Assembly: GCA_044892525.1 (NCBI GenBank)
Contig: CM097885.1
Span: 142,724,001-142,788,000, forward strand
Source: Schmidtea polychroa
Lineage: Eukaryota
DNA length: 64,000 bases
Direction: 5' to 3'
The number at the start of each line of letters is the position of its first letter. Position 1 is the stretch's first letter. The notes beneath the pieces were generated by a model. It was not told the DNA's origin. It did no database searches and worked only from the letters and a program-made list of their open reading frames with translations. Of this stretch, positions 1 to 64,000 are shown piece after piece. The position numbers were made by a program, and so were the translations under genes.

Positions 1-400
1 CTCGATTTATCTAAACAATTTTGTCGTTTCCGACATTTTGCAATCTCATTCTCGTTTCAACGAAGTGCCCTTCGCTTTTCGGTTCCCTCATGCTTGGTAA
101 AACCCTGTTATCGGTACTAGTTTCCTCATTATCCCCATTAGCTACATTCACTGATCGCGGTACTTCCTCGTTTTATATTGCTTCTATTCTCCGCGATTTA
201 TTAATTTCCTGATCTATTCCCCCGGGTCACTAAAGACTTTAGTTTTAACCGGCGCTGTCTCTGCACAATCGAAATCAGTTTCCTCATACGTAAGCCAAAA
301 CGGCATTACCTCTGCCCTTATTTCCGTTTCATCAATTTGCTTTGTTGCATATACATTATTAATACAATTGGGATTGCTTCCGTAATTCAGTAATCATCTA
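1..400 (-). pseudogene. Decayed coding-like sequence downstream of the putative PBS (first ORF of the LTR element), with stops and a frameshift
   Basis: Minus strand reads NYGSNPNCINNVYATKQIDETEIRAEVMPFWLTYEETDFDCAETAPVKTKVFSDPGE*IRKL..., then NVANGDNEETSTDNRVLPSMREPKSEGHFVETRMRLQ in another frame. No recognised domain. Confidence 0.3.
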
Positions 401-620
401 ATTTTTGTCCACTTTCCTTTCTATAATAACTTTTAATATCTCTGCTCACTGAAATCACGTCGTTAATGTTTTCCAATAATTCTCACGTCACTAAGGCTTT
501 TCACCGATTTCAATTTATTCAATTTCTTCTCCAAATATTTCACCGACTAGATCACGTCGTCATTTTTTTCTAAATATTTTCCCACTAACTTTCAATAATT
601 CTTCATCGACTTTGGATCAA

Positions 621-633
621 ATCAGACTCACCA
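621..633 (-). promoter_or_regulatory. Putative primer-binding site (TGGTGAGTCTGAT)
   Basis: On the minus strand a TGG-initiated motif follows the ...CCCAACA LTR end after an 8-nt spacer. The cognate tRNA was not identified and the spacer is longer than usual. Confidence 0.4.
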
Positions 634-641
634 AAAGTATA

Positions 642-3600
642 TGTTGGGTTTTAATATTTTTGAGCCGCAACTCTCTGACTCCACATGTCTCTTTAATTAA
701 AAACCAAAACTAACTAACTACCCACCGTATATTTGAATAACAAAACTATATTTCTCTCGAGACAAAATTATCACTAACCAAAATTTTATGAGTTTGACTG
801 ATCCTCCGCTCGGTGCTGATGCCTTGACAAAAGCTAATATTCACCTTTTTATTCTTCTTTTGACAAACTCTTTTTTTATATTTGATTTAATTTTTTTTTC
901 ACTTTTCTAAGTATCTCCTGATTCTATAATTTCGTTTTCCCTAAACTTCCTATTTTCTCTTTTCCTACTTTCGATTGCATCGAATTCACAGTTGAGACTA
1001 AATGCCGGTCTGCTCTGATTTTCCCATTTCTTATACACTCTCTGAAATCGGGACGACAAATGGTTATAGCCGAGCCAAGCCCTCTCCTGACATTAGACTC
1101 CACATATCTGCTTCGGCTGTTACCCAGAATTGTCCGACGGACAAATATAAATAATGGCCCGCCGGGCCTTTCTGCACGCACTATCTTGTTCTTGGTCTCC
1201 ATTATTCATTGTGACAAGATAATGAGCTTAATTTTCCTTCCGTTTACTTCTCTCTTTGTTTACCCAACTCTGGATATCTTTCTACTAGCTAATTAATTAA
1301 TTTCATTTTCTTGTTTTACATCTTTTACGAATTCTTACTATTGTTGGGCTGAATCGGAAAACATAATCGTCGAAAAATAAGATAGATAAGAGGCGAATAA
1401 AATAAAATAAGACCACCAATTTTAGGAATAAATAAATCAAGACATAAAATAAACCCTAAAATAGGATATAAAGATTAAAACAAAAAATTAAAATTAAAAA
1501 ATTAAAAAATAAAGTAATAAGATAATGAATAAGATACCGGAAAACGCAATAAATAATAAGGAATTTAGGAAATAAATAAAAGATATAACAAAAATAGGAA
1601 AATAAGTAAAATATCCAAGGAAATAGGAAAAAACAAATTAATTTAATAAAATAAGCGGTACTCAATTTTGATTGGTCCGCGTAAATGAAAAATTGGTATA
1701 TAAACCGACGCCAAAATCATAAAAATCAGTGTTAATTTGAAAACATTACAGGTAAAGAAATTTTAGCATAAGTGTCAGAGTGTTAATTTGAAAACATTAC
1801 AGGACTGACTCTAGGACCAGAAAACCTTCAATAAATCAGCAAAACCATTCGAAAACCTCATAAGTACTCAGTGACAGCAACGACTAAAACACATCAAATC
1901 AACTATCAATAGGACCCGACTACAAGCTTCGAAAACAGTTAACTACTTTGGAAAAGACGAGCCTTATATTTCGATTCAGCCTAACTCGACAGTAAGAGAT
2001 TGTATTTCATTTGTTTTGTTTAATTTTAAAGTTAACAATAACTATGTATATTTATTGAATAATTAAAATTTTAAAAGTTACATTTGATTTTCTTTTCACT
2101 TGATCCCGATTAATAAATTTGATAAATTAAATGATTTAAAGATCTAAAAGTATTAATTCGATATGATTGAGCAATTGAACTATTTTTATGATTATTTTTA
2201 TGAAGTATCTTTTTATGCTGTTTAAAGTAACGAGAAACGTGGAGTTGAACTACTCCATGTCATGGTGTGAGGTGCCTTCGGGAGCTCAGCCGGTGGACAT
2301 GGAGTTTTTCAATCACGCAGCTAGATTGGGCCGAAATGTGAAGGCTTCGTCAAGGGTCCAATTGCTGAAGGTGCGACTAAATTATCACAATGGGGTATTG
2401 TTCAAGGAATAACAGGCAGACAATGATTTCACAGAGATAGCCGTATGAACGGAAGGATTTTCGAGAATTCGCACAGTGATTGAGGGCGTCGCATTATTCT
2501 TTCATCAAGTCGTTTTCGTAAATTTTACACCTATCGGAAAATGAAATCCAGACAATGATTTAGTAAATTTCGTCAGAGGTAACGTCATCTCATAGTGCAC
2601 TTCACCTGGAAACATGGTTTTATCAAATTGATTATTACCACGTCTATTTTCCGAACTCAGTAAAACTAATTTCGTATGAAATTCCGTTATCATACATCCA
2701 ATGTCATTTAGTCTATCCAGATTGCATGTCATGTTCCAAAAGTTTTCTAAAACTTTAACTATTTCAAAACTATAAAGTGTAAGAGTCTACAAAAATCCAT
2801 CTAATATTATATTTCAAAATTATTATAAAAATTTAATTACTTATAAAAATGTAAAATACCAAAAAACCCATCTAATAATATTTATTGTTACAAATGAGAA
2901 CTAGGCTTTCACTTTGTCTACCCGAATTATTGAACGTATAACACTTGAGGGAAAATTGCGAATGGCTGAGAGTAGGTTCCATTGAAACGATATTTATTTT
3001 CGAAAACAACAACTCCACATCACGTCCGTTCAGCATATTGAATCCATCGAGATAGGATCATAATTGCTGCCAAACGAATAAATTCCAACAGTATAATAAG
3101 AGAGCCGAGCGTTAGAAAATTTCTTGTCGTTGTTTTCCATCGATCGTTTAGATAGTCGGTAAAACTCCAGCAATAATGACGAGAACGAAAAAATCCATGA
3201 TGAGGGATCACCGTAGCATAGATCATCGATTTATTTCTTGAGACCAGTCACACGATGAGAGTAGATTACGTGAATAGCGATAAAAACATATTGAATGAAC
3301 TCCTGGAATTACTGTGAAACAGCCAGCAGCACGTTGACAGAGTAGGATGCACCCGACAGATAGACATGCATATCGTGTAACCGACACTGAGAATACACAC
3401 ACGAGGGAGATAAGGAAATTCTCACATAGGTACTCATAGCACTGATTTGTCATCAGCCATAGCGATAGAATTTGCACATCCGTGAGCGATAGTGAATAAA
3501 TGCAGTAAAATAGCAGCCGACCTGAGATTATTGCCCTCAAGCTGTTAATTCAGTTACATCATTGAGAGAGAGAGATTTGTTCACACCACTATAAAGATCA

Positions 3601-5834
3601 ACTAGGTAATCAGTAACTGCTGTTTTGAGGTGCGCAATTCGCAAGGTCCTTTCATCAAATCACAAATTGATTATCTTGAGTATTCAGATTAATGTCCAAT
3701 TTAAGTTTTACAATTAATCGTAATAATTTCATTTGTAGATGTAATAGATAAGTATACAATTTTTCATTTAGTTATAACAAATGATACGACGACACCCTTA
3801 TTAAAGATTTGTTTTAATAGTATGATCCTATTATTGTGTTAAATATCATACACTTTCCGACCAACCGGTGTAAAACTTGCCGGAGTAAGCCAGGGAGGGA
3901 ATGTTGGGTAGGTAATTAGCGCGGAGGTCTTACGAATTTTGATCAAGACAGAATCTAACGATTGTAGGGAAGGGGTAAAGGTCAGTAAAAGTACTCCATG
4001 AAAAACTTCCCAGTTAAATCAGATTGCATTCGTCAAGTCAACTATTATTTAATTAAATAAAATTGTACCCGTAGAGCGGATAGTAGTTAGCTAAATTAGG
4101 TTTTTCTGTAAATAATTCGAACCAGCGTGTAAGGAGAATTCTTTTCTATTTATCAGTCGAGTATCCACGAGGAGTTAGTAACCGTGTTCAACGTATTTTT
4201 TCGAATCTTGCATATATTACTTATTAACCTTATTCTTTATAGCGAGCATGATACCAACTACCAAACCCGCGTTACGTCCGTGCTTCTCTTGCGCGGATAA
4301 AAACGCCATTATCAAAGATCTGCAAACCCAGATTGGACGTTACAAAAGGAAGATAGACGAGTTGGAAGGGACATGGTTTAGTCCCGCTCGGATGAAGGAG
4401 ACCCAGAAGAAGCTCTACCGGAGCGAGCACTGTCGAGATGCTTTGATCGCTGAAAGTCGCTCCCAGAGGAGCTTGATCAAGGAGCAGTCCGAAGCACTGC
4501 ATAAAGTTTATCTGCAGGCAACTACCACCCGAAAGATAGTAAAAATCCCGATCAAAGACGCCGACGAACTCTTTCCGGCGCACCATGATATTTCGTCAAA
4601 ATTGTCGTCTCCTGCCAAAAAGTCCTGCAAGGAATGCGTAGAGACCCAGCTCTCACCCAAACAACCAGATATCATTTTCATGGGTACAAGTCAGGTATCC
4701 CCGGTGCTTGCCTCTACGTCTAAGGCGATTCCAACCAACACAGCAACATCCAAACCGAAACGTCGGCAAATGTCTAGAGCTGAACGAAAAAGAAAACAAC
4801 GAGAACGGATGGTTGCCAAGTCCAATATACCCCTAACGAACCTCGTAGATGTAGTCAACGTTCCTTCGGTAACAGTAGTCCCCACATCTGAAGCGACTGG
4901 GCGAATTATCTCTGCCGCCGGCGTCACTTGGGAAGAGAACGCCTCCGAGTTTTTCGACCTCGAAGAGCTGTTAGCCGCCACTGAGTGGGAGAAATGAGAA
5001 TACCTCGTGGGATAATTCTGCCAATAGCGAAATCAACAAACTAAAATCATGGTGTTGTGTTTTTCTCATCTTGTCATCTTATGCTGTATACACTTTACGG
5101 ATATTGTATAGATTTGATATTGCTATAAATAAATCTTTGCGTCTTGGTATCAGTTCGTTTTATAAACGGTATTAGTATGACAGTAATAACGAGAGTAGGA
5201 AGTTTTTGTTTTTGTTTTGTTTTCGAGATTTCAGTAGAATTAGCCAGTCGAATCCCGACCCAAGATAAACAGTGAATTTTTAACTTGGATGGACGTAAGA
5301 CCTTCTATCGGCAGTCGAGGATGGTAAGTCGAGGCCTCAGTAAGGAGTAGTCCTAAGGCAGGGGCTCACCTGCTTACTGGCGTCTCGCCGGCATGGTACA
5401 GTACCAACGTGAGGGGTCTCACGGGTATCATGTTGGAGGGAAGGTTATGCGGGGCTCTGCTCAGGGTTGGCACGGTGGTGACCAAAATAATCGCAATGGA
5501 CGTTCATCTCCTAGACTAGAAAGTGGAATTGTGAGTGGTCAACCGAGTAGTGCCCCAGCACTAGGACTTTCTGAAAATTCCGTTATCACTATGTTATTTC
5601 TCAGTATCTGTTCTACCCATAACCGATTTCCCAGATTTTAATTCCAATTTATGAATCTTTTATCGATTCACATGTTTGTGCTTTTCCCATATACTGATAT
5701 ACCTTGCCGAGCCTTTCTAGCCACATTATTTTTTTGCATTTTCAATTCTGTCTCTGACCAGTCTTACACTTCTCCTATTCCTTTAATTACAACTATAATT
5801 TAATTTTACTTTTAATTATTTTATAACCCCAACA
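642..5834 (-). mobile_element. Putative giant (~5.2 kb) 5' LTR of a Ty3/Gypsy-type retroelement
   Basis: Bounded by the imperfect inverted repeat TGTTGGGTTTTAAT (642) / TTATAACCCCAACA (5834). Minus-strand AATAAA at 848-853 with a G/T-rich tract downstream, then a PBS-like TGG. ATAT flank at 5835. The second LTR is not in the window. Confidence 0.55.
4248..4997 (+). CDS. Intact 249-aa orphan ORF inside the putative LTR, antisense to the element
   Basis: Long, GC-richer ORF with CxxC, a coiled coil, a basic NLS-like KPKRRQMSRAERKRKQRERM and an acidic/hydrophobic C-terminus EFFDLEELLAATEWEK. Preceded by a GT..AG intron candidate at 4193-4242; AATAAA at 5128-5133. Confidence 0.65.
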   Translation: MIPTTKPALRPCFSCADKNAIIKDLQTQIGRYKRKIDELEGTWFSPARMKETQKKLYRSEHCRDALIAESRSQRSLIKEQSEALHKVYLQATTTRKIVKIPIKDADELFPAHHDISSKLSSPAKKSCKECVETQLSPKQPDIIFMGTSQVSPVLASTSKAIPTNTATSKPKRRQMSRAERKRKQRERMVAKSNIPLTNLVDVVNVPSVTVVPTSEATGRIISAAGVTWEENASEFFDLEELLAATEWEK

Positions 5835-7179
5835 ATATAAAACATTAAAAAACATGAATAATTATGGTTTTGAAAGCCAAGAGTTCATTAAAGATGTTAG
5901 TGAATGCAAAGAATTTATTAATGAAATTAAAAATAATTAAATGAATTAGTTGTGATTACATGATTTTCTACAAATAAATCGATTGATTTTATACAAAATT
6001 ACGACAATTATTTCATAAAATATTTACAAAATTCTCTAAAATATTTTGAGGAAAAAATGCCTCTACGAAACCAAATAAAATGATCTTATGTCAATTACCC
6101 TTATGTCAAAAACCTTTATTGTAGTTATGTTTCAGGATTTTTATTTATAAATATAGGTATTTATTATTATTTATACTACAAAATGAAATTTATTTCAATT
6201 ATGTTTATAAACACTCAAGCATTTTCTGATTAACTGTCTAATAATTTTTAATGAAAATATATTTTGTCAAAAAATCCAATTAGAGTGCTAAAACAATTTT
6301 TATCAGTGAACTTTAAAATTCTTCAATAAATCATTCAGAAAGCACTTTATAATGAATTCAACATTGCATACTCCTTATGAATTATAATTTCATCCACACG
6401 ATTTTCTATAAATGTTCAATTTTTAATAACATTTCGTATTAAATATATAATTCAAAGTATTTGCTTCTCAACTTAATACTCATCGGATGCTATATTTGTG
6501 TCTGAATATATTGTTTTACTGTTATCTCGTTAGAAATATTTTTTAATTCTTAAATAACATTGAATTTTACAGAATAAAATTTTAATTGCCTTAAAATTTT
6601 TGCTCATAAAAAATAGATTTGTCTCACCCGATCGGTTTGACAAGCTCGTGGTTACCGTAAATTAATTGATTATTCTACCAGTAAAACTTAATTGGTAAAT
6701 TAAATTGATTAAGCCAATAAAATCTATATCATTTGGAAATCATTGTTGCTATAGATTTTAATTTATTATTTAATCTATGTTGTACATTATATATAGATTA
6801 GTATTAATTTAATGATATTTATTAATTATTTAACTTACTGCATTTTTTATATCGATCTGGTTTTACACAACTTTTTTCCCGAATCTAAATAAAATTTCTA
6901 CAAAAAATCATTTCGTGAAATTGGAGCAAAATAAACTTTATTTAACAATTTTACCAAAATATAACTAAGAATCTGAAAGCAGCAATCACTGCGCCACTGT
7001 TTTCAACAATCTCATTTTTGCATTGGATTTACAAGCAATAACAGCAGAAAATTCCAAGTATGCAAAAAAATATTTTCAAATGTTTCAATAAAAATTAGGA
7101 AAACATCATTAAAATCATAAAATCTATAATGATGATTCTAAAAATATCCAGCTGCACAAAAAATGCAGCATCACTGACC

Positions 7180-7182
<3 letters not shown>

Positions 7183-7270
<88 letters not shown>
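7183..7270. repeat. (TA)n microsatellite
   Basis: Perfect TA dinucleotide run. Confidence 0.98.
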
Positions 7271-7274
<4 letters not shown>

Positions 7275-7503
7275 ATTTGAAATATCATTTCGAAAATACC
7301 TTCGGAAAATCTGGATGCAGCAGATAGAAAATATAAATAATTAAATAAAATGTGTTATGCCACTGCATTTGAACATCACCGTTTTGAATGTTAGTTTGAG
7401 GTCAATAAGTAGTTTTAAGGATTGTCTTCCAAAGATTGATAGCTCATTCGTTTTCGTTTAACAGGATAAACGATACCATCTCCACGACTGGAAATATGAT
7501 TTC

Positions 7504-7572
<69 letters not shown>
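7504..7572. repeat. (AAT)n microsatellite
   Basis: Perfect AAT trinucleotide run. Confidence 0.98.
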
Positions 7573-7577
<5 letters not shown>

Positions 7578-8992
7578 TACAACATTACACCTTTGACATT
7601 CAAACATACATTACATAATAATCAGTCATACAAATTCAATATGCAATAATATTATTTCAAATAGTAATTATTAACAATTATCCTACAAATAATGATAATA
7701 ATAATTCTGTCAATTCCGTGTGTGCACATTGTATTAAATTCTGTAACCATCCATTGAAGACTTATTGAGACTCCATTTAATTCGTGATGTTTGAATGTAT
7801 ATGTTTGCCCACTTGCGCTGAATAAACGCATCTATAATATAGGTTGGTATGTACTTATGTCCATATTATAGATTCGTCATTATTTGTGATTGAATTTTTT
7901 GTGCAGTAATAAATTCAGTAATCAATTTCCGGTTGGTGTAACTACTTATTTAGCTATTTTAACTATTTGTATTTAGCCATTTTAGAAATGGCTTTCAAGT
8001 AATTTTTTTATTTAAAGTGAACTTTAAGGTTTGAATTTTGATCCATATAGATATGAATGATACTTTTAATGATACTCTTAAATGATACTTTTTATTAACA
8101 CTTTTTATTATAAATTATTTTTAATTAATTTTTTAGGATTTTTATGAAGTTATTTGGAATTATTTCAATATAATGTAAGTCAGATATATTTTTAAATATA
8201 AATAAACATTTAATAGATTACGTGTATGTGTGTGCACGCGTTCGCACATTAGTGGTGCTTTTATTCCGTGCAAACCGATGTATGTGCCTTCGGTGAAATT
8301 TAGTTTTTTTATGTGTCCGACATGATTTCAGCTAGAATTTCTTGAATGGAATAGTCGATTCTGAAGAAGCTTCCGAAATATCCCCATACATTTTTTTTGA
8401 TAATTAATTGCTTTAAAATTGAAAATTCTTAGCTTATTAAATGCCCGTAAGCTAAATCAATGTCCTATTGCGTGTATTTTTTATTATAGAAATTTTGTGA
8501 ACCATGTTTGTGTGTATTTATTTATTTTTCTTCCACAGTGATTTTTTCTATCTTTCTATAGTGTAATTGCCAATTTAATGTCACAAAGCTAATTCAATTT
8601 CCCATCTGGCTATGTTATTATAGGTAAGTTAATATTTATATTCTAAAAAGCCAAATCAATATCCATTAGATGATTATCAATTGCCGGTAGGTGTATTTTA
8701 TCTTGGAATTTTCGATTTTTTCAGTGACAGTTTTATATTTTGTGAGTTTTTAATATATTTTGGAAGATTTTTTGGCTCGTGAACAACAAATTTATGGATT
8801 TAAATCACTTAGCAATCTATGACTTTGGAATAAAATTTTGAGAAAACTGAATTATGAGCAAGAATTGCATTTTTATAAGGTGAAAATATGGTCAGGAATA
8901 TCTTAAAATTGACTTCGTAAATCAAATTATAATGCTCGAATAAAAATAATAGTATAAAGTGATTAATTCTTGTTAGCAGCATTAATTAAATG

Positions 8993-11900
8993 TTAAATAA
9001 TTAAATGATAATTTTCCGGAAATTGAAACGAACTATCTATAGTTGAAAATTTTTTCATTTGTATTAAATATATAATTCGCAGCAAAAGGCTTAAATTATC
9101 ATTTAATTGTTTAATAATAATGATGAAAATAATAATTTCACTTAGAAACCTGTTTTGAATCGGTATAAACCAACTGCATACACTATCACCCATCAATTCT
9201 TTCAGGTTTTCAATTGCACCCAAATTAAAAGAATCTATTTCAGGATCCTGAAAGACACTTCTACGCATTGATTCTGTTTATTACATAAATAAAATAGAAA
9301 AGAAGATAAAATACCCAAAGTGGTTTGATTATTTATTGTGAGGTAAATGTGATACAAGCATAGACTTATCTGGACAACAAAAAACATTGCTGAAACTACA
9401 CCTAGAATCAGAAAATTAACTCCACGCATATTTTTTGGCTGAGGATCCTGAAACGGTAATAAATTAGTTTAGATTTAGAATGTCATTTTATACTTCAGAT
9501 GATCCTTAGATAAATTTTATTGAATAATTTATGTTTGTTTAAATAGAATATCATTACAATATTTAGTAAATAGAACAATTATTATTTTAAAGAAAAATCA
9601 CAAAAATATCGTATTGTTTTCCTCAAGTTTTGTCACATTTTCACCTACTAAAAGAATTGTGTTATAACTTTTAATAATGAATTTTACAATCTTTCAAACT
9701 TTAAAAAAACCCGAAACGTTTCTTGTATATATAACAAAAAACACCACAAATAAGTAACACGGCTGTAACATACTCATAGAAATACAAATCACTGAATAAA
9801 AATTATAATATTACGTGTCATAACATAAATGAGTTATATTCGTCATAATAATTTAATGTACCAAATGGCATATTAATTTAAACAATCAATAAATATAAAT
9901 GAAAATATATCCAATTAAATTTTTGTTTGTACAATTAAAAGAGTCTTCGGAAATCCTATAGGTAAACGTCGTTTTACGCTGGTTTGGAATTCACAGGTTC
10001 TTTCGGTTCGCCCGACACTAGACGACAGTAGGCGCTGCGATTTTAATAGCAGACACACATTTTACTCATTGTGTTATTCTATTACCGTATACGTGAACAG
10101 CCTATTGTGTGAGTGTAATTGTTTCAAGTTAGCCTTCGTTTTGTTTTTAAGAAAAATAAAAAGGTATGATGTTATGTTTTATGGGTCTTTATTAATTGTA
10201 CTTTATTTTAGATATTTATAGTTTAAATTAGTAATTTATACTTTTTTGTTTTTTATATAAAGTTTGAACTTACTAATAAATAGAATAAAGTATAATTTCC
10301 TAATTTAAAGTATAAATATAATTTTCTCGCATTTTTTATTTTATTGTTAAAATTAAAAGAATATTCAATTTGCAGTTTTATTATGGGCGACAATATTGAT
10401 TCAGAACCCACACATTTTGCAAAAAACCACGAAAAAATATGCCTGAAGACAAAACGGACGTAGTTAAACGCATTTATGACGACGAAACCAGACCTTTTGT
10501 CTGCGGAGCTCTAAATTTACCCCGTCCTCACTGACAACAATCATGAAAAACGCTGAGAAAATAAAACACGTAACTTACAGCCGGAGCAAAAATATAAAGA
10601 AAATGGAAAAAATGTTAGCATTGTGGGTCGATGACACCAATTAAAAAATATTCCTGTAACACAAGCAGTCATATGCAAAAAAGCAAAGTTGATTTTTTCT
10701 GATTTGAAGGCACAGGAAAACACTGACAAAACTTTCTTGGCAAGCACTGTGTGGTTCACGAGATTCGAATCTCAAACAAATATCCGCAGCGCTAAACTAA
10801 ACGGCGAGCCCTGATTTAACAGCAACGGCAGCTTACCCTCAAAAGTTTCAAGAAATTGTAGAACAATGCAAGTCCCTGCAGATCTCATCTTTAATTTTGA
10901 CGAAACAGGCCTCTATTGGAAGAAGTTGCCATCGAGAACGTTTATTTCGCGAGAAGAACGTAGCGCTCCTAGATTTAAAGTGACCAAGGATAGACTGACT
11001 GTTCTCTTGAGATCAAATGTTTCTGGTGAGTTAGTATTTATTTTAAAAAATGCATTATTTATATTAAGAGATTATTATTTATTTTGTAAACGAATTTAAA
11101 CTGTATTTATTATATAAATTTATAAATAAACATGCCAGATTGTTCTTAGAATTTTGACAGGGAACCAAAACTTATATCATCCACTATATTTGTGTTCATT
11201 TTATGCCGGCGTCTCTCGGAATGGAACCCCGGCGTAAAACGACGTTTACCTGTATTTCATTATTAGCATATATCTATAGAAGATTCGTAATTTGAAAAAA
11301 ACAAAAATTTTTAAAAATTAATTTCTTCAAGTAAACACATGACTGGCGAACAAGTAAAAAACTATTATTTCTAACTATATTTATACATCTATGTTATTTA
11401 TATATAAAATTTGTTATACAAGTCATATTATAGAAAGTTAATCATTTATTACATGTTGCCTTAGGCATATTGTAATCTTTAACATAAAAATACCGGAATT
11501 GACAAAAAGCTTAAAGCAAATGCACTTGTACTTTGATAATATTTTCTTGGAAAATGAATAATTTCCTAACACAAATTTGTTATCAGGCCTTTTAAATAAA
11601 ATGCATTTCACTATTTTCCTAAATATCGATACACTGCATGATTTGAATAAATAGAAGCCTTTTGGGAAACTTTAAAAGAGGAAAGTCAATAGATTAACCG
11701 AAAATTGAAACTGAGTAGATTAATATGTTTATAGAAAATTTTAAATTAAATATTAAAGATTTGAACTCGAAGGAAATAACTAGAATAAATAAATAATTCT
11801 AGTTATAAAATGATTAGACACAATTTAGTTTATTAGAACTGGTTTCTCGAGAAAATTTATAATAGAAAACTTAAAGATTTATAAAAACCATTAAAATTTT

Positions 11901-14900
11901 GTTTTCATCTTTTTTTTCGTAATAGTATCACAAGCGCTCACGACTTAATTCAAAAGATATTTCTTCTGGACATTTAGACAAAAATATATACATATCTGCG
12001 CTTTTAATACTTTTAACTGTCAGAGGTAATAAATTTGACTGGTTCCTTACACAAATTTGACCATCTCAATATATCCCGCATTTAATTTAGATTCAAATAT
12101 TGCGTAACAACTACAATATTACTTATTTTGAATACTATATAATATTTTCTTCGGGAGCCTAAATCTCGAAAACTAATAAGTGATTTGAAAATAAAAATAG
12201 GTTTGAACATATATTTTACGTATCTACCTGTACCTCGCTGGAATGCGCCTTATGCTAAAACACACTGTATAAACATAGTATGCATTACACACCCATTATT
12301 CCCCTTTAGACTACGCCTATGACAATAAGTCGATCTCGACACACTCTTAACAAAAAAAATAAATCTTGTATACAGAAAAGTTGGACACCCCTGCTATATA
12401 TACTATATATATTCTCTCAGAAAGCTTCCATTTGTAGGTACCAATCAAAAATAATATAAACATATTACATGGTAGCAAGAATGAATATTTTGTTTTTCTT
12501 AATTTTTCTAATGAATACATTCTGTTAAAAAACAGATCATTTTTAATATTAAATACAGTCATATTTTTTCAACTTAAATATTCTTCATTTTCAAAATTTT
12601 ATAAAATTTAAATTGTAGATCGTAATAAATTTCCAGAGATTTTAAACAAAGTAATTAAAAATCAGAATTTATAAACATTGTTAACCCGTTAAAATTCAAA
12701 AAAGTACCCTTTTACTGAAAATTTTTTTTCCCAAGAAATAATAAAATTAGTCAACAAAATTAAGTTCCCGTTTAACAAATTCGTCAAAACTAAATCCAAG
12801 ACAATAAAAATGAAAATTAATAATCCATTAATAGGCAAAACAAAAACTCATCAGCATAAAATAGTTTTGTTAAATTAACCTGATTTATAAGGTACTGAAT
12901 TTTGCAAAAAAATAAATTGACATAAATGATAGAAATATCAATACATATGTACTATTTTTGTTCTAACTGTAATCATTATTAATAAGTAGTAGAGTAGCAG
13001 ATATTATTGATTTTCCCAATTTAATATAATATTTGTTGATTTGACACAATTTAAAAATTTGTTTTAATCTTCAAATATATGCCGTTGGGCTTTCAAGTTA
13101 ACTTTTAAAGTCTTATTTAAGGACCAATAAAATTTAATTTTGAATGAAAGCAGCGTTAGAATTTCACAATATATGATTGGATGCACACATCAGATATTTT
13201 ATTCAAAGTACATTTTCCTAATAACAATTGAACGGGGCAAGTTCAGTTTTATATAACAAACTTTTTATTTTCTTCAGACATAAAAATAAAAATTATTAAA
13301 TTTTAAAAATTAAAAATTGGCTATTCAATATTTTATTTTATCAATATTTTAAAATTTATTGAAATAAAAATCTTTAAATATCTCGTTATAACAAAAATTA
13401 GACTTGCCTTATTTTCAAAATTAACAGTTCAATTAATCAATTCCTGTAGAGATTAAAACATATTTGGAAAGATTGTGCTAAAATCAGTCAACTGAAATTT
13501 TATAACAATAACCTAAATTCTTATTTACTTTTTGATTTCCTGTTAAAATCAAAACTTATACTACTTGTAAGCGGATTTTTTAATGAGAATTGCTGTTAAC
13601 ATGTTGTGAAAATAATCAAATTTCAAAGTGAAAAAATCAGGAATTATTTAACAAAGAAAAATTTGGAAATAACATTAAATTTGTAATTTATGGTGAATTC
13701 TTTAACTAATAAAATAGGTTTGTTTTAGTTATTTATTCGATTATAATTTTAGTAAGAGGGGATTTAGTTTTAGAATTTTTGAAGTTTTAAAATACAGATT
13801 CAATGTTGGAATTGACCTTTTTTGGTTCTACAGATTGACCCCCTGAAAATGTCTAAAACATCAAAAAACGTAAATATCAAATCAGAAATGGCTATGAAAA
13901 ATCAATTAAATGAATTGTTTGGTGATAATTTTTTTTTCAAATTAACTCCCTGTATTACTTAGTTTAAAAATTTTTGTTTGAATGGAGTAATTTTTCTGCA
14001 CTGAAACGCGAATACAAATTTGAATATTTAGTTTAAATAAATTAAGTTAATGTGTCGATAAAAGTGAATTCCACGGTTATGAATTTATTTTTTCGACACC
14101 GTCCGGGAAGATTATTTTGAAAACTAATTACCCTACCAAGCATGTATCTGAATTTCTAACCTTTTTGTTTTCGAAATGATGTACAGTTCTCCTGATATTT
14201 AAAACATTCATAGGCGAATCAAAAATTTTAATAAGATAATATATGTGTGTCAATGGAATAAGTGTATTTTAACGCATTTAATTATTATTATTTTATTATC
14301 TGTACGCGGTTCTACTATCGCTCATAATATGTGTCCCTCATAATATGTGCTGAAGTATTAGTGGTTCCATGGTAACCCATTGGCTATTCCGCCAAAGTTC
14401 CTCTGTGATACTTTCTAAGAAAATATTTAAATAATTTTCAACCACTATTGCACTCTCCATTTATGTCGAAACCGCCAATCTCAGATTCATTCAGATGCAT
14501 TACCGTCCTAGATCCTCACACGAGAAGTTTCGTGTAGAGTTAGATCTTGTGGATAGTCAAAATCGAAACAGTATATGATTGAGATTATCCGGCTTAACGG
14601 TAGATGGCTCCGGTTAAAAAATGAATCAACACAGATACTTTTCCGGAAGGTACATTCTTGACATGTCTTGATTGTATGTGCCCAGTTAACAATCGACATT
14701 ACATGTTGGATATTGTATACCAGTCTTCAGTAGACGTCTTTCTGTCAGCCATTCGGTCATCGATCAGTTTAATAATTTAAAATTATAAATGTTAAATGTG
14801 TTAGAATGCCGGTGACTTTTCCATCGACTAAACACCTACACAGGTTCCAATAATTAAATACGCTAAAATACACTTTACCGTTTCAATAAATAATGTTCGT

Positions 14901-17900
14901 TAAACAAAATATTTCAATGAGATTTTCAAATATATTTATATTTCACAATCATTCAACACAATATACCATTTATTAGTTTATTTAATATTTCCATCTATTA
15001 AATTTATAAAATTTTAATGATTCATAAATTGATTTTACTTTTAAAATTTATTCTATAAATTTTCATATTTCTATATATTTAAATTTAATTCTTAATTGTT
15101 TTTATTGTAAGTATGGTGACCCAAAATTGACATAAAAAATAAAAAATGGCATTATATTTTTGACAAATTGGCATTTTATGGCAAATTTAATAATTTTAAT
15201 TAAATTTTAACAAAATGATGAGTTAAAAATTCATTACGGATAAAAATAAAAATTAATATTGTTAAACATAAAAATAAGTCAGTTAAATTAAACTCAATAT
15301 TTTCTTCATCAACAAATAATATGCATGAAAATTAATTAATTTTCTCCATTGGGAGTCTTTTCAAAAATATAATTAATATTATATTTAAACAAAAATCATG
15401 TTTTTTAAAAAATTAAAAATGGCATTTGGGTCCCTTAATTATAAGTTTAACAACTTTTTCGCATTCCCTTTTAAAAAACGTTTCAGCCACTCAATGTTTC
15501 TGATTATACATTTCCCACTTCCCATCTTTACTTCAACACTTTTCTCATGTCTTTATTCAATAATCTTTCATTGACCTTCATATTTGTCATCAACTTTATT
15601 TCTAGTATCTTTTTCATTAATACCAGGTCTCCCACTTTGAATATTATATCACTGGTATTATTGTCATTTTCGATTTGCTTTGATTATTTGTCTATCTATT
15701 CAACAAAAATCTTTTTTTCCAAAAACCAATACACCTCGTGTTTTATTAATTAATTTCTGAAACGTAAATAACATAAATTCTAGCTATTGTGGTATCTCTA
15801 CCCAATTTTATTGAATTTTATCTTTCAACTTTATATTAAATGCATCCAGTATTATACGGAATAATCGCTCAATCTATCTAATTACTGAATGATGGTATAG
15901 ACTCGACCCATACATAGATTTTTCATATATATTTGATTGCCCTACAAAATTAGCTAACGTGATCGCCATATTAGAGTTACCGTTTGTAGGTAAAGAAATA
16001 AATGTAAAATATTTACTTATCAAGAACAAAAATAAGTAAGGCTGAACACACAATATTGAATCAATTTAAACATACATCAAATAACATTTATTGTAAATAG
16101 ATTCATTAAATGACGTGCAGCAGCACAATAAATTTTATAAAAATCAATATAAATTATTATAAGTAAATATAAATCGGATCAATAATAAGCAGTACAAAAA
16201 TTATAGCTAAAATCAGTGTATAAAAAATTTCAAATCAGCTTACCTGCCACCATGATTTTGCAAATTCTATTGATGTGGCTGCCACAAACAAACAAAACAA
16301 TGAACCATATCCGAGGAGCAAAATAAAAAATTTATGATTATGAAATCCAACACAGTTACCAACCCTAAAGCAATTCAAATACACGGATTTATTTCTACCA
16401 ATAACATTTACCAAGGACAATGATGATCCATTCGTAAAAGGCACCTAAATTTAAATAGTGAAAAAAATAACTATTAACTGGAATTATATTACAATTGTAA
16501 AAATTACTCTTTAAGAAAATAAATTAAATTTATTTAATAATAATAACACGAAATATTAGATAAAAAAAAAATAAATAATTGTTAAAAAAATATCAAACAC
16601 ACAAAAGATGGTTGCTAAAGCTTATCAATACTTAATAATCTGTTGTAATATAAATCTTAAAATTTCTCATCATAATAAACACTGGACTTCAGTTCCCATA
16701 TAGTATTAATAGTAAATGAAGATAGAACTGTTCATTATAATTAATTTATTGAAATGTTTCGTAAAGAATAGAACAACTTTTATCAAAAACACGTAGGTAT
16801 ATAGTCTATGATAGATTACCAACTCAATTTCATTCATTTTAAATATTATTTATGCATTTAAACCAAAAATCATATATGAAAAATATGTCAGATAATGAAT
16901 CAACCTAGACGACATAATTCACGGAATGCTCATGATATAGTGTGATAAATATTTAGGTTCACTTGTAGTTTAAACACATAATTATCACAGAACATGTGCT
17001 TTTTTGAAATTCAATGACAACTAATATTTTGGTGAATATAAAAAGCTTTCAGGTCCTAAAATGCATAGATATTTATTTTTATCCTGATCTGGAGACAAAA
17101 TTTATTATAATAATTGTTGTATATAAAAAGTGAAAATCTATTATTTCTTACTGAAATATGTCAATGAAACGAAATGCACAATGAACTCACCTTTAATTTT
17201 ATTAAATATATTTATTTGATAAAATCAATATTTTTAATTTTTATTTTGAATAGAAAATTAACCATTGAAAAGACGTGCTGAATAATCTTTTCTTAAAAAA
17301 TCACTGGATTTTTATAGATTGAGAAATTTCTACACAAATAAAATTATTTTCAAAGATTTCAATTTACTGCTGCTAATATATAGAAATTCAAAATAGGAAT
17401 CCCGTAACTTTGTGTCACTTAAACCAGCACAGGTTATTTTCCTCTGAGTTTGTTACGAAATAAAGTTAAATAATTAATAACATATTCATTTGTCGAAAAG
17501 TTTATGACGGTGAGGGGAAAATAGAGATAAAAGCTTTCATTACAGTTTTAACGCTTCCAAACAATCTTTGTGCTACGAAAGAGAACTGAAGAATGTATGA
17601 TGCTGACTTTTGTAAAGCCGTAACTCACTATAACGAGCAGAGGCGTACCGCCGGTATTCGGAACCCGGGTACAAGGCATAAATTTTGAGGTGCCATTGAA
17701 AAATAAGAGCACGGTAGTCAATACTCAATATGACATAATAACACTATTACCAAAAAAAGGCATTTTGAAGAAAAATTTAACTGCTACAACGACAACAAAA
17801 ATGTTACCAACAGGTAGTTTATGTCAACCGCCAGTCAATGCGCCCATTCCAAAAATTCATCAGACTACATTGATTTTTCTCGCATATATGCCCGCAAATT

Positions 17901-19634
17901 TGTCAATAATAGCGTTTTTGACGAGTCGGAAATTTTATATATATATATATACATAAAGTGGCGTAGCTACCATATAGCAAGAGTAAGCAATGCATAGGGG
18001 CCCACAATACAGGGGAGCCTTTTTTCCAAGTTTCCTTAATTTTCTTCAGAAAACAATGTCAAACAACGGCACGGTCGGCACCAGTCAACAGGGACCTCCA
18101 AATGATCGATTTGTGGTTTTATGTAATAAAGCTCCACTATCTTGTTTACTTATTGCATTAAGTACATTATCTACCTGCATTTTACCTATTTATGCAATCC
18201 CCTCTGCCTCTCCCTCGCTAATAATATACTGTATAAGAAAGCAAAGGAGGACCCAAAAAAATCTTTTGTCTGCAGCGCAAAACGGTTCTGTAACTATAAG
18301 CCCTTCTTTCAATTAACACTCTCCCCTCCCCTTAAAAAAATCTTGGGTAGGCCTACGCCACTGGTCTCATACCGTACAAAATAAACAAGGTGTTCCATCA
18401 AAATTTCGAGAGTTACGATGTGTTCCGTCGCAGGAAAAGTTTGGGAAACCGTAGTCTAATTCAATTGTGCTTCCAAAGGGGGCCAAAAAGGTTTTTTCCT
18501 GCGGCGCTATGGTGCTCTGCACCTATTTCACTTGTGAATGCAGTATAAGGGGCCCACCTATGACTCATTACATAAGGGCCCAAAATTTCTAGCTACGCCA
18601 CTGTACATAAATATAAGATCATATTATGGAAGATCTTCTATTATATGTTCGTTGCTTATTAATATGTGGTTCATTTGTCTGAAGTTACGAATCAAATTTG
18701 ATTAACGGAACTATAAAAAGCTTAAATTGCAAAAACCCATTAAAATGGAACCGGTTAATAAGCACTATAAATCCAAAGTCGATTAATATAATGGCCGAAA
18801 TTTCACCTTTTAAAAAATCAATAACAATTTTCAAAATTCAAATTTATACAAACCACCAGGTTTAATATGGATTTATTGATTCGAATAATCGGAGTTTTAT
18901 TATATTAAAGTTTTTGTGCGGATTAAACACACAAAAACTGATCCAATGAGATCATTAACCCGAAAACATTCAGCAAACAAATAGTAACTATACAATTAAT
19001 CATTTTCAAAAATTTTTAATTTAATTACTCAATATTAAAAAACTTTGTTTACAACAGATAAGTTAAAAATTCATTACTTACCTTCCACAAGATGAGCAGT
19101 GGTGAGCTCTATCGGGTTTAATAAGCTGACAAATAGAACAGAATCTGATATTTGAGCCAATATCACGAGTGTAAACTGTAAGATTTTTTTTTACAATCAA
19201 TTCCTCTAAAAACTTTCTCCATTTGTCTCGATCGGAATTAATGTCCAGTGATAAAGAATGTTCTTGAGAATCCAGAAAAAACTAGAATGTACATAATTTC
19301 ATATATTAAAAAATTAAATTTAACTTCTAATGGAATAGGAGGTGGCTTTGAAATTACTGCTTTGACATATGAATAAATAAATAGAAGCACCAATAAATGG
19401 TAAACTAAAATATAAAATACTACAAAGCAGTTTATAATTTTTAATTTTCATAAATTTATTTACCCTTTTGAACAATACTTTTGGACCATACTAAACAAAA
19501 ATTAAAAAAGCTTAACAACTAAATATAATCATACTTATACACAATTCTATAACATATGCATAATATGACCAACAAACCACCACTAATATTAAATATACAA
19601 GAAAATATCGGGTTACATCACAAACTTGTATCAT
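8993..19634 (-). CDS. zdhhc2/15/20-like: DHHC-type palmitoyltransferase, ZDHHC2/15/20 subfamily (spliced gene)
   Basis: Exons 19634-19535, 19490-19464, 19419-19325, 19281-19082, 16444-16412, 16364-16244, 9447-9315 and 9273-9150 have GT-AG boundaries and consistent phases. The last exon (to stop ~8993) is uncertain. Motifs: [60 protein letters not shown]..N....G...WFIP. Confidence 0.93.
9150..9447 (-). CDS. ZDHHC exons 7-8 (TM4, TTxE motif, C-terminal FxLG...WFIP motif)
   Basis: HIYLTINNQTTL|ESMRRSVF...FNLGAIENLKELMGDSVCSWFIP; 41-nt intron at 9274-9314. Confidence 0.9.
9959..11252 (+). mobile_element. Tigger/pogo-family DNA transposon, internally deleted, in a ZDHHC intron
   Basis: TIRs (C/T)AGGTAAACGTCGTTTTACGC, with TA target duplication at 9957-58 and 11253-54. 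Transposase remnants KMEKMLALWVD (CENP-B HTH) and IFNFDETGLYWKKLPSRTFISREE...KDRLTVLL (DDE_1 start). Confidence 0.9.
14330..14760 (-). pseudogene. Merlin/IS1016-like transposase remnant
   Basis: Frameshifted pieces TCQECTFRKSICVDSFFNRSHLPLSRIISIIYCF, IGGFDINGE..IVVE and YLNIFLESITEELWR resemble Merlin-type transposase blocks. No TIR pair found. Confidence 0.55.
16244..16444 (-). CDS. ZDHHC exons 5-6 carrying the catalytic DHHC motif
   Basis: 33-nt exon (R)[10 protein letters not shown](W), 47-nt intron, 121-nt exon [17 protein letters not shown]...WWQ. Confidence 0.93.
17638..18603. mobile_element. Nested cluster of hAT-type MITEs
   Basis: Left-type ends CAGAGGCGTACC (17638) and AGTGGCGTAGCTA (~17957); right-type ends CTACGCCACTG (18363) and TAGCTACGCCACTG (18603). 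TACATAAA flanks both 17957 and 18603. Confidence 0.7.
19082..19634 (-). CDS. ZDHHC exons 1-4 (TM1, TM2, start of the Cys-rich domain)
   Basis: MIQVCDVTRY...WSYYAYVIELCI; 27-nt microexon; FYILVYHLL...KPPPIPLE; ...[12 protein letters not shown]. Introns are 44, 44 and 43 nt. Confidence 0.88.
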
Positions 19635-20543
19635 TTTCCATAAAATTTTAAAATTGAAATGCTGTTGTTTACTTTAATTATTAAAACTAGCAAATTCTTT
19701 AATAATTATAAACTATACCTTTTTATGAAATTTAATAAATATTTTTATTAGATATCCTTTTAAATTATTGATGTGTAAAACTTATCTATGAATTTATCTA
19801 TAATAAATTTTAGTAATATAGTTCGAGTAAAAATGAAAGAAGTAAATATTTAAATAGTTTACAAGTGACAAATATTGTATCTATTTCTAAATATATTTCA
19901 ATAAGATTTCATTTTAATGTCTAAATAACTTATTTACTTCTATTGATCCCTGTAATGTATTGTAATATCTTACTTTTTTTATTTTGTTGTTTATATTTGT
20001 TAAATGTAAACTACAATCTCGCACGTTGCATGTGGAGAAGAATTTGTTTTTTATTTATATTTTTTATTAAAAAATTATATAGTGATAATTTACCTTGGTA
20101 AATTATCGCTATAGAAAATTGAATAAAATAAAAAAGTAAATAACAATAAAGCAACAATATTTGCAAAAAAATTATAGAGTCTCATTCAAATTTAATATCC
20201 ACAATTCTTATCAAATAACAAGGAATATTCCATTCAACTTTAATATCTACTATTCTTATCAAATAACAAGGTATATTCCATTCAAACTCAATATTAACAA
20301 TCCTCACCAAATAACAGGTTGATTAATTAGTTGATTTTGATTTTAATAAATATTGTAATAATTAATTGTTACATTATATTATATTATTTTTATTATTCCC
20401 TTTTTATTTGTTGGTTGAACAAAGCAATACATACACGCACCTCGATTGTCCCGCTATTATATTTTACTAAACGGTGACTCTTTCGGGCTCTTCAAGTTTC
20501 TGGTAATATAAGGACTTAATCACGTGTATTTTCCCAACATAAT

Positions 20544-20561
20544 TGGTGTCAGAAGTGGGAT
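20544..20561 (+). promoter_or_regulatory. Primer-binding site TGGTGTCAGAAGTGGGAT
   Basis: Typical Gypsy PBS 4 nt after the LTR end. Confidence 0.85.
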
Positions 20562-20732
20562 ACAACAATAACACACACGCACTCAGCATTCGTTTTTTTT
20601 CAATCACGAAACCTTTCAGTTTAGTTATTATAGAACTGTAAAGGCTAGTGACATTGTTGGCCGAACACAGTAGGCCATATCATTCAGATAAACTATTATA
20701 TATTTTTTTTAAACACAACAACAAAACAATAA

Positions 20733-21519
20733 ATGGCAATTAATCAAACAAACCCGATAAATACTACACAGATACCCAACATTAACGAAAACACACAACT
20801 CAAAAAAGCAGTAATTATTACTACAACCCCGACATTTCATCCGCGGTAAACGCAATACTTAACCCTAAGACAAACATCCCAAAAATCTTTACAGACCACA
20901 ACGGGACACCACAAAAATGGCCAGAATTCGCCAAACTAACATTAAGTCTATCAGGCATCAAATCATCAAAAACAGTTTGTTCTCACATAATTGCCACCCT
21001 TCCAAGCAACATCCTCAACGAAATAGCCGATAGAATAGAGGAAATATCAAAGGATGACAACCCTTCGAAAATTTATACAACACCCTAATAAACAGGAACA
21101 AAATAAACAGACGAGAACTACTCGAATTCTGTTTAAAAGACATACAATTGGGTAATGACAAACTGTTTGAATTCCTGCGAAACTTAAAAGCAAAACTCGA
21201 ATACTTACAACCCAAAATAACAGGCACCGGGTCAAAAGAGTGTATTAAAGACCTATTCTTGCGAGGAATGCCATCTGAAATACGCCGGATTCTAGCTGTC
21301 AGCAACTGTACAGACCTCGAAATTCTGGCAAATATAGCCGACAAAATCAACGACGAAATATACCCGACAATATGTAGAACATATCAAAACAAAAATTATT
21401 CCAAAAACAACGACCAAAACATCCCGGTACACAATAGCTCAGAAACAACAGAAACGAACAAACGTCTATCAACTTTGGTAACAAAATTCGACGAAATAAT
21501 TATCGAAAACAAAGTCTAA
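20733..21519 (+). pseudogene. gag: Gypsy gag remnant
   Basis: LFEFLRNLK...DLFLRGMPSEIRRIL...LANIADKI; frameshifted. Confidence 0.75.
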
Positions 21520-21719
21520 GAAAAGATATTACTGAAATACAAAGAAGAGAATCCAGGAGAAAGCAATATTATGAAAACAGGCAAAATTATCCAAGACAAA
21601 ATACAAGATCAAGCATTAGCAACAGCTTTGACAGAAATAAAACATGGAACAACCATAATAAATCCACAAACCAAAAATATGGTTACTACCACAATAAATT
21701 TTCTGAATAAAGCATACAA

Positions 21720-24450
21720 ATGCAACAAACCCTGCATCTTCGACAAAGAAGAGTCGGGAAACATATAAAGTCACCAATCATATCACTGACAATTGGTGAC
21801 AGCCAAACTTTCACGGTGCATTGCAATGGCCTTAATTTTCTTGTTGATTCAGGTTCAATAATTTCATTGTTACCGAATTACCTATACAAAAGCACAAAAA
21901 CTGAAACCGCGAATTTGTGCACAGCAAACGGCAGCCCAATTAAAACGTTCGGAAAGCAAAACACTAACATCACCATCAACAACACACAATACAATTGGCA
22001 ATTCACTATCGCCAAAGTCAAACAAGCCATTTTAGGAGCAGATTTCCTCTCAAACTTCAATCTACTAGTTGATTGTAAGAATGGAAAAGTCATACCAAAC
22101 AATTTAAATAACATACACCACAAAAAATAAACAATCTAAAACACAAATAAATTGTGACATTGGAGTATTAACAGTTCAACACGGTGAAACAAAAACAAAT
22201 AAAACAGAAACAAACTGGCATATACCTAATGAAATCGCAAAACTGATACAAAATGTACCAAATATAACTAATAAATTAGAGACAAACAATAACACAAAAT
22301 GCATAACCGAACACATAATAATTAGCAACGGAAACCCAGTCCATGCAAAAGTCAGACGATTAGACAAAAATAAACTCGAAATAACTAAGAAAATATTCGA
22401 CGAACTACTAGAAAACCAAATCGTCAAACACTCAAACTCAAACTGGTCATCAGCTCTCATGCTTAAAGAAATGGCGAGTCTGTATCAATATCAACAATAT
22501 CACAACATCCTACAAATACCCAATTCCAATAATAAACGATATCATTAACATATTTAACAAACCCAAAATCTTCAGCAAAATAGACTTTAAAAAAGCCTAT
22601 CATCGAAATCCTGTCAGAACGGAAGACATAAAAAACAGCAATCATCACACCCTAACCCATAGGACCTTTTGAATATAACAAAATGCCTTTTGGATTAAAA
22701 AATGCAGCAGCCACTTTCCAACGCTTCATAGACCAAATATTTCGAAATCAACAGATTACAGTTGCATACCTAGACGACATCCTGATAACATCAGCAAACA
22801 AAACAGAACATATACAAAATATTAAAAATGTGTTCGAAATATTAAGTAAACATGAACTAAAAATTAACATAAAAAATGTGAATTTTTGTAAACAGAAAGA
22901 AAATTTTTGGGACACCTGTTAAACGAAAACGGAACAAAACCATTAGACGACATAATCAAAGCAATCAAAAATTATCCTTTACCTAAAACAACAAAAGAAC
23001 TAAGACGTTTCCTTGGCATGATCAATTGCTATCACAAATACATACCAAAATGTAGTTAAATGCTAGCCCCTCTCAACGAACTGAACAAAATAAAGAGAAA
23101 CATCAAAATAAATTGGAACGAAAAACTAATAACAGCTTTCGAACAGGCAAAAGAAAACCTGAAAAATGCAAGCATCCTAAGCTATCCCAACCAAGAATTA
23201 CCATAAATAGTCAACACAGATTGTTTGGGATTAGCAATGGGCGGAACTAAGAATAAAATAACGAAAAAAGACCAATAGCTTTCTTCTCAAAGAAACTCAA
23301 AACTCACCAAATGAGATACTCCGCTTTTGACAGGGAGTTATTAGCACTACATGATACAATCAGACATTTCCAATACCTATTGGAAGGAAAGGATTTTGAA
23401 ATGTATACCGATCATAAACCCTTAATAAATGCAATGAACATGAAAAATCCTTCACCGAGACAAATAAGACAATTAAACTATATCTCACAATTTGATTGCA
23501 AAATAAAATACCGTATATACTCGTGTATAAGCCGATCCGCATATAAGCCGAAGTGAGTTTTTATAGTTAATTTTTTGTCCAAAATCAAGTACCGTATATA
23601 AGCCGAGGTAAAAAAAATAGCTAAAATGTGACGAATTATTTAAATAATCACAAAATCTTGTTTTTGACATGTTAGCTTAAAAATTAGCTTAAAAAATTGC
23701 CCAAAATTTCTCGACTTATACACGAGTATATACGGTACATAGCATGTTCAGCTAACATAAGTGCAGATGCATTATCAAGAATAGAAACTGACATTAATGC
23801 ACTTAACATACCACCCATCATAGAGTTAGAAAATTTAAAAACTAAACAAAAAGAAACAATAATCAAAACTCCAAGGTTGAATTCACTCCAATTGGACGAA
23901 ATAGACGGCATATGGTACGACACTTCAAACGACTATAACAAAAGGATTATAGTACCAGCAGAACTGCGCGATCAATACCTCCAGAAATATCACAACATCT
24001 ACCATCCGGGAAACAAAGCCACATACGAACTTTTGCATACCAAAGTTGTTTGGCCTTATATGAGAAGGGACGTAAAAACGTTCGTAAAAAATTGCCCACA
24101 GTGTCAAAAGAATAAAATAACAACAAAACAATTCAAAACAACAATTGTAGAATTCCCAAGTTCTGAACCGTTCGAAACGATGCATATCGACATAGTCCGT
24201 CCTCTATCTCCAAATAATAAACACAAGTATTTATTAACTATAATAGACCGTAAAAGAAATTGGTTCGAAGCCATACCCATAAAAGAAATATCAGCAGCAA
24301 AAATATACAGTAAATTAGAATTAAACTGGTTCGCACGGTATGGCTGCCCAAAGACAATAATCAGCGATCAGGGTAGATAGTTCGAATCCGACATTTTCAA
24401 AGGACTTTGCAAAAAATATCACATCAACAAAATCAGAGCAACACCATACA
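21720..24450 (+). pseudogene. pol: Gypsy pol remnant (protease, RT, RNase H, integrase)
   Basis: FLVDSGS and ILGADFL (PR); MPFGLKNAAATFQR..YLDDILI (RT); YSAFDRELLA..YTDHKPL (RH); H..H..CPQC, HIDIV and IISDQG (IN). Confidence 0.92.
23511..23735. mobile_element. Tc2/pogo-type MITE inserted in the Gypsy RNase H
   Basis: TIR CCGTATATACTCGTGTATAAG with TA duplication. Removing it restores FDCKIKYIACSANISADALSR. Confidence 0.92.
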
Positions 24451-24459
24451 ATTTTTAAC

Positions 24460-26170
24460 TTTAATTTAATTTAATTCTAGAACATTGATTTTTAATTTAA
24501 TAATATTACTTTAACTTTAAAATTTAGCCCTAAATTCACTTAATTTAACCTTTGTTTACCAAATATATCCATTGATTTACTTAATTTAAAAATTTATTAC
24601 TTAATTTACCTATTTAACCAATAATTTAACGTGGTCATCTGGTTGTTAGTACTTGGTAGCTAGTTGTACGTACTTTTTACTTGGTTGATTATGCTTAGTA
24701 TCTGGTTGTTGTTGGTTGTAAGTACTTATTATCTAGTTGTTAGCTGGTTGTTAGTACTTGGTATCAGTTTGTAAATACTTAGTTGTTATTATTTGGTATC
24801 TAGTATTTGGTATCCTAGTTGTTAGTTGGTCGTTAGTACTTGGTTGTTGAATTATTATTATTGAATTATTAATTTGCCTAATTAACTTAGAACTTAATTT
24901 ACTTTAATTTACTTATTACCACTAATTCTTATCCTAATTCAAAATTTATTACTTAATTTTAAAATTTAGTCCTTTATTTAATTATTTACTCTTATTTACA
25001 TATCTAACCAATAATTTCATGTGGTCATTGATTAATTCATAAAGATTTGCCATTGAAAAATATTTCATAAAATTTTCCATTTAAAATTAATTTTTAAAAT
25101 TATTTCATAAAAATTTCAATCTAAAATTGTATTGAAAAATATTTCATAAAAACTTTCATTAAAAATTATCTTTAAAAATTATTTCATTAAAATTTTCATT
25201 AAAAAATTACATTTCTCAAAAAGTTGGTGGTTATTCAATGTTTTGATAATAAATTAAAAAATCTTACTTTAATTTACTTATTACATTAATTTACTTTAAT
25301 TTTTAAATGTTGACTTTAATTTACTTAATTTAAAAATATTACTTTAATTTAAAATTTTAGACCATTGATTACTTTAATTTTAAAATTTAGATCATAATTT
25401 ACTTAATTTAGCCCATAATTTACTGAATTTCAATATTTAGACTCATAATTTACTTAATTTTACTTATTTGAGCCCATTGATTACTGTAATCCAATTTTTA
25501 GACCCATAATTTACTTTAATATTAAAATTTGGACCTTCATTTACCTGTTTATCCTTAATTTACCATGTTTTCTTATTGAGATTTCTTTTTGTATTGAAAT
25601 CCCAGGACCAAAATGTAGCTATTGATTTATTTTAATTTTTATAATTTAACCCTTAATTTAATTTTAAAATTTTAGACTAAAATGTACTTTAATTTTAATC
25701 TTAAGACCCTAATTTACTTAATTGAGCCCATTGATTACTTTAATTTAAAATTTTAGACCTTAATTTACCTATTTGAGTCCATATTTTACTTTATTTTAAA
25801 ATTTGAGACCATAAAATATTTAGTTGAGCCCTTCATTTACTTTAATTGAAAAATTTTGACCATAATTTACTTATTTGAACACATTGATTACTTTATTTCA
25901 ATTTTAGACCCTTAATTTATTTTATTTCAATTTTTAGACACTTTATTTACTTTAATTCAAATTTTAGACCCTAATTGAAAATTTTGTATTGAAAATTCCA
26001 GAACCAAGGAGACCCACCTTAATTTACTTAGAAAAATTCTTGCTTTTTTGGCGAGAATTGAATTTTGTATTGAAATTCTCAGGTTCAAGGAGACTTCCTC
26101 ACAATAGTCAGAAAAATCCTAGCTTTTTTTCTATAGGACCATTTTTCTATTGAAAATCCCAGAAAAAATA
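24460..26170. repeat. Strand-asymmetric degenerate minisatellite / low-complexity array
   Basis: Recurrent TTAATTTACTTTAATTT/TTAGACC units, GGT(T/C)GTTAGTACTTGGT x3, and a TTT(G/C)TATTGAAA..C..AG motif x4. Confidence 0.7.
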
Positions 26171-26433
26171 AGTGTATGATTTACTCTTACAACTACTTTT
26201 GATGGATAGTTATATTAGCAATATAAATAGTAAATAACCTTTTATTGTACTCGAATAAATGAACTTAAGAAATCAGAATTGATGTCTACCTAATTGTTTA
26301 ATTAAATGATATTTGTATAAGAAGCAATAAATAAATAAAAAAAATTGAAATAGAATATTATATAAATAGTAAAATTGTAATATAATTGTAATTACAATTC
26401 TCTAAATCACTTATTTTTGATAACCAAATAATT

Positions 26434-29400
26434 ATGATATCAAAATTAATTCGCCACAAATACTACAAAACCTTTCTTATTGTTTCCCTTGTATTTATGA
26501 TAATTGCAGCTATTCTCCTAATTGCAGCTTTCATAAGTCCTTCCTGGACACAAATTGATGCTTCCGTTTGGACTAATAAACTTATTATTGAAAGTTAGTT
26601 TTCTTTATCTTATATTTAATNNNNNNNNNNNNNNNNNNNNNNNNNNNNNNNNNNNNNNNNNNNNNNNNNNNNNNNNNNNNNNNNNNNNNNNNNNNNNNNN
26701 NNNNNNNNNNNNNNNNNNNNNNNNNNNNNNNNNNNNNNNNNNNNNNNNNNNNNNNNNNNNNNNNNNNNNNNNNNNNNNNNNNNNNNNNNNNNNNNNNNNN
26801 NNNNNNNNNNNNNNNNNNNNNNNNNNNNNNNNNGATAAGATAATTGAAAATATTTATGTGACTATGTGATCCTAGTTTTAGTGGTATACATTAACTAAAT
26901 AGCTTTTCAAAATCCAAAATTTATTATTATAAACAATATTAAAACAAATAAGATTGTTATATCAACAATATTTAGAATTAGAAAACATCAAATACTTTAT
27001 ATTACAAACTAAAAATTAATAAAGATTGTGAAATTTGTCTATTAAATCTACAATACCTATAGTTCCCCTATCTAGCATAACGATGACAGAAAATTTCATG
27101 AAATATACGGTGAAAAATATGCTTGAGGACGTTTATTAATAACAATAATATTATTTTGAATTATTAAGGTTTGAGTCAAATGTTTTGTCGTGTAATTCCA
27201 AGAATAAAATAAAATGAGTTTAAAATTATTCATCCGTGTCACACGGTAAAAAAATCACATAGTTTGGAATGCAACCATATCATAGTTTCGAACTGAGAAT
27301 AATAAACTTCAAAGTGGAATAGTAAACTTCAATATAAGAATATTGTACTTCAATTCCTGGCTGTTGATNNNNNNNNNNNNNNNNNNNNNNNNNNNNNNNN
27401 NNNNNNNNNNNNNNNNNNNNNNNNNNNNNNNNNNNNNNNNNNNNNNNNNNNNNNNNNNNNNNNNNNNNNNNNNNNNNNNNNNNNNNNNNNNNNNNNNNNN
27501 NNNNNNNNNNNNNNNNNNNNNNNNNNNNNNNNNNNNNNNNNNNNNNNNNNNNNNNNNTCTAAATTATTTTTTAAATCAGGTTCAAAAGATAACGTCATAA
27601 TTCCAAGTATTTATTTTAAGAAATATTGTATAATTTTCAAATAAATTTTCAGCATTGAATAAAATATTTTCAAAACCATTTATTAAAATTTCGATATTTA
27701 AAATATATTTTTTTAAAAATTATTTACTAATAAATCTTCTTTATTTAAAATTTATCTTTAACAAAATCGCTTTTCAATTTAAAAATTATTTTAATAGTTC
27801 ATTATTTATCATTTAGAATTATCTTAATAAATCATTGAAATATTTAATTCTCAGCTGAAAACATATGAAAAGAAAAACACCGCTTCTTTAAGAAAATTTT
27901 TCATCTTTTCAACATTTCTTTGAAGAATTTTCCCACTTTGGTCTTGTAGCAGATATCGGCAACCATAAATATTCAGCATTATTCTATATGGCCCTTCGTA
28001 TCTTTCCTTGTCTTTCGTTCTTGATTCTACTTTTAACAGTACTTCATATCCAATATTGAATGATCTTTTTGTCTGTGTTGTTTCTCGTGTATCCTTTTGT
28101 GAAATCGGCGTTTACTGTGAAATTGTTGTCGAGTTATTTTTCTTCCAAATATTACTTCTGTGGGACTTCGCCCAATTGATTTCTGAAATGTTGCATTTAA
28201 TCTCTGGTATGATCTCTGCCCAATCTGTTCTATTTTTTTCTTTTGATGATGCATTTATATGATCCCTTATTTTCCTAAATTGATACTCTATCACACCATT
28301 TGTATTATGGTGGTATGGACTTAGAAACCAGTGTGTAATTCCCATTGATTTTGTAAAATCTTTCATCGTCTTAGATTCAAATACTTTTCCACAATCGATG
28401 TGAATTTCCTTTGATACTCCAAATCTAAGAATTCATTTTTGTAGTATTGTTTCCTTAATCGTTTCCTCATACTGTTTAGCGACAGCAGTCAGAGAGATAT
28501 ATTTGCTAAATTGATCAATAATTGAGATTATATATCTTTTCTTTCTGAATGTTTCCTGCAAAGGGGCCACATATATCAATATACACTTTCTCTCGTGGTT
28601 CCTCTGCTGTCAGCTTTATTGTCTCTTCTTTATCTTTGTTGTCACAACTTTCGTTCTTTGACATGCCTCGCATTGTCCAATTGTTTCTTTTACTGATTCT
28701 TTTTTGTCTCCTATATCGTAATTGTCCGCTACATATTTTGTCACCTTTTCTGCTCCTGTGTGTGATAGAAAATATGCATACTTTTTATCATTTCTTGATC
28801 ATATCTTACCCTCTGTAATTTTCACCACGTTGTCTACCTGTATAAATTTCCAACTTGTTCTATTTCTGTATTATCCTTTTTCCACTTATAATCTTCAGCT
28901 TTTTACATAGTGTTAATTCTTCGGGTTTTCATTCTTTCGATTTCGCGTCTTCGTGTGCCAATAAACATTGTGTGAATGTTCCACATTTACTCCTTGACAA
29001 CATATCTGCATTTGCATGATCCGTACCCTTTCTATTAATATACTTTTAATATACTACTGAGGTAGTTAATACATGTCTGAAATTGCGTTGTTATTGGTTT
29101 CTTTGTGGATAACATAAACGTGATAGCTTTATGGTTCGTTCTCAAAATGACCCGCTTTCCATATAAATAATGATTGAAGTGTTGACAAAAATAATATATT
29201 GCCAGCAACTCTTTCCTTGTTATGTAATATTCCTTTTAATGATTGTTTATTGCATGAGAACTGTATGCTATAACCTTTTCGCACCCGTTGTCGTCTTTCT
29301 ATAATAATACTGCTTCAATCTTGTCAAAACTCGCATCAGTATCCGGAATAAATTCTCTTCAAAATCTTGAAACCCGCCTTTCCAATTTTGTCTAGCACTT

Positions 29401-32400
29401 CATTTAAAACTTCGTAGTGATGATTGATCGCTTCTGTAAATATCAAAATATCGTCTAGGTAGACTGCTGCATATATCGTACCCATTAATACTTTCCCATC
29501 AGTTCCTGAAACGTAGCTGGTGCCACTGATATTCCAAATAGTATTCTGTTAAAACAGTATTGCCCTGTTTTGGTTGAAAACGCCGTCTTCAACTTTGATT
29601 CGTCTTCTAGTTCTATTTGCTCCACCCAATTTATCTAACATCTCTGCTATATTTGGCATAAGGAACGTTTGTCTCTCTGTTACTAGGTTTAATTGCCTGA
29701 AATCAAGGCATAATCTGATATCTTGCTTTTCTTTCTTCCAGACGCATATTAGTGGAGTGTTCCATGGCGAATTACACTTTTTGATGATATTATTTTCCCA
29801 TAAGGTTTTTATCGCTTCATCTATTTTACCTTTCAAGTTGACTGGTTGTCTCCAAGGTTTAATATTTATTGGTTTTCCTTGAGTTTCTATTTTATGCTTC
29901 AACAGCTTTGTGCATCCAATGTCCCATTTATCAGCCATAAAAACATTTTGATTCTTTTATATATTCTTTTATGTTCAGTAGTATCGGGTTATTTATCGTT
30001 AGTGTATTCTTTTTTCTTTTTGAAATCGTTCCATCTCCGTTATTGTCTTCCCAAATTTGGCTACGATACTGCATATGCGCTCTTGCTTTGTTTTCTCGAC
30101 CTCTTCTACTGGCCACTTTAGTTGTATACCAAATTGTTTTTGCAACTCTATACCACCAATTACCTCTGGAGTCATATATCTTATTATCGTAAACTTTACC
30201 CTTCGTTTCTAAAACACTATTATTTGCACATCACAATGTATCAGTCGTTGTTCTTAGTTCTACATCTTTAAGTTTCTCAAATTTGCCCCAACTCATGACA
30301 TTTACTGTAGCTCCTGTATCGAGCAAGCATTCCATCTTCTGGTCTTGTATTCTAATAGTTACAATTGGTCGGCCTTGCATTTTATCATAACTAATAATAT
30401 CATTTTTCCTTTCATCTAAGGTGAGTATTTGTACATTTTCTCTTTCTCTTTTTGCAAAATCCTTTTTTATGAATATGTTTACTTTCCTTATTACATTATT
30501 TTCCTCATTTGTTACCTCTGTATCTTTCATATCTTTTTCTATAATACATGATATTTTACTTTTATTATAATAATTAATAATTTGGGAGTCAGCATCGCTG
30601 TTTAATACACTGCCCCGACTATGGGGGCGCAGAGGACAGTGTGTAAGCTTTTGTCGATAATTTTTTACTAATAATAACCAAGCTGTATGTTGTAATTACA
30701 ATATCACAACAGTTTCAAATGAAATGAGGTTTTAAATTTGTAAAGACCTAAATAATCCAATTGAATTGTAAACTGAAATAATAGAATTTTTGCTATTAGA
30801 TTAAAACGATAAACAAATAATTGTAATATTGTATTTATAAATAATCAAGAAACATTTAGTGAGTTATATTCAAACCAAAACTATAAATATAAATTAACAG
30901 AAAGTATAATGGATTTTTGAAAAAATACCTAGAAAAAGAAATTATTAAAAAAAATATTTAAAATTTATAAAATACCTAAAAAATTATTAGAATACCTAAA
31001 AAAATTTAGATTAAAAAAATAAATGAAGAATTAATAAAGAAGATAAATTATGAAATTATATAAAGAAAGTAAAGGAATAAATTTATATAAGAAATAGTAA
31101 AAAATAAATAAAGATAAATTAAGGAAGTAATATCAAGCAGGAAGTAAAATAGATGAAATCGATATATTATTTATAAAATTTATATTAATATATATTAATA
31201 TCCATTATTATATTGGATTATATTTACAAATAGCAATATCAATTATTAAAAAAAATAATTTAAAGCGTGAAATTCCATGTTTTGAATTATATTTAATTAT
31301 AAATTAATTCATTAGAAAATCTCGATCATTTTCTATTTAAGATGAAGATTTTAGACTAGTGCTTCTCATCTGGGGCCCTAGAGATTTCGTTGGGGCAATT
31401 TCGAAATTAATGGATTTTTAAAATATGATAAATCATAATTTTTCTCAATTATATACGTCGTATTTTATGTATATTATGATAGAAACAATTTTTTAACACT
31501 GAAGATATAGTTTTAACCAAGATTTATAAGCAAAATTGAATTTTTTAAGTAAGGTCTTGTAATTTGTTAATTAATTCATAAACTGGGGCAATTTGACTTT
31601 TAAACTCTATTGTTGGGGACATAGAGCATAACATGATGAGAAGCACTGTTTTAGACTGTTAGATGGCAAAGTTTAGGTAACAATTACTATATTAAGAATC
31701 TATCTTAAAAACCAAAGAATAACTATTGAATTAATATTGAATTAATATTGAATTAATATTGAATTAATATTGAATTAATATTGAATTAATATTGAATTAA
31801 TATTGAATTAATATTGAATTAATATTGAATTAATATTGAATTAATATTGAATTAATATTGAATTAATATTGAATTAATATTGAATTAATATTGAATTAAT
31901 ATTGAATTAATATTGAATTAATATTGAATTAATATTGAATTAATATTGAATTAATATTGAATTAACTATTGAATTAATAATACAAACTTCATATAAATTT
32001 GATGTTATTTATCAACAACTTTATAATGAATAAATCAAAAAATTAAGCATATACAAAAATAATAAAACTAGATAACATCTAAAAAGCTTGAGATAATATA
32101 ACGTTATAAATATGATTTAATAAGATATTTTTTTATATAATTATAATTAAGGATTCATTATAATTTTCACAAATATTAAACTACTAGCGAAATCCCAGCA
32201 TGTGTTGCAATGCCCCTCAAGAAATTTTTATACATGACATACAGAAACCTAACACCACCGACACGACAATACATACATTGTCTGAAACATAAATAAATAC
32301 TTTAAATTTCATGGTTACAATAACTCAATAGCATTAATACTATTACATAGAACTATAATAGAAAATGTATGAAAAATTAAACTTCAGCTCACTTAAAAAA

Positions 32401-35400
32401 CTGGAGCCATCTACCGATGCACTAAAAAGCAATAAGGTTTTTCGTCTAAGGTCTATCTACGTTATAACAAAATTTCAGCACAATAGTATGAGTATAAATT
32501 GAGTAATGTTAGAAAATGTATGAAAATATTTCTAAAAATTCCGACTTTACCTCACTTCTGCTTACTAAAAGAACTAAAGCCATCGCCTGATCTACCTCAC
32601 AAACAATAGGATTCCTCATTAAAGATGTTTCTACCAAATAACGAAAGTTTCAAGACGATAGCTCTAACCACTCCCGAGTCTAGAGTGGACATACATACAT
32701 TGTCTGAAACATTTTTCCTATTTTATATATAGATTGCGTCAGTATTTGTATGTTTTGTTCGTGATTTTGTTGCTAATTACTTAATTATTTGAGAAACTTA
32801 TTTGTCCATAAATTTTGTATAATCAGACGTGTCTTCTAACAAAACTTACTTCTGCTAATCAGCAAATAGATTTGTAATTCTAAATGAAGCGCAAATATTT
32901 AATATAAAATTGTACATTTTATTTATACAATTAAAAATTATTTTTCATGCAGATACATGCAAATCTACAAATTTTCCTCCAAACAGTTTAGTCAAATGCT
33001 TTTTTCCATTTACAATGAATGGAATTACTTATAATGACTGTATCATACATGGAAATGATTTTATTTGTTCCAAATCGTGCACTTTAAATGACCCGGCAAT
33101 TGAAGGCATAAAATGTCCCCTTGGACGGGCAGCAACAATTGATATGATGAGGTCTTTTGTCGGTTAGTGATAATTATTAAAATAATGCATTATACTTTTT
33201 AATTAATAATAATAAATTTGTGATCAGAATGTTGTGGAATAATTGTGTCAGCGTATGCATATATGGTGGTCGTTCAATGCAAGGCCGAAATAAAGGATTT
33301 ATCGCTCATGTTTTGCGGAAAAATTCAAAAATAAAAATTGTACATTGCATTATTCATCGTGACGTTTTGGTTTCAAAATCTTTGTCTGAAAAGCTTTTTG
33401 AAACGATGGATAATATGATAAAAGTTGTTAATTACATCAAATCAAGTGTATTGCGGTCTAGAATATTTCATCTTTGTGTGATTCGATGGATTCGAATTTT
33501 AAATCTTTGGTTTACCATATTGTTGGGTTATTGGGTTGGTGACAATATCTGTAAATTCAAATTTTTTACTCTGACTCCAAAGCCTGTTTTATTAATTCAC
33601 AAATTAACAATCCCGAACAAGATAAGCTTTATTAATATTCACAGTAGATCGCACAAGTTGCAATTACAACCAATTAACTCTAAACCAATTAATTACACAG
33701 AGCTTATTGCGACCCAACGTGAAGAATAGACCTTCTCGTATAATTCCTGAAACAACAACGATAATCACTAGTCGTCAATCAACTCAATTATAGTGTACGT
33801 TGATCGATTGTTTTATTTGCTTTGACCACAAATTTATTCACTCCACTTCCACTTTATATTCAATTTTACAAAATATTCTCGTCACTTTCTCAATCAATTA
33901 TTTATTACCAACAAGTTCTATTCTGTCATTCTGAGTTCACTCTGTTTTTATCTCGGTTAATTTCTCGTTTTAATGCTCCTTTTAATTCTCTTTTTAACTC
34001 TCATTTTAACTCTAACTCTCTAAATACTTTTAAACTCTTTTCTAACTAACTCTAACTTCTGTGTCTTCCCTTTTATAGCTTGCTCCATTAGCGGTACTTG
34101 AGACAATTTTGTTTTCCATTTTGTTTTTCCTCTGTATTCCCCGCTATTTCAGCCTTATCTCTGACAGAAATCGAGATATGCCCTGTTTTTCCCTTTTCGT
34201 GTTTTGCCGACTTTTCTTTTTTTGTTTTGTAAAATTTTTGTAAATTATATTAACAACTAGGTAAATTAACTTTTAAAGAGTTAATACCGTTAATAATTAG
34301 TTTCCTTCTTTTTCTACTTTAGTTTTCTCTAAATGTTTTCTTTCGGCTTCTGTTGTTACGTTTGGTTCGTTTTCGTTTATTATTTCCTATTGTTTATTAT
34401 TAATCTCTCTCAACTATTTATACCTCGATTAGAATGTTGTCTCTCAACTATTGATGAATTCCACTCAAAATTTGATCAGTTACTATTCATTGTCTAGTGT
34501 TAGGTTATATTCTGATCTTTTATATTAAAATTATTTAGTAAAATTATAATATTAGTAATAATAAATTACTATTTTTATTTAATTTTTTTCCCCAATAATT
34601 TTATTTCTATAAACAAAAATATATTTATTATTTAAAAATTGCTATTTTCACCTATGTACGATTTTTAGTAATTATAAAATTACTATTTTTTGTTTACTAG
34701 CTATTTCCTATTGTTTCTATATTATTTCATGACAATCTTTGTTGGTCCAACCCTAACAAAAATTTAAATAAAATAATTAGTAAATAAATGAATTTTTGTT
34801 GCATATCTATTTGATTATTAATTATTTTTTATTGTGAATATTTTTATCTTTTTTCTTTAACAAATTAATTAATATATTATTTTTCAATTAAAATGAATTT
34901 TCGGCACTACCTTTTTCACGCGTTTGTTAAATTATTTGGTATTTTAATGAAATGTTATTTATTTCGAATTTTCCAATTTTTATGAAATACAAAATTCAGC
35001 TAAACCCATTTATTTTTGTGATTAACATAAAAATTAATAATTTGTATTTAGACGAATCCAATAATGCTTACTATGAAGCTACCCAAGTACTAATTATCAT
35101 ATTCTTTATCATATTACTCGGAGTCATCGTGGCAATGATTGTTGAGACATGTTGTCTATACACAAACACCCTAAGAAATGTTATTATAATTCTAATGGGA
35201 GTCGCGAGTACAATATAATTAAATAATAAAAAATTTAATTTAATTTAGTAATAATTGGAGCAATTATAATTTTGGTGAGTCTATTAAAAGTAAAAGGAAC
35301 AATACAAGGTTGGGGATTCTGGATATTTATTGGTGCATTATGTATCCTCATTTTGGCTCTCATGTTTTACTTATTAGCTCATTTTCTTACATTCTGTCAA

Positions 35401-35670
35401 AGACAGTGTAAATGCATCAATCAAAACACATCTAATGGTAGAATATCGCCTCAGTCGACCGCTCATCAAATTAGTCATTCGAAAGAAGCCATACATCACA
35501 ATCCTCATCATTTTCACAAGAACCCCGAAATGATTTTCGTTGAACCTCATAAATTGCATCAAAGACAAATAACAGGAATAGAAGATGACATGGGTTTCAT
35601 ACAAGATGGGATATATTATACATACCACAAACCACATTCAAGTCGAAATACAAAAATTGAGAAATATTAG
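26434..35670 (+). CDS. Four-TM claudin/PMP22-like membrane protein with an FN2-like extracellular exon (spliced gene)
   Basis: Exons: 26434-26593 (TM1, SPSW), 32953-33162 (CFFPFTMNGITYNDC...C...C), 35052-35207 (TM2, start of TM3), 35249-35670 (end of TM3, GWGF, TM4, tail). All junctions are GT-AG phase 1. Extra exons may be hidden in N gaps. Confidence 0.72.
26621..26833. other. Assembly gap
   Basis: N run. Confidence 1.
27369..27557. other. Assembly gap
   Basis: N run. Confidence 1.
27900..30530 (-). pseudogene. pol: Second decayed Ty3/Gypsy pol (PR-RT-RH-IN), in intron 1 of the claudin-like gene
   Basis: ECLLDTGATVN (PR); LCLDFRQLN and YLDDILIF (RT); IIDQFSKY, HIDCG and SPYHHNTNGVIE (IN). 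Many frameshifts; no gag or LTR recognised. Confidence 0.9.
31357..31648. mobile_element. hAT MITE
   Basis: TIR (C/T)AGTGCTTCTCA; perfect 8-bp TSD TTTTAGAC. Confidence 0.92.
31724..31977. repeat. Tandem array of the 11-mer TATTGAATTAA (~23 copies)
   Basis: 22 perfect units, one extra C, then one more unit; no spacers. Confidence 0.97.
33235..33520 (+). pseudogene. hAT (Buster/Charlie/ZBED5-like) transposase fragment
   Basis: VCIYGGRSMQGRNKGF...IVHCIIHRDVL...VVNYIK matches the TDGA..MxG...HCxIHRExL block; cut at 33521 by an LTR end. Confidence 0.8.
33521..34758 (-). mobile_element. Solo/partial LTR
   Basis: TGTTGGGTT at 33521; minus-strand TATAAAAG (34070-77) and AATAAA (33628-33). Far end uncertain (AACCCTAACA at 34758). 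Confidence 0.5.
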
Positions 35671-35881
35671 ACAAAAAAGTGCAGAATTTATTTTTATGAT
35701 CAACAAACATTTAATAAAGATTTATGGTTCTTAATTGAAATTAAGTTTGCTATAAAAACATTTAAATTGAGTACTTTTTCAAAAAATTTATTTGGTTTAA
35801 ATTTTTTAACTATTTTAGCTATATTTTAAAAATTTGAATTATTTAACACTATACGATAGAATAAAAACTCACACATATGAC

Positions 35882-36214
35882 CAGCGCCGCCCGGTAACTT
35901 TTGCTTGCCCAGTGCAGACACTAAAAAAATTTTTTTTAAATTTTATTACATTCACTTTTATTGATTTTAATTACAAAAAGTAATACAAAATATTAAAAAG
36001 CAGTTTTTCTAGCTCTTGAAAAAACCAATTTGTTTCAAATTAAATCGTAGCAAACTAGATATGTTTGAAAGTTAAACGAATTTTGAATTTTCATCTTTGA
36101 TTTTTTCTTTCAATTAGTGATATTGTTTTGCCATTGAAAAACTTTTTCTAATGTATTTAATATTTGGGGGCCCAGTGCGATTACACTTGTTGCACTTGCG
36201 ATAGTACTTCGCTG
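35882..36214. mobile_element. hAT MITE
   Basis: Imperfect CAGCG ends; TSD CATATGAC/CATATAAC. Confidence 0.7.
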
Positions 36215-36910
36215 CATATAACTTACTTTTTATTAATTAAATAATTAGTTAGCAAACAATGTTTTTTGAGATCAACATAATTGCACAAATATTATTTTCT
36301 GAAAATCGGCATCTTTAATAACGATTGATTAAATTCATTTGACATATAAAAAATTTAATTTTGGACTTTAACACTAGATTTATGGGTAAAATACCCGTAA
36401 AAATAGGTATACCTAATTCGATATGCGAAACGATGAAGTCGATAGACTAGAGTAATTTTTATTTTTACCTATATTTCATACATCTGTATTCAAAAAATAA
36501 TAAATCAGTATTATATATATGTAGCAATAGAATTTTAAATGAGTCAAATTGGCTCAGTCCGTAAATCTAGTGTTAATAAATAGTTTCTATATAAACCCCA
36601 AACTAAATGTTGGACTTAAAATTTGAAGATAACTCAACGACTTATGTATGATTTATAGACAATAATTATAAAATATGTTTAATTCTCATCGTAGATCTTT
36701 CCAAATTTCTAATAAATTTAAATTTTACTGATTCCACTAACAATAATTTACAAATTTTTTCACATTTTCTCCTCAAACATATAAATCCAAAATTAATTAA
36801 ACTCTTTATCAGCATACCATTTGAAAAATCAAGAAATTCACAACCAAAAGCACCACAATATCCAGGGGAAATATATAGATATTCCACAAGATTGGAACAT
36901 TTTTGCATAT

Positions 36911-37479
36911 TGTTGGGATTATTTTTTTAAAGTCGGTTCTGTCTCTCTGACTCATCGTGTTCTTTTTCAACCAAATAAATCGAAACCCAACACAGAATAA
37001 TTTTATTCAATTTCAAATAAATTACACTTGTCACTATTTGCAACTTTCGTTCAATCTAATTCTCTTTTTCTTCTTCGACTAAATGGCGGCTTGTCTGTTT
37101 CTGAGCTCTCTTTTTATACTGTTTCTGAGAGGCCAATTATCTATAGAATTTCAATTAATTCTTTCCTGTGAATCCTAGGTAAACATTTGAGGGTTTCCGA
37201 ATTGTTTTAATTTGTTTATCCTAGGTTGGCGCTCGAAATAATCCATCTCTTATCTGATTGCTCGGGTTTTTACCGTTTTTACTAACTACTTACTTTTAAT
37301 AAGTAGTAATGTAAAAAATATGAAAACAATACAAAAAAATACAAAACAATTCTAGAGCTGGCTGCATTAAATATGTTTTTCATTCATGCATCCTTTAAGG
37401 CACCAATCAATAATTTACCGGAAAAGATTGAAAACATTTATAAATCACAATTTCACAAATATTTATAAACTCTGAAACA
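36911..37479 (-). mobile_element. Solo/partial LTR related to the 642-5834 LTR
   Basis: TGTTGGG at 36911; shared CTCTCTGACTC ~30 nt inside; minus-strand TATAAAAA and AATAAA; ATAT on both sides if the far end is 37479 (uncertain). Confidence 0.55.
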
Positions 37480-37572
37480 ATATGATCACGATCAATCTTA
37501 ATGACTTTCAAATAAACGAAAAACCGGGCTCGGAGATATGTGTAATTTGAAAACAAAAAAAAACAAAAGAAT

Positions 37573-37843
37573 TCAGTCAGGCTGATTTTGCTTTGATGAG
37601 AATATAATTTCATCATTCGATGGAATAGGAAGAGATATTGCGTTGAGATTAGTGATTGGTTCGATAAGACTCGGAGCTGGTGTCACAGATCTGATAGATT
37701 GAGCATCCATATCAATCACTGTACTACAGTTCGAATCGACTTCTGTACTTTCAGAACTGAATAGACTACAATCAATAGATTCTTCAACACTGTTTTGAAC
37801 TTTCGTCGAATTCTTTAACATTGAAGATGGTATTGGAGGTAAT
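37573..37843 (-). CDS. Terminal exon of an unidentified, low-complexity Ser/Pro-rich protein
   Basis: Acceptor TATTTAG; LPPIPSSMLKNST...NQPD*; phase matches exon 40148-39958. Confidence 0.55.
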
Positions 37844-37931
37844 CTAAATAATCAGATTTTCGTTTAAACATTATTCACAATTAATGATAAAAAAAATAAA
37901 TGAAAAATATATAATATAATATACTTCAGAC

Positions 37932-38281
37932 CAGTGCTTTTTTTCTGGAAAAAAGGTGCCGGAACATATCTGTAGTAAATTTATTTTATAATTCAATTTT
38001 TTGAAATTTTAAATATATTGATTATTTTACAAAGTGAATTTACAACGCCGACGACAGGAAACGATTTTAATGACGTAGTATATTAATGGCGTATATTTAC
38101 CGTGAGCGTGTTTTATATAATAGTAATAACACATAGGAAGCACGGAGTTATGATTCACTCGCTTTGGCGTACGACTCCTACTTTTAATTTGATTGTAATT
38201 GACTATTTGAAATGTCAGAAATAGAAATATGACAAAAAACCAAAATCCGTTCCGGAGCGTTCCGTCAGAAAAAAAGCACTG
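37932..38281. mobile_element. hAT MITE
   Basis: 16-bp TIR CAGTGCTTTTTTTCTG; TSD CTTCAGAC/CTTGAGAC. Confidence 0.9.
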
Positions 38282-38482
38282 CTTGAGACTCAGTAGTAGC
38301 GAATGTGAATATTTGATTTAAATTATTTTAATAAATTTTAAAACTGCTACACTATGTTAATTTTGAAAAACATTTTAAATAAATTTAACAGTTATTTGAA
38401 TATTTGTCTAATATTAATTAAATTCAGGCAAATATATAGTTTCAAACGAACGTATTATGGGAAATTATTTATTAATAAAATA

Positions 38483-38784
38483 CACCAATCCCTCGAATTA
38501 CGCGGTTTCACTTTTACGCGGTCATAAAAAATAATATTTTTTTAATGAAATCAAACATATTTGGTGGCAAGTGTCTCTTAAATGCATATATGGAATATAT
38601 TAGAATATAGTAGTGAGGAGGCTGAATAATTAAATTACAATTATTCCTTATAAAATAACTTTTAACTATGAACATGTTATAAATTTTGCAATTTAAAATT
38701 TAAATGTCGATTTTTTAAATCTATTTCTAAATAAAATTGTATTTTTTATGCCTCGTTTTACGCGAGTTTCTGGAACCTATCCCC
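38483..38784. mobile_element. Truncated Tigger-like MITE
   Basis: TA|CACCAATCCCTCGAATTACGCGG start; TTTTACGCG..GGAACCTATCCCC subterminal motif; right TIR lost. Confidence 0.6.
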
Positions 38785-39957
38785 TTACTTTATATGAACT
38801 CGAAGTCTCCAAAATCAAATACAGCTCTAACGTCAATAATATGAAAAAGTTGTCCTAAACAAGATGAATAAAAATTATTCAATGTGATAGAAAGCTGTTG
38901 CAATAATTTTTGGAGAAATTATTCGAATGTCATCAAATCACTATTCCTTCCAGCATTGATTCCGTTATCTTATTTGTCTTCAATTCAACTTATAGGTAGT
39001 AAAAAAGAAAAAAATCAAGTATACTTAATTATTTCAAAGTTTATCTTTTGCATCACAATCTTTTGCTTACGACAAAAATTGTTCAAGTGTAAAAGAGAAG
39101 GTTTACGATCGAACATGCAAATTGAGCACGTCCTCTCTTTTATTTCCTTCAATTTATCAATTTAAATAATATTATTCATAAATTTATTCTAATGATTATA
39201 ATAAATAGTTGTCTTTATACAAAATTACCATAATTTTTTTTTAAATAGAATTTCTGTGGGTAACGCTATTTTTATTTTTATTTAACTCCTAAAAAAGAAA
39301 TGTTAATGAATGGAAAATAACGTAAATTAGCATTTCCCTTAAATTTAGAATAAAACGTCTAATGAAAGAAAAGAAAAAAATTAGGATTTATTTTATTTCT
39401 GTAATTTATGAAGAGTTACGGAGCTAGTATATAAATAAGATAAACAATACTTATACTTACAATTCACTGTTTTATTAGTATTATTATAACAACAATGAAA
39501 GTCATGTTTTCTTTTGTCTCAATAATACGCATATTCAATAAAGTTCAATAATAAATGTGTGATAATATGCAAATGTATGTATTTTCGTATTAAAACAAAA
39601 TCAGTCAGCAACGTGGAGCGTTATGCACTCGCACCATCTCGGGTCGGCTTTGGACATTGACATCATTTTTCTTGAGTATAACTTGAATTTTACTATATAT
39701 GGTATATATTATCAATCTGGAAGAAAATGTGACTTTTATTCTCAAATAAATTCAATATCATATTTCTGACGAAAAATAGTTCTGCTAAAATTCAATAAAA
39801 TCAAGGAGAAATTCACTATGTTAAAGATCCAAGCGCTTTACAAAAGTACATATGCAAGAATATTAGCAAAACAATGAATTTTAAGATGATTTTATACGAA
39901 AGCATTTTCAAATGTTGATTTTATTTTCATTGAAAATTTAGAAAATATGAAATTTAC

Positions 39958-40148
39958 TTTTTCTCTGGCTTTTTCCAAGTGAAATTTGCAACTTCGGTTA
40001 AATTTGACCTGGTTAAAGCAGATTTTGTAGGACTGTTTACACCAATATAATTAACAATTGGAACTTTTGCATTATGAGATAATTGTGGAAAATTGTCTGA
40101 TGTTTTGGGTTGAATTCCATTGGTTTCCGAATTTTTTGAGGAATTGTC
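39958..40148 (-). CDS. Internal exon of an unidentified protein
   Basis: AG/GT bounded, 191 nt open: DNSSKNSETNG...FTWKKPEK; joins in frame to 37843. Confidence 0.55.
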
Positions 40149-40280
40149 CTAGAATCGATATCATTATAAATTCTTAAATAAAGAACACTGTAGATATTTA
40201 ATCAAAAATCACAAATGATACTTAATTTTACATGTGTAAATAATATAAACAGAGTAAGGAAATATTATCATTATTTAATA

Positions 40281-40420
40281 CCGTATATACTCGCGTATAA
40301 GTCGAGTAAATTTTAAGAGGTTTTTAAGTGCTAAATTGGAAACCGGCGTATAAGTCGAAGTGGCTATTTTGACTTGAAAATTTGACGTAAATTTCTCGAC
40401 TTATAGGCGAGTATATACGG
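40281..40420. mobile_element. Tc2/pogo-type MITE (same TIR family as 23511-23735)
   Basis: TIR CCGTATATACTCG..TATAAGTCGAG; TA duplication. Confidence 0.92.
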
Positions 40421-41372
40421 TAATTCTTGTTTAAATATAATAAAAAATATTAAAATTTAAATTTGTAAGTGATTCAAAATTACTTCACAATTAGCAGATT
40501 TCCCTCCGGGACGTGAGGCTTTATTTGCTTACCACAAGTTTGTTAAGAAAGAGAATAAAAAACATAACAGGCCACACTTGTGAGATTTTTCAATAACCAA
40601 CTTAAAATATTTTTTAAATAAAATTATTTTTATGTTTGAGGCATCATTTGTACTTGAAATTTATTTATATTTATTTTATTTTCAAACCTTTGCACTATAT
40701 ATGTATTTCTAAATCATACATATATCAAATGAATCTTATAAGGTTTATTTATTTTTCATCGACCACATATTTTTTACAAAGGATTCGTATTTCGCAGAGC
40801 GTTATTAAAATTTCACGATAAACGAGATATTAGTGAAGTCTAGTCTTTAATTTACACTATTTTCATCTGATAAATGCTCACCAAAATTAATCTAGGTCTA
40901 ATATACAGATGTTATCTGTATAAATCGGAAGTACCATGATTGGTCTTCATTAAATTAATGTTTTTTTACGTCTAACAAGTTTATCGTCTCTGAGACGAAT
41001 TTGTAATGTACGTTGTGTCCTTTGTTCTAGCATTTAGATGTCTACTATGTTTGGCAGATCAAATTACATTACAAGATATCCCTTATTTGCTTTCTTTGTC
41101 TTCTTTGTTTGACAAATAATATCTTTCCTCAAATTCCGAAATTACTTACCTTTTATTAGGACATTTTGATTTCCTTCATGGTTACTATTACATTTGTCAT
41201 GCTGAGGTGTGGATTTAAACATATATTGGTAAACTAATTTGATAATTTTCCATATCAAAATGGATACGACATTAATAATCAAAAAAATTATTAATGAAAT
41301 AAAATCTCACAATACTAATGCGGATTTTGTTAAAATTTCAATTTGTCAATAATTAATTTTGAAATTGATTAA

Positions 41373-41606
41373 CCCTTAATTGCATGATTTTTTTTATTTA
41401 TTTTGAATAAAATAAAATAACGTTCCTTTGACTGAATATATTATTATAAAAATAATTTAATCTAGCTGTCATTTTATGAACTAAATCCGTTAAACAGCTT
41501 TGTAGCTCACAGCAACACTATGAAATGGTTAGTTCTTATTTATTTTAGGCGATCTAAACGTGAAATTCTGGTATGTTGCAAATTTGCTACACAATGCAAT
41601 TAAGGG
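41373..41606. mobile_element. piggyBac-type MITE
   Basis: 13-bp TIR CCCTTAATTGCAT; TTAA target on both sides. Confidence 0.9.
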
Positions 41607-44558
41607 TTAATATAAACATTGCGTTAGTAAATTGTCTTAATAATCATTAATTTTTTATATAATATATAAGCAACAGTGTAATTTTTTTCGAAGATTTTTG
41701 AAACGAAAGTTCAAAATTATAGTTGGAATTTTGTGGTAGTTATATTTATCCCTGTTATCCAATATAATAAAATTTATAAATCAAACATTAAAAACAAGAA
41801 ATTAATAACACACGGAAATTTGTTCAGATTTTTAAACATTTATAAATGTTATAGGGATTTAAAATTTATTCAAATCAAAGGATTTTTTTTAATAGAACTA
41901 GTATCATTGACAAATAACTATTATTATTGCCCATTGAGCTTCTAATTTGAAATCTCTAACAATAGATACTATTAAATGTAAAATAATACCAGAATTATTA
42001 CAATCTATCAATTATCGTTTTCATTTATAGCCTATACGAACAATTGAATGCTCGCAACTGCAATTATTAGAACAATAAAATTGTTTGTCAAACATTATAA
42101 TTAGCAAAGCATTATACTGACGGAAAATATAGGTTAATGATAAACAGTTAAAAAAAAGTCATAAAATGATAAATGTAAAACATTTCAGGTATTATATGAC
42201 CTAATTTACAAAGAGTTCAAAAAGTGAGAGAAAGACATTTAAATATAATGTCACTTGAAATCACTTAAAAAAATACGAGCAGTTATAAAAAGGCATTATA
42301 AAATACGTTTCCAGAATTGAAGTAGAGATCTATTACATTGATTTAAATTCCAGATAAGTCAACGGAGATATAGCGTAATTTTTAAGTAAATAATTACTAA
42401 TAAGTTATAAAATATATTCGCAAGAGCTACCTGCGTAGTTTCAGAGTTCAAAAACCTTAGAAATTTTGAATATTTTTCATAAACCTCACGGCACCCAGGT
42501 TGGGAAACACGGCTCTAAACGGTAGTTTGTGTGTTTCGAATTTGTCCAATAATTAAAAAATATATCTTGCTTGCGTGATAGAAATAGTTCAAATTTTTGC
42601 TTTTTGGAATTTTGGTGAATAAGAAATATATTTGATTTTTAATTGCATTGGTTGTTTTTTAAAAAAATAGGATTTCAAATTAGAATATTGTTTTTATTGT
42701 TATTATGTTCAATAAATGTATTATTTTTATTGGATGATGGTATTCCAGACGTTAAAGGGTTTGCATTTAAAAAACTTTATGAAAACTCATCTTTTGACCT
42801 AAAGTATCTGAAGAAATAACTAAATTGGAAACATGAAGTAACTGTTACATGTAACAATGAATTTTAATGAATTTTAAATTAATCTCTATTTTAAGGAACT
42901 AATCGATGTTATTACGCAAATCGAGCACGTCTAAATTATTAATATAAAGAGTATATTTTTAATAAAGGAGAAAAGTTACATGCAAACATCCAGTTAGTTT
43001 GAAAAGCTTTGAATATAAACAACATAAACAAGAATATGGTATAGGGCTTGAAAATCATAGATTAGACCAGTTTTTAACATGTAAAATTTAACATATTTCA
43101 TTATTAATATGGCAACCAAAATTTATTTAGTGTATATTTAATATGCTTATAAGAGTATTCACAGGGTTTTGTGATATATACCTCCAAAAATTTAGATTTG
43201 GAAAAAGCGATCAAAATTATATCCCTAATCAATCGAAATTAACTTGAAAGACAAATAATAAAAAAAAGTATCATTGTTTAATAAAGCAAACGTGGGTCTT
43301 TGATCCTATGCTTCTGTCATATTGCGAATTCTTGTGTACAATCTTTCAATTGCTTCTCAATCTGTTATATGTGTCATATCTTCATCTTTTGCTAATAACA
43401 ATTTAATCTAATGTTATTCATTTTGATATTATTAGTATGGAATCTATACTATAGATGTTGATTTGTTATAGCAAATGCTAGTTATTTGCAACAGACAAGT
43501 GATTACTGAAATACAAACTTATACTAAAAAATATATTCTGTTAGCAACTATGAAAATTTTAACAAAGTGAATGATACGATGAACCTTTGCTGCAAAATAT
43601 TCATAATTTTTATCTTTATTATTTTTAAACATTTTTAAATAAATAAACATATAAATTCAAAATGTTATTTGGACAAAATTGTTTTATAATTATAATTACT
43701 ATAGATACATTGTCAAATGTGACATTTTAAAAAACATGTCATTTGGTAGAAATATGTATCAATAAAATATCGATAAGTTTAGTGATACGTGAAAAAATTT
43801 AATACATATTTTGCAGCAAAGGTTTATATTATTATTTACTTGTTTAACATTTAGTCACCATCATTTTATAATTATGAAAATTGTACGATAAATTAAATAT
43901 AGTTATAGAGATAACAGCAAATAACTAATTTTTTCTTATTTATGATATTTACAAACAAAACGTGAAAATTAAAAATAGATTTCCTTTCGTAAATTAACAA
44001 AAGAAGCTCATAACTAATTAAAAAACTAATTAATAATTAGCAATATCATGATATTGATATCAATATTTGTTTACCGAATAACATTTACTTAATAAATCTA
44101 TTTCTGTACAAAATGAAAGATAGAATGTACTATATTGGCAAATAACGTTGGCAAAAGCAAAAAATTCCACTAAACCCATTATAAAGATTTAAAAATTAAT
44201 AAATAAAATAATTTTATTATATTAACAAAATTTTCTCTAAAATATTGAAATTTCAAAATATTTTTTTGACAAATAAAGAACAATGATAAGACAGCGATTT
44301 CCGTCAACATATTCATATAAATCTGATCAAAAAACCGTTGTTGTTACATAAATAAAATATTCAATTAATTTAGATGGCATCAAATGCAATCTAACTACAC
44401 TCACACATCCGCAAAATAATTATTGTCTATAAATATATCTTATACAGACCATAATATTTAACATTTATGGACCAATTAGAGCTAATTGAAATTCCAAAAT
44501 GGTTACAACTTTATTATGAAATATTTAAGAAATATTACACGGGTGCTTAACTTGTAAC

Positions 44559-44861
44559 CATTGGTGAGCTATAGGAGGCTCGCGAGGGCTCACGCGAGCC
44601 CTTTGTTAAATTATTCTATGATTTGCGAGTCCCTTGTTCTTCTTGGTAACTATTTTTTCAAAAAGAAAATATAATACCTTGAAATCATTTTCATTACATA
44701 CATTTGTAAAGCGACGATTTTTGTGTAAAATAAACCATATAATTAACATTATTTTGTTTTTTTTATGTCAGTAGCAGTAACACATTACTAGGGTACTAGT
44801 TCATACGATTCTCGAGGAAAAATGAGTGAGCCCCTTGTTAAAAATTCATAGCTCACCTCTA
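44559..44861. mobile_element. hAT MITE
   Basis: TIR core GGTGAGCTAT; perfect 8-bp TSD CTTGTAAC. Confidence 0.9.
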
Positions 44862-45625
44862 CTTGTAACCTGTTGAATATTTCCATTTTTTTTAAATAAA
44901 ATATTATTACGATTTTTGATGACAATTAATTGATAAATAGAATAATTGATAAACCTAGAACACAAGTGCAAGAAATGGCACGTAAACCTTTTTACAAATT
45001 CAATTTTTTCTAATAAATAACTCGGGTATGATATTTAGACTGTCCAGTTAATATTTAATTTTGTTTCCATTTGTTTGATAAGTCCACTACATATCCTCTA
45101 TAATCTCTAAAATGAAAATTCTTACAGCTTCTAAATCGGTCAATAGTTTTTAATATTTCCTTTTTATTAAGTACTGTCGATTGGAAAATTACGAATGTGA
45201 CTTACACAAATAGTAACATCCTCTGAAAATTTCTTAGCAACATGAAAATTCATTAAATTCCCAGAAGACGTCAAAGATATTTGAAATTATCATTAAGGGG
45301 AAGCAATGAAACTAATACATGCTTTCTGCAGTTAATTTTTGATTTCTAAAAGTATGATATTTTGAATTCGAAGCTTTATCAATCTGGGAAGATGATTTCA
45401 GCAAATTGTTCAATTCTTGGTTTGTAGTTGTTCATTAGAATCCTTTTCATTATATATTAAAGAAATTTAATTTAAAGCCAATCAAAGACAAGAGAAAAAT
45501 TTCCAAAAGAAAACATTCAGACAATAGTAAAACAACCAAAATTAGTAATTATAGAAAAGAATCTCGTTAGACAAAATTTTGAATAACCATCATTTTTCTA
45601 TAAAAGTCAAATTTTAATCTCACTA

Positions 45626-45698
<73 letters not shown>
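45626..45698. repeat. Compound (AC)n(TA)n microsatellite
   Basis: Direct reading. Confidence 0.97.
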
Positions 45699-45704
<6 letters not shown>

Positions 45705-45811
45705 TTTCACTACTGAATTCTTTTCAATTGACATTGTATTTATTAAAAAGTTTGACTATGAATCAGTTTATTTATCGATGTTTATTTTGATATTCACAAA
45801 TTTTCGTCACT

Positions 45812-45946
45812 NNNNNNNNNNNNNNNNNNNNNNNNNNNNNNNNNNNNNNNNNNNNNNNNNNNNNNNNNNNNNNNNNNNNNNNNNNNNNNNNNNNNNNNNN
45901 NNNNNNNNNNNNNNNNNNNNNNNNNNNNNNNNNNNNNNNNNNNNNN
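45812..45946. other. Assembly gap
   Basis: N run. Confidence 1.
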
Positions 45947-45973
45947 AAATAGTAAAAATTAAAAGCTATTAAC

Positions 45974-48134
45974 CTTTGAAATTTCATCATTGAAATTGTA
46001 GTGATAAAATTTCCCACTTTCTCCTGATTTTTGATTGATTTCAAACAAAATCTTTGATGCGGCTTTTGGTTCAGTCGATGGAATTTGATTCGAATTCAAG
46101 CTGGCCATTGAATTTAACTGGGTCTCCAAATTTGTCGTCAATGCAACTCGGTCATATTCACGAGTTGTGTGACAACGAACTCGATTATGAGTTGAGTCTT
46201 CATTCTTTATAACACAATCATTGGATTTAGATTCTAATTCTGAGATTGATTTTTGATTTCTACTGTTGATACTACTAATAAATATCATTTAAGGGAACGA
46301 CTACTGGGTCAAAATGTTTTTTATATATTTTTATTGATAAAACATTAATTTTATAGTAAATTGATTTAAAAAAGTGGTTAGTGGTGTACTGTCATATGAT
46401 TTATACATGCGTTATAAACTTGGTTATCACGTATATAGTGTTATAATGTAAATGCTTCAGTGTGTCACATTATTTGCGTAACTTATCGTTCCACGTGTGG
46501 TTATAAGATTTTGCAGCATTCCTCCTTGCGAAATTAATGTTTCACAATATGATATTTACTGATATTCAATGTAGTATGATATTCAGATTATAATTTAGAG
46601 CAGCACTCGAAAATGTCACTGACCCGCTACTTGTTTAAAAAAATTTCATTTAAGGTGAATTTTACCAACGACCAAAAAAGTTTCCCAACCACTAGTTCAT
46701 AGTAATAAAGAATTTATATTCTTAATCTTTAAATAATATTGCTTTTCATATATAAAAATTGTAACGTATTTCAATTCAATTAATTTTTATATGTAAAAAA
46801 TGAATTGGTCGTTGAAAACTTCAAAAATCATCTTATAGAACTTGATCGTGATTGCATTTTTTCACACTTTATGATCTATGTTTTTTTAATATTTACAACA
46901 ACCTTTCAACGATTCTTTTTCAAAAATGACACTTGAAAAAGGCAGTACTGAAAAGTTGTATTAAATAGAAAAAATATTGATCTATAATCTAAATCTAAAT
47001 AAGGATAAATAAAAATCTAAAGGAAGAAAACAGATCAAACAAAATGCCACATGATTTTATTGGTAGAATTCATTTTTCTCAGAAAAAAAACTAGGATTTA
47101 AAGAGATAATTTATTTAATTAAGTTTTCATAATAATAGTTTATTAAGATAGGATTGATATTGAAATTTTATTCAAAAAATCTGAAGAAAATTTGATAATG
47201 GAAAAGATAAAATATTAAAAAATTGTAATTAANNNNNNNNNNNNNNNNNNNNNNNNNNNNNNNNNNNNNNNNNNNNNNNNNNNNNNNNNNNNNNNNNNNN
47301 NNNNNNNNNNNNNNNNNNNNNNNNNNNNNNNNNNNNNNNNNNNNNNNNNNNNNNNNNNNNNNNNNNNNNNNNNNNNNNNNNNNNNNNNNNNNNNNNNNNN
47401 NATCGTTTGTGAAAATTATAAACTTTATTCAGTTATTTATTTTTAATTTTGGTAATTAATTATCTGTATTTGAAACAATAATATGATTTTTCAATTATGG
47501 AATGCTATTAACAGGTAACATTTTGAAATTTGATCAAAAAAGAAAACGTAAAGAAAACTGTTTAAAAGTTAAGATGAAGGTAAAATATTCGATAAAAATT
47601 TGACAGTTTCTCAAATAAATTTCAAAACATATTTAGAATATCAAATAACTGAAAACGGAATGGAAATTGGTACCTACTACACCTGAGACATCTTTTTTTG
47701 TTTTTGGTGTGTATTCTGTAAATTTCTTTGGAACTGTATAGGATATATTTACACTTTTCCTCCTTGATTAATTTCGGGGATATTCTGCTGTAAGCTACTA
47801 ATCAAAATATAATCACGATATCTTATTTTTTCTTATATGCTGCTTTCACATTTTATATAATCAAATTGTTTTTTTTAATTAATTAATGTAATTTTTAATG
47901 AAGTATAATTATTTTTCTTTTATTTTTAATTGTTTTTTTGTTTTTTCTATTTTCACAAATATTTGATATATATTTGTTTTATATCTAAATAAAATTAATA
48001 TTAAATAAAGTAAAATATATTCAAAAATCGGTATTTTAAATCAATCCATTTGCATCTTTTCTTTTGCGGCTTACATCTCTTTAATTGTGATATTAAAAAA
48101 TGGCTCTTTACATTAGAAAAGTCGCCGATCCCAG
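45974..48134 (-). CDS. Chain of phase-compatible exons (48134-48075, 47794-47674, 46274-45974): C-terminal tail of the ZDHHC1/11-like gene or an adjacent gene
   Basis: GT-AG boundaries with matching phases; low-complexity S/N-rich protein; no domain recognised. Confidence 0.5.
47233..47401. other. Assembly gap
   Basis: N run. Confidence 1.
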
Positions 48135-48709
48135 CTGTGTCTCAGAATATTTTATGTGTATTGAGATGGCCATAAAAATTCACAATATTTTATTTGCTAT
48201 TTAAAGAACATATTTTCAATTAAATATCCAAAATTATTCAAACTTCGCTTTTGACTTAAATCAATCAATGACAAAGTTTTTATAATAATTTTATTCTCAT
48301 TTGAAACTCCGATAACGGTCTGAAATCATTGACCAAATTTTTGCCATGCTACGCGAAATCTTCAAAACACGACTTTTATTTTTTCATAATTGATAAATTT
48401 CAATATTTCCTTCACTGTGACAAACAGCTGAATCGTAAGGATAAAAAATAAAAAAAATACTTCAATCAATTGTTTTCAAGACATTTAAATTTTGTTTTAA
48501 TTGTGAGTCTGTTTCCTAAATTGAGTTTACAGAAAAATCTAATGAAAATGTGACAGTAGTGAAATATCAGATAAAAGGAAGTCTGATATTAATAATAAAA
48601 TAATAATAATTTGTACAATAAAATATTAAAATTATCAACTGTTGTATAAATATTAAAATTTAATGCAGAAAAAAATTTTATACAAAAAATTAAATTGAAA
48701 GAATATTAC

Positions 48710-49192
48710 TTAATATTAGTTTCAGTTGGGCCGTCGCCTATTCGGTTGACGTCAAATGTTAACGGGGCAACAATATTCTGAAAAAAGGAGAAAAAGCAAT
48801 TTTAATCAAATTGATTAATAATGTTCATAAAATTTTACATATTATTCAAATGAAAAATACTACCTTAGGTTTCAATCTCAAATTTTGTTGACAAAGATTA
48901 TTACAAACGACATTATTTGCATTTTCTGAGGTAGACTGTGAAGAATCACGCGTTCGTTTCACGTACTCATACGTGGTTAATTTATTGATATCTGAGATAT
49001 TAATTAAAAAGAATTCTTTTTATTACTATTATTAATGAAAGAAAAACAATGGAAACCACTAACTGAGATATCTATGGAAACTGATTAATTGGCTAATAGG
49101 GACTAATGCCGAAATAGCTAAAACTAGAACGGAAAATACCAGGAAAAGATAAACGCCATCATTTGTTTGCTGATAAACTACTTTAAATAGAC
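48710..49192 (-). CDS. zdhhc1/11-like: 3' exons of a ZDHHC1/ZDHHC11-like palmitoyltransferase (TM4 + TTxE); DHHC core not found
   Basis: Exons 49192-49064, 48991-48864 and 48777-48710 splice to ...VYLFLVFSVLVLAISALVPISQLISFHRYLNINKLTTYEYVKRTR, matching the LLxFHIYL..KLTTYEY block. Confidence 0.75.
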
Positions 49193-51387
49193 CTGAAAGA
49201 AAAACAAAGCCAATAATTAATTTTATATGAAAGATAGATATGAAAGAAATATTTACATAACACGTACAAGGGTCATTATCAACAATTTTTTCCCCTATAA
49301 ATTTAACATTTATATTTTAGATAAAAACTCACACAAAATAAACTTGCATCCAAACTTACACCTAGTGACGCAAAAAATTATTTTGTATTTCGTTATTTGT
49401 GCTTATAAAGTTTAAAAAAAATAAATTGAAATCAGTATGATGATTATCATGTCAAGATTTATTATGATTATAAATGTGGGTTATCCACACAGCACAATTT
49501 TGATCTCCTGTACAAAGATTTTAAAAACAAAGTATTCAACCAGGAACAAGTAGAATAATTTTGACTTTTTGATCAAACAAAACATAAACATACATCTTCA
49601 TTCACAATACAGCTTAGGATGGATGGAATTATTAATAACTCTGTCTCCATTTCGTTTTAGTAAATTACTAACATTTATTTTCTCTGGTCTTACTCTTTAT
49701 TTATTTAACTATCATATTCCCAAATTCACAATGAATCATGACCGTGAGCAATAAGGGTTTATGTCGGGTTTTTTAAAGAGCTATTTAGGGGTTTTCTCTT
49801 TTCTCTTTCTTTACACAACAAAATAAAATAAAAGGTAAAAATTTATAAGAAGAATCATGCACTGATTTCTTTAAAATTACTCTATAAAAAATATTTTTGA
49901 GCCCGTTTAGAAAGGAAGTAATTTCAGAGAATCAGTTTGACTTTTATGTTCTTTAAAGGATTTTTATCATTTTATAAATATGGATATTAAAATAGTTTGT
50001 TTAAAAATAAGTGAAAAATTCTCCAAAAATTATTGAATCTCGAAGTTATATCTCAATATTTGGCACCCGCTGCATGTTTTCATCATAAGAACAGTTTTTG
50101 AAGTTCTTAGTTGTCGATCATTTTTTTACGGAAACATTTCCAAAATGCTTCTTTTGTTATTACTCCGGTTAATTATAAGTAAACCTATTTATTCTATACA
50201 ACGAAATTATATTTATTTTTGTACTTTGGCATCTCAAACTGATAAATAACGAACTATTCCAATGGCTAAAAATAATCAATTAGTCTTCTTAAACCTTTCG
50301 ATCCGGATGATAAATATAAGTACCGATAATGTTTAAACAGTCCTAAGAGCCAGATCGTAAGGATTAATACATCAATTTGTTAAATAAATTCAATTTGCAT
50401 TTTAATTGTAATTCAACAATAAAGCCAACTTATAAAATTAATTTTAGTTTAATATTTGATAATAAATTATTTCTAATTACAAATGAAATTTCTCTTAATT
50501 TTATTATTACTTTGAAATAAAGTATTATTTATTAAAGTTATGATATTTGATTGAACGTAAACATTTACTATTCATATCCTTAAAAAGTTTTTAACAACAG
50601 CAAACAGTTACGAATTCAGAATATTTGTAAAATCTCCTGGTTAAAAACAATTTTTATCGAATTATTTTTATGAATTAAGTCTATTTGTAATGAATAAAAT
50701 AAATTTTGGATAAAAATGTAATAAAAAATGAAAATATTATTTCTATTAGAACGACTTCATGCAAATAAATATTGATAATTAATAATATATTAAAAGTTTT
50801 TTTTGGTTGACATATTTTCTCTAGAGATCACTTTGAATTAGTATGCTTTAACAAATCTTTAAAAGTCTTACATCGGAAGAAGAAGGCTTACTGAGGCATA
50901 AAGAAACAAGGATAATAAGCATTTTTATGTATTATTTTAAATGAATGGTTAGTGAAACGTCGTTAGAGTTTGTTTACTCTTTAAATCTTGACTGTATTTT
51001 CTGTTTCTGGTTTATGTTATTTCCAAATTCGAAATCAAATTTTCAAATGATAAAGAAATATAACACATAACGTATAATTTTTGGCATAGAAAAACATGGA
51101 TTTTCGACGTAGTAAGGAAAAGTTTCATTCTCGTAACAGAGAAAAGATTTTGGGATTGGTAAAATTATTTCCAAAATTTGATCCTCTTTGAATGCGTTTG
51201 TAGAATTGATAATGCATAAATTCATGATCCTTACACTATAAAAAAGGTTTATTTGTTTATAAAGTAACCTAAAAATCAAAGGTCAAACCTAAAACTCTTA
51301 GGTTGAATATTTTATATATTGAATACTTTTTATTGTTACAAATTTTATATTCAGTTATTAGTTTATTCTTGTGTAAACATTTAAACA

Positions 51388-51525
51388 AATTTATTAAAAA
51401 GAGAGCTTGAAGACTATAAATCAGCGAAATTCACTTGAAAAAGGCAGTGCCGAAAATTCGTGAGTATCAAAAAAACATCGATATATTACTGATTTATTGT
51501 CTTCAAGCTCTCTTTTCAATAAATT
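51388..51525. repeat. Fold-back element: ~37-bp imperfect inverted repeat around a hammerhead-like core
   Basis: Arms AATTTATT..AAAGAGAGCTTGAAGAC.ATAAATCAG and its reverse complement; core CTTGAAAAAGGCAGTGCCGAAA. Confidence 0.7.
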
Positions 51526-61536: not shown

Positions 61537-62130
61537 TCATAGTTCGAAGGGCTTCAAGTATAATCCTTTACCATTTTTAGTTTTACAAAGGCATCCATTC
61601 TTTAAAGATTTACATATTTTTTTTAAATCTTCTTTATCTTTTGAAGATAAAGATTCAGATGTAGAAATTTGATTTTTTAAAAAATCATTTAAACCTCTAC
61701 CTTTATAAGGATCAAGATAGAGACCTTTGCCCTGAGACTTTTGCCGACTCCCCTCATATGGATTAAGATAGAGACCCTTTCCAACGGACACTCCCCCTTT
61801 AGCTTGCCCTACCTTCTTCATTGAATCGATTTCAGTTTGTAGTTTTTCTTTTTCTAGGTCTGTCTTTTGAGATTCTTTAGCTTTTTGAACTGTAGTTGCA
61901 ATTCCTCCAGCTATTCCAGCAGCACCTGATAAACCAGCAATGATTGCAGGTATTAAAGCAGCTAATGGAAGAATGCCACCTTCTTTAGCTTCGTGGAGCT
62001 TCGCTCTAACTTGTTCTTTTACATGTTTTCCAATAAAATATTTTTTATCATCAATTACTACTGATTTATTTTTATTTGAATTTATTAATTCTTGCAAAGA
62101 TTCTTCAGTAGAGGAACTCTTCGAGGTCAT
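61537..62130 (-). CDS. Polinton core / membrane-lytic precursor (PZ-like)
   Basis: GGILPLAALIPAIIAGLSGAAGIAGGIA amphipathic segment; GKGLYLxP repeated three times. Confidence 0.8.
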   Translation of the reverse strand: MTSKSSSTEESLQELINSNKNKSVVIDDKKYFIGKHVKEQVRAKLHEAKEGGILPLAALIPAIIAGLSGAAGIAGGIATTVQKAKESQKTDLEKEKLQTEIDSMKKVGQAKGGVSVGKGLYLNPYEGSRQKSQGKGLYLDPYKGRGLNDFLKNQISTSESLSSKDKEDLKKICKSLKNGCLCKTKNGKGLYLKPFEL

Positions 62131-62145
62131 TTTATAATAAACAAA

Positions 62146-62937
62146 ATGGATACTTGGAAACCAATTTTAAATAGACATAAGAGTAAATTTAATAATAAAG
62201 TATTTCCTGATAATTTTAGATTATTAATTGTTGGTTCTTCTGGATGTGGAAAGAATGTACTTGTTTTGAGAATGTTACTTGAAGATGATTTTTTAGATTA
62301 TAATAATTTAATCTTTTATTCTACAACCATAAATCAACCAGAATTACAACTTTTGAAATGTGGATTTGAAAATAAATTAACTAAAAAAGCAATAATTGAT
62401 ATTTTTAAAAATCAACATAGATGTCCTGAAGAAGTTTTTCAACCTTGTGATATGGTTGATTGGTATAAGGAAAAGATTTTAGAATCAGATATTAGTAATA
62501 AAAATGATTATATTTGTGAAGAAGGGCAGGAGGCAATTCAAGTTTTATTCTCTAATAAACCTGAAGATGTTTTACATTGTGATTTACTTCCTAAAGATAA
62601 AAAGAATCTAGTTATATTTGATGATGTTGTTAATATGAAAAATCAAGAGATTCAAAAGAGTTACTTTACACGAGGTCGACATAATAATTGTAATGTTATT
62701 TATATATCTCAAACATATTATGCTTTAGATAAAAATTCAATAAGAAATAATTCCAATTGTTTTATATTTTTTAAATTAGATCGCCGTGATAAGAATATGA
62801 TTTATAATGATTTATTTTCAAATGTTGAACCTGATAAGAATATGTTTGATATGTTTGTTGATAATCATTGGAAAGAAAAATATAATTATATTTATTTGGA
62901 TAGAGAAGAAGCTGAAATATGGAAAAGTTTGTTTTAG
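62146..62937 (+). CDS. A32/FtsK-HerA family DNA-packaging ATPase
   Basis: Walker A GSSGCGKN, Walker B LVIFDD, FTRGRHNN..IYISQ, SIRNN. ATG 62146 is preferred over the overlapping start at 62092. Confidence 0.93.
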   Translation: MDTWKPILNRHKSKFNNKVFPDNFRLLIVGSSGCGKNVLVLRMLLEDDFLDYNNLIFYSTTINQPELQLLKCGFENKLTKKAIIDIFKNQHRCPEEVFQPCDMVDWYKEKILESDISNKNDYICEEGQEAIQVLFSNKPEDVLHCDLLPKDKKNLVIFDDVVNMKNQEIQKSYFTRGRHNNCNVIYISQTYYALDKNSIRNNSNCFIFFKLDRRDKNMIYNDLFSNVEPDKNMFDMFVDNHWKEKYNYIYLDREEAEIWKSLF

Positions 62938-62948
62938 GGCTTGTCGAC

Positions 62949-64000
62949 TTAAAAATCTGTTTTCTGTAGTTCATTATTATAAAATCTACCTAATATTTTT
63001 TCATTATTTAAATCAAAGATGCTATATGTTATTGGAGTTGTATAATGTATTTTATTTATAATAAAAATTTCATTTGTCCATTTTGCTGTGAATCCTTTTT
63101 CAAATTTATTTTTATATTTAAATATTCTTACTCGGTCACCAATTTTAAACTTTGGTTTTTCAATAACATCATTTTCAATATTTACCACTTTAATGGTTTC
63201 AGGCTTCATGGAAGCATTTAAAGGTGTTAATTTTATAGAACTATGTACATCATTATTATATTCATTTACAATCTTTTGTAACAATTCATTGTTCCATTTT
63301 TGTTTTCCAATAGCAGTAAAATATTTCCACATTTTATTTTTTAATGTTCTGCTTTTCCTTCGTTTTCTGTTGAATATAATTTAATATCATTTTCATTTAA
63401 AAACTTTGTAAAAACTTTGTTATAAAATTCTGTTCCTTTATCACACCATAAATATTTTGGGATTCTTTGATTTTCTTCAAATATATTTTCAAATGCTTCT
63501 GTAATAGAATATCCTGTTTTATTTTCTAAACATCTTGCAAAAGCAAATCTTGTATATAAATCTATTACAGTTAAAATTATTTTATATTTTTCAGGGTCTG
63601 ATGATTTGGGCATAAAGACTAAATCTGCTGACCATGTTTGATCTTTTTCATGTACTTGAACTTTTAAATATTTTTTATTTTTTCTAAATTCATGGTGTAA
63701 TTCCTTTGCATATTTTATTTCTGATTCTGTTGGGGTTTGTAAACTAGTCTTGGCTGTACTCTCGAGGGATCTTTCAATCTCTGCTTGTTCGATAGTCTTT
63801 TTATAAGCAACATCTTTTGCTTTCCTAGGAAGTCTTGTACCCATGGTGATCGGACTGTGTCCTAAGCCTATGAAAATCTTACCTTTCATTGCTAATTTAA
63901 CTAGAGCTCTTTGAATCTTTTCTTGGGTTGATGGATTTTGGATACTATTTAAATCATGTATTAAATTCACATCTGCAACATGTCTATCTCTAAGATTTGT
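62949..64000 (-). pseudogene. int: PLA2-like domain fused to an rve integrase; frameshifted by a deletion that removes the catalytic Glu
   Basis: Frame open from the window edge: TNLRDRHVADVNLIHDL..EKIQRALVKLAMKGKIFIGLG, then WSADL, VIDLYTR, CDKGTEF. STENEGKA is joined out of frame to RTLKNKMWKYFT; KPKFKIGDRVRI C-terminal domain. Confidence 0.9.

What the first reader, a model, noticed from the sequence alone, without database searches (positions are those of the whole stretch)
63700..64000. Phospholipase A2-like domain fused in frame to the integrase through a GLG linker
Seen: the integrase frame stays open to the window edge and reads TNLRDRHVADVNLIHDL...EKIQRALVKLAMKGKIFIGLG before the integrase. 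Known: R..AD..L followed by a helix ending MKxK..LGxG resembles the C-terminal half of parvovirus VP1u-type PLA2 domains, which are also found in Polinton-like viruses and aid endosomal escape. Inference: one polyprotein packages an entry enzyme and the integrase together, and the protease may separate them at GLG. The catalytic HD motif would lie just outside the window.
Basis: partly seen in the sequence, partly recalled or inferred. Interest (0 to 1): 0.7.

Follow-up and report, generated by a model that had tools for sequence, protein, structure and literature searches.

The report
Polinton integrase rides on entry phospholipase
A virus-like jumping element in this animal genome encodes a phospholipase-like domain and its integrase as one protein, and relatives link the same two domains either in frame or through a likely ribosomal frameshift, which suggests the integrase is packed into virus particles on a carrier protein and would then be cut free at a conserved glycine site, much as retroviruses package theirs.

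Summary
Confirmed and extended. The frame continues 336 bases past the window edge and holds the predicted motifs (YTGPG, HDIAY). PF08398 and rve both pass their cut-offs in one ORF. It belongs to a 15-kb Maverick/Polinton with 946-bp TIRs and a 6-bp TSD.

The fusion is not a local accident. 32 of 33 scorable own-genome copies keep the linker in frame across seven lengths, and dozens of diverged database proteins share the architecture. 95 of 106 fused records have GxG/GG at the junction, the motif type the mavirus protease cuts (PMC6048507).

New here: a related clade splits the two domains into the -1 frame, with no Met before the first catalytic Asp, slippery heptamers in 18 of 21 loci and integrase dN/dS about 0.06. 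Three other integrases are fused to the protease through GxG.

Best reading: a Gag-Pol-like way to package integrase. Cleavage, enzyme activity, frameshifting and packaging are all untested. The window's own copy is broken inside the integrase. I found no report of the fusion in nine paper searches. This scan's notes mention a PLA2-integrase gene in another genome.

The parts
52270..52275 (+). 6-bp target-site duplication, repeated right after the right TIR (L011 5348-5353, beyond the window)
52276..53218 (+). Left terminal inverted repeat, starting AGTAGT; 946 columns, 97.9% identical to the right TIR (L011 4411-5347, beyond the window)
53249..57598 (+). Protein-primed DNA polymerase B with an N-terminal C2H2 zinc finger
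   Evidence: PF03175 E 2.4e-11, zf-met E 1.5e-5
57693..58313 (-). ORF of unknown function with a hydrophobic stretch
   Evidence: no Pfam hit
58298..59308 (-). ORF of unknown function
   Evidence: only hits below cut-off
59333..60130 (-). ORF, probably the minor capsid protein (inferred from size and position; not tested)
   Evidence: no Pfam hit over cut-off
60146..60610 (-). Adenain/Ulp1-type (clan CE) cysteine protease, the likely cutter; invariant H63, D75, Q109, C116
   Evidence: 5 homologues; best PDB hits ASFV pS273R E 0.011 and adenain E 0.11, weak but aligned on the catalytic motifs
60633..61553 (-). ORF of unknown function with GxG and GG motifs near its C-terminus
61537..62130 (-). 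pX-like core-protein ORF, separate from PLA2 here; 7 GG/GxG motifs in 197 aa
   Evidence: Adeno_PX E 0.047, below cut-off
62089..62937 (+). A32-type packaging ATPase
   Evidence: PF04665 E 1.4e-8
62949..63380 (-). C-terminal part of the integrase, out of frame in this copy
63341..63709 (-). rve integrase core (catalytic D238 and D299); frame broken near 63348 in this copy
63710..63871 (-). 162-base linker from the end of PLA2 to the integrase N-terminal helix; 126-162 bases in other copies, nearly always a multiple of 3
63860..63868 (-). G157-L-G159, putative GX|G protease site; G157 invariant in 31 aligned fusions
63872..64000 (-). C-terminal half of the PLA2 domain (RxxAD helix and last helix). 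The rest of the ORF lies beyond the window edge, in L011 2001-2336: start codon at L011 2336, a zinc-finger-like segment (read from the pattern; no Pfam hit), GG motif at 2219, YTGPG at 2123, HDIAY at 2021. The major capsid gene (PF21738, E 7.4e-27) follows at L011 2366-3661 (-).

Best explanation
This Polinton family encodes one protein, [zinc-finger-like segment]-GG-[parvovirus-type PLA2 domain]-GxG-[linker]-[rve integrase], that is likely packed into the virion as a precursor and likely cut by the element's own cysteine protease at the two glycine motifs, which would free a phospholipase for membrane entry and an integrase for inserting the incoming genome.

Shown: the single ORF, the motifs, their conservation, and purifying selection on both domains. 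Inferred: catalysis, cleavage, packaging.

Relatives show what is being kept. Integrase is attached behind a GxG motif to an upstream virion-type protein in three ways: in-frame fusion to PLA2 (this element), a likely programmed -1 frameshift after PLA2 (which would give much free PLA2 and a little PLA2-integrase, as with Gag and Gag-Pol), or fusion to the protease itself.

My step odds: fusion real 0.97, PLA2 active 0.8, cut at GxG 0.7, packaging is the purpose 0.55.
For: 1) One ORF with both Pfam families over cut-off.
2) Own genome: 33 of 40 loci had both domain ends. 32 of 33 linkers are a multiple of 3, across seven lengths from 126 to 162 bases; 29 are stop-free, and 12 lack a Met. Median pairwise dN/dS in 16 copies is 0.14 for PLA2 and 0.27 for integrase.
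3) Databases: 30 of 49 hits to the PLA2 region carry PF08398+PF00665, at 48-93% identity. 25 of the best 150 representatives at 50% clustering hold both domains. More come, including clusters of 300 and 365 members and Hydra vulgaris records. Lottia gigantea gene models P0018 and P0030 read from PLA2 through GMG into the integrase start.
4) Glycine motifs: GxG/GG at the junction in 95 of 106 fused records and GG upstream of PLA2 in 58 of 69, against 11 of 1611 16-residue windows in integrase (records are not all independent and window lengths differ). Both motifs border or lie in low-confidence stretches (31-54, 159-170) around a well-predicted PLA2 domain.
5) Precedent: the mavirus protease cuts GG|X and GY|G; integrase and two fragments of a hydrolase with a GK|G site were found in virions (PMC6048507).
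6) Split clade: 21 metagenome loci (19 distinct at 90% DNA) have integrase in the -1 frame with no Met before the first catalytic Asp. 18 of 21 have an in-frame X XXY YYZ heptamer in the overlap, against 0.39 expected. Lysine control: 21 of 37 tail K-K/K-N pairs are slippery versus 1 of 57 in flanking coding DNA, p 5e-10. Integrase median dN/dS is 0.064 over 29 unsaturated of 171 pairs.
7) Protease-integrase fusions through GAG, GKG and GSG: P0117, P0127 (both match this element's protease, E about 1e-16 to 1e-15) and P0079 (protease motifs read by eye).
Against: No experiment. Many relatives do without the link: 124 of the 150 representative hits have integrase without PLA2, many starting at their own Met, and L047, L048 and L053 have PLA2 and integrase as adjacent separate genes. 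So the fusion is not required for Polinton life cycles. 11 of 106 fused records lack GxG/GG at the junction by my pattern. The residue four places before the putative cut is often Lys or Phe, which does not fit the adenovirus (M/I/L)xGx|G rule (recalled). Identification of this element's protease rests on motifs and weak PDB hits. This copy's linker has an in-frame Met (165), and other Mets lie inside PLA2, so a shorter integrase-only product cannot be excluded. In the split clade there is no consistent downstream RNA structure (z from -2.2 to +1.5). A-runs vary between near relatives (8, 9 and 10 A give frames 0, +1 and -1 in L043, L091 and L077), and the one long viral contig (L124) has an ambiguous junction. 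PMC7765992 notes that how parvoviral PLA2 aids endosomal escape is itself unclear.
Confidence: 0.55

Rival explanations
1. The protein is a polyprotein for expression economy: two neighbouring genes share one start and are separated by the protease, with no role in packaging integrase.
For: PLA2 and integrase are adjacent even where separate. The link was gained or lost repeatedly: one clade for all PLA2-linked integrases is rejected, p-AU 3e-51, 23 versus 21 rows. Polinton PLA2s end in GxG anyway, so losing a stop gives a cleavable fusion for free.
Against: A maintained slippery site that would lower integrase output while attaching it to PLA2 is hard to explain by economy alone. Fusion to the protease points the same way. 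If the protease works mainly inside assembled particles, as in mavirus, cleavage implies packaging.
Confidence: 0.22
2. The fusion stays uncut and works as one protein, with PLA2 carrying integrase and genome through or onto membranes. GxG is only the flexible end of the PLA2 fold.
For: GxG sits right at the end of the last PLA2 helix and also ends stand-alone PLA2s (GAGN-stop). Linkers can be as short as a few residues (P0013, P0026, P0031).
Against: A second GG lies upstream of PLA2. GxG also joins protease to integrase, is duplicated within several own-genome linkers, and recurs 7 times in the pX-like ORF but not in the presumed penton ORF.
Confidence: 0.13
3. For the split clade only: integrase is made by transcriptional slippage on the A-run or from a non-AUG start, not by ribosomal -1 frameshifting, or the splits are homopolymer noise.
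For: Longest A-runs are 6-10 bases, 20 of 21 loci have a near-cognate start codon in the integrase frame, there is no stimulatory structure, and two loci are +1 and three in frame.
Against: 21 of 26 clade loci are -1 (binomial p 9e-7, kin not independent). Heptamer phase is right in 18 of 21, and six loci have only A6. Heptamers are nearly absent from flanking coding DNA. 113 of 117 proteins of the clade that have GxG end within 30 residues of it (length-limited search), against 4 full-coverage in-frame long forms at 62% identity or more. The 30 bases before the integrase start are purine-rich (pyrimidines 0.32), so a splice acceptor is unlikely. Slippage would still give the same fusion protein.
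Confidence: 0.08
4. Chance read-through or assembly artefact in one decayed copy.
For: The window copy is defective elsewhere (22-base gap).
Against: The same in-frame junction occurs in 32 of 33 own-genome loci and in dozens of diverged proteins.
Confidence: 0.01

Closest known systems
Maverick/Polinton elements (Polintoviricetes; adintoviruses) with a PLA2 gene: PLA2X of Alpha adintoviruses (PMC8502044), CAP of Spodoptera Mavericks (PMC5803895), PLA2 in PMC3671162 and PMC4642659
   Same: TIRs, 6-bp TSD, pPolB, rve integrase, ATPase, protease, double-jelly-roll capsid, and a parvovirus-type PLA2 domain proposed to aid entry.
   Different: In the passages read, PLA2 is a separate gene with a C-terminal pX-like domain. 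Here its C-terminal partner is the integrase, the pX-like ORF is separate, and no chromodomain was detected on the integrase.
Mavirus virophage (PMC6048507)
   Same: Clan CE protease cutting GG|X and GX|G; integrase and a processed hydrolase present in the virion.
   Different: Mavirus integrase (MV02) and hydrolase (MV13) are separate, the hydrolase is an alpha/beta hydrolase and not a PLA2, and how the integrase is packaged is not shown in the passages read.
Retroviral Gag-Pol (recalled textbook knowledge)
   Same: Integrase C-terminal to a virion protein, predicted release by the element's protease, and in one clade a -1 slippery site setting the ratio.
   Different: The carrier is an entry enzyme or the protease, not a capsid polyprotein. 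The element is a dsDNA virus without reverse transcriptase. No stimulatory pseudoknot was found.
Parvovirus VP1u PLA2 (PMC7765992)
   Same: HDxxY catalytic motif and GxG calcium loop; PF08398; weak alignment to parvoviral capsid proteins in the PDB over both motifs (E about 0.7).
   Different: Parvoviral PLA2 is fused to the capsid protein. Here it is fused to an integrase and flanked by glycine motifs.
Predicted -1 frameshifts in adintoviruses (PMC11071296)
   Same: Proposes slippery sites in adintovirus genes.
   Different: Those concern penton C-termini and hexon-adenain fusions. The passages read do not mention PLA2-integrase.

Membership tests
Maverick/Polinton | Long TIRs with AG...CT ends and a 6-bp TSD; about 15-20 kb | tested here: met
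   946-column TIR at 97.9%, 6-bp TSD, 15,072 bp
Maverick/Polinton | Protein-primed PolB | tested here: met
   PF03175 E 2.4e-11
Maverick/Polinton | rve integrase with D,D,E | tested here: met
   PF00665 over cut-off; D238, D299, E333 invariant in A1; fold matches retroviral and MELD-virus integrases. The window's own copy is broken at the third residue.
Maverick/Polinton | [quoted passage not shown] | tested here: met
   PF04665, PF21738
Maverick/Polinton | Adenain/Ulp1-type protease | tested here: inconclusive
   Invariant H, D, Q, C in five homologues; top PDB hits are pS273R and adenain but only at E 0.011-0.14
Parvovirus-type PLA2 (PF08398) | HDxxY catalytic motif and GxG calcium loop (PMC7765992) | tested here: met
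   YTGPG and HDIAY in frame; H106, D107, Y110, D122 invariant in 31 fusions; all three motifs in 35 of 35 own-genome copies checked, which were partly chosen by this domain
Parvovirus-type PLA2 (PF08398) | Ca-dependent phospholipase activity | not testable with these tools
   needs an assay
Adintovirus PLA2X | PLA2 with a C-terminal pX-like domain | tested here: not met
   The C-terminal partner is the integrase; a pX-like ORF lies separately at 61537-62130 (weak hit)
Adintovirus as defined in PMC11071296 | Integrase with a C-terminal chromodomain | tested here: not met
   No Chromo hit at E<=1 in the L002 ORF; some other fused relatives have one
Adintovirus as defined in PMC11071296 | OTU-like domain in PolB | not tested
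   not examined
Clan CE protease substrate (mavirus type) | GG|X or GX|G motif in an accessible stretch | tested here: met
   G40-G41 and G157-L-G159, next to or in low-confidence model segments
Clan CE protease substrate (mavirus type) | Actual cleavage | not testable with these tools
   needs an assay
Programmed -1 ribosomal frameshift (related clade, not this element) | In-frame slippery heptamer in a 0/-1 overlap, with a conserved downstream frame lacking its own AUG | tested here: met
   18 of 21 loci; no Met before the first catalytic Asp in 21 of 21; dN/dS 0.064
Programmed -1 ribosomal frameshift (related clade, not this element) | Downstream stimulatory RNA structure | tested here: inconclusive
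   Only 60 bases just after the first heptamer were folded, without pseudoknots; z -2.2 to +1.5
Gag-Pol-like packaging | Fusion product present in particles and processed at maturation | not testable with these tools
   needs virion proteomics

The most novel reading that the evidence does not exclude
Animal Polintons have repeatedly evolved a Gag-Pol-like system. Integrase is loaded into a DNA virion by being hung, through a protease-cleavable GxG site, on a virion protein (PLA2 or the protease), and one large clade tunes the PLA2:integrase ratio with a programmed -1 frameshift. This would be direct genetic evidence that Polintons are built for particle-based infection with integration straight after entry.
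Probability: 0.45. Interest if true: 0.8.

Novelty: new variant of a known kind. Interest (0 to 1): 0.64.

Why it matters
No Maverick/Polinton virion has been observed (bioRxiv 10.64898/2026.06.19.733378, passage), and whether these elements spread as particles or copy within the cell is a long-standing question. An integrase kept under selection as a cleavable passenger of an entry enzyme makes most sense if it must arrive in a new cell with the genome. The claim is testable with a small protease assay, a frameshift reporter and proteomics. It also matters for annotation: in the split clade, an ATG-based ORF call starts the integrase after its first catalytic Asp (as in L124) and would make it look dead.

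Tried and rejected
Viral contig collection: alignment A1 found nothing; the L061 PLA2 found one locus, L124. Prokaryote genomes: nothing.

Single-sequence fold of the protease was poor (pLDDT 50.6) and its structure search was uninformative (best Z 5.3). A single-sequence PDB search gave only two unrelated weak hits. Foldseek lists for the fusion model were filled by integrases, so the PLA2 part was barely tested; one densovirus VP1 row appeared at E 8e-5, aligned part not shown.

Sequencing runs: no RNA holder listed. Four guessed-RNA contig sets cover the gene in short pieces with no GT-AG joint. This is no evidence on expression or splicing.

Splicing as the link in the split clade was considered and judged unlikely. 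A single origin of the PLA2-integrase link was rejected on one quick tree. 'Alone' labels come from protein records without DNA context; P0095, nearly identical to a fused protein, was left out of that test.

Rows dropped before the 21-locus count: L028 (-1 with a heptamer, but closer to this element's clade), L079 (no overlap; it has a Met before the catalytic Asp), L075 and L091 (+1), L083 (insertion at the junction). 7 of 40 own-genome loci lacked one domain end.

No complex prediction was sent (enzyme-substrate case). The host species was not established.

Full report
Observation. The window is G000:C1:142724001-142788000. In the adjoining DNA the frame runs on to an ATG at window-equivalent 64336 and contains YTGPG (64123) and DQAALKHDIAY (HD at 64021), with no stop. 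PF08398 (37.9 bits, cut-off 23.9) and rve (46.6 bits, cut-off 32.6) hit the same ORF. HDxxY and a GxG calcium loop define parvoviral PLA2 (PMC7765992, passage).

Context. The ORF lies in a 15,072-bp Maverick/Polinton: a 946-column TIR pair at 97.9%, AG...CT ends and a 6-bp TSD; pPolB, ATPase and double-jelly-roll capsid by Pfam; and a protease ORF with invariant H, D, Q, C whose five-sequence profile ranks ASFV pS273R and adenain first, though only at E 0.011-0.14. This copy's integrase is broken by one 22-base gap near 63348. Sister loci L002, L003, L005 and L010 have a single 472-codon frame.

The fusion is the family's normal state. Of 40 own-genome loci, 33 had both domain ends. 32 of the 33 linkers are a multiple of three, across seven lengths (126-162 bases); 29 are stop-free and 12 have no Met. 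dN/dS among 16 copies is 0.14 for PLA2 and 0.27 for integrase. A search with the PLA2 region among 257-821-residue proteins gave 49 hits, 30 with both families at 48-93% identity. Their alignment keeps H106, D107, Y110, D122, K153, G157 and the D,D,E residues invariant. Among the best 150 representatives at 50% clustering, 25 hold both domains, 124 integrase only and 1 PLA2 only. Named records point to a mollusc, a cnidarian and a spider, though these are automatic gene models. Of 80 metagenome loci, 27 have the PLA2 end and the integrase start in one frame.

Glycine motifs. 95 of 106 fused records have GxG or GG at the junction, and 58 of 69 have GG shortly before the PLA2 domain, against 11 of 1611 windows inside integrases. 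Records include members of the same clusters, and window lengths differ. In the model (mean pLDDT 75.5, pTM 0.43) G157 ends the last PLA2 helix, and residues 31-54 and 159-170 are low-confidence. The mavirus protease cuts GG|X and GY|G, and mavirus virions hold integrase and two fragments of a hydrolase with a GK|G site between them (PMC6048507, passages). This makes cleavage at both motifs likely but not shown.

A second way to make the same protein. Twenty-five metagenome loci have PLA2 stopping shortly after GxG, with the integrase in another frame: 23 in -1 and 2 in +1. I set aside L028, L079 and the two +1 loci. The remaining 21 (19 distinct at 90% DNA) have no Met before the first catalytic Asp, and 18 have an in-frame slippery heptamer (T TTA AAA, A AAA AAC/G/A) in the overlap, against 0.39 expected. 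This is not just lysine richness: 21 of 37 tail K-K/K-N pairs are slippery versus 1 of 57 in flanking coding DNA. The downstream integrase is under strong purifying selection (median dN/dS 0.064, 29 unsaturated of 171 pairs). At protein level, 113 of 117 GxG-bearing relatives end within 30 residues (limited to 106-338 residues), while only 4 full-coverage long forms at 62% identity or more were found. Against this: no consistent downstream structure, near-cognate starts in 20 of 21, A-run length that varies between close relatives, and an ambiguous junction in L124. A third layout, separate genes with their own ATG, also exists (L047, L048, L053). Three integrases are instead fused behind a protease through GxG.

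History. On integrase trees this element sits in an all-fused clade (SH-aLRT 99). The split forms sit in another clade (95) with a few in-frame members, and further fusions are scattered among stand-alone integrases. Holding 23 PLA2-linked rows together is rejected (p-AU 3e-51). The link was therefore gained or lost repeatedly; direction is not established without a root and DNA context.

Mechanism. I commit to a packaged precursor. PLA2, thought to be a virion protein (PMC4642659, passage), likely carries integrase into the particle. The protease would cut at GG and GxG during maturation. PLA2 would help the genome cross a membrane, and the integrase would insert it. The frameshift version would give the Gag/Gag-Pol-like ratio. 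Shown: ORF, motifs, conservation, selection. Inferred: activity, cleavage, frameshifting, packaging. The rivals are expression economy (0.22), an uncut bifunctional protein (0.13), other recoding or noise in the split clade (0.08) and artefact (0.01).

What is known. PLA2 genes in Polintons are known as separate genes (PMC8502044, PMC5803895, PMC3671162, PMC4642659, PMC11296320, bioRxiv 10.64898/2026.06.19.733378; passages only). PMC11071296 predicts -1 slips for penton and hexon-adenain only (passages). PMC11161782 and PMC12220804 passages show no such fusion. Nine searches turned up no report of a PLA2-integrase fusion or frameshift. I read no paper whole. The one supplement file searched (PMC8502044, cut when stored) showed PLA2X and integrase as separate labels; genome-map figures, preprint supplements, Repbase entries and subscription papers were not visible and could hold an earlier mention. 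The retroviral and adenovirus comparisons are recalled. Notes of this scan mention a PLA2-integrase gene in Polintons of another animal genome; these are unchecked and not counted as support.

Verdict. The finding is real and conserved, and it is a new variant of a known kind. The element is an ordinary Polinton; the recurring, likely cleavable and sometimes frameshifted attachment of integrase to a virion protein is the interesting part. Interest 0.64.

Noticed in passing
L059-L093 (metagenome loci); P0220-P0339: Large Polinton clade with DUF5679-PLA2 ending in GxG plus a short basic tail, and integrase in the -1 frame behind slippery heptamers; likely programmed frameshift.
   Followed up: yes
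P0117, P0127, P0079: Adenain-type protease fused in frame to integrase plus chromodomain through GAG, GKG or GSG. Protein records only, no DNA context seen.
   Followed up: partly
L021:2182-3513 (-): Protease and pX-like protein lie in one 444-codon frame, a further possible polyprotein.
   Followed up: no
L117, L118 (1471 onward), L094, L095: Other PF08398 copies in the own genome start long non-integrase ORFs (1130 codons for L117/L118), with an upstream helicase-like ORF in L117; probably parvovirus-like endogenous elements.
   Followed up: no
own-genome loci L100, L104, L108, L109, L114, L115: The GxG motif is tandemly duplicated at the start of the linker in several subfamilies.
   Followed up: partly
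window 61537-62130 and L124:7749-8363: The pX-like ORF carries repeated GxG-L-Y-L motifs in both distant elements, candidate protease sites.
   Followed up: no
window 57693-58313 and L124:7203-7736: Similar-looking small ORF with a long hydrophobic stretch in both elements; no Pfam hit for the window's; possibly membrane-active.
   Followed up: no
G000: The element is very abundant and recent: 1065 first-look candidates for a 601-base query, and all 40 scored are listed at 100% (rounded) identity over the full length.
   Followed up: no
L083: An insertion sits at the PLA2/GxG junction in one metagenome locus.
   Followed up: no
P0038, P0343: In-frame PLA2-integrase fusions whose integrases group with the separate-gene type (L053), suggesting an independent fusion.
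   Followed up: partly
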